From positions 64,001 to 128,000 of the forward strand of contig CAVWLW010000064.1 in assembly GCA_963755715.1 (NCBI GenBank): a stretch of DNA of 64,000 nt, read 5' to 3'. Each line of letters begins with the position of its first letter. Within the stretch, counting starts at the first letter, position 1. The position numbers and the translations under genes were made by a program. Positions 1 to 64,000 of the stretch are shown in pieces. Source of the stretch: an uncultured delta proteobacterium. GTDB taxonomy: Bacteria > Desulfobacterota > Binatia > UBA9968. Under the pieces are notes generated by a model. It saw only the letters and a program-made list of their open reading frames with translations, did no database searches and was not told the origin of the DNA.

Positions 1-185
1 CGATTTTTAGTTTGAAAGACCTCGCGCAGCATCGCCATGCTCTGATCCATGATCTCTAAAAACTTAGGATCGAGATGGCCGACGACGGGAAGCGCGAGGG
101 CTGCGAGCACGCGCGGATGGACCGGGCTCGGACCCGGGCCGAGCAAGGTGCGAATGGGCGGATTGGCTTTGGGCGCTGCTGACAT
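1..185 (-). CDS. Class V PLP aminotransferase (alanine-glyoxylate/serine-pyruvate family), N-terminal part, runs off window
   Basis: Manual translation from ATG at 185 (RBS GAGGAG): [48 protein letters not shown]. The LLGPGPS and GHLDP motifs are typical of AGT/SgaA. Not in the ORF track. Confidence 0.85.
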
Positions 186-212
186 AAAAACTCCTCGACT
201 TAGCTTGACCGA

Positions 213-1100
213 TTACTCGTCGTCTTTGACGAAGAGCTCCATGCTGCCGATCTTTTCGATGGTGCCGTGCAGATGGTCGCCGTCGCGGAGCTTACTCACT
301 CCGGCCGGCGTGCCGGTGGTGATCAGATCACCCGGACGAAGCGTGAGGCAGCTCGAGAGAAATCGAATATGCTCGCGCAGCCCGCAGATCATGTCGCTCG
401 TGTGCGCGGTCATCGCCTCTTTGCCGTTCTGCAAAACTTTGATCGAAAGATTCTGCGGCTCGTCGATTTCGTCTCGCGTCACGATCCATGGACCCAACGC
501 GCTGAAAGTATCGAAGCCTTTGCGAATATTACGTGTGTTGTGCATGCCCTTGCCCCAGGGATCGCGCTGGCTGATATCCCAGCACATCATATAACCGAAA
601 ACATGCTCGAGCGCCTGCGCTTCGCTCACTTTGCGCGCGCGTTTGCCGATGACGGCGCAAAGCTCGCACTCGAAATCGACCAGTTTGGAAATCTTCGGCA
701 AGATAATCGTATCGCCGGGGCCGATGATCGAAGAGGTCGTCTTCAGAAAAAACTCCGCCATCAAGTCATCTTTGTTGATGATCTGCTTGTTCGCGCTGCC
801 CATGCGTTCGACCATTTCCGCTCGGTGCGCGCCATAGTTTGCCGCCGCAGCCCAGAGCGACCCGGGATTTTGGATCGGCGCGAGCAGCTTCACCGAAATC
901 AGGTCCTCGCCGCCGCCGCTGTTCGCCGCATCGCGCGCGATTTGCATCGCTGCCGGGTTGTTCGCCAAGGCGTCGATGATTTCGAGCATCGTATAACTCT
1001 GTCGCGCTAAACCCGCCTTGATCAAAGCGTCGCCGAAATTAATCACCTTGTTGCCGACGACAACGCCCGCCTGATTTTTATTGTAGTGACAGATTTTCAT
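213..1100 (-). CDS. Fumarylacetoacetate hydrolase family protein
   Basis: DFECEL, DISQRD, RKGFDTF and PGDLITTGTPAGV motifs; start MKICHY preceded by GGAGGT. Confidence 0.9.
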   Translation of the reverse strand: MKICHYNKNQAGVVVGNKVINFGDALIKAGLARQSYTMLEIIDALANNPAAMQIARDAANSGGGEDLISVKLLAPIQNPGSLWAAAANYGAHRAEMVERMGSANKQIINKDDLMAEFFLKTTSSIIGPGDTIILPKISKLVDFECELCAVIGKRARKVSEAQALEHVFGYMMCWDISQRDPWGKGMHNTRNIRKGFDTFSALGPWIVTRDEIDEPQNLSIKVLQNGKEAMTAHTSDMICGLREHIRFLSSCLTLRPGDLITTGTPAGVSKLRDGDHLHGTIEKIGSMELFVKDDE

Positions 1101-1262
1101 GGCCGTACCTCCAAACTCATAAACTGCCCTCTCATTACCTGAAGGACTGAGCAAAGTCCAATCAGCGGCTCGTTTGATGCCGCGAAAAAAACGAGGGTTT
1201 GACGTTATCCGGCGCCTCATCGTATGTAAGAGAGAAAATCGCGTGGAGTGCATGATCGAATT

Positions 1263-2291
1263 ATGCTGAAAATCAAAGTCGGCCTAACCAAGAATCCGCG
1301 TTTCGAACCGCTCATCGACGGAACGGTCAAATCGGCGAAGTTGCATCTCGATACTGTCGTCACGACGCCGCCGGAATTGTTTTTCCGTAATCTCAAGAAC
1401 GATGAGTTTGATGTCTTTGAAATGTCGCTTTCCGAGTATCTCATCACGCGCGAACAAGCCAAAGGCGATCGCTGGGATTGGGCAGCGCTGCCGATCTTTC
1501 CAGCCAAGGCGTTTGTCTGGCTGGGGTTTTACGTCAACACCGCCGCCGGCATCGCCGGCTTGGCGGATTTCAGAGGAAAACGCATCGGCGTGCCCGACTA
1601 TGTCATGACCGCCGCCCTTTGGTTTAGAATTTTCTTGCGCGAGCTTCACGGCATTCAAGCCCAGGAAATTTCCTGGTTCATCGGCCGCACCCCAGAGTTG
1701 AGCCATGGCGGCGTGCTGGGCGCGGATGTCAAGCCGCGCGGCGTGTCGCCGACTTGGCTAACGGCGGCACAAACCTTCGATGTCATGCTCGACAGGGGCG
1801 AAATCGATGCCGCCTATGGCTTCGCGCCGCGCCATGATCCCAAGCTGTTTAAACTGAATATCGACCGCTACGGCGGCACGCCACTCGAGGGCAATCCGCG
1901 CCTTGAAAAATTGTTTGCCGACGGCGGGCGGTCGGTCATCGAGGCTTTCTTCAAAAAGACCGGCATGGTTCCAGCCAATCACGTCATCGTCGCGCAACGA
2001 CGATTGCTGCAAGAGAACTCCTGGCTCGCCGGCGAGCTATACAAAATCTTCGACGCGAGCAAGCAGGCCGCATACGAAAGAACAAACTTCGGGAGCCCCG
2101 CCTATCTCTATTTCGAGAGCAATGATCGGCAGACTCAAGCGAAAACTTTCGGCGACGACCCTTTTCCGTTCGGTCTGAGCAAGAACCGTCCGATGCTCGA
2201 AATGCTTTTTGCCAACTCGCACGCCGAAGGCTTAACGCGCAAGCGCGCCCAGATCGAAGAAGTTTTTTTTCCATCCCTGCTGGACACGTAG
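1263..2291 (+). CDS. 4,5-dihydroxyphthalate decarboxylase-like protein (cytosolic periplasmic-binding-protein II fold)
   Basis: PLIDGTV, ELFFR, FDVFEMSLSEY, ALPIFP, GKRIGVPDYVMTA, PANHVIV and GDDPFPFG match the Pht5/OphC family; no signal peptide. Confidence 0.8.
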   Translation: MLKIKVGLTKNPRFEPLIDGTVKSAKLHLDTVVTTPPELFFRNLKNDEFDVFEMSLSEYLITREQAKGDRWDWAALPIFPAKAFVWLGFYVNTAAGIAGLADFRGKRIGVPDYVMTAALWFRIFLRELHGIQAQEISWFIGRTPELSHGGVLGADVKPRGVSPTWLTAAQTFDVMLDRGEIDAAYGFAPRHDPKLFKLNIDRYGGTPLEGNPRLEKLFADGGRSVIEAFFKKTGMVPANHVIVAQRRLLQENSWLAGELYKIFDASKQAAYERTNFGSPAYLYFESNDRQTQAKTFGDDPFPFGLSKNRPMLEMLFANSHAEGLTRKRAQIEEVFFPSLLDT

Positions 2292-2313
2292 GACCGAACG
2301 CGGAGGAGTGTTC

Positions 2314-3411
2314 ATGGCGAATTCGATTTCTGCCGTCGACGCGGACGGCCACCTCGAAGAAAGCCACATCGATTGGCGCGACCGCTTACCCGACGACTAC
2401 AAGAGCCGGGCGCCCGAAAGAAGACCGAGCGGCAGCGGTCAACTACGAACCATCATCGAAGGCAAAGCGTGGCCCCGGCCCGCCGGCTTGGGCATCGGCG
2501 TCGGCGGCCCCTACAGCCGGCCCCATCCACGTCGTCCAGGAATGACCGATCCAAAGCTGCGGCTGGTTGACATGGACAGCGAGAATATCGCAGTCGCCGT
2601 GCTCTTCGGCGCTGGACTTGCCGGCACGATCCCGGCGCTGGAAGACGCCAGCCTCGCCGCCGCCCTGGCGAGCGCGCGTAATACTTGGCTCGCCGAATAC
2701 TGCGCGGAGAATCCAAAGCGTATTAAAGGCACTGCGGCGCTGGCGCAGCAGGATATCAGCGCAAGCGTAGAAGAGCTTTGCCGGAGCGTAAAAGAACTGG
2801 GCTTTGTCGGCGCTTCGCTCTTTCCCAACGTTAAAGGCCGCCACCTCGGCGATCCCTATTATTTTCCTCTTTACGCCGAAGCCGAGAAATTAAACGTCCC
2901 GATCTGCGTCCACATGTTCCTCGGCCGCTACGGTTCGGACGCCACCGGCACCGAGCGCGTCGATAAATTTTTTTACTCGCATCTTTTCGGCCATCCATTC
3001 GAGCAAATGATTGCGCTCTCAGTGATCATCGGTGAAGGCGTGCTCGACCGTTTTCCCAAGCTGCGTTTTGTTTTCTTGGAATCCGGCTGCGGCTGGCTGC
3101 CCTATTGGTTCGAAAGAATGGACGAGCATTACGAAGTGCTCGGTGTTCAATTGCCGGCGCTCAAGATCGAGCCGAGCAAGTTGTTGGAGCGCGGCCAGCT
3201 TTATTTCTCCTGCGAGCCGGAAGAGAAGGAGCTCGCGCACGTGGTCGATATCATCGGCGACGATTGGATCGTCTTCGCTTCCGACTACAGCCACTTCGAT
3301 AGTCGCTTTCCTGGCGCTTCCGAACCGATTGTGAACCATCCGGCGTTGCGCGACGGGACAAAGCGAAAAATTTTAAACGACAACGCGCGCCGGCTCTATC
3401 GGTTGGACTAG
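2314..3411 (+). CDS. Amidohydrolase family (Amidohydro_2) metal-dependent hydrolase/decarboxylase
   Basis: DADGH, PICVH, RFPKLRFVFLESGCGW, FASDYSH and ILNDNARRLY motifs; RBS GGAGGAG. Confidence 0.9.
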   Translation: MANSISAVDADGHLEESHIDWRDRLPDDYKSRAPERRPSGSGQLRTIIEGKAWPRPAGLGIGVGGPYSRPHPRRPGMTDPKLRLVDMDSENIAVAVLFGAGLAGTIPALEDASLAAALASARNTWLAEYCAENPKRIKGTAALAQQDISASVEELCRSVKELGFVGASLFPNVKGRHLGDPYYFPLYAEAEKLNVPICVHMFLGRYGSDATGTERVDKFFYSHLFGHPFEQMIALSVIIGEGVLDRFPKLRFVFLESGCGWLPYWFERMDEHYEVLGVQLPALKIEPSKLLERGQLYFSCEPEEKELAHVVDIIGDDWIVFASDYSHFDSRFPGASEPIVNHPALRDGTKRKILNDNARRLYRLD

Positions 3412-3491
3412 GCCCGGGCCATGGTGGGGCGAAGATCTAAGCTGAGTTCTTCGAGGTTGAGCCAGCCGGTGCAAGCGCGCCGCTAAGCTCG

Positions 3492-4028
3492 TCAGACCTT
3501 TAATATGCTTTGTGGATACTGCTCGTCCGGCTCGCCTCCCGCTTGCATCTTGTAGGTTTTACTCTTGTCCACCAGCAACTGGCCGTCTTCGGCGATTTTG
3601 ATCTCGAATCGATCGAGCGGACGGGGCGCCGGTCCTTCAAAATTTAAACCGCTCTTATAGTAACCGCTGCCATGACAGGGGCATTTGAACTTGTCTTCGG
3701 CTTGAAGCCAATTGGGGGTGCAACCGAGATGGGTACACTTGGCGAATAGCGCGTAAAACCCTTCATCCTCGCGCACAATCCACACCCGAAAATCCTGTTT
3801 GAATTTATCGCTGACCTCGCCGATCGTATAATCCGACGGATAACCCGCCTTGAACGAGGACGCGGGTTGAAAAAGCACGCGCGGAAACGCCGAGCGCAAG
3901 AATCCCACGAGCGAAAGAAAGCCGAACACGCCGAAACCTCCCCAACCGATGCGGCTGAAGAAGTCTCTGCGACTCCAGAGGCCTCGTTTTTCTCGGTCCA
4001 CTTCGTTGCTCCTCGCTTGCAGAATCAA
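3492..4028 (-). CDS. Rieske 2Fe-2S protein, cytochrome bc/b6f QcrA/PetC type, Tat signal anchor
   Basis: SRRDFF twin-arginine motif plus TM helix; CTHLGC and CPCHGS boxes; GPAPRPL. Confidence 0.9.
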   Translation of the reverse strand: MILQARSNEVDREKRGLWSRRDFFSRIGWGGFGVFGFLSLVGFLRSAFPRVLFQPASSFKAGYPSDYTIGEVSDKFKQDFRVWIVREDEGFYALFAKCTHLGCTPNWLQAEDKFKCPCHGSGYYKSGLNFEGPAPRPLDRFEIKIAEDGQLLVDKSKTYKMQAGGEPDEQYPQSILKV

Positions 4029-4066
4029 TCCGCGGCGTCGTTATCGGAATTCAACCGATCTTCTCT

Positions 4067-4477
4067 TTACATTGCCTTTCGCGCCCGGCGGCCGGCGCGC
4101 ACGACATAGAACAAACGAATCTTCCTCTGACGTGTCAATGCGTTTCTGCGCCAGCGCAGCAAACCCGCCCTGATGTAATCCGGATTCAGGTTGAGAGCCT
4201 CGCAAATAGGCTCGAAAGAGAAGAACCAATCGCTCTTTTCGTGCATCAGCCAGTTTTCCGCGTCGTTAAACGCGGCCCGCCCGCGCGCATCTGAAGCCGA
4301 AGAAAATCTTTGAAAACAAGTGATCGCGTCTTCAAGGACCGCGTACATGAGCATTTTTTCCGGCTCATGACTGCGCTGATAACGCCATTTCTCCAGGTAC
4401 TGCGCGGCCGCAAGCACGTCCGGCTGGAACATCGAAGTCCAACCGTCTCGTTCTTGCGCCACGGGCTTATCATGCAT
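4067..4477 (-). CDS. Conserved hypothetical protein (EPEKxLMxAVLEDAI...FSFExICExL type)
   Basis: Clean ORF with protein-like composition and a sigma54 promoter upstream; function not recognised. Confidence 0.7.
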   Translation of the reverse strand: MHDKPVAQERDGWTSMFQPDVLAAAQYLEKWRYQRSHEPEKMLMYAVLEDAITCFQRFSSASDARGRAAFNDAENWLMHEKSDWFFSFEPICEALNLNPDYIRAGLLRWRRNALTRQRKIRLFYVVRAGRRARKAM

Positions 4478-4544
4478 AAATAACTCGCCCTTCGTCGATT
4501 CAAATTTCCGTGCTGAAAGTTTCGAAATCCCAACTGGAGAAGTG

Positions 4545-4559
4545 GCAAGTGTCGTGCCG
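4545..4559 (-). promoter_or_regulatory. Sigma54 -24/-12 promoter
   Basis: Reverse strand CGGCACGACACTTGC fits GG-N10-GC, about 70 nt upstream of ATG 4477. Confidence 0.65.
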
Positions 4560-4638
4560 AAACACGTCGGCAACTCGCAGTTCTAAGCCGAACATAACAA
4601 AGCTAAAATTCGATACACAGAAACATCAGACTAAAGTA

Positions 4639-4656
4639 TGTGGCAAAAATGCGACC
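4639..4656. promoter_or_regulatory. Putative enhancer (bEBP) binding site between divergent sigma54 promoters
   Basis: Imperfect palindrome TGTGGCA-AAAA-TGCGACC roughly midway between the two promoters. Confidence 0.35.
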
Positions 4657-4725
4657 CAGGTGAGGCAACTTTGTAAGGATCGTCAGAACACAGGCGGATA
4701 ATAGGCGAGGGAGCAATTCGTAGAA

Positions 4726-4740
4726 TGGCACCCCACTTGC
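4726..4740 (+). promoter_or_regulatory. Sigma54 -24/-12 promoter
   Basis: TGGCAC-CCCAC-TTGC, consensus match, about 80 nt upstream of ATG 4822. Confidence 0.7.
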
Positions 4741-4821
4741 GCTGTAAAATTGGTTGTGAGCCGTTAGCGCCTTCGCGCTGATGTGACACGGTTCGAGGCG
4801 GTGATTCATTTGAAACGCAGA

Positions 4822-5181
4822 ATGTTGCTGAATCTAATTTTGGGCCTGTGGCTGATGATCTCTCCTTTTGTCCTGGTTACGCTTAATCGCAGTATTCTCA
4901 AAACGCTGTGGGAAGATTTGTTGCTTGGCTTTGGCATAGCAGCGTTTTCTCTCTGCCGGCTTCTTTCTCGCAAGGAAGACGAGATCGTGCTCTCCGACTG
5001 GTTTGTTACCGCACTCGGCTTTATCACGTTGATCAATCCTTTTTTGTACAGCTATTTCAAATTGAAAGCCGCGGCGTGGAATAATCTAGGTGTCGGTGCG
5101 CTCGTGCTGCTTTTGGCTCTATATCAAGACTGGTACGATACCGACGCACCCGACAATGCGCAGCACGAAAGCAGAACTTAG
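4822..5181 (+). CDS. SPW-repeat small membrane protein
   Basis: LNLILGLWLMISPFVL and LINPFLYSY..AAAWNNLGVG, two SPW-like repeats, 4 TM segments. Confidence 0.75.
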   Translation: MLLNLILGLWLMISPFVLVTLNRSILKTLWEDLLLGFGIAAFSLCRLLSRKEDEIVLSDWFVTALGFITLINPFLYSYFKLKAAAWNNLGVGALVLLLALYQDWYDTDAPDNAQHESRT

Positions 5182-5310
5182 AATGGCGCAATACAGCGCG
5201 AAACCTTGACGATTTTTTCCTGCCCATCTGAAGCGCGCCGGCGATCAGGCCTATCCTTAATCTTTCATCCTTTATCCTTCTGCGATTGACAATCTCCGCG
5301 GCGGATCGCT

Positions 5311-6738
5311 ATGCTGCGCTCGTTTGATTTCGCAGCTGTAAATTTTTTTACGTGCAGAATTCCACGCCGAGAACCAACGAAGACTGCTCCGAGCGTCCTA
5401 CGCCGCGAGCTCAATCTCCCTGCGCTGATCGCCCTCACCTTTTTCTGCGTCGCCGGCGGCGCCTACGGCTTGGAAGACGCGGTCGGTGCCGGCGGTCCGG
5501 CCTTGGTTCTTTTAGGAATCCTAATTCTTCCTTGGCTCTGGAGCTTTCCCACCGCGCTCATGACCGCGGAGTTATCCACCGCCATGCCCGAAGACGGCGG
5601 CTACGTGGTCTGGGTGCAGCGCGCCTTCGGCCGCTTCTGGGGATTTCAAGAAGGCTGGTTGAGCTGGCTCTGCAGTTTTGCCGACAACGCGCTTTATCCG
5701 GTGATGTTTCTCGATTATCTCGCCTACTTGCGCGGCGACATGGCGCCGCTGGAGCGATGGCTGATCGGCGCGGCATTGATCGCGGCGATAACTTGGTTAA
5801 ACGTGCGCGGCATTCGCTTGGTCGGCTTGTGCTCGATTATTTTTACTTTCATCGTCCTCGCGCCTTTCGCCGCGCTGATTGCTTTCGGCGCGCCGCAAGT
5901 CGAAGTAGGCCGCTGGTTCGAACGGACCGGCGAGATCAACTGGGCGCTGCTTTTGAGCACCTTGCTTTGGAACACTTCGGGTTGGGACAACGCCGGTTGT
6001 TGCGCCGCCGAGGTGGTCAACCCGGCAAAAAATTATCCTAAAGCCATGATCGTAACGGTGGTTTTGGTGACCGCCGTTTATTTTTTACCTGTGGCCGTGA
6101 GCGTCGGCGTCGCTGCCGATTGGTCCGCGTGGAAAGAAGGTTATTTTTCCGAAGTAGCCGCGCGCATCGGCGGTTCCTGGTTGGGGGCCGGGCTCACGCT
6201 CGCGGGATTGGTGAGCGCGGCGGGAATGTTTAACGCGCTTTTATGCACCTCCGCGCGCGTGCCCTACGCAATGGCCGAGCGCGGCATGTTGCCGCAGCCG
6301 TTACGCCGGCTGCATGCGCGTCATGGCACACCTTGGCCGGCCATCGCGGTCAATAGCGCCGGCGTCGCGTTATTAATCCCGTTTTCTTTTCAAGACCTCA
6401 TCGAGCTCGACATGTTTCTCTACGCCGCCGCCTTGATCCTCGAATTTGCCGCGCTGGTATGGCTGCGGATAAGGCAGCCCGATCTAGCTCGTCCTTTCCG
6501 AGTGCCCTTCGGTCTCGCCGGTGTCATCGCCCTGAGTCTTCCGCCCGTTGTGCTTTGTCTCGTCAGCATCGCGCTTTCGAATCAGGCCACCCGCTATGTC
6601 GGTCTCATTGGACTCGTGATCGGTCTTCTCGTCTACCGCTGGCAGGTAAAAATCGGCCCGGCGGCTAATGTCGAAGCCGCGCCCACGGGACTGGCCGCAG
6701 CCCCTCCGGCGATCTCGCCTAACCGTGAAGCCGATTGA
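5311..6738 (+). CDS. APC family amino acid/polyamine permease
   Basis: About 12 TM; VAGGAYGLE, AELSTAMPEDGG, WNTSGWDN, RPFRVP. Start uncertain because the ATG overlaps a TTGACA-N18-TATGCT promoter at 5286-5315. Confidence 0.9.
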   Translation: MLRSFDFAAVNFFTCRIPRREPTKTAPSVLRRELNLPALIALTFFCVAGGAYGLEDAVGAGGPALVLLGILILPWLWSFPTALMTAELSTAMPEDGGYVVWVQRAFGRFWGFQEGWLSWLCSFADNALYPVMFLDYLAYLRGDMAPLERWLIGAALIAAITWLNVRGIRLVGLCSIIFTFIVLAPFAALIAFGAPQVEVGRWFERTGEINWALLLSTLLWNTSGWDNAGCCAAEVVNPAKNYPKAMIVTVVLVTAVYFLPVAVSVGVAADWSAWKEGYFSEVAARIGGSWLGAGLTLAGLVSAAGMFNALLCTSARVPYAMAERGMLPQPLRRLHARHGTPWPAIAVNSAGVALLIPFSFQDLIELDMFLYAAALILEFAALVWLRIRQPDLARPFRVPFGLAGVIALSLPPVVLCLVSIALSNQATRYVGLIGLVIGLLVYRWQVKIGPAANVEAAPTGLAAAPPAISPNREAD

Positions 6739-6831
6739 CCGCGACCATCGCGCGATTCAAAGCCGCGCTTCGGTGATGGTATGTGCAATGGGGCTGACGA
6801 CAGTTAATGAATGGAATCGGCGCCCTAACTT

Positions 6832-7221
6832 TCAGGCAAACTTCGTGGCCGCGCCGCAATTAGGACAGGCGCGCCATTCGGCATTAATGGCATAGCCGCA
6901 CTTGGAGCAATGATGCGGCGGAATGATCCGCGGCGGCGGCTCCTCGAGCCTCGGCCCATCGGCCCAATACACGCCGGTGAATAGGCTGGTTTTGCAAGTC
7001 GTCGATTGCATCGTTCCCGAACGGTCCGTGTAAGTCACGTCGTAGTGGCGCTCATTTTTCTCAAAAAACCAGCCGCGCGCAAAAGGATTCCATCTGATCG
7101 AAACGATCCGACCGCCTTTCGCCTCGACTTCATCCTTGATCCGGTTCTTGTCGACGAAGTGCATGACGACCCGAAAGGCCAATCCCGCCGCGATCGCGAA
7201 CAGCAAAAAAGAAAAATTCAT
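6832..7221 (-). CDS. Membrane-anchored protein with C-terminal zinc ribbon
   Basis: N-terminal TM helix; CSKCG..CPNCG. Confidence 0.75.
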   Translation of the reverse strand: MNFSFLLFAIAAGLAFRVVMHFVDKNRIKDEVEAKGGRIVSIRWNPFARGWFFEKNERHYDVTYTDRSGTMQSTTCKTSLFTGVYWADGPRLEEPPPRIIPPHHCSKCGYAINAEWRACPNCGAATKFA

Positions 7222-7263
7222 GGCGCTATTGTGCGATGACCCGCGCCGGCTGGCAAGAGAGGA

Positions 7264-8262
7264 TTACGGCTTGTAGATGCGGCTGATAAAACCTTCTTTT
7301 TCCAGTTCCAAAACCAAGCTGTCGTCGACGATGTCGTCGACCTTCAACGTGCTGCCCGGTTTGCGCGCCACGGCCTCTTTTACCTGCGCGTCCATGCCGT
7401 CGCGATTGACCAACGGCACTTGCTCGAATAGCTTGCTGCTCGACTGGTAGGCGCTTTCCAAGTAGGCCTCGTTGTTCTGGCGCGAGTATTTCGCAAAAAT
7501 CTTCTTGCTCTCTTCCTTGTGGGTTTTGTAGAAGTGCGTCGCTTCGATCAGCGCCATCAGCAGCCGCTTCATCGCGTCGCGACTGCTTTTCAGATAACTC
7601 TTCGAAGTCGTCGGACAAACATAAGGGAACGGAAATCCTTTTGGAAAATCCGCGGTGCTGACCAAAACCCGGTGCGGCATTCCTTGCGCGAGGTGGATCG
7701 TGCCCGGCGGCGAAGGAAACGCCGCGATGCGCCCGGTGCGAAACGCCACCGCTCTTTCCGTCGAGCCGCCGACTTGAAGGATGGCCACGTCTTTATCCGG
7801 TTCGAGCTTCAGTTCCTTCAATAATACGCGCGCCGCCACATCCGAGGAACTGCCCACTCGGCTGATGCCGATGCTCTTGCCCTTGAGTTGCTGCGCCGAA
7901 CGGATCGACTCGTGCACGATCAGTTCGTAGGGCAGCGTGTTGATAAAACAGCCCACAACAACGACGTTGGCCCCGCCCACCGCCGCGTTGGCCGTCGCCC
8001 CGCCGGAAATATTTCCGACCGCGACGGAACCGGCCACCACCGCCGCAACAGTCGTCGTCGACGAAGGAATATAAATCAGCTCGACGTCGAGACCGTACTT
8101 TTTGTAAAGCTGCTTTTCCTTGGCGATATACCAATTGGCATTGGGTGAATCGACGGAGCTAAAAGCAATAGTTTGTTGTTGCGCATGCGCCGAGCGCGAA
8201 GAGAGAACCGCAATGAGGCAAGAGGAAAGGATCAATGCCCGTCGCCATGTGACACGAACCAT
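7264..8262 (-). CDS. ABC transporter substrate-binding protein, NMT1/THI5/SsuA-like
   Basis: Signal peptide AHA-Q; KKYGLDVEL, LKGKSIGISRVGSSSD and DDSLVLELEKEGF. Confidence 0.9.
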   Translation of the reverse strand: MVRVTWRRALILSSCLIAVLSSRSAHAQQQTIAFSSVDSPNANWYIAKEKQLYKKYGLDVELIYIPSSTTTVAAVVAGSVAVGNISGGATANAAVGGANVVVVGCFINTLPYELIVHESIRSAQQLKGKSIGISRVGSSSDVAARVLLKELKLEPDKDVAILQVGGSTERAVAFRTGRIAAFPSPPGTIHLAQGMPHRVLVSTADFPKGFPFPYVCPTTSKSYLKSSRDAMKRLLMALIEATHFYKTHKEESKKIFAKYSRQNNEAYLESAYQSSSKLFEQVPLVNRDGMDAQVKEAVARKPGSTLKVDDIVDDSLVLELEKEGFISRIYKP

Positions 8263-8382
8263 AATTGTCCTCAATGGGTCTGATCGCAGCGAGATTGTAT
8301 TTTAAGTGGAGTCTAGAAAAAATGTTAGGCAGGCCAATTAGTTTGTTCTTCGATGCTCGGGCCGCGTGCCCGGTCAATGTCC

Positions 8383-9042
8383 CTACTTCTTCAACATCTG
8401 CTCGTAGCCGAGCTTTTCCAACATCTCGAGTCCCGAAGAGCCTTTGCGGATACCGTCGGCCATTTCCTGTTCTTTCTGATAGATCGCTTCCGCAGCCGCG
8501 ACGACTTCCTGTTCTTTTTCCTTGGCGATAATCACCACGCCGCTGCCGTCGGCGATGACGAGGTCCCCCGGATGGCATTGCACTCCGGCGAATTGAATTT
8601 CCTGGTTGTAGGAGTCTTGTATAATGCGCCCGCGCGCCGTCATCGGCACCGCGCCGCGCGCATAGACGGGAAATTCGAGATCGCGCGCCTCGTCGATATC
8701 GCGCGAAGCGCCGTCGATCACCACACCGCTCAATCCTTTTAATTTGGCTGAAAGCGCCAGCAAGCCGCCCCAACAGGAAAACTCCAGCTTGCCGCCGTTG
8801 TCGATGACGATGATGTCGCCGGGTTTGGCCGCTTCGATCGGCGCCGTGCCGAGATGCTGTGTCGGCTGCTGCAAGCCGGCGGGTTTGATTTTCATCGTCA
8901 CCGCCCGTCCGACGATGCGCGGGCATTGCCACTGCGGCCGCACGCCCCAGGTCGCGCCCTTCAGCCCCAAGCTGTCGAGCGCATCCGAAACGGCACAGGT
9001 ATCGAGTTTGGCTAACCGTTCAATGATCGGTTCACGCGCCAT
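8383..9042 (-). CDS. RraA family / 4-hydroxy-4-methyl-2-oxoglutarate (HMG/CHA) aldolase-like
   Basis: VSDALD, GRAVT, WGGL, VIDGASRD and PGDLVIADGSGVV. Confidence 0.85.
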   Translation of the reverse strand: MAREPIIERLAKLDTCAVSDALDSLGLKGATWGVRPQWQCPRIVGRAVTMKIKPAGLQQPTQHLGTAPIEAAKPGDIIVIDNGGKLEFSCWGGLLALSAKLKGLSGVVIDGASRDIDEARDLEFPVYARGAVPMTARGRIIQDSYNQEIQFAGVQCHPGDLVIADGSGVVIIAKEKEQEVVAAAEAIYQKEQEMADGIRKGSSGLEMLEKLGYEQMLKK

Positions 9043-9097
9043 CCAGTTTCCTCGTATTCCGTGTGCTTGTCCAAAGGCGAAATCAGAAACTCGAAAC

Positions 9098-10054
9098 TCA
9101 AATCCAATAGGCGAAGCCCATCCCGCAGCCGGTCGCCGCTGGCGAACGGTAGGTCGTCACGTATTCAAAATATTTCAGTTCTCGGTCTTCCATGGCTCCT
9201 GCCAACGCGACCCAATTGAGAATCTCCGAGGTGCCGCCGCGCAGTTTTTGGCGCGGCAACTGGAACAACACTTCCGGCTTCTTGTTCTTCAGGCCATCGA
9301 TGACCATCGCGTCGATCTCCTCGTCGATGACGACGTGGCTGAGACCGCCCGATGCTATGAGCGCCACGCGCTTGTCGCTGTTCCATGACTCGACGGCCTT
9401 GCGCACCGCCTGGCCGAAAGCGTAGCACCGCTTCGGCGTCGGCTGATTCGGCGGATAGTAGGTGTTCACCATCACCGGCACCATCGGCAATTTGCCGCCC
9501 GGCAAGATGCGCCGATAAAGAAAACTGAACGCATGGCCGACGCCGATCTCTTCGCGCAGTTTGTTGCAGCGCGTGATATCGAACTCGGCATCGACAAGCG
9601 CACGAATGAGATGATTTGCCAATTCCTGCGCCGTCTCATACTCGGGCGCCGTTTCCGCCCAGCCTTGGCGCTCGGCGTCTTTCCATCCCGACGGCCGATG
9701 CTTGTTGTCCTTGACGACGGGCAGCGACTTGCCGTGATAGATCGCGAACATCGGCATGTTCTCGTCGTGAAATTGTTCCTGTTGATCGTCGCCGAAAACA
9801 ACCGCTATGTCGGCGTTGGCCTTTTGCAGCGCATCGCCCAAGTTTTTCACCGCTTTCAGGCAAGCTTCATCGCGCTCGCGAAACCTCTCCGGCGTGAGCT
9901 CACTAGCCAATCCCGGCTTTGCCTTTTGCAGCAAGGCCGGATAGTCCAACCGCGGATCGGTCTCGTCCTTTTTTAGCAGGTGATCCCAATCCTTCGCGCG
10001 TATGCTCAACTGCGGACTGTGCGACGTGCCGATACCGATGACGACTTGTGCCAT
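9098..10054 (-). CDS. LigB-family extradiol ring-cleavage dioxygenase, DesZ (3-O-methylgallate 3,4-dioxygenase)-like
   Basis: GIGTSHSP, GDDQ, GHAFSFLYRR, VNTYYPPNQPT, ASGGLSH, GTSEILNW and YRSPAATGCGMGF align with Sphingobium DesZ as recalled. Confidence 0.85.
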   Translation of the reverse strand: MAQVVIGIGTSHSPQLSIRAKDWDHLLKKDETDPRLDYPALLQKAKPGLASELTPERFRERDEACLKAVKNLGDALQKANADIAVVFGDDQQEQFHDENMPMFAIYHGKSLPVVKDNKHRPSGWKDAERQGWAETAPEYETAQELANHLIRALVDAEFDITRCNKLREEIGVGHAFSFLYRRILPGGKLPMVPVMVNTYYPPNQPTPKRCYAFGQAVRKAVESWNSDKRVALIASGGLSHVVIDEEIDAMVIDGLKNKKPEVLFQLPRQKLRGGTSEILNWVALAGAMEDRELKYFEYVTTYRSPAATGCGMGFAYWI

Positions 10055-10201
10055 ATTAGACCCCCCTCATCTCGCTTTTGCGTGGACCATCGCGAGCAAA
10101 CGGTATGTGTGAGTGTCTATCGAGAAAAGACCAGCGGTGTCAAGTTAGGATAAGGACGAGATTTGCGACCCGATGCTGCTGTTGACACGGGCAACCTGCG
10201 C

Positions 10202-11230
10202 CTACTTCTTTTTCGGCAGCAGGATCTCTTTCAGTTGCGCCACCGTCGCCGGCTTGAGGTCGTAAAGACTCACGAGCGTCTTGGTGATCGTCGGTCCATC
10301 GACCGGGTCGATATCGAGCTGGGATTTTTTCGCCTCGGCGACGAGATCAGGATCCTTTAACGTGCGAATGAATGCTCTCTGCAAAAGCTCAAGGCGGTCT
10401 TTAGCCATTCCCGGCGGCACCGAAAAAGGAAATTGCACTACGTGAACGTTGTCCGCAACTCGTAGCAGCTCGCGCGCTTCTTCGGTCTTGGCATAGTTGA
10501 TTGCGAGGGGAATTTGTTTGTATTTGGGATCAGACTTGAGCGACGCCTGGAGAACGGGAACGATTTTTTTGCTTTCGTAGGCGCTGCGCCAGACCGTTTC
10601 CACCGTTCCCCAGGAGCCACAGTAGCCGTCGACTTCGCCCGACTCGACCGCCAGCCGCGCATCCGCTCCGCCTTTGTAACCGTCGATCACGTCCATCGGT
10701 AGATTGAGCGCGGCTTTGAGCAGCTTGGGAATATCCGACGTGCTCGTGCCCGGGCCGATGGTGGAAATTTTCTGCGGCCGCTTGGCGTTGATCCAGTCGT
10801 CCATCTTGGTAATGCCGCTCTGCTGATTGAACGTGCAAACCGTATCGTAGGGGCTGGGAATGCCGAGATAGCCGAATTTGCGACCGTCGAACTGCGCCGC
10901 TTCATTGCCCATAATATGTTGCAGCACCAACGGCGACGCCCAAGCGCCGATAGTCAAGCCGTCGGGTTTCACGCGATTGTAGAGATGATTGGCGGCGATC
11001 AGACCGCCGGCGCCCGTCATGTTTTCGACGATGCGGGTCGGATTTCCCGGCAGGTAGCGGCCGATGTAGCGCGCGATCACTCGGGCGTAAAGATCGAAGG
11101 AGCCGCCGGGCGAATAACCGACGATGATGGTGAGCGTTTTGTCCTTGTAGAAATCCTGCGCCTGCGCGAGCGGCTGGGAGCCGATGACCAGAACGACTGC
11201 CGTAAGCGCAAGCAAAAATAATTTTCTCAC
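10202..11230 (-). CDS. Tripartite tricarboxylate transporter substrate-binding protein (TctC/Bug)
   Basis: GTG start with GGAGG RBS; signal peptide; FYKDKTLTIIVGYSPGGSFD, VENMTGAGG, KPDGLT and GYKGG. Confidence 0.9.
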   Translation of the reverse strand: MRKLFLLALTAVVLVIGSQPLAQAQDFYKDKTLTIIVGYSPGGSFDLYARVIARYIGRYLPGNPTRIVENMTGAGGLIAANHLYNRVKPDGLTIGAWASPLVLQHIMGNEAAQFDGRKFGYLGIPSPYDTVCTFNQQSGITKMDDWINAKRPQKISTIGPGTSTSDIPKLLKAALNLPMDVIDGYKGGADARLAVESGEVDGYCGSWGTVETVWRSAYESKKIVPVLQASLKSDPKYKQIPLAINYAKTEEARELLRVADNVHVVQFPFSVPPGMAKDRLELLQRAFIRTLKDPDLVAEAKKSQLDIDPVDGPTITKTLVSLYDLKPATVAQLKEILLPKKK

Positions 11231-11252
11231 TGTTGTCCTTCCTCCCGATATC

Positions 11253-11855
11253 TCAACCACGACCGACGAACGGAATTGTTTTTTCTTCGGTTCGCTCCAA
11301 ATAGCGCACGAACGTATATTTGTTCTCGGCGAGATCGGTGTTGGGCCGGGAAATTTCCCGGTGCAGCAAACTTTCTTCGACTTTGCAGACGAAGAATGCC
11401 AGCTCATTTCGGGTCAGCGCACCGATCCCCTGCTTGTTAAATTCTTCGATGTCGCGAATCGTGTGCGCATTGGCGATACCCGCGCCGCGCGCCATTGCGG
11501 TCAAATCCGTATTGCCCGACGTCGCGGTTGCATAGCTGATCCGGCTGCCGCTGTAGACGCCGTTGTCAAACACGTAGATGACCAAATTCTTCGGCCGAAG
11601 GTTTCCCAGAGTCGCGAGGTTGAAGAGCGAGAGCAGCACGCTGCCATCGGAATCTAGCGCAATCACTTTGCGGTGCGGCAACGCCAAAGCCAATCCGGTC
11701 GCCACGCCGATAGCGCAGCCCATCATACCGACCAGCAGATTGCCTTCATGTTTCGACAGGTGCGACCACTCGATGCGCTGGCCGCTTTGCGAAGTGACCA
11801 CCAGCTGATCGCTCATCTTGGCGGCGAGCGATTCGAGGCATTCGTGACGTATCAT
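11253..11855 (-). CDS. ComE-like ThDP-dependent decarboxylase beta subunit (copy 1)
   Basis: ThDP motif DSDGS-x-FDNGVY; MGCAIGVATGLALA; ATGA overlap with the alpha gene. Confidence 0.85.
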   Translation of the reverse strand: MIRHECLESLAAKMSDQLVVTSQSGQRIEWSHLSKHEGNLLVGMMGCAIGVATGLALALPHRKVIALDSDGSVLLSLFNLATLGNLRPKNLVIYVFDNGVYSGSRISYATATSGNTDLTAMARGAGIANAHTIRDIEEFNKQGIGALTRNELAFFVCKVEESLLHREISRPNTDLAENKYTFVRYLERTEEKTIPFVGRG

Positions 11856-12358
11856 ACAGAGAACTCCCCGGCAAAAAGCAGCGCATAGGGTGCACGCAGC
11901 GCGTTGGCCGCCCGTACTGCGTCACTAATTTTGATCTCGAGCTTTTCACCGTCCTCGAGCACTTTATACTCGATACCCAATCCTTGCAGCACAGGAATCG
12001 TGTGGTTGCCGATGGTCGCATAGAGAAAACTGTTGCGCTGATCGGGCACACCGCCCAGGAAACCTACAACAAGAAGAACCGGCACGCCGAGCTGCTTGCC
12101 GGTCACGAGCAAGCTGTAGCTCGACACGTAGATGCCGGTATTTTCCATGTAAACGGCGGCCTGCTTGCCGCCAAGGGTCGCGCCGACGGCGATCGTCACG
12201 GCTTCCTGCTCGCTCGACACCGCGACTAATTCTATTTCCGGATCGTCGCGGATCAACGGCACGATCTGACTCAACCGAGTCTCGGGCAGATACGTGACGA
12301 AGTTAATGCCGGCACTTTTGAGACCTTGGACAAGTCGTTTAGCGAGTTCGTCTTTCAT
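11852..12358 (-). CDS. ComD-like ThDP-dependent decarboxylase alpha subunit (copy 1)
   Basis: GINFVTYLPET, VSSEQEAV (catalytic Glu) and MENTG; about 168 aa Pyr domain. Confidence 0.85.
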   Translation of the reverse strand: MKDELAKRLVQGLKSAGINFVTYLPETRLSQIVPLIRDDPEIELVAVSSEQEAVTIAVGATLGGKQAAVYMENTGIYVSSYSLLVTGKQLGVPVLLVVGFLGGVPDQRNSFLYATIGNHTIPVLQGLGIEYKVLEDGEKLEIKISDAVRAANALRAPYALLFAGEFSV

Positions 12359-12428
12359 AGAATGCAATGGAATTAGCAGTTACAAAATTCACACGCAACT
12401 GCAACCTATTATTGTCTGATTCCAAGAC

Positions 12429-12500
12429 GAGATGCTTCGGCTTCGCCTCAGCATGACACTCGTTAAATGTGTCATCCTGAACGACGAAGTGAAGGATCTC
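12429..12500. repeat. REP-like palindromic element (inverted pair)
   Basis: GAGATGCTTCGGCTTCGCCTCAGCATGACAC / GTGTCATCCTGAACGACGAAGTGAAGGATCTC form a long imperfect hairpin. Confidence 0.75.
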
Positions 12501-12523
12501 GCCCGGCTATAAGAATGCAATGC

Positions 12524-14767
12524 TCACCGTTTCGCTCTTAAACCCTTCAGCACTTTTTCCGCCGTGATCGGCAAATCATAAATCCGCACGCCGACTGCGT
12601 CGTGCACGGCGTTGGCGATCGCCGCCGCTGTGGGAACCACCGGCGGCTCGCCGATGCTCATGCCACCGTAGGGACCGTTGCCGACGGGAAATTCTTGGAT
12701 GACGGTTTTCAACTTTGGAATATCGCGAATCGAGGGGATCTTGCCGTCGCCGAAATTGCTGGTAACGACTTTGCCGCCGTCGATCATCACTTCTTCCATG
12801 AGCGCATAACCCATGCCCATCACCACGCCGCCGTCGATCTGGGCTTGATGCATCAGGGGGTTGAGAACCGTGCCGGTGCTGTGCGCGCTGGTGAATTGTT
12901 TGAGCTCAACCTGACCGGTTTCCGGGTCGACCTCGACCTCTGCAACCTGAACGCACAGTGCGGCTTCGGGCCCGGATTCAAAATTCTTGTAAAAGCCGTG
13001 ACCTTGGATCGGCGCTTCCGCCATGCGCGCAATGTCACCGTAGCTCACGCGCGCGCCCGACGCGGCGCATACGGCGCCGTCGCCACTGAGTCGCAGCGCG
13101 TCCCTGGCAAAGCCCAGTTCCTTGCTCGCAGCGTCGATCAATTGATCTTTGGCGTGCGCCGCCGCCAAGCGGGTCGCGTTGCCGAAAATACGCGTCCCGC
13201 GGCTCGCGCCGATACCGGTGTCGGGACCGACTTCGCTGGTGTCGAGGGTGGCAACGCGGACTTTCTTGAGAGGAACTTGCAGCTCTTCGGCCGCCACCAG
13301 CCGCATCGCCGTATGCGTGCCCGCACCCTGGTCGAGCATCGCCGTGGAAACCGTGACATCGCCTTCATCATCGACAGCAACCAGCGCATGGCATTCACCG
13401 CCTAACGGCAACCATTGCGCGATGCCCACGCCGCGGCCGGAATGTTTCCGTTTGGCATTTCGATAACCGGAAACGCGTACCGCTTCGTCGACGATCTCGT
13501 CGCTCTTGATGTGCGGCAGCCTGTGGCCGATGGGCGAGATATCGCCATCGCGCATCAAGTTAATTTTTCTGAACGCCACCGGATCCATTTTCAACTGGCG
13601 GGCGATGAGATCCATCTGCGATTCGTTGGCAAAGAATCCCTGCGGATCGCCCGGCGCGCGCATATGACCGCACGGAATCTTGTTGGTGTAGACGATTTTT
13701 TCTTCGATAAAGACGTTGGGAATATTATAGGGTCCTGCGGCTTCCTTAGGACCGACCAAATAACCTTGGGGTTTGAATGCACCGTAGGCGCCGCTATCGA
13801 AAACATATTTCATTTCATGCGCGACCAACCGACCGTTTTTCATGACGCCGGACTTCACCCGAACGATCGCCGCGTGGCGCGGGTTGCCGGCGAGAAACTC
13901 TTCCGCGTAATCCATCACCATTTTCACCGGATGGCCGCTTTTGAACGACAACAAATAGCAAACCGGCACGTCCATGAAATCGCCCTTGCCGCCAAAGCAG
14001 CCGCCGATATAGCAGGGATGGACGATAAAATTTTCCAATCCTTTGCTGAACGCCGTTGCCACTTGCTCGCGCAGCGCGAAGGGAACCTTGGAGCACGCCC
14101 AAATATCCGCGCCGCCAACGCCTTGCGCTTGAACGACGCAGGCATGGGGCTCGATGTAGGCCTGGTGCACAGGCTTGGTCGTAAAGATATTCTCGACGAC
14201 AATGTCCGCTTCGCGGAGTCCAGCCTCAACGTCGCCCTTTTTCCAATTCATGTGAACAAAGACGTTGCTCGGCTGGTCGATCGGATGAAGCAAGCCGCGA
14301 TAGCCCGGCACGTTTGGATGAAGCAGGACAGCCGTTGGTTCAATCGCTTCGAGCGGGTCGAGCAGCGGTTCGAGCTCCTCATACTCGACATCGATCAGTT
14401 CCAACGCCTCCTCGGCGATCACTTCGCTCTCGGCCGCCACCGCCGCCACTTTCTCGCCGATAAAGCGCACAACGCCGTCGGCAAGAATCGGCATGTCGTA
14501 AATTTTCCGCCCGATCAAAAGACCATGCACGTCTTCGCCGGTAGCAACGGCATGCACGCCAGGCAACTCTAGGGCGCGGCCGGTATCGATCCTCTTAATC
14601 CGGCCGTAAGCGATGGGACTGCGCAGGACCTTACACCAAAGCATGTCGGGCAAAACCACATCCGTTGCGTAAATCGCCCGTCCTGAAACTTTGTCCGGAC
14701 CTTCCAAGCGCGGCGTGGATATGCCGATGACTTTGCGCGGCGCGCTATGCTTACTGTTTTTCGCCAC
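12524..14767 (-). CDS. Xanthine dehydrogenase family molybdopterin-binding (large) subunit
   Basis: HQAYIEPH, GGCFGGK, HMRAPG, DQGAG, EVEVDPETGQV, QIDGG and GEPP..AAAIANAV. Confidence 0.92.
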   Translation of the reverse strand: MAKNSKHSAPRKVIGISTPRLEGPDKVSGRAIYATDVVLPDMLWCKVLRSPIAYGRIKRIDTGRALELPGVHAVATGEDVHGLLIGRKIYDMPILADGVVRFIGEKVAAVAAESEVIAEEALELIDVEYEELEPLLDPLEAIEPTAVLLHPNVPGYRGLLHPIDQPSNVFVHMNWKKGDVEAGLREADIVVENIFTTKPVHQAYIEPHACVVQAQGVGGADIWACSKVPFALREQVATAFSKGLENFIVHPCYIGGCFGGKGDFMDVPVCYLLSFKSGHPVKMVMDYAEEFLAGNPRHAAIVRVKSGVMKNGRLVAHEMKYVFDSGAYGAFKPQGYLVGPKEAAGPYNIPNVFIEEKIVYTNKIPCGHMRAPGDPQGFFANESQMDLIARQLKMDPVAFRKINLMRDGDISPIGHRLPHIKSDEIVDEAVRVSGYRNAKRKHSGRGVGIAQWLPLGGECHALVAVDDEGDVTVSTAMLDQGAGTHTAMRLVAAEELQVPLKKVRVATLDTSEVGPDTGIGASRGTRIFGNATRLAAAHAKDQLIDAASKELGFARDALRLSGDGAVCAASGARVSYGDIARMAEAPIQGHGFYKNFESGPEAALCVQVAEVEVDPETGQVELKQFTSAHSTGTVLNPLMHQAQIDGGVVMGMGYALMEEVMIDGGKVVTSNFGDGKIPSIRDIPKLKTVIQEFPVGNGPYGGMSIGEPPVVPTAAAIANAVHDAVGVRIYDLPITAEKVLKGLRAKR

Positions 14768-14785
14768 TTCGCCGGTTCCTGTTTA

Positions 14786-15535
14786 TCACCTGCCGGCAGC
14801 ATCAAACGCGGCGCGTAAACAAACTCCATGCAAATCGACGGCGGCCAAACCGCAATATTCCAGGGTGTAGCCGGGCCGCACTTGCGCCATGCCGTCTTCT
14901 AAAAGCGTTTTAAGAACCAGGCGCCGGAAACTCCCATGGCCCATCACGCCGTCATGTTCTTTGAGATCCGCCTCTTCGTGGGTAGAAAAATAAACGGCCT
15001 GTTCCCGGCTGAGCCCATAGTGCGTCGTCAGCGCTTTAAAAAAGTCCGCCGACCAATACCCCGTCTGTTCTTCCGTCGCTCCGGCGGCGTAAAACTCCGC
15101 TATGGTTCCTTCCCATAAAAGCGATCGCTTGAAATCGAGTTTAGCGCGAAACTCGGCCAACATGGGCGCGAGAAAGATTTCATCCTCGGTAATGCCCAAA
15201 GCTTTGGCAGTCTCCACCACCACGTGCACGTGTCCTGGTGGCTTGGGGTGAATCAACTCATCGGCGAGCTTTTCCGCCATCCGCGCCATCAGATCGCGAT
15301 GCTTGCGGAAAAAAGAAATATGCTTATGGTACGAAGCCGCCTCCACCGTATTGATTTCAATCGTGTAAGAGCCCCAGTTTTTGAAAAACGTCGTGAGCGC
15401 CTCGCGCGGCAGTGTTCCGGCTCTTAGCTGCTGCATGAATGGCGAATCGGTGACTCGCGCGCGCCAACGGGCGGCCACCTTTCGGTAGTGTTCATTGACA
15501 AATTCGCCGGCATCTTTTGTATTCATTACAGACAT
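14786..15535 (-). CDS. Heme-oxygenase-like di-metal protein (TenA/PqqC/CADD family)
   Basis: SPFMQQLRAGTL N-terminus; ligands DE..PPGH, ATE, YFSTHEEAD..GH. Confidence 0.75.
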   Translation of the reverse strand: MSVMNTKDAGEFVNEHYRKVAARWRARVTDSPFMQQLRAGTLPREALTTFFKNWGSYTIEINTVEAASYHKHISFFRKHRDLMARMAEKLADELIHPKPPGHVHVVVETAKALGITEDEIFLAPMLAEFRAKLDFKRSLLWEGTIAEFYAAGATEEQTGYWSADFFKALTTHYGLSREQAVYFSTHEEADLKEHDGVMGHGSFRRLVLKTLLEDGMAQVRPGYTLEYCGLAAVDLHGVCLRAAFDAAGR

Positions 15536-15566
15536 CGCTTCCTTTCCTTTGCGATATATTTTCGGC

Positions 15567-16166
15567 TCACCCGCGGCCGCGAAAGATTGGCCGGCCTTCG
15601 GTGCGTTCCAGATATCGGACGAACTGATATTTGTTTTCGAGAGGATCCAAATCGGTCCGCGTGATTTCGCGGTGGGCGACGCTCTCATCAATCTTGCAAA
15701 CAATAAACTTGAGCTGCGTACCGTTTAGCGCCGTTTCCATTTCCTGCTCAAAGGTCGCGAGATCGCGCACGGTCGTTGCCTGTTCGATGCCCGCGCCGCG
15801 CGCCATCATCGTGAGATCGGTTTTGCCCGCGGTGGCGGTCGGCTCGCTGATGCGCGTGCCGCTGTAAACTTGGTTGTCGAAGACAAAGACGATCAGATTC
15901 TTCGGATCGAGATTGGCGAGTGTGGCCAGATTGAATAAAGATAACAGCACGCTGCCGTCCGATTCCAAGACGATAACTTTACGCTGAGGCAAGCCGATGG
16001 CGAGGCCGATGCCGACGCCGAGCGCTGTGCCCATGGTGCCGACCAATAGATTGCCCGGGTGCTGCGACAGACTCGCCCACTCAATCTTCTGCCCGCTGAG
16101 CGAAGTCACGACCAGCTGGTCGGTAATGCGCGGCTCGAGCAGCTTCAAGCAATCGAAGCGAATCAT
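15567..16166 (-). CDS. ComE-like ThDP decarboxylase beta subunit (copy 2)
   Basis: ESDGSVLLSLFNL..FDNQVYSG; paralog of 11253..11855. Confidence 0.85.
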   Translation of the reverse strand: MIRFDCLKLLEPRITDQLVVTSLSGQKIEWASLSQHPGNLLVGTMGTALGVGIGLAIGLPQRKVIVLESDGSVLLSLFNLATLANLDPKNLIVFVFDNQVYSGTRISEPTATAGKTDLTMMARGAGIEQATTVRDLATFEQEMETALNGTQLKFIVCKIDESVAHREITRTDLDPLENKYQFVRYLERTEGRPIFRGRG

Positions 16167-16669
16167 CGGGTGAAATCTCCGCTAAAAAGCAGCGCGACGG
16201 GCAGCTTGAGGGCATGCATCTGGCGCACCGCGTCCTGGATATCGGCTTCGAGGCGTTCGCCGTCTTCGAGAACCTGAAACTGAATTTGCAGCGCTTGTAG
16301 CAGCGGCTCCACATAAGTGCCGGAGACCGCGTAGACCGAATTGTTCCGCTGATCGGCCATGCTGCCGAGGTAACCGACGATCAGCAGCAACGGCACTCCG
16401 TAGCGCCGCGCGATCGACACCAAGGTGTAACAGGAAACGTAGAGGCCGGTGCATTCGATGTAAATCGCCACTTGCTTGCCGGTTAACGCTGCACCCGCAC
16501 CGATCGTAACCGCTTCTGATTCGCTGGCGACGGGTACAAGAGTAAATGCCGGGTCGTCGCGCAACAGCGGCAAGATTTGACTGAGCCGAGTCTCCGGTAA
16601 GTAAGTAACCAGGTCGATCCCCGCTCGCTTCAGGCCGGCGACCAATTTTTGCGCCAATTCTGCTTTCAA
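16163..16669 (-). CDS. ComD-like ThDP decarboxylase alpha subunit (copy 2)
   Basis: GIDLVTYLPETRLSQ and VASESEAV; TTG start chosen by alignment to paralogs. Confidence 0.85.
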   Translation of the reverse strand: MKAELAQKLVAGLKRAGIDLVTYLPETRLSQILPLLRDDPAFTLVPVASESEAVTIGAGAALTGKQVAIYIECTGLYVSCYTLVSIARRYGVPLLLIVGYLGSMADQRNNSVYAVSGTYVEPLLQALQIQFQVLEDGERLEADIQDAVRQMHALKLPVALLFSGDFTR

Positions 16670-16720
16670 CAATATCACCCAGTCGATGAAACTATCCGAC
16701 ACGTCGATGCAACGTGAGCG

Positions 16721-17725
16721 TCATTTTATACCCAACTCCCGATTCACTTCGCGCTGCAAGGAGAAATCAAAAATCTTTGCTGCAGCAACCGGTTCTTTCA
16801 ATTTAAGCAACTCGGCATCGGCTTTAAGAAACTCTTCGATCTCCTTAGGCGAAGGAATTCCATCCGCAGTGAAAGCGGGTTTGGCCAACCGATAAGACTC
16901 GCGAGCGACGGCAATGTCGACGTTCTGAAATTTCGCCAGGACTTCGCTCGTGCCCCGTTCGTTTTCCCAGAAATAACGGTTTGCCTTCGCCCGCGCGCGC
17001 AGAATCCGCTTCAACAGCTCTTTGTTCTCGCGCAGAAATTTCTCCGTCACGGCGGTGCCGTTCTGAAGGTTCGAGAGATCTTCCATGGCCGACCCGAGAA
17101 TGTTCATATGAAATTTATCCCGCGCCAAGATCACCGTCGGCGGAGAAAGGGCGGCCACGTCGATAACTCCGCCAATCAGGCTCTGTAGCTGCGCCGGAAC
17201 ATCTCCGCCCACCACCACCGTCAGATCCTTATCCGGGTCGACGCCGCCTTTGCGGATCAGACGGGTTGCGGCCGTATGCTGCGAACCGCCGAACGTCGTC
17301 GTGCCCAGGATCTTGCCCTTCAGCTGGGAGATCGAGGTTATTTCCTTTCGGGCGACGAGCCAAAACAGGTTTCTTTTGAGACTTACAGTGAGAATCTTGA
17401 GGGGAATTTCACTTCGCTCCAACGCGCGAATGACGGTTCCGACGCCATTCGTGGCCTGCACCTGGCCGCTCAGCGCCGCCGCCACCGCGACATTGCCGCG
17501 GATTTGCACGATATCCACGTCGAGGCCTTCATCGCGAAAGAAGCCTCGCTCCTTGGCGACGTAAAGATCGATGGCGGCGATGCTCCGGCTGGGAATCGAA
17601 AAGATGATCTTTTCATGGCGCGCCTGCGCCCACAGCGCCGGCGTCGAAGCGCAGACAAGAACGATCGCCAGAAGGAAGCGCTGCGTAAGAGTTTGCCCTG
17701 GACTGCTAAATCGCGTGACCATCAA
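16721..17725 (-). CDS. NMT1/THI5-like ABC substrate-binding protein
   Basis: Signal peptide; GFFRDEGLDV, LKGKILG and FDFSL. Confidence 0.9.
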   Translation of the reverse strand: MMVTRFSSPGQTLTQRFLLAIVLVCASTPALWAQARHEKIIFSIPSRSIAAIDLYVAKERGFFRDEGLDVDIVQIRGNVAVAAALSGQVQATNGVGTVIRALERSEIPLKILTVSLKRNLFWLVARKEITSISQLKGKILGTTTFGGSQHTAATRLIRKGGVDPDKDLTVVVGGDVPAQLQSLIGGVIDVAALSPPTVILARDKFHMNILGSAMEDLSNLQNGTAVTEKFLRENKELLKRILRARAKANRYFWENERGTSEVLAKFQNVDIAVARESYRLAKPAFTADGIPSPKEIEEFLKADAELLKLKEPVAAAKIFDFSLQREVNRELGIK

Positions 17726-18697
17726 CTCGGCGACTCCCCCATTTCCTTGAGCAGTTCACGGACCAAACTGAAATCGAAGATATCGTCCACTGCGACATTT
17801 TTCTTCGACTCGACGTTCAAGCGCGTGCTCTCGATGACGTTTTCCAGGGTCGCCTTCGACACCAAAAGATTGCGGCTGTAATTTTTCGCGTTGTCGTTGT
17901 AGGCGTCTTCCGCCACTTCGGGTTTGGTTCTGCCCCAATCCGAGAGGATTTTTACCGCGCCTTTCGGATTGTTGATGATATATCGATTGGCTCGGAGCAG
18001 CGCCCGCACGATTTTTTTGACTTCGTCTCGATTGTTCTTGAGTTTCTGCTCGGTGACGCCGATGCCGTTCACCGGGAACGGGAACAAGTCTCGGATTCTT
18101 AGCAGAGTCTTGAAACCCGACGCTTCGGCTCGGAGATTGCCCGGCGGAGTGACGAAAGCCGCCTGCACCACCCCGGCTTGCAGCTGCGCGATCCGCGCCG
18201 AGCTGCTTCCGGCGGCGACGTACTGAACTTCGCTGCGCGGATCAAGATTGAAATGTGCCGCCGTCAGTCGGGCGAGGATATCCACCAAGGAACCAAACGA
18301 GCTGATGGCGATTTTCTTATTTTTCAGGTCGCTGAATTTCTGAATGCTCGAATGCGCCACGACGACGTGGTTGGGCCGCTCGATCAATATCCCGGCGATC
18401 TTGAGAGGAAGACCGCGCAGATTCGCTGTGACCACCGATTGCAGGATCAAATTATAATCCACGTTGCCTGCGGCTAATGCCGCTACCGAAACGTTGGCGT
18501 TCATCTGCAAGACCTCGACGTCCAACCCCTCGTCTTTAAAATAGCCTTGAAACTTGGCGACGCCGCCGCTTAGAAAAGACATATCGGGATTGGAAACCGC
18601 GATATAGAGGGTCTTCGCTTCTGCTCCTTGAAACGCGAAACTCAGAAGAGCGGCGGCGATCAGCAGACCGCTTAAGATACACCTGCGGAGCTTTCAT
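17722..18697 (-). CDS. NMT1/THI5-like ABC substrate-binding protein (+1 frameshift right after start)
   Basis: Removing one A from ATGAAAG at 18692-18694 restores signal peptide MKLRRCILSGLLIAAALLSFAFQGAEA in frame with GYFKDEGLDV. Confidence 0.8.
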
Positions 18698-18729
18698 GTT
18701 GCCGACCTCATTTTCTATTGGTGTGGAAA

Positions 18730-19236
18730 CTATTCAGTGAACTCTCCCGTGAACAACAATGCCACGGGCAGTTTCAAGGCGTGCATCATTCTCACGGCGT
18801 CTTTAATCTGCGCTTCGAGTTGGCCCGCAGAATCGACGATCAAATATTGAATGCCGAGAGTCTCGAGAATCCCTTTCGTCTTGTTGCCGTAATGAGAAAA
18901 CAAGTAGGAGTTGCGTTGATCCTCGAAGCTCCCCACATAGGCGATCAGCAAAAGCATCGGCACGCCGTAACGCTCGCCGATCGTCAGTAGGTTGTACGTC
19001 GATACAAACAGGCCGGTGCCCTCCATATAAACAGCGGCGCCTTTGCCGCCCAGCGAGGCGCCGGCGGCGATACCGACAGCCTCCGCCTCACTCGCTACCG
19101 GCACCAGTGTAAAAGACTCGTCCGCTTTCATCAGCGGAAGGATCTCGCTCAACCTCGTCTCGGGAATATAACTGACAAAGTTGATGCCTGCCGCTTTAAG
19201 TCCAGCGACGGTTCTGTTGGCGAGGTCAGGTTTCAT
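18730..19236 (-). CDS. ComD-like ThDP decarboxylase alpha subunit (copy 3)
   Basis: GINFVSYIPETRLSE, VASEAEAV and DQRNS. Confidence 0.85.
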   Translation of the reverse strand: MKPDLANRTVAGLKAAGINFVSYIPETRLSEILPLMKADESFTLVPVASEAEAVGIAAGASLGGKGAAVYMEGTGLFVSTYNLLTIGERYGVPMLLLIAYVGSFEDQRNSYLFSHYGNKTKGILETLGIQYLIVDSAGQLEAQIKDAVRMMHALKLPVALLFTGEFTE

Positions 19237-19280
19237 AAAGACTAGCGCTATTCAGATTTCGAGCAGTGCACCAGCGATCC

Positions 19281-19881
19281 TCATCCCCGTCCTTGGAAGA
19301 TCGGCTTGCCTTCCGTTTGCTCAAGATAGCGCACGAAGCGGTATTTGGTTTCCAGCAAGTCGACGTTGCTCCGCGTGATCGTGCGATGGCCAAGACTCTC
19401 TTCGATTTTGCAGACGACAAAACGCAATCCGGATTGTGTTTAGTGCAGCCGTCGCTTCTTTCTTGAACTCGGCTAATTCTGAAACCGTCACCGCATGCTC
19501 GATACCCGCGCCGCTCGCCATGGCGGCCAAATCGGTCTTACCCGCCGTCGCGCTAGGATAACTGATTCTCGTGCCGCTGTAAGCCTGGTTGTCGAAAACG
19601 AAGACCGCCATATTCGACGGATTCAGATTGGCCAAGGTGGGTAGATTAAACAACGAGAGCAGAACGCTGCCGTCGGACTCGAACACGAAAACTTTTCGAT
19701 GCGGCAGAGCCAGAGCAAGTCCGATCCCCACGGCAAGTGCATTGCCCATGGAGCCCAGGTTCAAATCCGCCTCCCGCTTGGAGAGATGTCCCCATTCGAC
19801 TCGTTGGCCGCTCAAGGAAGTGACGACGAGTTGATCGGTCATCAAAGGCGCGAGCCATTCGAAACAGTCGTAGCGAATCAT
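19281..19881 (-). CDS. ComE-like ThDP decarboxylase beta subunit (copy 3; +1 frameshift near 19440)
   Basis: ESDGSVLLSLFNL; after the shift the frame continues ETKYRFVRYLEQTEGKPIFQGRG* as in the paralogs. Confidence 0.8.
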
Positions 19882-20081
19882 AGAGTGAAACCCTCTGTGA
19901 ATAATAAAACCAGCGGACGTTTCAGTGCGTTCATCATTTGCACCGCGTCTTTGATACTATGCTCAAGCTCGCCGCCTGAAAAGCGCTATCGTCTTGCAAG
20001 AGCGGGAAAATTTCGCTCAAACCCGTCTCGGGTGATGAAGTCGATTTTCGCCGCGCCAAGCTCCAACTTAATCTGCGGCAA
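19878..20081 (-). pseudogene. Internally deleted comD-like gene
   Basis: AAKIDFIT/PETGLSEIFPLLQDDSAF is joined directly to GGELEHSIKDAVQMMNALKRPLVLLFTEGFTL*; about 100 codons are missing; ATGA overlap with the comE-like gene is retained. Confidence 0.8.
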
Positions 20082-20215
20082 GTTTTAGACCCACATTTTT
20101 GGTAATAGCGACGATATGGAGTTCGTCTAATACCTGGGCTCAGGCGAAGAAAATCAAAGTCGGCTGCCAATACAGTTGCTCACTTGAAATCGCAGAAAAT
20201 TCGAATCCCTCTGCG

Positions 20216-21882
20216 TTATTTTTGCTCGTCTTTTTCGCTCACGTGTTTTTTCAGCTTCTCGATCTCGTCAGCCATATATTTTTTCTTCAGATCCATAAAC
20301 TTCGCGCCGCGCGGCGCTTTGATGCCTTTTTTTGCGCTGTACTCGGCGTTTTGACTGTGATTCCCCGCGACGGCGTTTTCCGCCTGAATTGCTGCTTCTT
20401 GCGGCCACATGCCCAACGAATAGCCCGACCACGGCGGGCGAGGATTCAACTTCGGGTAATTCGAGTTCCTCCCAGATCTCCCGCGCCCGTTCCATGTAGG
20501 GGCGCTTCGGCAGCGCCACCGGAGGAAAATCCGCCTTCAACGTCGCGTCCACCAAAAGCGTCGAATCGGTAACGTCGTAATGTTCGCCATCGGCGACGTA
20601 TCTTATCGGATTCCAAGGCAGTGGCCGGTTAGGAACGATGCGCATATCGCGATGCGGCTGGCAGCGGTTCGCCATCGCCCAGAGCAGCGACTGGGCGTCG
20701 TGCGGATCGATGTCTTCATCGACGCAGGCGATGATTTTGTGAATCACTCGCGACGGCAGAAGCGCTTCCAAAGCACGCCAAGTGTCGTCCGGCTTTTCCT
20801 TCTTGAGCTGAATGACCGCCACCTGCCGATTGAGCAGATCTTCATAAAGCGCCACTCGCAGCGCCTTGACGCCGACTTCTTTATTCAAATGATTGAGCGC
20901 GAGGGTTTCGTAGGCGGATTGCTTGATCTTGCTCGATTCGCTCGGCGTGAGCTGGCTGATCATCGAGACATAAATGGGATTTCGCTTGTGCGTGATGCAG
21001 GTAACTTCGAAAACGCCGTTTAAATCTCCGGGATCGAGATAGCCATGCGCTTCACCGAAAGGTCCGTCTGGCTCCAGATAATCCGAGGGAATTCTGCCCT
21101 CGATGACGATATCGGCATGCGCGGGCACTTCGAGATCGACGGTTTTGCACTTGACCATTTCCAGCGGACTGCGCGCGAGACCGCCCGCCAGCGCCACTTC
21201 GTCGACACCATACGGCACCGGTTGAACTGCCGCGTAGGTAATGCAGGGAGGACCTCCGATGACGATCGCCGCATCGAGCGGAACTCCTCTTTCGTTACAT
21301 TTCTCCCAGTGGATCGCCGTATGCTTGAGGCTGCCCCACATGATGCTGGTTTTGAGCGGGCCTTTGATTTGCCCACGGTAGACTCCCATGTTCCTGACAC
21401 CGTTGTCAGGATCTTTGGTAATCCAGCAGCCGGCCGTCAGATAGGGCGCATTGTCGAACCCGGGCGTAGAAATTGGAATAGGCAGCATGTAGAGACCGCC
21501 GCGCCGGGTCAGCTCCTCACCTTGATAAACGACATCTTGGGCTTCTCCGTCTTTTACGAGAATCGGCTCGATCGGTTTTTCCAAAGCCTTCGACCAGATA
21601 TCTTCCACCTCTTCTTCTTTGCACATGAGCCCGAGTGCGTAGATCCGCTGTGAGGCCGCGAGCCCGCCGATCAGCACCGGGATGTCGTACTTCTTGCCTT
21701 TGGCATCGTGGATATTCTCGAAGTAGAAAGCTCGCCTTTGCGCCTCGTCCAGGCCGCGAAACTGCCAGCGCACCAGCGGATGCATCTCGGTGTCTTTGTT
21801 GATCGGCTTCTTGACTCTGAAGAGCAGCCCCTCGCGTTCGAGAACCTGAACGTATTCAAAGAAGACTTTTGTAATAAGCCAT
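20216..21882 (-). CDS. UbiD family prFMN-dependent decarboxylase (two +1 frameshifts, near 21859 and 20455)
   Basis: MAYYKSLLEYVQVLERE..INKDTEMHPLVRWQ, NMGVYRGQ, DGPFGEAHGY and VDEDIDP; C-terminus continues in ORF 20216..20449. Confidence 0.85.
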
Positions 21883-21963
21883 AGGCAAATCCCCTTAACT
21901 TAGCGGCTAGAGACAACCTTCCTTAACAGTTCTAATGCTCGGTAACACTTGATTCGCTTCTAG

Positions 21964-22060
21964 GCCGTCTTTGAGGACGTAGATCATCTCCTCGAACATC
22001 TGTTTCTGGGGGTTCAGCTTTTCTCCGGGCGGAATCTCGCAGACGTAAGCCGCCGAGTTG
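21964..22060 (-). pseudogene. Cupin gene remnant
   Basis: NSAAYVCEIPPGEKLNPQKQMFEEMIYVLKDG resembles GMYVGEIPAGGALEAEKHFYEEVICILDG of the cupin at 62809. Confidence 0.7.
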
Positions 22061-22061
22061 G

Positions 22062-22232
22062 GTGTTGACGACAAAATTCCTGTTGGACTACCCCTTGCCC
22101 ACGGTCGCGGGAATGAAAACCGTGCTCGATGATCTCGGCGCAAAAAATCCGAAGATTCGCGAGCTAAAACCCGAGGATCTTCTCGACACGCGTTTTTTGC
22201 GCAACCTCAAGGACAGCGGCGCGATCAAATAG
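22062..22232 (+). pseudogene. C-terminal remnant of an NMT1-like substrate-binding protein
   Basis: FLLDYPLPTVAGMKTVLDDLGAKNPKIRELKPEDLLDTRFLRNLKDSGAIK*, compare YPSVDGIRNVIRLLGMNNEKIRRLKAEDLVDDSIVRKL in 52741..53736. Confidence 0.75.
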
Positions 22233-22246
22233 CATCGACGAATGGC

Positions 22247-23674
22247 TTAGGACAAGATCTGCTTGCCCCACTTTTGTCTGACTTGCTGCGCCAGGTCCGG
22301 CGGCACGATCACGGAGGCGGGAAAATCTTTGATCCATTCGTAAGGCCGGCAAGCGTCGATGACGGCGCGCGAATTGAATCCCTTTTTGCCGCGTTGAACG
22401 ATCGGATCCAGCGGGCCACTCCAACAGCGCCGGAGAATCTCGATGTCCTCCGCGGGGTCGCAGCGCGTCGTCATCGCCCACCACACGTCTTTCATGTCGG
22501 TGGGATCGATATCGTCATCGACCACGACGGTGAAACGCCCCAAATAGGCGGCGGCGTGACACTGTGAAGCGATCAAGCCGGCCTGACGCGCGTGGCCCGG
22601 ATAGCGCTGCCGAATGGCGACGACGGTGAGGAGACGTGTGTTGCCTTCCGGCGGACAGTAAACGCCGACCACATCCGGCACACCGGCGCGCTCCAATTCT
22701 TCCCACACCATCGCCGAGCGCCAAAAACTCTTGTAAAAAGTCGCTTCCGTCGGCGGCCGGCTCGGCGGCGCTCCCGCCATGATCGGATCGTTGCGAAAAT
22801 ACATCCGGCGGATTCGAATGATCGGTTCTTCGCGCACGTGGCTCGCGTAATAGCCGGTCCACTCGCCGAACGGCCCTTCGGTTTTTTGATCCCCCGGCAA
22901 ACACTCTCCTTCAATCACGACTTCCGCGGTCGCCGGCACCTGGAGTCCGGTCCGCGCCAACTTCACGACGTCGATGGGCGCGCCTTTCAGACCGCCGGCA
23001 AAATCGTATTCCGATAGGCCATACGGCACTTCGAACGCCGAGGCCATAAACAGCAGCGGATCGTGACCCAATGACAGCGCCACCGGCATGGGCCGATTCT
23101 GGGCAAAATATTTTTCCATCTGAATGCGCGCGTGCCGGCCCGGCGAAATATACAGCCCCACGGATTTACTGTCGTGAACCATCACCCGGTAAGTGCCGAT
23201 ATTGAGCCAACCCTCTTCCGGATCCCGGGTGATCGTCAGATGGCCGGTGCCGATGTAGCGGCCACCGTCGTGGATGTTATAGCGCGGCGTCGGAAAACGC
23301 AGGACGTCGACATCTTTTTCTTCCCAGACGTTCTCCATGAAAGGTCCGTCTTTGACCTCTCGCGGCGGAATCGGTTTCATCTCTTTGATTTTCTTGCGCA
23401 TGGCGGCGACCAGATCCATGGTCGCCATGTCCGTCGGCATACCGCAGGTGAGCGCGACTCGCTTGATGGAATTGAGCTGGCCCGCCACCAATCTCAAACC
23501 CTTGGCGAAGCCCTTGATCGAGTCGAACAGGAGGCACGGCGCGATTTGCGACTCTTTGCGGGCCATCTCGATGATGGCGCCGATCTCCAAGTCCCAATCC
23601 GCGCCCTCGACGGTCTTGAGCTCACCCAATTCATTCACTTGAGTGATCCACTCACGCAAATCTCTGTACGCCAT
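22247..23674 (-). CDS. UbiD family decarboxylase
   Basis: YRDLREWI, NIGTYR, EGPFGEWTGYY, VVVDDDIDP and IDACRP. Confidence 0.93.
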   Translation of the reverse strand: MAYRDLREWITQVNELGELKTVEGADWDLEIGAIIEMARKESQIAPCLLFDSIKGFAKGLRLVAGQLNSIKRVALTCGMPTDMATMDLVAAMRKKIKEMKPIPPREVKDGPFMENVWEEKDVDVLRFPTPRYNIHDGGRYIGTGHLTITRDPEEGWLNIGTYRVMVHDSKSVGLYISPGRHARIQMEKYFAQNRPMPVALSLGHDPLLFMASAFEVPYGLSEYDFAGGLKGAPIDVVKLARTGLQVPATAEVVIEGECLPGDQKTEGPFGEWTGYYASHVREEPIIRIRRMYFRNDPIMAGAPPSRPPTEATFYKSFWRSAMVWEELERAGVPDVVGVYCPPEGNTRLLTVVAIRQRYPGHARQAGLIASQCHAAAYLGRFTVVVDDDIDPTDMKDVWWAMTTRCDPAEDIEILRRCWSGPLDPIVQRGKKGFNSRAVIDACRPYEWIKDFPASVIVPPDLAQQVRQKWGKQILS

Positions 23675-23683
23675 TATTTCCTC

Positions 23684-24664
23684 CTAGCGATATAACGTCT
23701 GAAATAATCCTTGCTGTTCGAGCTCGTTCACGAGCGTGTTATCGACAAAGTCACTCGCTTTTACGCCGGCCGCCGACTTTACTTCGGAGCGCAACACTTC
23801 ATCGACCGCATCGAGCCGAACTTTGGGAATCGGCTCGAGGTACTTCACACCATAGATTCGGTAGAGCTCGGCGAGTATTTCCGGATCCTGAACTTTCGTG
23901 TATCTGGCGAGCACCTTGATCGTGCCCTCTTTGTCCGTTCTAACTCGGTGAATGCCTTCGCAGTAGGCGCGCAACAGGCGCAAAGCCGTGCTGCGATTTT
24001 TTTCCAAGAACGATTGCGTCGTCGCCAACGGGGAATTGGGATAGACAATGCCGATCTCACCGAAATCCACCAGTTCCTTCAGGCCCAGCTTTGCCGCGGA
24101 CAGATTCGTCGGCGGCGACACCACGCCGGCATCGACGATCCCGCCGGTGATGGCGCCGAGCAGTTGCGGCATGCCGCCGGTCTGGATGACCGCAACGTCG
24201 GCGCCGCGCCGCAGCCCCCATTTTTTGAGCGCCAAATCCAAGGCAAAGTCCGTCGACCCGCCGAGACGGGTCAAGCCGATTTTTTTTCCTTTGAGATCCT
24301 TCGCCGTTTGAATCTCAGGCCGCGCCATCAGCGAGAACACCAGCGTATTGATGGTATTGCCGATCATCTTGAGGCTCGCTCCTCTGAGCGAAGCTTGGAC
24401 CACGGAATTGGCGCCGAGGCGAACGAATTGCACATCGCCGCCGAGCAGCGCCTGAGTCACCACCGACCCGCCGCCGATGTAGAGAAGCTGCACATCCAAT
24501 CCCTGACGGCGGAAATAGCCGTAATCCTGCGCCACCCATAGGGACGCCATCGCGCCGCTGATCGAACTGTAGGCTAAGCGAATCGGCTCGGCTTGCGCAG
24601 CGGAGAAAAATAAAGAGGCCTGCGCTAGTAACGCAAAAATAATGAGACAAAGAAATTTGCGCAC
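23684..24664 (-). CDS. NMT1/THI5-like ABC substrate-binding protein
   Basis: Signal peptide AQA-E; IRLAYSSISG and LKGKKIGLTRLGGSTD; start approximate. Confidence 0.9.
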   Translation of the reverse strand: MRKFLCLIIFALLAQASLFFSAAQAEPIRLAYSSISGAMASLWVAQDYGYFRRQGLDVQLLYIGGGSVVTQALLGGDVQFVRLGANSVVQASLRGASLKMIGNTINTLVFSLMARPEIQTAKDLKGKKIGLTRLGGSTDFALDLALKKWGLRRGADVAVIQTGGMPQLLGAITGGIVDAGVVSPPTNLSAAKLGLKELVDFGEIGIVYPNSPLATTQSFLEKNRSTALRLLRAYCEGIHRVRTDKEGTIKVLARYTKVQDPEILAELYRIYGVKYLEPIPKVRLDAVDEVLRSEVKSAAGVKASDFVDNTLVNELEQQGLFQTLYR

Positions 24665-24799
24665 CCGCGTCAGCACCCTGCAGATTCCTTGATGGCTCAG
24701 GGTGCAACGGCGGACGCGCGAACCGCGCTGGGATCTATCGGGCGTAACTTTCACAATTTCAAACCAGGTGTGGATCGATGAGAGTTTCAAAACCGGCGT

Positions 24800-25690
24800 T
24801 CACCGCCCGAGAATGCCGGCGTCGCGCAATTCCCGCTCCAGCTTCGCGACTTCTTCTTTTGGCATCTGCTCCGTTTCCCATTTAGGAAAACGTTTCACCG
24901 CGAAGCCGCGCATGCGATGCACTTCCTGCAGCGGCACCCGGCCATACTTGCGCAAGCGCGCCGCGACGATACGCGCGACGGTGTCGACCCGTTTCTGCGC
25001 TTCGACGGCGGCCGGGTAGTCTTTACGATCCAGCGCGTTGAACAACTCGACGCAAAGCTCGGGCACGAAGCTCGTCGGCGGATTGATCATGCCGGCGACG
25101 CCGAACGGCACCAGGCCGAACAAATCCGCGTTGCCGGTGAAGACCGAAACATCGGGCAAGAGCCGAACGTATTCCAGCAGCGCGCCCTGGCCGTAAGCGA
25201 CTTTAATGCCTTTGAGCGCCGGCACTTGTTCCTTCATGCGCAGGGCGAGGCCCGGCGGAATCGAGATGCCGGAGTATTTTGGATTCTCGTAGATGAAGAT
25301 CGGCAGCGGCACGGCTCGATGCACGGCTTTGTAGTGCGCGATGATTTCGTACTCGCTGTGATCCGAATAATAGTAGGGCGGCACGATCGCCACCGCGTCG
25401 GCTTTGTGCGCCGCTGCATGCTCCGCCAGCTCCACCGCGCTGCCCGCGTCCGCAGTGCCGACGTGGATGATCACGGGCACGCGCGACTTGGCCTGATCGA
25501 GCGCGATCGCCGCCGCTTGCTTGCGCTCGTCGATGGTCATCGCCGGCCCTTGTCCGGTTGAGCCGAGCACGAATAGACCGTGCACGCCGGCTTTGATGTG
25601 AAAGTCGACCAACTGGCGCATGATATTTTCGTCGATCCGCACTTTCTCATCGAACGGCGTGATTATCGGCAATAAAACTCCACGAATCAT
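24800..25690 (-). CDS. Dihydrodipicolinate synthase / N-acetylneuraminate lyase family class I aldolase
   Basis: ITPF, GSTGQ, VPPYY, IYENP and GIK Schiff-base Lys. Confidence 0.88.
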   Translation of the reverse strand: MIRGVLLPIITPFDEKVRIDENIMRQLVDFHIKAGVHGLFVLGSTGQGPAMTIDERKQAAAIALDQAKSRVPVIIHVGTADAGSAVELAEHAAAHKADAVAIVPPYYYSDHSEYEIIAHYKAVHRAVPLPIFIYENPKYSGISIPPGLALRMKEQVPALKGIKVAYGQGALLEYVRLLPDVSVFTGNADLFGLVPFGVAGMINPPTSFVPELCVELFNALDRKDYPAAVEAQKRVDTVARIVAARLRKYGRVPLQEVHRMRGFAVKRFPKWETEQMPKEEVAKLERELRDAGILGR

Positions 25691-25748
25691 GTTTTCCCCC
25701 ACGTTCAAGTGTCTCTATTCGGCGACTTTATTTTTTAATTTTCAATTC

Positions 25749-26988
25749 TCAATTTTTAATTATTGCCCGCACGCCCACCCGTGTGTCCAATCGATAGATC
25801 TCGTTCGCCTGCTTTTTGTCGTACCATGCCTTTGGGCCGGCCGCCGCGCAGGCCTGTCTCGATCGCATCCACAACGATCTTGCGAAACTTTATGACACCA
25901 CGATCGGAAACACTGAGCTGCTCGCTGCGTTCGCCAAGCAGGCCCTGCGTGCCCTGCGTCATCAAATCTTCTTTGCGGACGTTGCCTTTGTAGGGCATGA
26001 ACTTGCGCTTATCGTAGGGCATCACTTCCTGCACCGGCGTTTCTTGTTCGCGCAGCGCTTTGAGTTTCTCGAAGAAATTCGCTTCCGGTCCTTTGTAATT
26101 GTCCGCGGTAAAAAGCATGAAGTGCTCATCGTCATTGGGCGTCACAAACATCCAATGCTCGCATTGCGAGCCTTCCTTGATCAGCGCCGCCGCGTCCATC
26201 TTGGCATGAACAAACTCCGTGTCGCCCACTTGAACGATACTCGGCAAAGCCAGACTCATTTCGTCGACAAATTCCGTCCCCGGCTTCGGGCCCGGCTTGG
26301 TCATGACGACTTTCATGCCATAATCCATCTCGACGAACTCGAAGTGCGGCATTTCCGTGTAACTGAAAAATTGATTGCCCCAGGATTGTTGGCCGTAGCC
26401 GGCGTGCCGATGCAATATACAGACGTGCGCCGGGTCCGCGGAGTTTTCAAAAAAATTAAACCAGTTGTAGTCGGCGTGGCGCACCGGCTCGATCTGCCAT
26501 TGGCTGCCGCGATCGACCAATGGCCCATACTTCGGCAGCGGCGGTGGATCGTCCCGATCGGGTCCCATGTACGCGAAGATCAATCCGCCCTGTTCTTGCA
26601 CCGGATACGATAGATGCTTCACCTTCTGCGGAAACTTGCTGTCCTTGGGCTCTGCCGGCATTTCCAGACACTGACCCGAGACGTCGAAAAGCCAACCATG
26701 ATAAGGACAGCGGATGCCGCCGCATTCGATATCGGCATATTCCAACGACGTGCCGCGATGCGGGCAATGCAGTCCGAGTAAGCCGAGCTTGCCGAATTCG
26801 TCGCGAAACAACACCAGCTCTTCGCCGAGCACTTTGACCGCTTGGGGAATATCGTAAAGATCGCGCGCAATTCCAACTACTACCCAGTAGCGGCGAAACC
26901 ATTCGCCGCACGGCGTCCCCGGCCCCACGCGCGGAATATCCGCGACCGTCACGCTCTTGTTCTTTCTTTTCGCGCTCACTTTCGCCAC
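25749..26988 (-). CDS. Rieske non-heme iron oxygenase alpha subunit (phthalate 4,5-dioxygenase/LigX-like); +1 frameshift near 25815
   Basis: CPHR..CPYHGW; ENSADPAHVCILH; EDLMTQ; corrected end QANEIYRLDTRVGVRA matches the paralog. Confidence 0.9.
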
Positions 26989-27052
26989 TGACTTTTCCTT
27001 CTTGCTTCGATTTCAGTCCTATCTTAAATGCCTTGAACGTTGAATATACGAT

Positions 27053-28429
27053 CTATTTGAAACCATATTCTTTCCAACGCTGCAAAACCATCTGACGCAT
27101 CGCATCCGTCGGCTCCGCTACCTCGCCACGAAAGTTTTCTTTTATCGTCAGGTCGAGCATCGCCTTTGAAGTCAAACCATCAACAGTCGCCGACGGTTCG
27201 AGAGAACTGGTGATGCCGCGCGGGATGATATACATGTCCGTCGCCGGCTGAAACCGCGTGGTCAGGGCCCAAAGCACCTCATTGGGATCTTCGAGATTGA
27301 TATCCTCGTCGACCACGATGACGTGCTTCCATTTGCCGCTTCGAGTGTAGAGCGATGCAGCGAGAATATTGTTCACGATACCCGGCCGCATCAGACGTTT
27401 TTCCAACTGGAGGATCAGCACGATCGAAACTCCCCAAGGCGGCGCATAAGCTTTTTTCAGGGCCGGATAGGCAGGCTTTAACTCTTGGTAAGCCGCCACC
27501 GCGTAGGTCAACGCGTCCACGTACAAGTGTTCGTGCGGCGGCTTGCCGAGCCAAATATTATGATAGATGGGATTCTTGCGGTGGGTCACCGCTTTGATCG
27601 TCATGACCCGCTCGTTCGGCACTTGCGCCGTCGTATAGCCGCAAAACTCGCCGAACGGCCCTTCGTCGCCGGTCTTCGCCGGGATCTTCAGTTCTCCTTC
27701 GAGCACGATCTCCGCAAGAGCCGGCACCTCCAACTCGATGGTCCGACACTTGACGACATCGACTGGCTCACCGGCGAGGCCGCCGGCGATTTCCAGCTCG
27801 AACACTCCGGCGCGCGGCTCGAACTGCGACGCGACGTAAACCGCCGGCGGCACGCCGATGCATACGGCGACTTCGAAATTTTTTTGGCCGCGCTTCTCGG
27901 CGTTTTTTATAAAATCGTAGCCGTCATGTCCCGGCGTGAAGCGAATGGTGACTTCGTTTTTCGATACCAGCATCATTCGGTAGATCGCGAGGTTGTTGCC
28001 GTACTCCGGGTCTTTGATAATGACATGGCCCGCCGTAATATACGGCCCGCCGTCGCGCGGGTTGTTGGTGCAAAGCGGCAATTTCGTGACGTCGACTTCG
28101 CTCCCTTCCATGACGACTTCCTGGCACGGACCGCTGGCAACGAGACGAGTAGGAATCGGCGTGGTCGCGCGCCGGACGGTCTCTTCAAAAACATTTTTTT
28201 GCGACAGACCCAAAGCCAGAGCCACACGGCGGTCACTCGCCAAAAGCTGGCCGACTACGGGAATCGTCGAACCTTTCACATTTTCGAAAAGCAGCGCCGG
28301 GCTGTTGGGCCGCTCGTTGAAGATCTTGCAGATAGCGCCGAGCTCATGCTTCGGATCCACCTGAGCAGCAACGGTATGTAGCTCGCCGGCTTTCTCCAGA
28401 TTGTCGAGAAACTCGCGTAAATCCATCAT
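27053..28429 (-). CDS. UbiD family decarboxylase
   Basis: DLREFL, DGGPYIT, NLAIYR, DEGPFGEFCGY, VVDEDI and WALTTR. Confidence 0.93.
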   Translation of the reverse strand: MMDLREFLDNLEKAGELHTVAAQVDPKHELGAICKIFNERPNSPALLFENVKGSTIPVVGQLLASDRRVALALGLSQKNVFEETVRRATTPIPTRLVASGPCQEVVMEGSEVDVTKLPLCTNNPRDGGPYITAGHVIIKDPEYGNNLAIYRMMLVSKNEVTIRFTPGHDGYDFIKNAEKRGQKNFEVAVCIGVPPAVYVASQFEPRAGVFELEIAGGLAGEPVDVVKCRTIELEVPALAEIVLEGELKIPAKTGDEGPFGEFCGYTTAQVPNERVMTIKAVTHRKNPIYHNIWLGKPPHEHLYVDALTYAVAAYQELKPAYPALKKAYAPPWGVSIVLILQLEKRLMRPGIVNNILAASLYTRSGKWKHVIVVDEDINLEDPNEVLWALTTRFQPATDMYIIPRGITSSLEPSATVDGLTSKAMLDLTIKENFRGEVAEPTDAMRQMVLQRWKEYGFK

Positions 28430-28549
28430 AACCTGGTGACACGCCTCCACTGAGTCAGTTTACTTATCCACTTACTTACTGGATAAGATTGCTAAAATAA
28501 ACCGTGTCTCGATTGAGGTTGTTAAGGCAGCGCAAAAAGTGTCGCCGCC

Positions 28550-29432
28550 TTAGTTGTGCAGTAACAACTTGGCGCGGAAGCCCAGTATCTTTTCCGCCTT
28601 CGCGATATCGTAGCCGCTCCATCGCCCTTCGGCTTTGCGCACGGACTGCACCTGCGGCAGATACTTTGCGGCGAGCTCTGCAGTCGGCATATCGATGATT
28701 GTGTCCGGCGCGCAGAGATTAAAAGTTTGATGTCCTGCAAAATTCGCTTCGAGCGCGAGGCGGCAAGCGCGCGCCGCGTCGCGCACATCGATATAGCTCC
28801 ACAACGCGCCCGTTCCCCGAATGATCGGGTTCTTGCTTCGCTCCATCAGTAGTCCTCGGTGCTCTTCGGTATAAATCCCCGAGAATCGCAAGCTCGCGAT
28901 CTGCATATCACCGTTGAGGCTCGCCGCCTCGCACAACTTTTCACCGACGAGCTTGGAAAGTCCGTAGGGATCTTGCGGCCGTAGCGGATGATCTTCGTCG
29001 ACCGGCAGATACTCGGGTTGCAACGCCGTAACTGGATAGTAGAGGCCGTAAACCGCCAGGCTCGAGCCGCAAACAATTTTTCTCACGCCGGCAACCCGCG
29101 CCGCAGCCAAGACGTTGTTGGTCATGGCCACATTAAGATTGAACCGTTCGGCATCGCCGACAGTGTCGGGAAACTCCCAGCGCTGCGCGACCGTGTTGAA
29201 TCCGGTTTCGGTGTACGGAAAGCGTTGGCGGGCAAGATGAACGACAGCGTCCACGTTTTTGAAAAAATTCTTGGAACGTATGTGCTTTGCTCAGGTCAGC
29301 CGTATAGGTCGGACAAGGGCATTCCCGCGGTTTGGTCGTGTCGAGGGCGGCGACTTGATGCCCGTGAGTAAAAAGCTCGCGCACGACGAACTGCCCCAGC
29401 CGACCCGACCCTCCAGTGACGACAACGCGCAT
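28550..29432 (-). CDS. NAD-dependent epimerase/dehydratase (extended SDR); +1 frameshift near 29265
   Basis: VTGGSGRLG in the first frame; DAVVHLA, GSSLAVYG and YGLSK in the second. Confidence 0.85.
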
Positions 29433-29436
29433 GGTC

Positions 29437-30426
29437 TCAGCGTCCCACCGTGCGAAACCAGCCGCTCTGTTCGAGCTCTTTCAACAGACTGTTGTCGATA
29501 AACTCGCCGGCTTTGGCTTCGCGCGCTTCCTTGCCGGGAGTGCGCTTGAGAATTTCGTCGACGCCCTCGGCACGGACGTAGGGAATCCGATCGCCGCTAT
29601 AGCGCACGCCGTAGGTTTGATGCAGCTGCGCCAGCGTCTCGGTGTCCGTCACCTTGGTATATTTCGACAGCACCTTCATGCTGAACTCTTTGTCCGTGCG
29701 CAACCGGTTCAAGCCCTGGGTAAAGCCGCGGAGAAACCGCAGCGTCGTGTCGCGGTTCGATTTGATGAAAGTTTTGGTCGTCGACAACGGCGTGTTCGGA
29801 AAAATAATGCCCAACTGGCCGACATCGACCAACTCGTGCATACCCGCTTTCACCGCGCGAAAGTTGCTCGGCGGCGACAACACGACGGCATCGAGCGCGC
29901 CGGCTATCAACGCCGCTAGACCTTCCGGCATACCGCCGGTCTGAATCACGATCAGATCGCGCCCGCGCTCCAAGTTCCATTGCTTCAGCGCCGCGTCCAA
30001 CGCCCAGTCCGTCGAGCCGCCGAGCCGCGTGACACCGACTTTTTTGCCCTTGAGCTGCGCCGGTTGTTTGATCTCCGGCCGCGACATAATGGAAAACACT
30101 AAAGCGTTGCCGGTGTTGCCGATCAAAACTAGATCCGAGCCGCGTAGCGAAGCGTTGATCACCGGCACCGACGGCCCATAGGCAAACGGCACCTCGCCGC
30201 TGAGCATCGATTGAATCAAAAGCGAGCCGCCGCCGATGTAAAGCAGCTCGGTATCAAGCCCTTCGCGCTTGAAGTAACCGCCTTCCTGGGCGACCCACAG
30301 CGACGACATGGCGCCGCTGATCGCGCTGTAGGCAATGCGCAACGGCGCCGCGCTCGCGCTGCCGAAACCTAGTTGAATGACGAATAGCGCTGCCGAAAAC
30401 AGCTTGAGAATCTTGCCAAATCGCAT
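29437..30426 (-). CDS. NMT1/THI5-like ABC substrate-binding protein
   Basis: Signal peptide; close paralog of 23684..24664 (LLYIGGG, IQTGGMP, SPPxN). Confidence 0.9.
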   Translation of the reverse strand: MRFGKILKLFSAALFVIQLGFGSASAAPLRIAYSAISGAMSSLWVAQEGGYFKREGLDTELLYIGGGSLLIQSMLSGEVPFAYGPSVPVINASLRGSDLVLIGNTGNALVFSIMSRPEIKQPAQLKGKKVGVTRLGGSTDWALDAALKQWNLERGRDLIVIQTGGMPEGLAALIAGALDAVVLSPPSNFRAVKAGMHELVDVGQLGIIFPNTPLSTTKTFIKSNRDTTLRFLRGFTQGLNRLRTDKEFSMKVLSKYTKVTDTETLAQLHQTYGVRYSGDRIPYVRAEGVDEILKRTPGKEAREAKAGEFIDNSLLKELEQSGWFRTVGR

Positions 30427-30427
30427 G

Positions 30428-31639
30428 TTAGTTTATTTCCTTCGCGCGCACACCGGTGAACGAATCGATCTCGACCATCTCATGCGCCTGCTCGCGTCTC
30501 AGCGCACCCTTGGGAGCGCGCTTTTCCTGCACCGCTCGAATCGCATTGAGAATGATCCTGCGGATCAGAATCACGCCTTTATCCGATGTCCCAAGCTGCT
30601 CCTTGCGCCGATCGAGCAGCGGCTGCGTTGATTGGCAAGTGATATCTTCCGTGCGCACGTTGCCCCGAAAAGGAGAATACTTGCGCCGGTCGTAGGGTTT
30701 TTTTTCTGCCTTGGCTTCCACTTTGCGGCTCGGCGCCAATTTTTGAAAAAACTCCGGGTCGGAGCCGGTGTAATGGTTCACGGTAAAAAGCGTGAAACTA
30801 TGATCGTCGTTCGGCGTGACGAACATAAAATGCGCGTTGTGCGATCCTGCGCTCAGAGCCTCGCGCGGCTGGCTGAAGTGAGTGAACTCGGTATCGCCGA
30901 TTTGCAAGATGCTCGGCAACGCAAAGCTCTTTTCATCGACATACTCGGTATCCGCGCTCGGTCCCGGTTTGCGCGACACGACCTTCATGCCGTAGGCGGT
31001 CTCGATCGCGTCGAAATACGGAATGTCTTTGAAATTAAAAAACCAACTGCGCCATGTGCCGTCGTCGGGATCGGCTCGGTGGAGAATCGAAAAGTGCGCC
31101 GGGTCGGCGCCGTTCTCGATGAAATTGAACCAGTTGTAATCATAGACGCGCGTCGCTTCCAACGATCGTTGTCCGGCGCAATCCGCAAGCGCTGCGTACT
31201 TCGGCAGCGGTGGCGGATCGTCCGGGTTCGGTCCCAGGTAGGCGAACAGCAAGCCGCCCTGTTCCCGCACCGGATAAGATAAATGCTTTACCTTCTGGGC
31301 AAACTTGCTGCCCTGCGGTTCCGCCGGCATTTCTAGGCACTGACCGCGCACGTCGAACAGCCAACCATGATAAGGACAGCGAATGCCGCCGCATTCGATG
31401 TCACCATATTCTAACGACGCGCCGCGGTGCGGGCAGTGCGCGCCGATCAAGCCGATAATTCCTGTTTGATCGCGAAACAACACCAGATCTTCGCCCAGTA
31501 TTTTGATCGCCTTGGGGATGTCATGAAGATCGCGCACTGCGCTGACCACAATCCAATAGCGGCGAAACCATTCGCCCGCCGGCGTGCCTCGGCCGACGTG
31601 CGGAATATCGGCAACGGTGATCTTTTTCGATCGCTTCAT
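30428..31639 (-). CDS. Rieske non-heme iron oxygenase alpha subunit (paralog of 25749..26988)
   Basis: CPHR..CPYHGW; ENGADPAHFSILH; EDITCQ. Confidence 0.92.
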   Translation of the reverse strand: MKRSKKITVADIPHVGRGTPAGEWFRRYWIVVSAVRDLHDIPKAIKILGEDLVLFRDQTGIIGLIGAHCPHRGASLEYGDIECGGIRCPYHGWLFDVRGQCLEMPAEPQGSKFAQKVKHLSYPVREQGGLLFAYLGPNPDDPPPLPKYAALADCAGQRSLEATRVYDYNWFNFIENGADPAHFSILHRADPDDGTWRSWFFNFKDIPYFDAIETAYGMKVVSRKPGPSADTEYVDEKSFALPSILQIGDTEFTHFSQPREALSAGSHNAHFMFVTPNDDHSFTLFTVNHYTGSDPEFFQKLAPSRKVEAKAEKKPYDRRKYSPFRGNVRTEDITCQSTQPLLDRRKEQLGTSDKGVILIRRIILNAIRAVQEKRAPKGALRREQAHEMVEIDSFTGVRAKEIN

Positions 31640-31781
31640 CCAAATCAGATTAGCGGAAAGTCAACGAGAAAACCAAAAGCGATGAAAGCGTTCTAACTTG
31701 CCGCGAATTGCGGCGACGGAAAGACAAGGAACTTCTGAGCACATTTGGATATTGCACGGTTTTTGCCTATTCAATTGGTTC

Positions 31782-31988
31782 ATGGGCCAATCGATCACCT
31801 GCGCCGAGGCGCTCATCGAGATATTAAACTTGTGTGAACAGACACTTACGGCCCTTGGTCGGCACGAAGAGGGTCTGATATCTGCCCCGCCGGCGGACAA
31901 ATATCGCCATCCCGGTCGTCACAAGAGCGCAAATGTTGTCCGTCGATTTGTCTTGATCCAGGGCGGGCTCACCAATGAATCGCGCTAG
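31782..31988 (+). CDS. Small hypothetical protein
   Basis: MGQSITCAEALIEILNLCEQ..RRFVLIQGGL fills an intergenic gap; no family recognised. Confidence 0.35.
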   Translation: MGQSITCAEALIEILNLCEQTLTALGRHEEGLISAPPADKYRHPGRHKSANVVRRFVLIQGGLTNESR

Positions 31989-31999
31989 CCACCAGCAAG

Positions 32000-33040
32000 T
32001 TATTTAAACTCCGGCATCACTTTCTCCGCGAAAAGACGAATATTTTTGAGCGCCAATTCCTGCGGCATGCCGCCGAAGTGAAAGGTGCCCGAGATAGTCG
32101 TTAGACCGGTCTCGTCGCGCCATTTGCGAATCGTATCGGCGACTCGCTTGGGATCTCCCGCCAGCACAAAGCCGTGCTCCAATTGAGTTCTGGCATCGCG
32201 TTGCGTCAGCAGCCCTTGCTCCTGGCGTTCGAGATCAGCCGCCTTGTGCACGTCGAAATAATTGATGAGATAGGGCTCCGCTTCGCGAATGGCGGCTTCT
32301 AAACTGTCCGCCACGTAAATATGAAACTTGCCGAGAATGTCGGTTTTGCCGCCGTTATGACCCGCCGCGGTCAAGGCGTTTCGGTAGCTCTTGATGAATC
32401 CGGGTAGTATTCCCGGTTCGCGATAGAGATAAGGCAGCGTCATCAGGTGAAAGCCGTGCTCGCCGGCCCAGCGAAAGCTATCTTCGCTGCGCGCGCATCC
32501 GACCCAAAAATTGGGATGCGGCCGCTGCACCGGTTTCGGAAACACCGGCACGTTTTGATAGTTGTAAAACTCGCCCTTAAAACTGACCGGCTTGTCCGAC
32601 CATGCTTGCAGCATCACTTCGACGCCTTCATACATGCGCTGGGTGGCTTCCTTTTGATCGACGCCGAACTTTTTGTACTCATGAGATTCGCTGCCTTTGC
32701 CCACGCCGAAATCCAACCGGCCGTTGGAAATGACGTCGACCATCGCATAGGACTCGGCCACCTCGATCGGGTTGTGCAGCGGCAAAACATTGATGGCAAC
32801 ACCCAGGCGAATCCGCTTCGTCGTGCGCGCGATGGCCGACATGAAAGTCGGCGGATGCGGCAGATCGCCGCCGTAGTGAGCGAAATGATGTTCGGTTACC
32901 CAGACGTGATCGTAGCCAAGCCGATCCATTTCTTCCATCTGACCGAACATCTTTTGATAGAATTCCGTAACCGACCCGTCCAAGTCGGCGACGTAGGTCG
33001 GCAGATAATGCGCGCCGAATTTCATGCTTTTGCTAGCCAT
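32000..33040 (-). CDS. Luciferase-like (LLM class) flavin-dependent oxidoreductase
   Basis: VWVTEHHF, TKRIRLG, VDVISNGRLDFGVGKG, PKPVQRPHP and FAEKVMP. Confidence 0.92.
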   Translation of the reverse strand: MASKSMKFGAHYLPTYVADLDGSVTEFYQKMFGQMEEMDRLGYDHVWVTEHHFAHYGGDLPHPPTFMSAIARTTKRIRLGVAINVLPLHNPIEVAESYAMVDVISNGRLDFGVGKGSESHEYKKFGVDQKEATQRMYEGVEVMLQAWSDKPVSFKGEFYNYQNVPVFPKPVQRPHPNFWVGCARSEDSFRWAGEHGFHLMTLPYLYREPGILPGFIKSYRNALTAAGHNGGKTDILGKFHIYVADSLEAAIREAEPYLINYFDVHKAADLERQEQGLLTQRDARTQLEHGFVLAGDPKRVADTIRKWRDETGLTTISGTFHFGGMPQELALKNIRLFAEKVMPEFK

Positions 33041-33073
33041 CAAGCTTCACAACCTCCAAATTTTATCCAACCA

Positions 33074-33102
33074 GATATAAGTTGGCACCGCGTGGGAGTC
33101 AA
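33074..33102 (-). promoter_or_regulatory. Sigma70-like promoter of the LLM gene
   Basis: TTGACT-N17-TATATC on the reverse strand, about 35 nt before the start. Confidence 0.45.
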
Positions 33103-33122
33103 CGCCGGGGTAAAAATGGCAA

Positions 33123-33147
33123 GGGCGTGATGAAATCACGCCTCTAC
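33123..33147 (-). repeat. GTAG-type REP element
   Basis: Reverse strand GTAG-AGGCGTGAT-TTC-ATCACGCCC: GTAG tetranucleotide followed by a palindrome. Confidence 0.65.
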
Positions 33148-33307
33148 TGTGAATTTGAAATGCCTCGACCCGCTACTTGCATGACTAGAAAAAATGCCAG
33201 AGTAGAAACTTTCGACATTCCATCACCGCGGACCGGGTCGTAAAAGAGTTATTCTCACCGATAGTCGGCAATGGGAGTTGGCTGCCGCACAACTCCTCCC
33301 AAATGGT

Positions 33308-34648
33308 TTATCCGCCCATTGCCACCGGTGGCGAGAATACCGTCGGTCCTTTGACCTCGGACTCGAGGGCTTTGAGCGCGGTTTGAATGATTTCACGGCG
33401 CAGGCGCGCGTCAAGTTCTTTGGATAAATTCGGATCGCCGCACGGATGCGGAATGCTCACGCCTTTGACGATGCGGTTGGCGCGCACCTGCTGCGCCACG
33501 GGAAACATCGCGCTGATCAACGCTACCGGTAAACCCGCCTTTTCAAGTTCTTTGCTCATCACAGCGCCGCTGCGACTGCACGTCCCTCACGTGGCGACAA
33601 ACAGGACTCCTTCGACGTTGTCTTTTTTTAAGTCCGCGGCGATTTCCTGACCGATGCGGCGCATCACCGTCGGCGAACCTTGGTTTCCGGGAATAACGTA
33701 ATAAGCCGGATAAAGTTTTCCCGGACCGATCGCGCCCTCGGCTTCCAGCGCGCGCAGCGCGTCGAGCGGCACGCCGTAGTGGGGATTCTGATTCATGTAC
33801 GCCACGTTGTAGCCGCCGTGCACCGCTTCCCATTTTCCCGGCTCGAGCTCTTTGAGCTCGGCGATATTGTATTTGCGCCAGTAGGTATTGCGATAAGTTT
33901 TGAACTTATCCGGATTGCCCCACGGCACCACCCCGCTGGTTGTCACTACGGCGATGTTGCGATCTTTTACTTGATCGAGTGGCGGCGCCGGCGGCGCGTC
34001 GTCCCACACTTCCATCGGCAGCTCGCTCTCGAACGGCTGGTTATTTATTTTCTTGAGCAGCATTTCGACCGCGCGCGTGGCGCCGCGGCGGTCGGTTTTC
34101 TCAATCCGTCGAATGCCGCGCCCGATGTAACCTTCTTTGGCCGCGGAACCGATCTCTTCACCGCGCGCTAGCCGGATCGCAAGGCGCGCCAAGCGCGTCA
34201 GCGCGTCGTTCATCCCCGTCGTCGCTTCCGCCGTCGGCAGGCAATAAACCCGCGCATTGACAAATTCGCGATAAGTGCCGACGCCCGGGTTCTCCTCGTG
34301 CATTGCGGTTAAGCAGGGAATTTGCAGCGCGTTGGCTACCGCATTGCAAATCTCGACGCAGGACAATCCGTAGCGGCCGGAGTTGAACGCCGGTCCCGCC
34401 ACCAAAACGTTGGGCTCCGCCGCGCGCACGGCGTCGAGAATCGCTTTGAGCGCTTCTTCTTTGTGCTCATGAAAGTAGTTATCGCCGACATACACCGTGC
34501 AAGCGATCTTGCCCTCGTCGCCGAGCTTTGGCTCCAAGCCGCGCGCCGCGCCGGCGCTGCCTTCGATCACGCCCACGGGCAAGCCCGCTTTTTCCTCGCC
34601 GCCGAGGCCGGCAAAAAATTGATTGACGACGTGAACGATTTTAATCAT
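33308..34648 (-). CDS. grdB: Glycine/sarcosine/betaine reductase family selenoprotein B (Sec at codon 354)
   Basis: VHVVNQFFAGLGGEEKA, VGDNYF, AGPAFNSGRYG, VTTSGVVPWGNPD and HGGY; in-frame TGA 33587-33589 gives VAT-U-GTCSRSGA, continuing in frame into KELEKAGLP..IPHPCGDP. Confidence 0.93.
33559..33575 (-). promoter_or_regulatory. Putative bacterial SECIS stem-loop
   Basis: UCGCAGC-GGC-GCUGUGA hairpin with G in the loop, starting after an 11-nt spacer 3' of the UGA. Confidence 0.7.
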
Positions 34649-34676
34649 GGCAACCGTCTCCTTAATATCTAGAAGA

Positions 34677-34786
34677 GTTCAAAACGTTCAACCGTTTGGA
34701 GCGGACCGCATGGTTCGACGGGCTCACCACGAACGGCATATTTTTCCGCTCATCCTGAGACGGTCGAAGGATTGAACGACTGGAAC
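34677..34786. repeat. Nested palindromic repeat between grdE-like and grdB
   Basis: Outer GTTCAAAACGTTCAA/TTGAACGACTGGAAC; inner TTCGACGGGCTCACCACGAACGG/CCGCTCATCCTGAGACGGTCGAA. Confidence 0.65.
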
Positions 34787-34788
34787 AA

Positions 34789-36096
34789 TTAGTATTCCGC
34801 GCATCTAAATTCCCCTTGTCCCCAAATATCCGCCCCGCCCATCATGACATCACGCGCCTCCAATGACAAAGCGCCGCGTGCCGGCACCAGAGCCGCGCCG
34901 GGAAAAGGAAAAATTTTGATCTGTTCGTACGGACCGATGACTTTGTCCATTGCCGGCAGCTCGACGACTTTATCGAGGCTGCCCGTGCTCACTATCGCAT
35001 TCGCTTCGGCAATGTAAAACAGCACAGGACTGTCTTTGCCTTCCTTACCGCCATTCTCATAAGTGACCAAGGTGGTCTTAATGCCGTTTTGCTCACACGC
35101 GCGCACCGTGAGCATGACGTCGACGAAGGCGTTGCCGCCGCCGATCCAGGTCACCAGCGCGCCATCGGCGCCCATCGCTTTGGCCAGACGCGCGGCGTTC
35201 TGCGCGCCGACTTCTTTGCCGTGGCTGGTCTCAAAGCGAATGCGCTGCAAGACCACGCCGCCGAAGTTCAAGCTTTTGCCGTGCGCCGCGTACAACTCCA
35301 AAACCAAAGGATGGTTCTGCCAATCCCAGGTCGTCGGGTAATAGCCGCGCCCCGAGCGCGTCGTGTCCACCGTCACCGCGCCGTCAAAAAGCTCGTTGGG
35401 ATGAACAAACGTGGACATGGAATTACGCAACGAGAGCCCGTAATAACCCACGCCCGAATGCACGTGCTGCGGGTCGGTGATGCAGCCTTGCACCAGCATC
35501 ACATTCGGCAGCGCCGGATCTTTCTTGCTCAAATCATAAGTGGCGATCTCTACCGGCGAAAGTTCCGCCGTGACTTGGCCAAGCCGCTGGGCAACTTTAT
35601 ATTCGGCCGATTGAATTGCCCCGTGCGCATCCAACTCGCCCAAGCCCGGCGCGATCCTGAAGCTCAAAATCAGATGTCGGCACGAGCTAAACCGGGAAAT
35701 CTCCGCGCCCGGCCCGGACATATCGAGGATGGCGTTTCTTTGCACCGTCGTGCCGGCACGGATCGTGCCTTCGTACTCCGCCGCCGCGATGACGGTCATG
35801 CCGGACAGCCGATGAGTTCGGCCATCGCCGACGTTTTCGACGGCGCCTAAAACACCGGGGAAAACCTGGCCACTGCCCGCCACTTTAAAGCGCGGCTCGA
35901 CCATATCGCGTATGCCGGTGATGCGCGTCTTTTCGCCGGGCACAGCCACGGCCAGCGTTGCATCCGTGATCCGCGTATCTTCGAGGACGAGAGCGATCAG
36001 TTCGCCCTCGTCGACCTCGAGGATTTCGCTTTCGTATTTGAAACGACTCCCCAAGCGAATCTGCTTTACCGGAAATTCTGCGAGTTCGAGTTTCAA
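34789..36096 (-). CDS. Glycine/sarcosine/betaine reductase component B proprotein (GrdE/GrdI-like), lacks pyruvoyl Cys
   Basis: MKLEL, DMVEPRFKV, FPG, GDGRTH, DMSGPGA, PNELFDGA, NHP..ELY..HGK.LNF.GV, GGGN and LPAMDKVIG align with GrdE as recalled. Confidence 0.88.
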   Translation of the reverse strand: MKLELAEFPVKQIRLGSRFKYESEILEVDEGELIALVLEDTRITDATLAVAVPGEKTRITGIRDMVEPRFKVAGSGQVFPGVLGAVENVGDGRTHRLSGMTVIAAAEYEGTIRAGTTVQRNAILDMSGPGAEISRFSSCRHLILSFRIAPGLGELDAHGAIQSAEYKVAQRLGQVTAELSPVEIATYDLSKKDPALPNVMLVQGCITDPQHVHSGVGYYGLSLRNSMSTFVHPNELFDGAVTVDTTRSGRGYYPTTWDWQNHPLVLELYAAHGKSLNFGGVVLQRIRFETSHGKEVGAQNAARLAKAMGADGALVTWIGGGNAFVDVMLTVRACEQNGIKTTLVTYENGGKEGKDSPVLFYIAEANAIVSTGSLDKVVELPAMDKVIGPYEQIKIFPFPGAALVPARGALSLEARDVMMGGADIWGQGEFRCAEY

Positions 36097-36207
36097 CGTC
36101 TTCTCTTCAACGGTTTGAACGTTTGGAACGTTTAAATTCTTCTATGCCGCAAAACTACACCTATCCCGAAATATTCCAATCCCAGCGCTGTGATCGCATA
36201 AATTGGC

Positions 36208-37314
36208 TCACGGCGCCCCCATGATTTTGCGAAAGTCCTGAATATAGTTTTGCAGATTGGCGCCAAGCTTGGGACTCACGACGAAGTCCGGTTTGACTTG
36301 AAAATCTTTAAACTTGCTGCGCACACCTTTCATCGCGCTGCCTTTGCCCAAACTCGTTGCCAAAAAAGACTGCGCTTCATCGGAGAGAACCCATTCGACG
36401 AACAGCAGCGCAGCGTGCGGGTGAGGCGCGTTCTTCGCCAAAAACAGGCCCTCGGGTTTGACGATCGTCGGCGCAAGAACTTTAAATCCCAGGGGCGCCC
36501 CTTTTTCGCGAATCGCCGCCGAAGTCTCGCCGTTGATCGCGATGCCGACGGGATATTCGCCCGAAGTCACCACCTGTGTCGTCAAGGTGCCGCCGCGCCG
36601 ATAGCTCAAATCTTGCTTGGCTAACTTCGTCAAATAAGCGACTGCTTTTTCTCGCCCCCAGCTCTCTTCCATCGCTGCCAGAATATATCCCGCTTCCGGA
36701 TCGAAAAGCATTTTACCTTTCCATGCGGGGCTAAGCAGTTCGTCGTAGCTCTTCGGAGCCTGTTCCGCCTTGATGGAGTTGGTGTTGTAAATCAAGGCTG
36801 TGGTCAAATAGTACATGCTGTGCCAGTAGCCGTCGGGATCGTAGGTGCCGTCATAAAAACGCTTCGCGCCGGCGATCGGTTGCGGCTGCACGAGATTGGC
36901 GTTCAACAACTGATAGCCGTAACTCAGATCCACTTGAATCACGTCGGCCGCATGGCGCCCGGCCCGCGCTTCGGTCAACGTGCGGCTGAGAATGCCGTCG
37001 CGCGGCGAAAAATAATGCTGCAGTGCGATAGACCGGTAGCGCCCGTTAAAAACCCGCGCCAGCGGCAGAAACTCGTCGATCGGCAGCGTGCCGTAGTAGA
37101 CGAGCTCTCCTTCCGCCTGCGCGCCCTTGAGTAAATAACTGGTTCTTTCCTGCGGCTTGAGCGATCTTATCTTTACTGCAACTTCAGCGATCGTCGCCGC
37201 ATAGAGCGTAACCGTGGCATTCGCGCAGCTAATGAGGATCGCAAAAACCAAGCTGGCTTTAGCGACTGCGGCTTGATGGCGCCTTAGCCGATGAACTTTG
37301 CCGATGAGTTTCAT
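36208..37314 (-). CDS. ABC extracellular solute-binding protein (Fe3+/AfuA-like, cluster D)
   Basis: GAQAEGELVYY, EARAG, YNT, PKSYDELL.P.WKGK and APHPHAA.LF..W.LS. Confidence 0.85.
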   Translation of the reverse strand: MKLIGKVHRLRRHQAAVAKASLVFAILISCANATVTLYAATIAEVAVKIRSLKPQERTSYLLKGAQAEGELVYYGTLPIDEFLPLARVFNGRYRSIALQHYFSPRDGILSRTLTEARAGRHAADVIQVDLSYGYQLLNANLVQPQPIAGAKRFYDGTYDPDGYWHSMYYLTTALIYNTNSIKAEQAPKSYDELLSPAWKGKMLFDPEAGYILAAMEESWGREKAVAYLTKLAKQDLSYRRGGTLTTQVVTSGEYPVGIAINGETSAAIREKGAPLGFKVLAPTIVKPEGLFLAKNAPHPHAALLFVEWVLSDEAQSFLATSLGKGSAMKGVRSKFKDFQVKPDFVVSPKLGANLQNYIQDFRKIMGAP

Positions 37315-37613
37315 ATCAGTTTCGTTTAGCAAAACGTTGAAGCGATCGTCAATGACGATGATCGGTCATGAAAAATGTTCACGCAACCACCCGAGTCTGA
37401 TTCAGCTAGAGCACTCGATAACCCAAGCGGCGATCCACGATCGTAAATCGGCCAAATTTGTCTGGCGCTGTACGAGATCAGCATACGACATATTGCGTAT
37501 TCTTGGCTCATTGACACCGTCGTAGTTTTTTCTTATTGACATGGCTAGCCGGCATAATAAATTTTTCTTGTAGGGCTCGTTAAAATCGCTTTAAAGGGAG
37601 GAGGTGATACTAG

Positions 37614-37886
37614 ATGAAATTACAGAGGACGATGGGAATAGTTCTTCTGGCTTTGACGTTGGCCCCGGCCTACGTTGCCGTAGCTGCAGAGGATATGGAA
37701 TTGAAAGCGACGGTGGTGACCAAGGGCGAGAAAGACATCAAGGTTAAGACCAAGGATGATGAAAAAACCATCCTGGTCGGCAGCAAGACGAAGGGCCTTG
37801 AGAACGCCAAAGAGGGCTCCAAGGTGACGATTAAGTACACCGAGAAAGACGGACAGATGAGAGCCAGTGAGATTAATCCGCGCTAG
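37614..37886 (+). CDS. Small secreted OB-fold-like protein
   Basis: Strong RBS GGAGGAGG; signal peptide; GSKVTIKYTEKDG..A.EI; own terminator. Confidence 0.75.
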   Translation: MKLQRTMGIVLLALTLAPAYVAVAAEDMELKATVVTKGEKDIKVKTKDDEKTILVGSKTKGLENAKEGSKVTIKYTEKDGQMRASEINPR

Positions 37887-37904
37887 CAGATAGCTCGGCG
37901 GCAG

Positions 37905-37940
37905 AAAAAAGGCGGGGTCGTAACGACCTCGCCTTTTTTT
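37905..37940. terminator. Bidirectional intrinsic terminator
   Basis: AAAAAA-GGCGGGGTCG-TAA-CGACCTCGCC-TTTTTTT. Confidence 0.85.
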
Positions 37941-37999
37941 AATTTATGGCGATGAAATAAATTAATCGTTGCCAAGCCCAATTTTCCACCGCCTCGTTG

Positions 38000-38100
38000 A
38001 CTCGACCCATGCCGCAGACCGATGGGTTCTCTGCTCAAGCGTACGCGGCCCAAAAACGATCCGGCTCAGATTGGCAGCGGGTTAGCTGGGACGAGGCGCA
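38000..38100 (+). pseudogene. Remnant of a DMSO-reductase-family (Mo-bisPGD) oxidoreductase N-terminus
   Basis: LLKRTRPKNDPA/DWQRVSWDEA across a frameshift resembles the PxKRTxPKxDxDPGWxRISWDEAL motif. Confidence 0.55.
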
Positions 38101-38104
38101 ACAG

Positions 38105-39184
38105 TTAGCGCAACATCGGAAGAATTTCTTCGCCCCAGAGCTTGATCACTTCGGGAATATCAGGTCCCAGGGGAACGCCGAGAGTAATCTGCCTGAACCC
38201 ATCGCGCGCCGCCAGTGAAAAAAGCTCCGCGATTCGTTCCTTGCACTGGGCCGGCGTGCCGGCGATGATCAGACGATCCACCGCTTCGTCCGGCGTCAGC
38301 GACGCAGCGTAATCGACGCCGCGATTCTCGGCGTACGCCTTTCGCACCTCTTGAATCGCCTGGGGGTCAATGCCTTTCGTCTTGAGGACTTCATCCGGCC
38401 AGCCGGACACGATATGCGAAACGAATCTTTTCGCGTGTTGCCTGGCCGCCTGGCCGTCACGCGATACCGAGGCATTGAGCAGCATGACTTTGCGCAACGG
38501 CTCGGCCAGCGGCGATTGCGCTCGCGCCGTTTCAAGACGCGCCAGCGATGATTCCATGTCGGCGATACCGTAAAGCGTTTGCAGGATCACCCCGTCGAAG
38601 TGGCGCGCGATCAGATCGAGCACCGCGGGCTTGAGGAGACTCGGGCCGTAATAAAGGCGGATCGGCGCCTGAGTCTTGAAGCGGAGCGCATATTGCTCCG
38701 CGTTCATGTGAAAATAAGACGCGAGGACGGGAATCTCGCTGCTCTGGAGCGGCGCACCGGCGAACAACGTCCGTAATGCCGTGGCCAACTCCGCCATGAT
38801 CGTGAGCGGTTTTACCCGTTCCACTTGATGTGTGAGTATCGATCTCGATCCGGGTCCCAAGCCAAGGGAGATTTCCCGCCCGTCCATAAGTTCGGATATC
38901 GTCGCGAAGGCCATCGCCAAATCGACGGGGTTACGAAAATAAGGCACGGTTACGGCGGTGCCGAGCTTCACCGGCAATCGCGCGACAATCGCCGCGGAAC
39001 TCGCCAAGACGCTGCGATATTCCAGATTGTCGTTGGTCCAAACCTGGCTGAATCCGAATTGTCCCATCGTCCGCCAAGCCGTCTCGGCGAGCCCGATCAA
39101 CTCCGGCAGCGAGTAACGATTGAGCACGTGGAGCGGATAGTGAATGCCGATTTCGCCGGTAAATTTCTTTTCTTGTTTTGCCAT
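38105..39184 (-). CDS. LLM class oxidoreductase (Mer-like subgroup)
   Basis: VWTNDNL, LGTAVTVPYFRNP, ELMDGREISLGLGPG and AGTP. Confidence 0.85.
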   Translation of the reverse strand: MAKQEKKFTGEIGIHYPLHVLNRYSLPELIGLAETAWRTMGQFGFSQVWTNDNLEYRSVLASSAAIVARLPVKLGTAVTVPYFRNPVDLAMAFATISELMDGREISLGLGPGSRSILTHQVERVKPLTIMAELATALRTLFAGAPLQSSEIPVLASYFHMNAEQYALRFKTQAPIRLYYGPSLLKPAVLDLIARHFDGVILQTLYGIADMESSLARLETARAQSPLAEPLRKVMLLNASVSRDGQAARQHAKRFVSHIVSGWPDEVLKTKGIDPQAIQEVRKAYAENRGVDYAASLTPDEAVDRLIIAGTPAQCKERIAELFSLAARDGFRQITLGVPLGPDIPEVIKLWGEEILPMLR

Positions 39185-39265
39185 GGCGCTCTCCAACAAA
39201 CAGATTGATTCTACAGGGCGCGTTGGGGATTCATCACTTCGATATGTGACGCGAGCCGCGCAAGC

Positions 39266-40555
39266 CTATTTATGATTGCGCGACTCGGCGATCCAAATAA
39301 AGATCACGGATACGAACGTCAACGCTTGAGCGATCCAAAAAGCCTCATGATAACTACCAGTCCAGTCATGAATGACGCCGCCCAGCCAAGGACCGATGCC
39401 CGCCCCCGCGCCGATAAACAGCGAAATTGCGCCGATGATCGCGCCGAAAGATTTGCCGTGAAATAAATCGGCGGCGATGGTCGGGTACAGCGATTGGCGC
39501 GACGAGAAGCCAACCGCGATAAATGGCGGAAACGCGTAGAACAACCAGCTGCGGCTGACGTCTGTGATCATCATCAAGAGGAAAATGCCCGCCATCAACG
39601 ACGCTGAGCCGAGCAAATAGGACCATTGGCGGCCGATCCGATCGGCCAACAGCCCCATGAAAATCATTGCCGGCGCGGTAAAAAGCCCGATCAGTCCGAG
39701 CCCAAACGCCGCCAGTTCTTTTGAGAATCCCGCGTCGCTCACCGCGGCAACTTGATGAATCAGGACCATGTGCAGCGGAATCGCGCCGGCGAGCACGCCG
39801 ACGGCAAAAGCCCAAAAACGCCAGGTGCGCAGCGTCTCCCTCAAGCTCGGACCGCCGACGCCCGCAGCTTTCGCGTGGGCCGCGGCATCGCGAGTCGCCG
39901 GATCGCCAAAGTCGGGTTTGAGATTCATTTCGTCCGGCCTTTGGCGTTGAAAGAAATAGTTGAGCGGCGCGACCACCATCGCCAATATGCCGGCGAGAAT
40001 GAAAAACGCCGCGCGCCAGCCGTAGGCGGCGATCAACCACTGCGTCCACGGCACGACGAGAAGAATTCCCAAACCGATGCCGGACGCCGCCGTGCCGATC
40101 GCCATGCCGCGTTTACGGATGAACCAGTTGGATAAGAAAGTCGCTTGCGAGGTCATCGGCAGGGCCGCGAAGCCGACGCCCATGAAAACTCCCATGCCGA
40201 TATAAAACGCGACAACGGAGTGGGCAAAACCGCTGATCACGAAGCCGGTTGCCATGATCAGCGCGCCGCCCGGCAGCACGATGCGCGGACCGAGCCGGTC
40301 GAGTAGAATGCCGATCACCGGCGCCGACAGCGTCCACATGACGGATCCGAGCATGAGCGCGCCGGATGCCAGCCCACGGCTCCAGCGAAACTCTTCGATC
40401 ACCGCGACTAAAAATACCGCGAAGGCGTTGCGCGTGCCGAACGCCACCGCGACGGTCAAAAACGCGATGCCGATGACGACCCACGGATAGTAACGCTGCA
40501 GCGCTCGACTTGCGGCAATCTCAGTTTTCACAGCATACAAGGTGTTTTCCCTCAA
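39266..40555 (-). CDS. MFS transporter (OFA/MCT-like)
   Basis: 12 TM; GILLDRLGPR, WFIRKRGMAIG and GLLADRIGR. Confidence 0.9.
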   Translation of the reverse strand: MRENTLYAVKTEIAASRALQRYYPWVVIGIAFLTVAVAFGTRNAFAVFLVAVIEEFRWSRGLASGALMLGSVMWTLSAPVIGILLDRLGPRIVLPGGALIMATGFVISGFAHSVVAFYIGMGVFMGVGFAALPMTSQATFLSNWFIRKRGMAIGTAASGIGLGILLVVPWTQWLIAAYGWRAAFFILAGILAMVVAPLNYFFQRQRPDEMNLKPDFGDPATRDAAAHAKAAGVGGPSLRETLRTWRFWAFAVGVLAGAIPLHMVLIHQVAAVSDAGFSKELAAFGLGLIGLFTAPAMIFMGLLADRIGRQWSYLLGSASLMAGIFLLMMITDVSRSWLFYAFPPFIAVGFSSRQSLYPTIAADLFHGKSFGAIIGAISLFIGAGAGIGPWLGGVIHDWTGSYHEAFWIAQALTFVSVIFIWIAESRNHK

Positions 40556-40603
40556 ATGTCGTCAGACGAAATGCGAATGTGTCGGTCAGTCAATGAGTGA
40601 TTC

Positions 40604-41573
40604 TTACAGATAGCCCTTCTCTTCATAGTATTTCTTTGCCCCCGGATGCAGGGGAATGCCGAGCGGCGCGGCTTCCGTCCCCCGGCAAAGCTTTTTCATA
40701 TCGAGTGGACCCTCGTCATCGACGGGAATAACGCTCTGCCGCAAGTCGATCGCCTGGCAAATTGCGTAAGCGAGGTCGTTGCTGAGCCCGCGATGCGTGA
40801 TCAGCGGCCAGCCGCTGAAATCGATCGTGTTGACGTCCGCTTTGAGCTGTCGGAACTTTGCAGGTGGAATGACGGAGGCTTGATAACCGAGGGCCGACAA
40901 TTGTTTTACAATTTTAGGCTCGATCGGCAAGATTTCGAATCCATGGTCGAGCGCTTCGTCGAGCCAATTATGCAGTCCTTCGTCGAAGATCGCGTTGATC
41001 TTGCCCGTTTTTATCCCGTCCAACCGCTCCGGAGAGGTAGGCCTGGGAGTCTCCTGCACTCTCCCGCCCCAGCTCTTGATCTTGGCAAAGGACAGGCCGT
41101 AAAGCGCAAGAATCTCCGTCACGGTGTAGTAAGTCGTATTGTAAATACCGGAAGGACGGGTCGAAATTCTCAAGGGTATCTTGCGCTCGGCGATTTCGAA
41201 TAGAGATTTGAGCTTCAACTCTTTGGCGACCGCAAAAGCCATTTTGTCCCAGGATGGAAAGGAAGCCAGCGCCCGGAGAGGCAGCTTCTCCTTGTAAAAC
41301 CCTTTTCCCCGATAGGCCATGGTGACGATCGCGGATGGATTGATAAAGGCGACGTCGACCCGCCGTTTTCCGACTTCAATGGGGGCTTTCATGCCGCCCA
41401 TAAGATCGCCGTTGATGCCCATCGTCATTCCGGGAAACTGCTCTTCCCGCGAGCTGGGTTGTATGGAAATCGTTGCGACGTTGCCCATGTGCAGACATCC
41501 GTTGAGTATATAACTCCGCTGCGACCTCGAGCGCCATTTTCGTCCGCATCATCCGCGCATTCATTTTGGCCAT
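40604..41573 (-). CDS. TAXI-family TRAP solute-binding-fold protein without signal peptide (+1 frameshift near 41508)
   Basis: LRALA, PLITHRGLSNDLAYAI and IPLHPGAKKYYEEKG; N-terminus MAKMNARMMRTKMALEVAAEL. Confidence 0.8.
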
Positions 41574-41626
41574 GGAGATTTCCTTTTCTTACTGAGACTG
41601 GATCAGCATCGCTGGCAACGAATCCC

Positions 41627-42707
41627 TTATTGCACGATCGACGGCAATAAATCGCGCGCCAGAACCGTGATCGCTTCCTCATAGTCGGGGCCGAGCTTAG
41701 CCAAGCAAATTTGATCGAAGCCGTACTCTTGCGCGTAAGCGCACATTTCTTCGAGCGGTTTGACGCAGTCGCGCGGCGTGCCGGCAATGAAACCGATGTC
41801 GACCATCGCATCGGAGATCAGCGCCGAGACCTGCTCGATCGTGCCGCCCGCCTCGAAGGCCTGCTTAATTTGAATCACGGTCTCGCGCTCAACCCCTAAA
41901 GCCTGAAACTCTTCGTTCGAGAATCCCATCGCTTCGAGCACGACGAGCATATGGGCGATGTATCGCTTCGGAAAACTTCTCGCCTTTTGGTAATCGCTGG
42001 AGATCGAAATATTGATTTCGCAGACCTTTCGTAACTTCGTTTGGCGACCCGCATCTTTTCTTCCACGCTCGGTTTTTTCCAGCAGTCCGGCGAGCCTGCC
42101 GCTATGCACGAGCGGTTTGAAGAAGCCGCCGATCAGCACACCATCCATCACGCGGCCGGCGATCTCCATAATTCGCGGGCCGTTGCCGCCGCAATAAAAT
42201 AAAATCGGCGACTTCGGAGCAAAGCCCAATTGAATGCTGGAATTCGGGCGCAGGTTGAAGAACTCCGACAGCGACAGGATAGTCGCCGTATCTAACCGTA
42301 TCGCCGCGCAGAAGGCCCTTCATACATTCGACGGTCTCTTTCACCATGGCGATCGGTTTGACCATGTGGATTTGGTTGCCGGCTTGCGCGTAATCGCCGC
42401 GCGCGATACCCACGCTGATCTCACGACCGTCCATCAACTCCGACAGCGACGCGAAAGCATCGGCGGTATCCACTGGATTTCTGAAATACGGCACCAAAAT
42501 CGCAGTGCCGAGCTTGATCGGCACCTTCGACGCGATCGCGGTCAAAAGAACAAAAATATTTCTGTGGCCGAGATTGTCGTTGATCCAAAGCTGTGAAAAC
42601 TTATTGCGCTGAGCGTGCGCCGCGAGCTCGACCCATTGAGGTATGGAATAGTGCTTTGCGAGATGGGTCGTAAACTGTAAACCCACTTCACCCCGGTAAA
42701 CCGCCAT
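41627..42707 (-). CDS. LLM class oxidoreductase (Mer-like); +1 frameshift near 42275
   Basis: Paralog of 38105..39184 (WINDNL, LGTAILVPYFRNP, ELMDGREISVG); second half in ORF 41627..42229. Confidence 0.85.
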
Positions 42708-42807
42708 GCAAGCCTCCGTTTCTCTTATTCAACAGCGAAGGTCGGTGAAGGAACTAAATCTCGTGCCATGCGACCTAGATTAAATGCTCATCGAGCAGAG
42801 ATAGCGC

Positions 42808-43569
42808 TTACGCGCCGACGACGGCGCCGATCTTCTTTAGTTTCAACCTCAGCTCGTAGCGAAACAGGTCGCTTCGGTAGAAGCCCGCGGTCCGCATGAT
42901 CAGGCGTTTTTTGTAGAAATGGTCCCGCTCGACGTAGAGAACGGGAGATCCCTGCGGAATATCGAGATGTGAGGAGACCTCGTCGTCCGACAGCTTTGCT
43001 TCCACGATGTGCTTCACGTCACTGATCTTGATGCGCAAGGAGCTTTCAATAACGGTGGACAGCGGTATGGTTTTCATGCCCTTGATCCGCACTTGAGCGG
43101 CAATTCGTGAAGGCAGGTAGGAAATGACATAGGCAAGCGGCCGGCGGTGCGCCAACCGGATGCGTTCGATTTTCCTGACTCTCTCGCTTACTGCCAAGCC
43201 GAAGTCGCGGCGGAGCTCGAGCGACGGCTCAATGTCTTCCAAGTTAAGCACCTTGAAGCTTGTGCCTTCCGCATCAACCGGCGCCAGATCTTCGGTTTCA
43301 ACCTCGAGCTGAACCGATTTTTTGAGCGGCCCCTTCCAACTGACGAAGGTTCCTTTGCGCCACTCGCGCGTCAACAATTTTTCCTGACATAGCTGCGCCA
43401 GTGCTTGGCGAACGGTGATGACGCTCACGCCAAGCTGACGGGCCAGCTCGATCTCTCCGGGAAGACGATGGCCGTAACCCCACGTTCCGGACAGGATGTC
43501 GTCGCGGATGCGCATCATCACTTTGAAATACAAAGGCACCGGGGAGGCGGTTCGTTTGGCTAGGCGCAT
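42808..43569 (-). CDS. GntR/HutC family transcriptional regulator with UTRA domain
   Basis: PLYF, RLPGEIELARQLGVSVITVRQAL, KGTFV; C-terminal UTRA (GSPVLYVER, YRSDLFRY). Confidence 0.92.
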   Translation of the reverse strand: MRLAKRTASPVPLYFKVMMRIRDDILSGTWGYGHRLPGEIELARQLGVSVITVRQALAQLCQEKLLTREWRKGTFVSWKGPLKKSVQLEVETEDLAPVDAEGTSFKVLNLEDIEPSLELRRDFGLAVSERVRKIERIRLAHRRPLAYVISYLPSRIAAQVRIKGMKTIPLSTVIESSLRIKISDVKHIVEAKLSDDEVSSHLDIPQGSPVLYVERDHFYKKRLIMRTAGFYRSDLFRYELRLKLKKIGAVVGA

Positions 43570-43707
43570 ATTGACTACGTTTATGTTTAGGAGTAGATCA
43601 ACCTCGATAGAATTACAAGCCTTCGCCGACGCCGCTCGATCCACCCAGTGCGATAGAGATCAGCGAAGACTCGGTAGCAATTTCACAAAACGAGCATCGG
43701 AGGTCCC

Positions 43708-44403
43708 ATGGCACAGGCAGCCAAAGCATCACCGTCGCAACCAGCCGCTATAAACCCCACCGTCCAAACGCTGATGAGCGTGATCCAAAAACGCCGCAGC
43801 GTGCGAGTTTACAAAAGCGGCAAAGTTAGCGACGCGCAACTGAGTACGATTCTCGAAGCGGCGCGATGGGCGCCCTCGGGAGCCAACACGCAACCCTGGG
43901 AATTCGTCGTGACGCGGGACCGCAAAAAAATGAAGCGCATCCGCGAGATTTACGATAACGAGTGGCGCCAGAGAAAACGCGAAGATCCCGTCAACTACAA
44001 AGGACTCAAGAAAGATTACGTCGGCGACGTTAGCGTTATCGTGCTCGCTTGCGGCGATCCGAGGACCAAAGCGGTTTACTTAACCACTCGCCAACAAGCA
44101 GACCGCGAGAAACTATTTCAGGCGAGCATGGCCAATGCCGTGCAACAAATGATGCTGGCCGCGGCGAGCATGAATCTCGGCACGGTGTGGGTTTCCGTGC
44201 GCGAAGAGGTGGAGCCGGAGTTAAGAAAACTTTTTCAAGTGCCCGAGCCGCTGCGTCTCTTATGGGTGGTGCCGATCGGCCATGCGCGTAGTTGGCCCAA
44301 GGCCAAGCCGCGGCGAGCTGTTTGGGATTTTGCCCATATGGAAGTTTACGATTCAAAAAAGTTGAGACCGGACTCGGAGATCCGACCTTGGCCGAAAAAC
44401 TGA
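43708..44403 (+). CDS. Nitroreductase family flavoprotein
   Basis: RRSVR, EAARWAPSGANTQPWEFVV, MMLAA.S..LGT.W and PIG. Confidence 0.9.
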   Translation: MAQAAKASPSQPAAINPTVQTLMSVIQKRRSVRVYKSGKVSDAQLSTILEAARWAPSGANTQPWEFVVTRDRKKMKRIREIYDNEWRQRKREDPVNYKGLKKDYVGDVSVIVLACGDPRTKAVYLTTRQQADREKLFQASMANAVQQMMLAAASMNLGTVWVSVREEVEPELRKLFQVPEPLRLLWVVPIGHARSWPKAKPRRAVWDFAHMEVYDSKKLRPDSEIRPWPKN

Positions 44404-44481
44404 TTTGATCGTGATGGGGCGCTCAAATACCGGCCAAATCTTTTTTAGATTTCCACGTCCGGCCGGCATTATTAGTGGCAT

Positions 44482-44500
44482 GATAATCAGCAACATTATC
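44482..44500. promoter_or_regulatory. Fur-box-like palindrome
   Basis: GATAATCAGCAACATTATC, 15/19 identical to GATAATGATAATCATTATC. Confidence 0.35.
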
Positions 44501-44576
44501 GGGCGCTCGTTTCGGAATCAGAACTGATTAAAAAACCAAGTTGAAATTAGTCCGTAAGTCCCCAAAAGGAGGCGTC

Positions 44577-45552
44577 ATGATTCGAACGCGCATTTGCGAT
44601 CTGCTCGGCATCCCCCATCCGATCGTATTGGGCGGCATGGGCAACGCGACCACCGCGCCGCTGGTCGCCGCGGTCTCCAATGCGGGAGGCTTCGGCACAC
44701 TCGGCACCTCCGCCTTCGACGCCTCGACCCTCGATCGCGAGATCGCCTCAATCCACGAGCGCACCGAGAAACCGTTCGGCATCAATCATCTGTTGTTTCA
44801 GATTCAGGAAAATATGTTCGCGGTCACGCTGGCCGCGAGGCCGACGCTTATCGCCTTCGCCTGGGCGCGCAAAGACCAGAATCTGCGCGACTACGTTCAG
44901 CGCGCCCACGACGCGGGATGCAAGGTCATGTACTCGGCCGGCGAAGTTGCCGAAGCTTTGCGCGCCGCTGAAGCGGGCGCCGACGTCTTGGTAGCGCAAG
45001 GGACGGAAGCCGGCGGCCACGTCGGTTGGATGGCGTCGTTGCCGCTCGTACCGATGATGGTCAAAGCCCTCGCGCCCCTGCCGGTGCTTTGCGCCGGCGG
45101 CATCGCCGACGGCCGCGGCCTCGCGGGGGCGCTTGCGCTCGGCGCCGAAGGCGTGTTGCTCGGCACGCGTTTCCTCGCCACCCACGAATCGCCGCTCCAT
45201 GCGAATTTTAAACAAGCGATCGTCGATAGCGACGGCCACGACACCGTGCTGACCGAGATCCCCGATCTCGCCAGCCAACGCGTCTGGCCCGGCGCCATGT
45301 CCCGCGCGCAAGCGCAATAAATTTATCGAACGCTGGGCGGGACGGGAGTGGGCCATCCGTCAAAACGCAACCGAAATCGGCAAAGAGTTAGCCAAAGCGC
45401 GCGCCGCCGGCGATATCGACAACGCCTCGCTCTCTTTCGGCCAAGACGCGGGCCTGATCGACTCGATCAAAAGCGTGAAAGAGGTAATCGAAGAGATCAT
45501 CGCCGAAGCCGAGGCGATCATGAGAGGCCGACTGCAAACGCTTTTGCGATAA
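44577..45552 (+). CDS. Nitronate monooxygenase / FabK-like FMN oxidoreductase (+1 frameshift near 45310)
   Basis: PIVLGGM, AVSNAGGFG, QGTEAGGH, AGGIADGRG and LGTRF; continues RNKFIERW..GQDAGLI. Confidence 0.88.
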
Positions 45553-45697
45553 CGCCCGTTTCGGCGCATCGGCAGCCCGCGCTACAAGAGCCCTACCCGA
45601 GCCTTATGCACCGCGTTCGTGTTTAGTCAATGAACGCGATGACGATGCACGACAGTTTGAGCAAAGTATCTTGAGTGCTTACAGCCCAAGGCTGTGG

Positions 45698-46324
45698 CTA
45701 CGAATTCCGCGGCGGAATCGGCTCCTTATAAACCATATCGACGTCCATCTTTTGATACGCCGCAACGAAACCGCTTTTATATTCGTGGCCGCAATAGTGC
45801 GCCGGCTTGAGCTTGTCCCATATCAGGTAGCCGTTGGCATCAGTGCAGCCCTTGTCGACTGACGCCGCGACGACTCTGCCAACGATCATGACGCGGTGCA
45901 GCCACTGCTTGGTCCATTCGACTTGGCACTCGAAATGACTGTGGCACTCGGCGATGCGCGGCGGTTTGACGACTTTGGAAGCAATCGCCGTCAGCCCGGC
46001 TTTTTCCAATTCGTTGACGCGCGGCGGGAATTCCAAGCCCACGACTCGGACCTTTTCCAGAATCTCGCGCTCGAAGGGCGGCACGTTAACGACGAACTCG
46101 CCGGTGGCAAGAACGTTGTTGCAAGTATCCTTCGTCGCACCGACGGTGAACGCAATAAACACCGGATCGTGGCACACGCGGACGCAAGTGCCAAAGGACG
46201 CCGCGTTGATCCGCCCCTCGCGGTCCGCCGTGGTGATCATGACCAGGCACGCGCTCGGCGCAAAAAGCCGGTCCCAATGCTCGCTCGGCACGTCGATTTT
46301 ATTAGCGGAATCTAACTCGCTCAT
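45698..46324 (-). CDS. Flavin reductase-like FMN-binding split-barrel protein
   Basis: GRINAA, KDTCNNV..TGEFVVN and VKPPRIAEC.SHFEC. Confidence 0.85.
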   Translation of the reverse strand: MSELDSANKIDVPSEHWDRLFAPSACLVMITTADREGRINAASFGTCVRVCHDPVFIAFTVGATKDTCNNVLATGEFVVNVPPFEREILEKVRVVGLEFPPRVNELEKAGLTAIASKVVKPPRIAECHSHFECQVEWTKQWLHRVMIVGRVVAASVDKGCTDANGYLIWDKLKPAHYCGHEYKSGFVAAYQKMDVDMVYKEPIPPRNS

Positions 46325-46760
46325 TTCCTCGCCTCCTTCCTGTTCTCAATGGCATAGCGAAAGGAATCCGCTCCGTCAACGGAAGAGCTCCTGCCTTTGA
46401 AGACTCAAGAAGCGAGGGCCGACATAAATATTTTTCAACATCCAGTTCGGACTTGAATTCCCGTTGGTTGACTGGATCGCCTCTGATACGTTCCCGACGA
46501 AAATTATCATGGAAGTGAGCATGGAAAAGGCCCGTTGTCGCCGCAGGCATGATTTGGCTGGAGGATTTTGCTTTCGAGGTTACGGCGTGCGGTGATATTC
46601 TTGATGACTCGATGGTCCGACGGTGTCAGGATATTTCAGGTCACGTAATGTAATTGGATCATCTAAGAGTAGCAATCAGGGACCGCAACTGAAATCAGCT
46701 GGCGTGGAAAAAAAGCAGGCGAGAAATTTGCCTAACAGCAAGCTACCGGCTTGCGAGTAA

Positions 46761-47612
46761 TCACGGATCGCCGGTGGTGGGGCATGCTGGAGCGGCAATT
46801 TCTTTGAGGAAACCTAAGGTTCGTTCCCTGACATTTGCCCTCGGTAGGAAATGGCCGTGATCCGGGTACAGCACGAGGCGGTGATCCGTTCCGCCCGCCT
46901 TTAGCCAATCCCTAAGCAAAATGGCTTGGCTCACCGGTATTAACTTATCCTGCTCGCCATGAAGGATAAGCGTTGGCGCGCGCCATCTCGATCCCTGACC
47001 AAGAAGGCTGAAGAGCTTGGGATTGGCGTCATGGTTCGGGTTGAGTATCTGCCGCACCCAGAAGCTCGGCGTCTCCCGGTAGAGCTTGTCGAGATCATAC
47101 GCGCCAGAGTAAAGTACCGCCCCGCTTACCCCTTCCACATCGTTTAACATTGCCGCCGCAACAATCGCCCCGCGCGAAACTCCGTAAAAAAATACGCGGC
47201 GTTTATCGACCCATCGAAGTTGCGTGGCGAACGCGAGACCGTCCTTCACGGCCTGGCGGGTGATTTCCTCAATCGATCCTTCAGCAACATCAGTCGAACC
47301 GTAACCCGGCAGCGAAATCGCCACGCTCGCGAAGCAAATCTCACTTGCGAGAGCTTCCGCGGTTGACAGAACCTGTTCGGCGCCTCGACCTCTGATGCTA
47401 TGGCCATGCAGCAGGATGACCAAAGGAAACGGGCCCGCCCCGCGCGGCCGGGCGACATAAGCTTCGATATTGCCCCGAGCGCTTGGGTAAAAGAAGCGGA
47501 CGGTTTGCTCAGCTTCGAGTGCGCCTACCTGCTCATAGGGCACCACTCGAACGCTGTTACAAGCGAAAAGAAACAGCAGGGATAGCGCGATGAGTCCGCT
47601 TTTATATCGCAT
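46761..47612 (-). CDS. Alpha/beta hydrolase lipoprotein (S9/dienelactone hydrolase-like)
   Basis: Lipobox LFAC; LHGH, GVSRG nucleophile elbow, ILHGEQD and GH. Confidence 0.85.
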   Translation of the reverse strand: MRYKSGLIALSLLFLFACNSVRVVPYEQVGALEAEQTVRFFYPSARGNIEAYVARPRGAGPFPLVILLHGHSIRGRGAEQVLSTAEALASEICFASVAISLPGYGSTDVAEGSIEEITRQAVKDGLAFATQLRWVDKRRVFFYGVSRGAIVAAAMLNDVEGVSGAVLYSGAYDLDKLYRETPSFWVRQILNPNHDANPKLFSLLGQGSRWRAPTLILHGEQDKLIPVSQAILLRDWLKAGGTDHRLVLYPDHGHFLPRANVRERTLGFLKEIAAPACPTTGDP

Positions 47613-47837
47613 CCCTGGGAATTAACATTCCCGCCGTGAAATTCAAGCCGCTCGAATCGTCCGTCGTTATGTCAGCGCTTCTAGATTTTAGGCATTCCCT
47701 TGCAGGCTCGACACTTTAAGGAGTCACTCTCGCCGAACGTCGATGTGACTTTTGGGCGATGTTATGAATTTGCGAAGAGAAAGTACGATGGGTCGAAATG
47801 AAAAACGAAGCGCGGCAAATAGCCACCCGTGTCGTCG

Positions 47838-48798
47838 TTATTTTGCTTTGAGAGATGACGATACTTCTTTTACGAAGCGACCAATCGACGATTTTTTCCA
47901 TAGGGACACCAGCGGGAACTTCCGCCATGCTCGCAACATTTTTTAAGCCTCTCTCGGTCGGCAGTCCACTATCAGGCCAGATGTCCCTTAATCTATCATA
48001 GGCTTTTTGCGCCATTTCCAAATTTTCCAGCCCGATGAAATCTTTCAGCAGTGGAACCACCTCGTCGCGGCGCGATTTAGTAAAGGCAATTCCTTTGAGA
48101 GCGCCGGCAAGAACTTTTTTTACTTGATCGGGTTTTTCGCGCAGCAGGTCATTGTTAACGATAATACCAAGGAGCGGGAATTCCAAAATATCTTTAAGAT
48201 AAACAAGCGGCCTAAAGCCGTCCTTCTCGAGGTATATTTCAAGAGGAGTCATCAACATCGCGGCGTCGACATTGCCCGCTTTGAGCCCCGCCAGGCTGGT
48301 TCGCGCGTCTCCTAAACTGGCGGTCCTCACTTCATTCGGATCAATTTTGAACTTGTCCAGGATCATCAGCAATTCGCGATGGACTGTCCCTCCCGGCTGG
48401 CTGATCGCCACCACGCGGCCGCGTAGCTGCCCCGGCGAAGTGATCTCAGGTTTGACGACCAGAACATGATGAGTTTTATCGGTAAATACCATAACGAGTC
48501 GCGCCGGCAGGCCGCGCGCGATCGCCGTCAGCGAAGATCCTGTTTGCGTGATGTAGCCGATCTGCTTTGACGCCAGAGCGGCAAGAGACGTGCGCGCTTG
48601 CATATAAACAGGCAACAACTCGAGACCTTGCTCGCGGAACAGTCCCTTTTTCCAGGCGACGTATAATGGGAACCAAGTTGCTGAGTTTGTCGAAACGCCA
48701 ATGTGGATAGGCGTCAATGTCTGGGCGAGGCCGCCGTGGTTGCCGAGTGAAAAAACAACCACGATGAAGCAACAGATAATATGTTTGGCGTGGCGCAT
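47838..48798 (-). CDS. NMT1/THI5-like ABC substrate-binding protein (+1 frameshift near 47875)
   Basis: GLFREQGLE and LRGRVVAIS; corrected end DWSFVKEVSSSLKAK*. Confidence 0.85.
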
Positions 48799-48875
48799 GG
48801 TGCCGCCGTTTCGACGCAATTCTAAAAACTCGATCCGTGCCAATTGACCCGCGGTGTGAACAGGGTCCAACTCAA

Positions 48876-49679
48876 CTACGCAGTACGCGCGGAAAGATCC
48901 AAGAGCAAGCCGTCGGGATCGGCGATTGCAAATTCGCCGATCTTGCAGCCGTCGATGTCTTCTTGTGTGATATGTCCGAATACGCCGCCGGCCAATTCTT
49001 TTGGCGCGGAGCCGGGATTGGCGCGGCCGAATTCATCGAGGTCCTTCTTTACCTCTTCGATGCTCTCCACTGCGTAACCGAAGTGGTCGATGCCTTCCCG
49101 CATGCTCATATACGAGTGATTGCTCGTGCGTCGGATCGCCAGATCGACCGTGCCGTCGGTCACGCAGAACGCGTCTTCATCGTAGAAATTTTTTCCTTCC
49201 TTGAGATCGAACACTTCGTGATAAAACTCGGCAACGCGTTCAGGCTCCGCAGATCGGATCGCGATATGATTGATCTGCCGCGGCTGCTTCCAGCCGTCGT
49301 CTTTGTAACCTTCCTGCACCTTCGGATGCTGCTTCCATGAAATATCGAATTGCGTTCCCGCCGGATCGTGACTTCGAAACACCGCAAAGGCCACTTGCTC
49401 CAAACCTTTGGTGACCAAAACCTTTGGATATTTCTCTTTGAGTCTTTCAAGAATGACGCCGACGTCGTCCACTTCGAAGCCGAAGTGATCGAGGGCGGAA
49501 TGAAAACCAGGGCGTCTGCGCAAAACCGCGAGACCGATCACGCCGTCGCTGATATGGCCGTGATTGGGTTGGTTAAAGCTCTCCGTGATTCGTTTCATGC
49601 CGAACACGGTTTTGTAGAAATTCGCCATTCCAGTTTGATTCTCGGTATACAGCGCCAGATGTCTGATTCGTGCCGACAT
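48876..49679 (-). CDS. Two-domain VOC/glyoxalase family protein
   Basis: IRHLAL, DHFGF, DPAG; INHIAI, DHFGY, DPDG. Confidence 0.85.
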   Translation of the reverse strand: MSARIRHLALYTENQTGMANFYKTVFGMKRITESFNQPNHGHISDGVIGLAVLRRRPGFHSALDHFGFEVDDVGVILERLKEKYPKVLVTKGLEQVAFAVFRSHDPAGTQFDISWKQHPKVQEGYKDDGWKQPRQINHIAIRSAEPERVAEFYHEVFDLKEGKNFYDEDAFCVTDGTVDLAIRRTSNHSYMSMREGIDHFGYAVESIEEVKKDLDEFGRANPGSAPKELAGGVFGHITQEDIDGCKIGEFAIADPDGLLLDLSARTA

Positions 49680-49890
49680 CACTTCTCCCTTCGGTTAGAA
49701 CGCGTGGGTCGTCGCAACTCCACATAACAAAACCAGTCAAGTCGCGTCAACGGGTTTCCCTTCAAAGCCGTCATTCACTCTTGCCACATTTTTCCTGTCG
49801 CATCTTCATTCGCCTACGGATCGTGTGATATAGAGTCGTTCGCCAAACAATGCAGGTCGCGAACCCCGTGAATGTAATCAAGGAGTGAAC

Positions 49891-50574
49891 ATGAAAAACA
49901 AAGTCTGGATGCCACTGGTCGTTCTGGTGGTGCTGCTTTCATTAAGCTGGATCGCGAGCTCGCAGGAACCAAAAAACAACATGACTTTTTTCATCACCAG
50001 CGTCGGCTCGGGAAAAGGCGCCGACTTGGGCGGGTTGGCGGGCGCGGATAAACATTGCCAAGCCCTCGCGCAAGCGGTTGGCGCCGGCAACCGTACTTGG
50101 CACGCCTACTTGAGCACTAGCGCAGCCGATGGCAAGCCCGCCGTCAACGCGCGCGACCGCATCGGCAAAGGTCCGTGGCAAAACACCAAAGGCGTCGTCA
50201 TTGCGAAAGACGTCGACGATCTGCACAGCAACAACAATAAGATCAACAAAGAAACCGGGCTCAGCGAGAAAGGCGAGACCATCAACGCAAGCGGCGACAA
50301 ACCGAACATGCACGACATCCTCACCGGCTCTCAGCCCGACGGCCGCGCGTTCTCGGGGAGTGAAGACATGACCTGCCACAACTGGACCAGCAGCACCACC
50401 GGCACCGCCATGCTGGGCCACCACAACCGCCAAGGGCAGCGCGACGACGAATCTTCCAGATCGTGGAACTCGTCGCATCCATCCCGCGGCACCGGTACCA
50501 GCGGCGGATGCAGCCAAGAAGGATTACGCAGCTCGGGCGGCAACGGTTTGTTTTACTGCTTCGCGGTAAACTAA
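49891..50574 (+). CDS. Secreted endostatin/C-type-lectin-like disulfide protein
   Basis: Signal peptide; GGLAGADKHCQALA, ARDRIG.GPW, HDILTGS, C.NWTS and FYCFA. Confidence 0.8.
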   Translation: MKNKVWMPLVVLVVLLSLSWIASSQEPKNNMTFFITSVGSGKGADLGGLAGADKHCQALAQAVGAGNRTWHAYLSTSAADGKPAVNARDRIGKGPWQNTKGVVIAKDVDDLHSNNNKINKETGLSEKGETINASGDKPNMHDILTGSQPDGRAFSGSEDMTCHNWTSSTTGTAMLGHHNRQGQRDDESSRSWNSSHPSRGTGTSGGCSQEGLRSSGGNGLFYCFAVN

Positions 50575-50699
50575 TCGATTCGGCACGTTCTAGAGGCAAT
50601 ATAATCCGCGAGCGGCTCGCGGGTAAGAACGTTTAAATATTCGGGGACAAACTCAATTTTACCCCAATCACTGCTCTCGCAGGCGAACATCTCGACAAG

Positions 50700-52046
50700 T
50701 TAGAGCGAATCCAGGAATGCTAACAATTGATTTTTCTGCGCCTCGGATAGGGCGTTGTAATTCTTCGTCACCTCTGCCGCCTGCCCGGCATGACGCTGGA
50801 TGGCGTCCTGTTTGGTGAACGACAAGCCATCGTGCATCAACCGATTGCGAGTCCGTAGCGCCCACAACGGGGCAGTTCGGATCTGATTGGCGGTTGTCGC
50901 ATATTCGGGCAAAGGCAGAACGGGTATGCCGTCGCCCGTGCCGATGTTGTGCAACAAGAAATCGCTGTAAGGATGGATGATCTTGTTGCCGAGCGCGGCT
51001 GGCACAGTCAACACACCGCCGTTGATCTTCGCGCCCGGACGCGCCGTGGTGATGGAAGAAGTATGGCAAACGGCGCAGCCAACTTTGTTAAACAACGCTT
51101 CTCCTGCGAGCACGTCAGCCGACAACGGCCCTCGCGGGGGCGCCTTGGTAGAGCGCATAAAGTCAGCGAAGGCCACAACATCCTCACCATCGTCCTCGGG
51201 GTCAGCAACCGGATCATATCCCGAACCCGAACCGACAAAGCGGCCATTGGAGGTGTTCTCATCCGGAAACAAAGGTGTGGTAATACCCATTTCGTTGAGG
51301 TAAGCGTCGGCGGAAAATGATTCTAGGCTGGCATGCTGACCTTTCCAGCCAAAGCGCCCGATGCGGGCACGGCTCCCCGCTTCGAGCACGGGAACCATAA
51401 CGGCGGTACCGCGCATCCCTGCAGGTTGTTTGTCTCGAATCGCAAGCAGAGTGCTATTCGCAATGGCCTCTACGAAGCCGTTGCCAAGGGTATTTGTCGA
51501 GATACGGAAACTCCGGATAGAATCCGCGGGGGTGATTTGCTCGACGATATCAGGATAAGTAGCGCGCGAGTGGATAAGAGTTCCGCCCAGGGATTCAAAG
51601 AACTGACCGTTCTCTGTGCGCCCGGATCGCAGCTCCGCTACCTGGCTGGCGCCTCCTGTGACGACGTTCTGGTGGCACTCTCTACAGCTCTGTGCGTTAT
51701 AGGTGGGACCGAGTCCATCTTGAATCGTCTCAACCTCCTCGAAAATGAAACGGTTATCGTTAAACGAACGGAGCGCTACGACATTGTCCGCATTCAGTGT
51801 TTCGAAAGGAGCCCCTTGCTCAGTGAAGCCGTTGGTCAGGTTGTCAAAACCGGTCGGCGCCTCCGTCGCGTCGCTTTTCGGGTCACCAACGACGGAGCGA
51901 TCTTCGTCTTCCATCACGCCGTTATGACGGAATCGATCTCCGCGGTTCTGGCGGTTTGCTTGAGAGAATACGTTTTGACTTTGCAGAATGAGAAACCCGA
52001 CTAACCCCAGAACCATCAACATCAGAACCATTAATTTTGTGTACAT
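50700..52046 (-). CDS. Di-heme oxidoreductase (DHOR/thiol oxidoreductase) family protein
   Basis: GLGP.YNAQSCRECH and CAVCH heme c motifs; GRFGWK, AY.NEMGIT, RTAPLW and MHDG. Confidence 0.88.
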   Translation of the reverse strand: MYTKLMVLMLMVLGLVGFLILQSQNVFSQANRQNRGDRFRHNGVMEDEDRSVVGDPKSDATEAPTGFDNLTNGFTEQGAPFETLNADNVVALRSFNDNRFIFEEVETIQDGLGPTYNAQSCRECHQNVVTGGASQVAELRSGRTENGQFFESLGGTLIHSRATYPDIVEQITPADSIRSFRISTNTLGNGFVEAIANSTLLAIRDKQPAGMRGTAVMVPVLEAGSRARIGRFGWKGQHASLESFSADAYLNEMGITTPLFPDENTSNGRFVGSGSGYDPVADPEDDGEDVVAFADFMRSTKAPPRGPLSADVLAGEALFNKVGCAVCHTSSITTARPGAKINGGVLTVPAALGNKIIHPYSDFLLHNIGTGDGIPVLPLPEYATTANQIRTAPLWALRTRNRLMHDGLSFTKQDAIQRHAGQAAEVTKNYNALSEAQKNQLLAFLDSL

Positions 52047-52310
52047 AGTTTCTTTTGCAACGAGCGCCGTGGGCGACGCTCCTCCATCGATCTTTTCATT
52101 AGGCGCTTATTTCCTGCGAAAACTCTTATCGGGTGCGACTGCTCAGCGAGATCAGCGTCTCGCGTGCCCCTTGTGCGATTGCAGCGTCCGTGGACACGTG
52201 CGCTCGGCCGGCGAAAGGCCAGTATAGCTCTAGGTTCACCAGCACTGGCTCACTGGGCGGGTGAGTAGCGGGTGAGTAATACTCTGCACAAAACTTTGTT
52301 CGCGGTGGGA

Positions 52311-52325
52311 GCAATGTGTATGCCA
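52311..52325 (-). promoter_or_regulatory. Sigma54 -24/-12 promoter
   Basis: Reverse strand TGGCAT-ACACA-TTGC with an AT-rich upstream tract; points toward the DHOR gene. Confidence 0.6.
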
Positions 52326-52740
52326 GCACCAATACTTTAGTATAAGAATGCGATCAGCACATTGACGAAATCGAGGAATATTGTGCGATTTAGCCCGTTA
52401 GAAAATTCGCAAAATTATTTGTAATGATTCAATCAGCCGCAGCGGTGCTTAACTTACGAATGAAAACTCATCCGGCTTTGTATGAAGCCTCCTTCACCGA
52501 TAAGCGCGAGCACGTGCAGAAACGCAGACCACTGCTACGCGAGGTACAGCGTCTTTGACTTTCCGTCGGTCGTTCGTTTTTCTTGTACTCATTCTGGGGT
52601 CAACGATTGCGAAAGCCATACTTGGCGCGTGTGCCGTCCTTGACGGCAGTGACTGCCCTGCCCTATTTTACGCGCAACCGACTTCGACTGAATAACGATC
52701 GAAACGTTGGTGCTGTCACGCTCCCAGGAGGCGCTTCAGG

Positions 52741-53736
52741 ATGAAATTGCGATTGATCACTTTGCTTATTTCTGTTCTCTCTTTCTTCATCTTTGGCTTC
52801 CAATATTCTTACGCTGCGGCGCCTTTGACTAAAGTGATCATGACCAGCGGATCGGTCAGCGAGAGAGAAGGAGCTATATACGTTGCGCAGGAACACGGCT
52901 TCTTTCGTAAGTACGGCGTCGACGTTTCGTTCGTGCAGGTGCGCAACGGGCCGGTAGGCATGGCCGCGCTGAGTTCCGGAGAGACACAGTTCCACTGGGG
53001 ATCGGTCTCGGGCGCCAACCTCGGAGCGATCGCGGAGGGAGCCGACCTGGTTTTTGTCGCCGGTTTCATTAACCGACTCACCGGCATGTTCGTTGCCAAT
53101 CCAAAAATCAAAAGCCCGGCCGAACTTAAAGGTAAGAGCATCGGCGTTAACAGCCTGAGCGGCGGCGGATGGATTTTTACCATGCTCGCGCTGGACCACT
53201 GGGGCCTTGTGCCGGAGCGGGACAAAATACAGTTCAGATCCCTCGGCGATCAATCCGTCATGGTGCAAGGCTTCATGGCCGGCACCGTAGACGCTGTGGT
53301 CGTTGGCTACGCGCACGGCAGGAACTTACAGAACAAGGGCTATCGTGTCTTGGCCGATATCGAAAAACTACCTATTCCGTATCAAGGATCGGGACTTCTA
53401 GCACGCCGTGGATTTATGATTTCGTCGCCAGCGACAGCGGAAAGTGTATTGAGAGGTCTGCTCGATGCGGTGGCATTCATTCGCAACCCGGCGAACAAAG
53501 CCGATGTCATGAAGGCCGTCGCCAAAGGCATGCGTCTGCCGCGCGTCGAAGATGCCGAAGAGGGCTATCACAGCATGGCCGGACTTTACGAGAAAAAGAT
53601 TTATCCCAGCGTCGACGGCATCCGCAACGTCATTCGTTTGCTGGGCATGAACAACGAAAAAATCCGCCGTCTTAAAGCCGAGGATTTGGTCGACGACAGC
53701 ATCGTGAGGAAATTGGAAAAAGACGGACGGTTCTAA
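52741..53736 (+). CDS. NMT1/THI5-like ABC substrate-binding protein
   Basis: Signal peptide; GFFRKYGVDV, LKGKSIGV and LVDDSIVRKLEKDG. Confidence 0.9.
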   Translation: MKLRLITLLISVLSFFIFGFQYSYAAAPLTKVIMTSGSVSEREGAIYVAQEHGFFRKYGVDVSFVQVRNGPVGMAALSSGETQFHWGSVSGANLGAIAEGADLVFVAGFINRLTGMFVANPKIKSPAELKGKSIGVNSLSGGGWIFTMLALDHWGLVPERDKIQFRSLGDQSVMVQGFMAGTVDAVVVGYAHGRNLQNKGYRVLADIEKLPIPYQGSGLLARRGFMISSPATAESVLRGLLDAVAFIRNPANKADVMKAVAKGMRLPRVEDAEEGYHSMAGLYEKKIYPSVDGIRNVIRLLGMNNEKIRRLKAEDLVDDSIVRKLEKDGRF

Positions 53737-53820
53737 CCTGACAAAGGCGGAGCATCAAAATTAGCCGCGCACCATATCAGCCCCCGCGATTCGAATTGGG
53801 TGATCTGAAATCTGTTTATT

Positions 53821-54405
53821 TTACCGCGCAAGCGGCGCGTTCCAAATCATAAACGCTGGAGACTCGCGGTAGTAACCGAGGACGTTCAGCGTCGCGGTGT
53901 CGAGCAAGAAATTCTCGCCATAGTTTGCCGATAAGTTGATCCAGCGCGCCGCGAGAACGCGGGTAAAATGTCCGTGGCCGAACAAGGCGACGTTTCCCGC
54001 TGCGGTGCGAACCTTGGTGATAACGCGATCGGCGCGCGCGCCGACCTGTTCCGGCGACTCGCCGCCCGGACAGCCGTCGCGAAAAACCGACCAACCCGGC
54101 CGAGTCGAGCGAATCTGTTCCGTCGTGAGTCCCTCGTACTCGCCATAGTTCCACTCGATCAAGTCGGGCTCGACATTGGCAAATTGGCCAAGCCCAGCGA
54201 GTTCGCAGGTTTCGCGGGCGCGCTGGAGCGGACTCGTGAGGACCAATGTAAAGGTCACCTTGGCCAGAATCGGTTTGAGAAGCCGCGCGGCCATTCGTCC
54301 GTTCTCGGTCAGTGGAATATCGGTGACGCCCGTATGTTGTCCATTGAGACTCCACTCGGTTTCGCCGTGGCGCAGTAGGTAAACTTTTTGTTCCTCTGTA
54401 GACAC
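53821..54405 (-). CDS. Histidine phosphatase family protein
   Basis: LLRHGETEW, SPLQRA.ET, EWNYG.YEG, PGGES and HGH. Confidence 0.92.
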   Translation of the reverse strand: MSTEEQKVYLLRHGETEWSLNGQHTGVTDIPLTENGRMAARLLKPILAKVTFTLVLTSPLQRARETCELAGLGQFANVEPDLIEWNYGEYEGLTTEQIRSTRPGWSVFRDGCPGGESPEQVGARADRVITKVRTAAGNVALFGHGHFTRVLAARWINLSANYGENFLLDTATLNVLGYYRESPAFMIWNAPLAR

Positions 54406-54653
54406 AGGTCGATCCCGCTTGATTGCCCTTCACTCCGTTAGAAAATCCATAGCATAATAATGCCAACTTCCGCCAAGAAAGAGCATTGGCAGCAACCCGC
54501 CTCAGTCAATGCGGATCGCCGCACAGAGACGGCGCTTGCCTCTGCCGGACGAGCAAAATGATTTCGGCGATCATCATCGGCGTTTTCCCTCGATTGACTT
54601 TTGTTAGCGAGTTTATAATACCCAAGTTAAAAATTGTGAAGAGGCGAAGAAAA

Positions 54654-55550
54654 ATGTCGACAAAAAATTTATCGGTCACCATCGCGCGCATCGATCATGG
54701 CGTTTTGCCGTCCAACGATCTCGGCCGCGCTTTTCGTTTTTGGTCGGGCTTCATGGGCGCTCGCCTCGAGTTTCTGACGAATATGAACGCGCGCGGTCTC
54801 AATCGCGAGGTGCCGCTGATCGTCTTCTTTGCGGTCGCCAATCATCCCGGCTTCGGCATCGCCTTGCAGGATTTTCGCTTGGCGAAGCCGGTGCGAGCGC
54901 TCGAAGGCGTGGTGTGGGCTTTCGAAGTCGCCGCCGCCGATCTCTCGGCGGCGAGTCAAGCAGCCGAAAAGCAAAAATTGGCTTGCCAGCGCATCGATTA
55001 TCCTGCATCGAGCCCGCTCCAAGCATCGCTCTTCGTCCTTGATCCGGACGGCAACACCGTCGAGCTGTGCGTGAGAAAAGATCCATCGGAGCTCGCGCCG
55101 CAAGGCAACGTAGTGCCGCTTCGGCGCATCAGCCACGTGCGCATCGAGGTCACCGATCTCGATCTCGCCCGCTCGTGGTATGGCGAGACTTTCGGCTTGA
55201 TCGAAGCCGATCAGGTGCCGGGCGAAGACCAGCTGACTTTGACGGTGCCGCAATCCGGGCAGTTTTTGATTTTGCGCAAAGTGGACAAGGTAGCGGAGCG
55301 CAGCACTCAGTGCTTCAAAGGACCGCACATCGACTTTCGCGCCGGCGCGGATTGTTACGCGGAGATCTTTAAACGCTTCGACCGTCGGGAAACTTACTGG
55401 GGTCCCAATCCAAATCAAATCCCGTGGCACGAGCCCGATAGCAATACCGCGTACGGCTATGATCCGTTCGGCAATCGCATTCAGATCGGCGTCCTCGCCC
55501 AGCGCCCGATGACGTTCGGTAACGTGAGTCACGTGGCAAGCCCCACTTGA
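54654..55550 (+). CDS. Two-domain VOC family protein
   Basis: IDH, DPDGNTVEL; ISHVRIEV.DL, PHIDF and DPFGNRIQ. Confidence 0.8.
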   Translation: MSTKNLSVTIARIDHGVLPSNDLGRAFRFWSGFMGARLEFLTNMNARGLNREVPLIVFFAVANHPGFGIALQDFRLAKPVRALEGVVWAFEVAAADLSAASQAAEKQKLACQRIDYPASSPLQASLFVLDPDGNTVELCVRKDPSELAPQGNVVPLRRISHVRIEVTDLDLARSWYGETFGLIEADQVPGEDQLTLTVPQSGQFLILRKVDKVAERSTQCFKGPHIDFRAGADCYAEIFKRFDRRETYWGPNPNQIPWHEPDSNTAYGYDPFGNRIQIGVLAQRPMTFGNVSHVASPT

Positions 55551-55568
55551 CCTGATGAAATTTCACCT

Positions 55569-56570
55569 ATGACTTCTGTAATTTCACAGTTGCTCGCTGT
55601 CCTTTTCCTCCTAAGCATCGAGCAAGCGTTTTTTTTGGGCGCGAGCCGCGCGGCGTCAGCCGAAGAGAAGGTCCGTCTTTCAGTAGCTGCCGTGACCGGC
55701 AGCTACATGGATGAATTCGTCGCCATCGAAAAGGGCTACCATCGCGACGAAGGCCTGGCGGTGGAAATGATTCGGGCCGGTGGCGGCGTGGCGACGCAAG
55801 CGCTGATCGCCGGCGATCTTCACTTCAGCACCTCGGCGGGCTCGGCTCTCGGCGCCATGCTGCGTGGTGCCGATATCAAAGTCATCTATACGAACATCGA
55901 CCGCCCCGGCTACCAATTGTGGTCAGGCCAACCCGAGATCAAGACGCTAAAAGATTTGATCGGCAAACGGGTCGGCGTCACCAGCCGTGGCGACACTCAG
56001 GAGCTCTCGGTCCGGCTGCTTCTGCGAAAGCACGGCCTTGACGCTAACTCGGTCGCCTATGTTCCCGTCGGCTTCGGCGCGACTCGGCTCGCCGCGCTGC
56101 AGACCGGCACGGTCGACGCCGTGCCTCTCGGCGCCGGGGATTTCGCGCAGTTGAAACAACCGAAGGGCCATATGCTCGGGGACGCGGAAAAAGAAATCCG
56201 TTTCGCCTACGTCGGTCTGGCCGTGCCAAGCCGACTGTTGGCGCGCAATCCAAACCTAGTCGAGCGTTTTCTCCGCGGCGTGATTAAAGGACGGGAATAT
56301 GCGCGCCGCTATCGCGAGCAGACGATCCCAATTATCGGCAAGTACACTCAAAGAAAGCGCGAATTCAACGAGGTGGATTACGACACGACACTTCCGGTAT
56401 TGACCGCCGAAGGCTGGGTAGGCGATGAAATTCTGAAAGAAGATGTCGCCATGCGCGCCGAACTCGTCAACGTCGTAGCGCCGGCCGATTTTGCCAAGTT
56501 CTTCGATTACAGCATCGTCAAAAAAATCTACCGGGAGCTTAAGGCCTCCGGATGGAAGCCCGCGCCGTAA
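55569..56570 (+). CDS. NMT1/THI5-like ABC substrate-binding protein
   Basis: Signal peptide; KGYHRDEGL, LIGKRVGV and FFDYS. Confidence 0.9.
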   Translation: MTSVISQLLAVLFLLSIEQAFFLGASRAASAEEKVRLSVAAVTGSYMDEFVAIEKGYHRDEGLAVEMIRAGGGVATQALIAGDLHFSTSAGSALGAMLRGADIKVIYTNIDRPGYQLWSGQPEIKTLKDLIGKRVGVTSRGDTQELSVRLLLRKHGLDANSVAYVPVGFGATRLAALQTGTVDAVPLGAGDFAQLKQPKGHMLGDAEKEIRFAYVGLAVPSRLLARNPNLVERFLRGVIKGREYARRYREQTIPIIGKYTQRKREFNEVDYDTTLPVLTAEGWVGDEILKEDVAMRAELVNVVAPADFAKFFDYSIVKKIYRELKASGWKPAP

Positions 56571-56841
56571 TCGAGCTCAGCTTGCTGTCCAACTTACCCG
56601 GATCGCTCAAAGGGTGGAATTTTCCCATCATCTCGGCGTCGATCCAAGCCATTGCCATTTCCACCGCGTAAACTTCGGCTTGATCGATGAGTTTGAAACG
56701 GTCGGATGGACCCGACAATAATTGAATGCGCTTTATACCTTCTTCCTCCCAGCTCACGTCGGCATAAGGGATCCAACAGTCGGTGTCCAAATTCAACCGA
56801 GGCATCGTGCGAATATGGCGAGCCTTATATATTTCTTCCAA
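56539..56841 (-). CDS. Small hypothetical protein
   Basis: TTG start with GGAGGG RBS; YKARHI..W.P..VSW..F...AE..A...A..WID pattern. Confidence 0.55.
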   Translation of the reverse strand: MEEIYKARHIRTMPRLNLDTDCWIPYADVSWEEEGIKRIQLLSGPSDRFKLIDQAEVYAVEMAMAWIDAEMMGKFHPLSDPGKLDSKLSSITARASIRRP

Positions 56842-56883
56842 GTTCGTTGGCCCTCCGCGCCCAGCGCTTCCATCCACGGATTA

Positions 56884-57571
56884 TCAATTCCGCGGCGACA
56901 AGAAGGACAGGAGTTGGAGATTATCCGGATTGACGAACTCGCCTTCGACCCGCACCGGATCGCCGCGCCGCAACGCGCGAAAATTATCCACATCGGCTGC
57001 TCGCGCATTGTACGGCACCGATACGGTAACCATTCTGCCGTTGCTTGGCCGGACATCGAAGACGCCCAAATTGTAATCGACTCGGTCTACCGTTCCTTCG
57101 ACGACATCGGTTCTCGGGCGAGGTGGTGTTGTAGTGCGGCGCGCGACACTTGGCCCGCTGCGAGCCTGAACCGGCTCTTGAACGCGTATAGTTTCAACCA
57201 ACGCGCCATTGCGCGGCGGCGTTTGATAAGCGATGCGATCGCCGGCTTCCAGATCATCTGCAATATAATCTCGGCCATGATAGATCACTCTCGTGCGATT
57301 GACATCGTAGCGCAGAACATCCCTTCGACCATCATCCGCGACGACCCGGAGCTCGCGTCGGGCTGGATCAATTTGATCGATCTCAGCCGATATTTCACCC
57401 GGTTGTAGGCGTGTGTCTTCGGCTAATGCACCTCGAACTTTGCCCGAACGAACTTCGTTCAAGCTCGGTCGCTGGACGGTCTCCACTGGAACGCAACCGG
57501 ACAACGAGATTATTCCTGTCAAACAACATGGATGAAAAAACAGATGCGCCCAATCGGTTTGACAGCTTCAT
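56884..57571 (-). CDS. Lipoprotein with two DUF5666-like OB-fold repeats (+1 frameshift near 57522)
   Basis: Lipobox LSGC; repeats LEAGDRI and LRRGDPVRVEG; signal MKLSNRLGASVFSSML in the adjacent frame with a strong RBS. Confidence 0.7.
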
Positions 57572-57956
57572 AGGAACTGCCCCCTTTCCTCTAAAAGAGA
57601 ACTGTATCAAAGAATGTGCCAGGGGCGCGCAATGAAACGCAGCACTGACAATCCGATGCTCCGCGGCGAATTTGACATTTTGCAACGCCGGCGGCGGATT
57701 AAATTCCCGAGTGAATTTTCTATTACACTAACGAATGTTGGGCGATTATCGGCGCCAAATTGGATCATGAAAACGAAGACCGCTTGTATAGGAATGCGGC
57801 GATCTTCAAGCTTACCCAGTCGGATATTCCCGAAATGAATATCGGAAAAATGCCCACACGCTAGGAGGCAAAATTCCTTCAATTCACGAGGCGGCCACGG
57901 CCGCGCGCACTGTATTTAATTAATTTGAGAGCCTGCAGAGACGGGGCTTTTGTTCG

Positions 57957-59389
57957 CTATCTACCGGCGATTTTTTGTTCGAGAAATTCGCGCCAATCGC
58001 CGGCGACTTTCTCTTTCAGCGTGCGGCTGGCGCCGCTGACCTTGGGAAACTTTTCTTGCCACTCGTAGGGCCGGGTGGCGTCGATTATCGCGCGCGAGCT
58101 GTGGCCGACCCGATCGCGCGCGATGCGCGGGTCGAGCGGGCCGCTCCACGCGCGGCGCAGGATCTCGATCGACTCGGCCGGATCGGAACGGCTGCTGAGC
58201 GCCCACAAAAATTCTTCGGAATTGGTGATGTCGACGTCGTCGTCGACTACGACCACGTAGCGGCCCAGATACGCCCCCGAGCGGCACTGGCTCGCAATCA
58301 TGCCCGCCTGGCGCGCATGACCGGGGTAGCGCTGCTTGATCGAAACAACGGTTAGAAATCTGCCGCCGGCCGGATGGCACCACACGCCTTTGACATCGGG
58401 CACACCGGCTTCGTCCATCGCGTTCCAGATCAACGACGAGCGCATGAGCGAGAAATGCACATTGTCGCCGCTCGATGGTTTCAATAACGGGAAGCCGCAG
58501 AGAATCGGATCGTTGCGATAGTAAATCGCTTTGATTTGGATCACCGGCACGGCCGGCTGATTGCTCGCGTAGTAACCCGTCCATTCACCGAAAGGCCCTT
58601 CGGGCATAACGTCTTCGACCCCGACTTCGCCTTCGATGGCGATCTCGGCATCGGCGGGAATCGGCAAGCCCGTGAGCGGCCCGTGAATAACTTGTAGCGG
58701 CTTACCGAGAATGCCGCCGGCGTAATCATACTCGTTGACCCGGTTGGGCACGTCGGTCGATGCCACGACGAAATTGATCGGATGGTGGCCGAATGAAACT
58801 GCGACGGGAAATGGTTTTCCCTGCGCGTGATATTTGTCCTTGTGCACGCGGCCATGCTTGCCTGGCGACATGTGCAGCGCCAGACGATCCGGGCCATGCA
58901 CCATAATTCGGTAAGTGCCGACGTTCACCCAATCTTCTTCCGGGTCGCGCGTGATACCAGATCGTCGGTGCCGATGTAGCGCCCGCCGTCGAGCTCGTGC
59001 CAGCGCGGCACGGGAAACTGGAGCACGTCGATGTCTTTGCCCTGCTTGACGTTTTCGAAGAGCGGTCCGGTTCGAACCGTTTCAGCGCGAATCGGTGTAA
59101 TTTTCTTCACCTGCTCGCGCCAAGCCTGGACAAAATCCATATCGCTCAGACCCGCTTTCATGCCGAGCGTCAACGCCAAACGTCCGACTGAAGAAACCAA
59201 ATTCGCCGCGACCCGATAGCCTTGGGGATAATCTTTGATGCGATCGAAAACGATCGCCGGTCGCGTCCTCGAGCGCTCGTTGATGATTTCCGTAAGCGTC
59301 GACAGCTCGAGATCCCAGTGAGCGTTTTCAACGGTCATCAACTGGCCGAGTTTATCAACGTCGCTAAGCCAAGTGCGTAGGTCTGGCAT
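57957..59389 (-). CDS. UbiD family decarboxylase (-1 frameshift near 58955), paralog of 22247..23674
   Basis: DLRTWL, DGGRYIGT, NVGTYR, EGPFGEWTGYY, QRYPGHARQAG and WSGPLDP. Confidence 0.88.
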
Positions 59390-59499
59390 ATTATTTTGTT
59401 CTTTTCCGAGTTTTGTCTCTTTGCCTTTAGAGAATTAAGATTTCAAATCGTTCAATCGCTACGCTCCGTTCAAAACGTAGGGAACGGTTGGAACGGCCG

Positions 59500-60594
59500 C
59501 TACTTGCTTGCTTCCGGGACCTGCGGCGTCTGCGTTGTGTGCAAGGAATTCTCCGGCTCCTCGCGATATAAACCGAAAGCCTCAACGATGGGAATATCGT
59601 TTACAGAGAAAAGAATCGCTTCTTCGCTCTTCGACCGGTTGATGTGCTCGTGCCAAGCCCAGTTGGGCAGCGCGAAAGAGTCATACTTCGACCATTCCAG
59701 CGTCTTGTCGCCGACGATGCTCGCGCCCTCGCCGCCGACGACGAAGTAGGCCGCGCTCGACGTGTGGCGATGCTTTTTCGTATGCTCGCCGGGGCGCAGC
59801 AATTGAATCCAGCAGCTGAGCGTTCGGAGCGTATGGCCGCCGGTCATCGGATTCACATACTCCAGCGCCACGCCGTCGTAGGGACTGCCGGCCTGATCGG
59901 CGAGCGCGCGCAGTTGCGGCTCGATATCTTTCCAGGCGTAGCGCAGCGGCAGATTTTCTTTCTTGGTGTTTTCCCATGTCGGTCGCACGGCGCCGGCGCG
60001 CTGCTGTAAATTTTCGCCGGCCTTCTCGCGAATCGTCTGAACTTTGTTGCCGGGATAGGGCTCGTAGAACGGCTGATTCAGTCCAAGCAAGAACGGCACA
60101 TCCAGCGCATCCACCCAGATCGCGCTTTCTTGGGTCGGATTGCGGTGGTCGTGCCAGGTCCACTGCGGCGTGAGAATTAAATCGTAGGGCTCCATCGGGC
60201 ACTTCTCGCCGTCGACGACGGTGAAAACTTTGCCGTCGCCTTTGATCACGAAGCGAATCGCCGCCAGCGTGTGCCGGTGCGCCCAGGCCATCTCGCCGGG
60301 CTTGATCATCTGAACGCCCATCAAGAGCGTGTGCGTCGTCGCGTTGTCGTTCAGGCCCGGATTGCCGAATAGCACGCTGCGCCGCGCCGTGAAGCTTTCT
60401 TCGAGCACGTTGCACGCCTCGAGCAATTTTTCATGAACCATCGGCCACGGCCAGAGATAGGCATCGCCGCGCGGTCGCGGCCCGCCGATGGCGCGACTGA
60501 GCAAATCTTCATAAATCCACTGGCCGGTCATGTGCACTTCGGCCAACTCCTGATTGAATGTCTCCAATGATTTTTTCACCTGTGGCTTCGCCAT
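59500..60594 (-). CDS. Gentisate 1,2-dioxygenase-like bicupin
   Basis: LFGNPG, AHRHT..AIRF, WTWHDH, LDVP, YVNP.TGG, HRHTS and P.WAWH. Confidence 0.88.
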   Translation of the reverse strand: MAKPQVKKSLETFNQELAEVHMTGQWIYEDLLSRAIGGPRPRGDAYLWPWPMVHEKLLEACNVLEESFTARRSVLFGNPGLNDNATTHTLLMGVQMIKPGEMAWAHRHTLAAIRFVIKGDGKVFTVVDGEKCPMEPYDLILTPQWTWHDHRNPTQESAIWVDALDVPFLLGLNQPFYEPYPGNKVQTIREKAGENLQQRAGAVRPTWENTKKENLPLRYAWKDIEPQLRALADQAGSPYDGVALEYVNPMTGGHTLRTLSCWIQLLRPGEHTKKHRHTSSAAYFVVGGEGASIVGDKTLEWSKYDSFALPNWAWHEHINRSKSEEAILFSVNDIPIVEAFGLYREEPENSLHTTQTPQVPEASK

Positions 60595-60693
60595 ATCCAA
60601 CTCCTATAAAAGTTAATCATGTCACAGTTCAAGCCGTTACGTGAGGCGGTTCTCAAGCATTTTGAACGGCTTGAACGATTTGAACGTTTTGAA

Positions 60694-61413
60694 TCACCCG
60701 CGAATTTTAACCCTCGCCGCGGTTCTTCTGACTCCTTCATAATAAAAGCCGTCGAAATAAACCTGCCAGGCCATCATCGACTCTTCCGCCGCGCGCAAAG
60801 CGGCCTTTTTCTCGGCGTCGCTGGTTAAATATTTTTCCAGCAACTTGAGCGAGCCGTCGCCGTGAATCTGATCGACCGAATCGTGCATCCACCAGAACTC
60901 GGTGTCTGCTTTCGTCAGCCCGAGTTGGCGCATCCAATGTTGTGCCTGATGATGGGAAAAGTTACCGCAGTTCGGGTTGTTGGTTCGCTCGAGAACCGAT
61001 TTTGCCGCCAAGCCCTCATACCACGTGCGGTTTTTTGTCAGCGCCTCCCACGCGTGCATGGCCACGATTGTTGTCGGCAGTGGCTTGGCGTTGACGATAC
61101 CGTCGCGGGTCAAACCCAACGCCATCCCCATTCTTGCGAGAATTTCGAAATGCGAGTGACCTTCCTGGGCTTCTTCTTCATAAAGATTTTCAGTGACGAT
61201 GAATTTGCGCACTTCGGTGATCGGACAGTTACCGACGACATGCGCCCAGCACTGCCGGCTGTGACGCGTAAAGCTCGACCATTGCTCGATCAAAACCCGC
61301 GCTGCTTCTTTGGTCAACCGATCTTTGGAATAAGGCACCCATAGCAGCCGGTCGTTGCAGTCAGTGACGATCTTGTCGATGGCCGCGGCGAAAGCTGACG
61401 AACTCGAACCCAT
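60694..61413 (-). CDS. Heme-oxygenase-like di-metal protein (CADD/PqqC-like)
   Basis: ENLYEEE..HSH, VLE and MHDSVDQIH give the E,H,E,H,D,H ligand set. Confidence 0.8.
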   Translation of the reverse strand: MGSSSSAFAAAIDKIVTDCNDRLLWVPYSKDRLTKEAARVLIEQWSSFTRHSRQCWAHVVGNCPITEVRKFIVTENLYEEEAQEGHSHFEILARMGMALGLTRDGIVNAKPLPTTIVAMHAWEALTKNRTWYEGLAAKSVLERTNNPNCGNFSHHQAQHWMRQLGLTKADTEFWWMHDSVDQIHGDGSLKLLEKYLTSDAEKKAALRAAEESMMAWQVYFDGFYYEGVRRTAARVKIRG

Positions 61414-61503
61414 CAGAAACCCTCCGAAATATAAAACTGGAGTCGCCGTAATGGAGTAATGGGTTTCGGAGCCTCCAATACTCCAATACTCCATTCACCC
61501 AAT

Positions 61504-62556
61504 TTAAAACCCCCTGAGACTGACCCCCAACCCCGCGCCCTCCGGCACGCTGATCGCGCCTTTGTTCACTGACAGTCCGAAGAACGGATCGCCGGTGATC
61601 ACCTCGAACTCGCCGAGCTCGCAGAGCGGAGAAATTCCCGGCGTGCTCGCCGCGAGATGCACCGCGGCTGCATCGCCGACCATGCTGCCCGCCGTGTTCG
61701 AGAGCGCGCAGCGAACGCCATTCAGCTCGCACAGCTCGGCGATGCGGCGCACTTCGCCGATGCTGCCGACTTTGGCAATGCCGGTGTTGATCGAATCGAC
61801 CATGCGATTCCTAATCAACGTTTGAGCATCCGCAAAGGTACGGCACGATTGATCGGCTTCGATCTTGATCGGCGCATGCTGCTTCACCTCCCGGAGCGCG
61901 TCAAATTGATCGCGCGGCACCGGCTGCTCAAAGACTTCGATCCCGTGATCGGCCAGACACTTGGCTAATCGGATCGCCGTCTTGGCGTCGTAAGCTTCAT
62001 TGGCGTCGATCTTGATAAACACGTCGTCGCCCACGGCCTTGCGCACAGCGGCCACGCGCGGCAAATCTTTGTCGATTTTGCCGCTGACTTTGAGTTTCAG
62101 CGCCAAGCCGTCGCGCGCCAACTGTCTTGCTTCCTCCGCCATCTTCTCCGGAGTATCGACGCTCACCATTTTAATCACCCGGATCTCGCTGCGATATTTG
62201 CCGCCAAGCATGACGGCAAGCGGCATGTGGTAGCTCCGCGCCAACGCATCGTACATCGCCGTCTCCAGAGCCGACTTGGCGCGCGGGTTTCCGGTTAATG
62301 CGTGATCCATGTCGGCGCGAAGTCGCGCCAGATCTTCGAGATCCCGGCCGACCACTTTGGGCTTCAAAACCGTGTCGATGACATGCTGCGCGGTCTGCGG
62401 CGTTTCGCCCGTGCGCGGGAAAAGATCCGAGTAACCGTAGCCTTCGATGCCCCCGTCGGTGATGACCTTGGCCAGCAAGCCGCGCGCGACCGTAAAATTA
62501 TTCGTCGCCGTGACCAGCGGCTTGGTGTAAGGCATTTCTAATACGGCTGGTTTCAA
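61504..62556 (-). CDS. Enolase superfamily, muconate lactonizing enzyme/dipeptide epimerase subgroup
   Basis: KLK, DANE, EQP and AD metal ligands; LETAMYDA; PEGAGLGV. Confidence 0.88.
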   Translation of the reverse strand: MKPAVLEMPYTKPLVTATNNFTVARGLLAKVITDGGIEGYGYSDLFPRTGETPQTAQHVIDTVLKPKVVGRDLEDLARLRADMDHALTGNPRAKSALETAMYDALARSYHMPLAVMLGGKYRSEIRVIKMVSVDTPEKMAEEARQLARDGLALKLKVSGKIDKDLPRVAAVRKAVGDDVFIKIDANEAYDAKTAIRLAKCLADHGIEVFEQPVPRDQFDALREVKQHAPIKIEADQSCRTFADAQTLIRNRMVDSINTGIAKVGSIGEVRRIAELCELNGVRCALSNTAGSMVGDAAAVHLAASTPGISPLCELGEFEVITGDPFFGLSVNKGAISVPEGAGLGVSLRGF

Positions 62557-62808
62557 CGCCAGTGACTTTGCCTGATTTTCATCAATTCACATTCCTTTAG
62601 TCTCGAGCGAACTTGATGCAGCTAGCGGATGCTTACCATAATTGAATCCAGCTCTGCCAGTGACCGAGACGATCATCCATGCGCGACGCTGAACCCGATC
62701 CAATCTCAAAAGACTTCCTGATTTTGTTGCACCGTGGTAGGGTCGCACCCGGATAAAAAACTCGCAAACCTCGATCGATTTCAAAAACCATTAAGGAGTA
62801 AGTCGCTC

Positions 62809-63936
62809 ATGTCCCAGGATGAACGCATAAAAGCTTTGATGGCGGCGTTTCACAAAACCACTTATTTCAAATGGATGGCAAGCCAAAATATCCCCGTGAT
62901 CGATGGTTACGGCTTGGAAGACGTCCGTGACGTCGCCATGGCGCCGTGGGCACGCACCGGCGGCAAGGCCTCGTTTATCAATCTCTACGGCATGGAAGGC
63001 GTCACCGGCATGTACGTGGGCGAGATTCCCGCCGGCGGTGCGCTCGAAGCCGAGAAACATTTTTACGAAGAAGTGATCTGCATCCTCGATGGCCAGGGTG
63101 CCACGGAAGTGTGGCAAGAAGGCGGGCGCAAGCAAATGTTCGAATGGGGGCCATGGAGCTTGTTCGCGCCGCCGCTCAATACCTGGCATCGACTGATCAA
63201 CGGCGGGCGCCAGCCGGTGAAGTATTTGGCTGTGACCAACGCGCCGCTGGTGATGGATATCGTGCACAACGAGGAATTCATTTTTAATTCCCCTTATGTT
63301 TTTTCCGACCGCTACTCGGGCGCAGACGATTTTTTTAATATTGGACAGAAGCGCTACGAGTCCGGCATGCAGCATATCTGGGAAACCAATTTCATCATGG
63401 ACGTCCAGTCGGCGAATCTGGATCAGCGCGAAGTAAAGGGCGCCGGCGTGCGCATCACCCAGTTCGAGCTTTCCGGCAACAGCTTGATCGGCCATCTAGC
63501 GCAGTGGCCGGCGGCGCGCTACCACAAGGCGCACTATCACGGCTCCGGCGCGATTCTATTGGGCTTGCAATCGTCGGGTTACGTTCTCCTCTGGTCGAAG
63601 GAACTCGGCACTCAGCCTTACGAAGCCGGCCGCGGCGACGAAGTCGTCGAAGTGAAATGGAAAGCCGGCAGCGTCTATTGCCCGCCGGGCGGCTGGTTTC
63701 ATCAGCATTTCAATACCGGCCCCGAACCGGCGCGCCATCTCGCGCTCCGCTACGGCAGCCGAATTCACCCGATCGGCTTTAAGATCGCCGACAAGCGCAG
63801 CGAGGACGGCGTTTATATCGACGTAAAAAAAGGCGGCACTCTAATCGAATATGCCGACGAAGACCCGTACATTCGCAAACACTACGAAGACGAGATGAGA
63901 AAAAGAGGCGTAGCGAGCCAGATGCCGGCGGTATAA
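62809..63936 (+). CDS. Bicupin domain protein
   Basis: EKHFYEE, PPLNTWH; YHKAHYH, WFHQHFNTG and IEYADED. Confidence 0.85.
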   Translation: MSQDERIKALMAAFHKTTYFKWMASQNIPVIDGYGLEDVRDVAMAPWARTGGKASFINLYGMEGVTGMYVGEIPAGGALEAEKHFYEEVICILDGQGATEVWQEGGRKQMFEWGPWSLFAPPLNTWHRLINGGRQPVKYLAVTNAPLVMDIVHNEEFIFNSPYVFSDRYSGADDFFNIGQKRYESGMQHIWETNFIMDVQSANLDQREVKGAGVRITQFELSGNSLIGHLAQWPAARYHKAHYHGSGAILLGLQSSGYVLLWSKELGTQPYEAGRGDEVVEVKWKAGSVYCPPGGWFHQHFNTGPEPARHLALRYGSRIHPIGFKIADKRSEDGVYIDVKKGGTLIEYADEDPYIRKHYEDEMRKRGVASQMPAV

Positions 63937-64000
63937 AAAAGATCGAACTGTTCTTACCCTCCCAGGGATGCGCGGGAGGACGAAGGACGAGTTTGAACGT

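Follow-up and report, generated by a model that had tools for sequence, protein, structure and literature searches.

Glycine reductase protein B consists of the selenoprotein GrdB and the GrdE proprotein, and in GrdE, as in PrdA of D-proline reductase, a cysteine gives the pyruvoyl group (accessible part of PMC9908766). Betaine reductase of Peptoclostridium (Eubacterium) acidaminophilum-type Stickland fermenters pairs the Sec-containing GrdB-family subunit GrdH with GrdI, an E subunit without the self-cleaving cysteine; it presumably proceeds without Schiff-base activation and is expected to hand over to the shared GrdA. In the fluoroacetate reductase of Cloacibacillus porcorum, a GrdB/GrdE-like pair (FarB/FarE) acts on a substrate that itself carries the leaving group; FarE is not a proprotein, and FarB/FarE is encoded apart from grdA and grdC and is proposed to feed them (accessible text of PMC10838667). 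The same text gives precedent for one A/C system being served by several protein B complexes of different substrate specificity, and for unprocessed GrdI and FarE going with substrates that have good leaving groups. Since both are already described as unprocessed there, an E subunit without this cysteine is not new in itself.

We analyzed a window of 64,000 nucleotides (the whole stretch of DNA under study) from an uncultured Binatia-type soil bacterium, the genome of which is 7.4 Mb and 93.6% complete. To judge from its sequence, the enzyme encoded by the locus described here has two subunits and belongs to the glycine/sarcosine/betaine-reductase "protein B" type. It resembles glycine reductase protein B in its two families and their order (E, then B), in the position of selenocysteine and in the SECIS directly after the UGA. 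It differs in its motifs, with U-G-T-C-S-R-S and Thr246 instead of the canonical U-G-T-C-T-R-C and DGAIASGN-C, and in having no grdA, grdC, grdD or trx gene adjacent to the pair. In contrast to betaine reductase, the host respires O2, the lineage is without grdD, and a solute-binding protein (SBP) of another type is linked. In contrast to fluoroacetate reductase, the window locus has no antiporter or radical-SAM gene; FarB is described without CxxC residues in the accessible text of PMC10838667, whereas the window GrdB retains U-x-x-C. The features are as follows.

32000..33043, minus strand: luciferase-like (FMN/F420) oxidoreductase gene, a recurrent downstream neighbor
33308..34648, minus strand: GrdB-like selenoprotein gene (446 aa, Sec354, motif T-U-G-T-C-S-R-S-G)
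33559..33575, minus strand: SECIS hairpin (7-bp stem UCGCAGC/GCUGUGA, GGN loop, 11 nt past the UGA)
33587..33589, minus strand: in-frame UGA, Sec codon 354 of the GrdB-like gene; TGA kept in homologues
34789..36096, minus strand: GrdE-like subunit gene (435 aa, TTG start; orthologues begin MKLE)
35359..35361, minus strand: Thr246 codon of the GrdE-like gene, in the alignment column of the self-cleaving cysteine of canonical GrdE
36208..37314, minus strand: solute-binding protein gene (SBP_bac_8/6/1 type) with a signal-peptide-like N-terminus
38105..43644, minus strand: looser neighborhood, made up of the following five genes
38105-39199, minus strand: mer-like LLM
39266-40555, minus strand: monocarboxylate-type MFS transporter
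40604-41488, minus strand: TAXI SBP
42102-42707, minus strand: truncated LLM
42808-43644, minus strand: GntR/UTRA regulator

The in-frame UGA codon and the family of the GrdB-like protein

The GrdB-like gene starts with ATG, and an AAGGAG ribosome-binding site lies 8 nt upstream. Under translation table 11 it is split into two minus-strand open reading frames, 33587-34648 (353 aa) and 33308-33562 (84 aa). When the TGA at 33589-33587 was read as selenocysteine, a single 446-aa frame containing FVAT-U-G-T-C-SRSG was obtained. A tblastn search of 74 related loci gave 47 matches covering codon 354, and the TGA was kept and the frame continued in all 47. The stem of the SECIS hairpin was invariant in 42 distinct sequences, while the third base of the loop varied. 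Among 38 aligned grdB-like genes, the whole-gene minimum of synonymous-site variation began at codons 357-359, and codons 358, 359, 360, 362 and 363 each used one codon in 35-38 of the 38 sequences (gene mean, 1.23 bits). A preliminary description of this DNA had proposed a split grdB that reads through UGA into U-G-T-C with a SECIS-like hairpin. The joined frame and the conserved TGA bear out the first proposal, and the invariant stem and synonymous-site constraint bear out the second.

The Sec-decoding trait of the host genome was complete, with tRNA-Sec (contig C69), selA (617 bits), selB (416 bits) and selD, and other selenoproteins were also encoded. The search for sel genes called for in the preliminary description was thus positive; the lack of such genes, with homologues terminating at the codon, had been named there as counterevidence, and the homologues instead read through it. 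Standard gene callers truncate the gene at the UGA, and most of the database representatives of ~350 aa stop there too, as would be expected if the UGA were a true stop that leaves a 353-aa truncated GrdB or a decaying gene. However, 92 codons are open past the UGA, the downstream peptide is 58-97% identical in all 47 matches, and the SECIS constraint, the full sel gene set and the other selenoproteins also argue against a stop, which we consider almost inconceivable. We conclude that the predicted GrdB-like protein is a real selenocysteine enzyme with a functional-looking SECIS and sel machinery in the genome. Its product would be ~48 kDa with selenocysteine and ~38 kDa if terminated at the UGA.

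The protein falls within the GrdB superfamily by PF07355 (385 bits; cut-off, 22), by the selenoprotein B model TIGR01918 (446 bits over residues 3-438; cut-off, 65.45) and by its U354-G-T-C357 motif with UGA and SECIS. Its partner matched the GrdE/GrdG/GrdI family PF09338 at 318.6 bits (cut-off, 22.2) over positions 2-408 of 426. No solved structure matched the enzyme pair by sequence.

The pair scored below every NCBIfam equivalog cut-off. For glycine reductase GrdB (TIGR01917), the score was 411.8 bits against a cut-off of 602.2, with the control loci L113 and L114 at 688 and 666 bits. The sarcosine reductase models gave 437.9 bits for GrdF (NF040794; cut-off, 800) and 240.8 bits for GrdG (NF040793; cut-off, 780). 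Betaine reductase was scored on its B-type subunit only, GrdH (NF040795, 404.3 bits against 775). The remaining candidates were fluoroacetate reductase FarE (NF053623, 109.9 bits against 675) and the D-proline reductase subunits PrdB (TIGR04483, 79.1 bits; cut-off, 300) and PrdA (TIGR04480, 19.3 bits; cut-off, 700).

The clade that holds the window GrdB in the tree comprises 15 rows (SH-aLRT, 99) and excludes both canonical GrdB and the single GrdH-like representative, P0198, which is truncated (579 bits on 346 model positions). The tree placement and the missed equivalog cut-offs agree with the earlier suggestion of a separate branch of the family, and on the same basis the window clade would be distinct in specificity.

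The GrdE-like partner and the column of the pyruvoyl-forming cysteine

The GrdE-like gene lies directly upstream of the grdB-like gene, with a 140-bp gap. Residues 238-251 of its product are DGAVTVDTTRSGRG. When aligned with GrdE from two canonical Bacillota loci, the column of their cysteine (DGAIASGN-C-VSAC) holds Thr246 in the window GrdE, a substitution that excludes it as a glycine reductase GrdE proprotein, as far as the alignment predicts. None of 81 Binatia-type GrdE-like genes encodes cysteine in this column, whereas both of the canonical Bacillota GrdE genes do; the residue was also missing from all further GrdE-like paralogues of the host genome. More than 120 GrdE-like homologues were 79-98% identical to the window protein, and the named ones were all from Binatia MAGs. 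The alignment and the count confirm the earlier claim of a GrdE partner without the pyruvoyl-forming cysteine; as predicted, this partner cannot make a Cys-derived pyruvoyl group.

Self-processing at Thr246 could in principle occur. Serine, like cysteine, is a source of pyruvoyl groups in other enzymes. A carbonyl cofactor might still be made if GrdE were cleaved before Thr246 by an N-to-O acyl shift and elimination; the resulting 2-oxobutyryl group would serve the classical Schiff-base reduction of amines, either primary (for example glycine) or secondary (for example sarcosine). The threonine in this column in 67 of the 81 Binatia-type genes, and the precedent of the cysteine in GrdE and PrdA (accessible part of PMC9908766), fit this proposal. 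However, six sister-family orthologous loci (L092, L094, L095, L096, L098 and L106) have leucine in the column while their GrdB is still U-G-T-C, and other paralogues have histidine, tyrosine, asparagine or arginine. Moreover, we know of no Thr-derived keto cofactor in the Grd family, and found none in the literature consulted. We therefore regard such a cofactor as quite improbable.

Solute-binding protein and conserved gene neighborhood

The likely start of the SBP gene is the ATG at 37314, while its longest open reading frame begins at TTG 37332. As the preliminary description had noted, this gene lies upstream of the GrdE homolog on the same strand (36208-37314), and in 28 of 32 orthologous loci an SBP gene immediately precedes grdE. 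A match to the downstream luciferase-like protein, at 55-88% identity, was present in 11 of the 32. Elements of the looser neighborhood recur in other arrangements: GntR-MFS lies directly upstream of SBP-GrdE-GrdB in L048, and TAXI-MFS-LLM lies upstream in L060 and L065. The conserved unit is the exported SBP-GrdE(-GrdB-LLM). In some relatives each GrdB is accompanied by several GrdE genes, the cluster form GrdE'-SBP-GrdE-GrdB-GrdE'' occurs, and in six MAGs SBP-GrdE is found apart from the sole GrdB of the window clade.

The SBP weakly resembles Fe(III)-, pyridoxal-phosphate- and polyamine-type binders, and no betaine binder was named among its 26 PDB matches. Together with the GrdH score, below both the model cut-off and the score of the truncated GrdH-like representative, and with the separate position in the tree, this makes it very improbable that the pair is a plain orthologue of betaine reductase GrdH/GrdI converting glycine betaine to trimethylamine and an acetyl unit, even though the E subunit would be unprocessed, as described for GrdI (accessible text of PMC10838667), and a Rieske oxygenase gene lies near the window locus.

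Partner proteins and the proposed reaction

Among the 61 window open reading frames of at least 90 aa, none matched the GrdA, GrdC/D or PrdC families, in agreement with the preliminary description, which had called the enzyme stand-alone. At the level of the genome this label failed. Contig C69, unlinked to the window, carries one copy of GrdA (180.8 bits, 1 TGA, motif C-F-V-U) beside GrdC (507 bits; cut-off, 450); trxB (TIGR01292, 416 bits) is on C27; and the genome has three further intact grdE/grdB pairs, an orphan grdE (C63) and a broken pair (C14). In two relatives (G021 and G025), grdC-grdA-grdE-like-grdB-like genes even share a single operon; the GrdB paralogue type linked to grdC-grdA is ~41% identical to the window GrdB.

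We surveyed 31 genomes of the host order (G000 plus 30). Adjacent GrdA and GrdC genes occurred in 26 of them, neither ever without the other, and 27 had GrdB-like genes; 24 genomes combined GrdA/GrdC with GrdB-like genes, and 2 had neither. None of the 31 had a GrdD match above the cut-off of 350 bits (highest score, 28.8 bits), although the same search gave 558-562 bits in 2 of 2 Bacillota controls, and a complete canonical grd operon, named as counterevidence in the preliminary description, was thus not found. The host therefore has GrdA and trxB of a complete glycine-reductase-type system and lacks its protein C of GrdC plus GrdD. Since GrdD is missing, the canonical last step cannot run as described, and the acetyl unit may end as acetate, acetyl-CoA or acetyl phosphate.

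We favor, with moderate confidence, the reading that the pair is a protein B dedicated to a particular X-CH2-COO- substrate, works without a pyruvoyl group and supplies the unlinked GrdA/GrdC. The exported SBP encoded just upstream would capture the candidate substrate for uptake, and the cytoplasmic GrdE-like subunit would bind the X-CH2-COO- compound, the leaving group of which (candidates are quaternary ammonium, sulfonium, halide and aryloxide/alkoxide) would need no Schiff-base activation. The preliminary description had put forward betaines, sulfoniums and N-carboxymethyl compounds as candidate substrates. Sec354 would then attack the alpha-carbon to give Se-carboxymethylated Sec354, and the carboxymethyl group would pass to the Sec of GrdA. 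A cysteine of GrdA would resolve the selenoether, GrdC would take the two-carbon unit as an acyl-thioester, and thioredoxin with TrxB would re-reduce GrdA.

Some observations point away from the hand-over to GrdA/GrdC. The partner genes are on another contig, linkage to grdA/grdC was absent from every orthologous locus of the window clade, and three relatives with GrdB-like genes gave no GrdA/GrdC match. A GrdA-independent cycle is also possible, since the window clade keeps UxxC and an extra invariant cysteine, Cys403. As in D-proline reductase PrdA/PrdB, a single subunit with both Sec and Cys could cycle without GrdA/GrdC, although the window has no prdC. Cys357 or Cys403 would resolve the Sec354 selenoether, the reduced acid would be released directly, and the Se-S bond would be re-reduced by thioredoxin or another reductant. 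Cys357 and Cys403 (HPCGDP; HPLGDP in canonical GrdB) were invariant in 22 of 22 members of the window clade, which alone among the GrdB paralogues of the genome keeps UxxC (UGTSTRSG in C57/C56, UGTGTRSG in C25), and the missing linkage would also fit such a cycle. The three GrdB-bearing relatives in which GrdA/GrdC was not detected are G003 (65% complete), G011 (93%) and G028 (95%), and G011 and G028 carry an orthologue of the window GrdB clade. However, these two also encode paralogues lacking the cysteine, which would depend on GrdA, and gaps in the assemblies are therefore the simpler account. Furthermore, canonical GrdB likewise has UxxC yet uses GrdA (accessible part of PMC13188914), and GrdA/GrdC co-occurs with GrdB-like genes in most of the 31 genomes. 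A self-contained cycle is therefore doubtful in our view, if worth keeping in mind.

A broader and rather unlikely proposal is that in the O2-respiring soil Binatia the "strictly anaerobic" Grd family has been remodeled into a modular set of tools for reductive C-X cleavage. If so, a Cys-less GrdE with its own exported SBP would be an interchangeable specificity module sharing one Sec-GrdB, which would explain the GrdE'-SBP-GrdE-GrdB-GrdE'' clusters and the six MAGs with SBP-GrdE apart from the sole clade GrdB. The pathway would end in GrdA and GrdC without GrdD, possibly in acetyl-CoA or acetate and not in acetyl phosphate. Soil organic matter, and not amino acids, would supply the substrates in the form of carboxymethyl ethers, thioethers or onium compounds; lignin- or herbicide-derived aryloxyacetates and betaines are examples. 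The chemistry would parallel that of glutathione-dependent beta-etherases.

The aerobic appearance of the host, remarked on earlier, was evident in three haem-copper oxidase loci in the genome and in the oxygenase-rich flanks of the window. The Grd family is regarded as anaerobic in the accessible part of a preprint (Haft 2022), and an oxygen-respiring host is at odds with that view.

Selenocysteine codon of grdB and the pyruvoyl site of GrdE

The solute-binding protein (SBP), grdE-like and grdB-like genes of the locus are arranged head to tail on the minus strand:

36208-37314, minus strand: SBP_bac_8-type solute-binding protein gene with a signal-peptide-like N-terminus
34789-36096, minus strand: GrdE-like gene, 435 aa, with a TTG start where the orthologues begin MKLE
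33308-34648, minus strand: GrdB-like gene, 446 aa with selenocysteine (Sec), with an AAGGAG site 8 nt before the ATG

As table-11 ORFs, grdB is split into 353 aa and 84 aa. When the TGA at 33589-33587 was read as Sec, a single 446-aa protein with FVAT-U-G-T-C-SRSG was obtained. Codon 354 was TGA, with the frame continuing, in all 47 tblastn matches covering it among 74 related loci from species-representative genomes, and T-U-G-T-C-S/T-R-S-G was kept in related loci down to 58% identity. We also analyzed synonymous sites in 38 full-length grdB genes, chosen by protein motif and a plausible start. The mean synonymous entropy was 1.23 bits per degenerate codon, and the lowest 7-codon windows of the entire gene began at codons 357-359. 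A single codon was used in 35-38 of the 38 genes at codons 358, 359, 360, 362 and 363, while the codon for Gly361, the loop codon, was variable. These low-variation codons form a SECIS-like hairpin (33575-33559, 7 bp, GGN loop) 11 nt past the UGA. Since the stem is invariant, it offers no covariation, and its support is the suppressed synonymous change. The window's own genome (G000) contains tRNA-Sec (contig C69), selA, selB and selD, the genes for which the preliminary description had proposed a search. A true stop at the UGA, as the two separate ORFs would have it, has a low probability beside the TGA shared by all 47 matches covering this codon. Gene callers cut GrdB-like proteins short at the Sec codon, so the GrdB-like family is under-annotated. 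An in-frame TGA in selD (G000:C3:71086-72013) makes SelD a selenoprotein too; the gene matches as two overlapping pieces, which may represent a frameshift or merely a split alignment.

Window GrdE was aligned with the GrdE of two canonical Bacillota control loci, whose adjoining GrdB proteins scored 688 and 666 bits, above the glycine-reductase equivalog cut-off, and read U-G-T-C-T-R-C. Thr246 of window GrdE occupies the column of the self-cleaving Cys in DGAIASGN-C-VSAC. Cys was found in this column in none of 81 Binatia-type GrdE-like genes (74 in loci L039-L110, 5 in G000 and 2 in the relatives G021 and G025), which had Thr (67), Leu (6), His (3), Tyr (2), Arg (2) or Asn (1); both canonical controls have Cys. 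The paralogous GrdE proteins of G000 all lack the pyruvoyl-forming Cys. One study reports a Cys-derived pyruvoyl group, shown by mass spectrometry, on GrdE and PrdA (D-proline reductase) of C. difficile (PMC9908766), and another states that GrdI and FarE (fluoroacetate reductase) are not proproteins (PMC10838667). Self-processing of window GrdE could instead occur at Thr246; Thr is the commonest residue of the column, which also accommodates five others, and we consider this alternative improbable. The preliminary description had observed a Sec-GrdB beside a Cys-less GrdE, which was correct, and its main proposal, a Sec enzyme that works without pyruvoyl and belongs to a new branch, stands.

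Family assignment and conserved gene context

Pfam placed window GrdB in GRDB (385 bits) and window GrdE in Gly_reductase (318.6 bits). In NCBIfam, window GrdB fell in the broad subfamily TIGR01918 (446 bits) and under all equivalog cut-offs (GrdF, 438 vs 800; GrdB, 412 vs 602; GrdH, 404 vs 775; PrdB, 79 vs 300), and window GrdE was under those of GrdG (241 vs 780) and FarE (110 vs 675). A PDB sequence search gave no match for either protein. The SBP matched pyridoxal-phosphate-, Fe(III)- and polyamine-type binders there (E 1e-11 and weaker), matches so weak that no ligand can be read from them. The downstream luciferase-like oxidoreductase (LLM) gene had its best NCBIfam match to the MupA/Atu3671 family (151 bits vs a cut-off of 244); it was not classed and gives no clue to the substrate. 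Another luciferase-like ORF (42102-42707, 201 aa) spans the first half of the family profile only and probably comes from a truncated gene.

We computed a maximum-likelihood tree on 101 N-terminal parts of GrdB (350 columns; IQ-TREE quick search, LG+G4, SH-aLRT only), comprising 76 cluster representatives, 6 Bacillota sequences, 4 own paralogues and 15 sequences from related loci, most of which carry a Binatia or Deltaproteobacteria label. In this tree, which is without GrdF, FarB and PrdB references, window GrdB belonged to a 15-row clade of sequences from related MAGs (support 99), whose sisters were two cluster representatives (joint group of 17 rows, support 99). Canonical GrdB and the sole GrdH-like representative, P0198 (579 bits on 346 model positions), grouped apart (8 rows, support 87), and the own paralogues on C57/C56 and C25 fell in other clades. 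When the 76 representatives were scored with NCBIfam, one was GrdH-like (P0198) and none was GrdF- or FarB-like. Four proteins of 774-798 aa (P0151, P0173, P0210 and P0217), with the GrdB part in the C-terminal half and ending at the Sec position, look like natural GrdE-GrdB fusions.

Gene context was compared in 32 loci with GrdE at least 68% identical (L039-L067, L081, L099 and L103). The SBP gene was directly upstream of GrdE in 28 loci; two of the other four contigs begin inside grdE, and L041 and L067 lack the SBP. GrdB followed GrdE in 20 loci, five contigs end too early, and in seven loci, whose DNA continues for 1.5 kb or more downstream of GrdE, GrdB was absent. In L055, an NMT1-type SBP gene takes the place of GrdB. 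For six of the seven GrdB-less loci, the sole window-clade GrdB of the same MAG (63-69% identity) is at another locus, adjoining other GrdE paralogues. An extra GrdE (54-61% identity) lay upstream of the SBP in 8 of the 32 loci, four of which also had one directly after GrdB, and an LLM gene was found downstream in 11. These counts make the SBP-GrdE pair the most stable unit, and GrdE looks like the variable, specificity-bearing subunit. Rieske oxygenase genes, one or two per locus, adjoin the window-clade GrdB-GrdE pair in four loci of a sister family (L092, L095, L098 and L106); they share 31-34% identity with the LigXa-like Rieske gene at 30428-31639 of the window.

Partner genes in the genome and across the order

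GrdA, GrdC/D and PrdC were absent among the 61 ORFs of at least 90 aa in the window, in agreement with the preliminary description. Its term "stand-alone" did not survive the search of G000 (7.4 Mb, 76 contigs, 93.6% complete), which has one GrdA with C-F-V-U adjoining GrdC (507 bits) on C69, trxB on C27, and more GrdB-like Sec genes on C57, C56 and C25, with a frameshifted one on C14. A GrdE-like gene lies beside each of these paralogues, and an orphan GrdE is on C63. The proposed search for partners was thus successful for grdA, grdC and paralogues and failed to find grdD. SBP_bac_8-type genes also adjoin the C25 and C14 pairs and occur a few kb from the C57 pair.

The last ~33 residues of the sole GrdC match (G000:C69:65710-67096) are read in a different frame (profile positions 444-477 on 65710-65811, near the 3' end), which is a frameshift or an assembly error. 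The C14 pair (G000:C14:73320-76062), with GrdB in two frames, GrdE in four pieces and an SBP_bac_8 gene directly downstream, is a paralogue that is probably decaying. One weak match to the GRDB domain (22 bits; G000:C26:98992-99363), whose frame reads F-P-F-U-P-A-C-H across an in-frame TGA, may be another selenoprotein, PrdB- or UGSC-like.

Grd-type genes in 31 genomes of the order (G000 and 30 relatives, including the unpublished G007)
GrdA with TGA: 26 of 31 genomes
GrdC, always adjoining grdA: the same 26 of 31 genomes, 24 above cut-off
GrdB-like genes, 1 to 7 per genome: 27 of 31 genomes
GrdB orthologue of the window clade, 56-88% identity: 21 of 31 genomes
GrdD above cut-off: 0 of 31 genomes, best 28.8 bits vs 350

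Nearly all GrdB-like matches in these genomes had TGA, and the few without it were fragments. Of the 31 genomes, 24 had GrdA/GrdC together with GrdB-like genes, and 2 had neither; GrdB-like genes occurred without GrdA/GrdC in G003 (65% complete), G011 (93%) and G028 (95%), and GrdA/GrdC without GrdB-like genes in G012 (60%) and G029 (81%). The GrdD search was sound, since in both Bacillota controls it recovered GrdD (558-562 bits) next to canonical grdB. G021 and G025 have an operon grdC-grdA-grdE-like-grdB-like, of the C56/C57 paralogue type. GrdE homologues at 79-98% identity were very numerous; the named ones were Candidatus Binatia MAGs, apart from two that carry the labels Verrucomicrobiae and Chloroflexota. 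The locus is a lineage-wide variant of a known enzyme system. Beside the operons of G021 and G025 are a divergent 499-aa DUF255/thioredoxin-domain gene, which also adjoins the C56 pair of G000, and a radical-SAM DUF3641 gene 1-2 kb beyond grdB.

Proposed reaction and physiological setting

From established Grd chemistry and the GrdI and FarE precedents, the substrate would be an X-CH2-COO- type molecule carrying a good leaving group, and Sec354 would become carboxymethylated. The carboxymethyl group would pass to GrdA and then GrdC, and thioredoxin would close the cycle; the hand-over from GrdB to GrdA is drawn by analogy. Since GrdD is absent, the last step may yield acetate, acetyl-CoA or acetyl phosphate. 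The chief alternative is a cycle that GrdB would complete by itself, as in PrdB, through Cys357 or the clade-specific Cys403. Only window GrdB keeps U-x-x-C in G000, where the paralogues read UGTSTRSG or UGTGTRSG. Cys403 (33440-33442) lies in H-P-C-G-D-P, invariant in 22 of 22 clade members, where canonical GrdB has H-P-L-G-D-P, and may stand in for the absent second Cys of UxxCxxC. GrdA and GrdC accompany GrdB-like genes in 24 of the 31 genomes, and transfer to GrdA is the reading that we prefer.

In textbooks, GrdB-type selenoenzymes mark anaerobic Stickland fermentation, and according to a preprint GrdB is functional only in anaerobic environments (10.1101/2022.07.06.499078). G000 has three haem-copper oxidase loci, and the window abounds in genes for O2-dependent catabolism (Rieske oxygenases, LigB, LLMs and UbiD decarboxylases). 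Fourteen soil or rhizosphere metagenome runs contained near-identical DNA (0.64-0.76 of sampled words), and the best of them may be the source sample. RNA-library contigs from four runs of three studies (84-382 nt, 90-99% identity) covered parts of grdB, grdE and the SBP gene; they may include DNA, give neither strand nor level, and their uncovered parts mean nothing, so they are a faint hint that the locus is expressed in soil.

Across a whole order of O2-respiring soil bacteria, genomes contain between one and seven Sec-GrdB-like genes, alongside GrdA and GrdC and without GrdD. If the enzymes are active, hitherto unrecognized substrates in soil would undergo reductive C-N, C-S or C-O cleavage, the Grd pathway would have a variant end, and selenium would have a role in aerobic soil heterotrophs. 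Our literature search found no paper tying Binatia/Binatota to glycine reductase, Grd genes or selenocysteine, and "glycine", "selen" and "betaine" do not occur in the main text of the Binatota genome paper (PMC8262859). GrdA and GrdB are listed as not detected for the Olavius symbiont (PMC1976440), against the idea that it has many GrdB paralogues.

Between 7264 and 56570, the window also has nine NMT1-family and one TctC-type solute-binding genes without transporter partners, among aromatic catabolism genes (LigB, LigXa-like Rieske, RraA-like aldolase, FAA hydrolase, amidohydrolase_2 and four UbiD loci). A UbiD-family gene at 57957-59389 is present as two overlapping ORFs, with UbiD_N and the start of the core on 58925-59389 and the remainder on 57957-58928.
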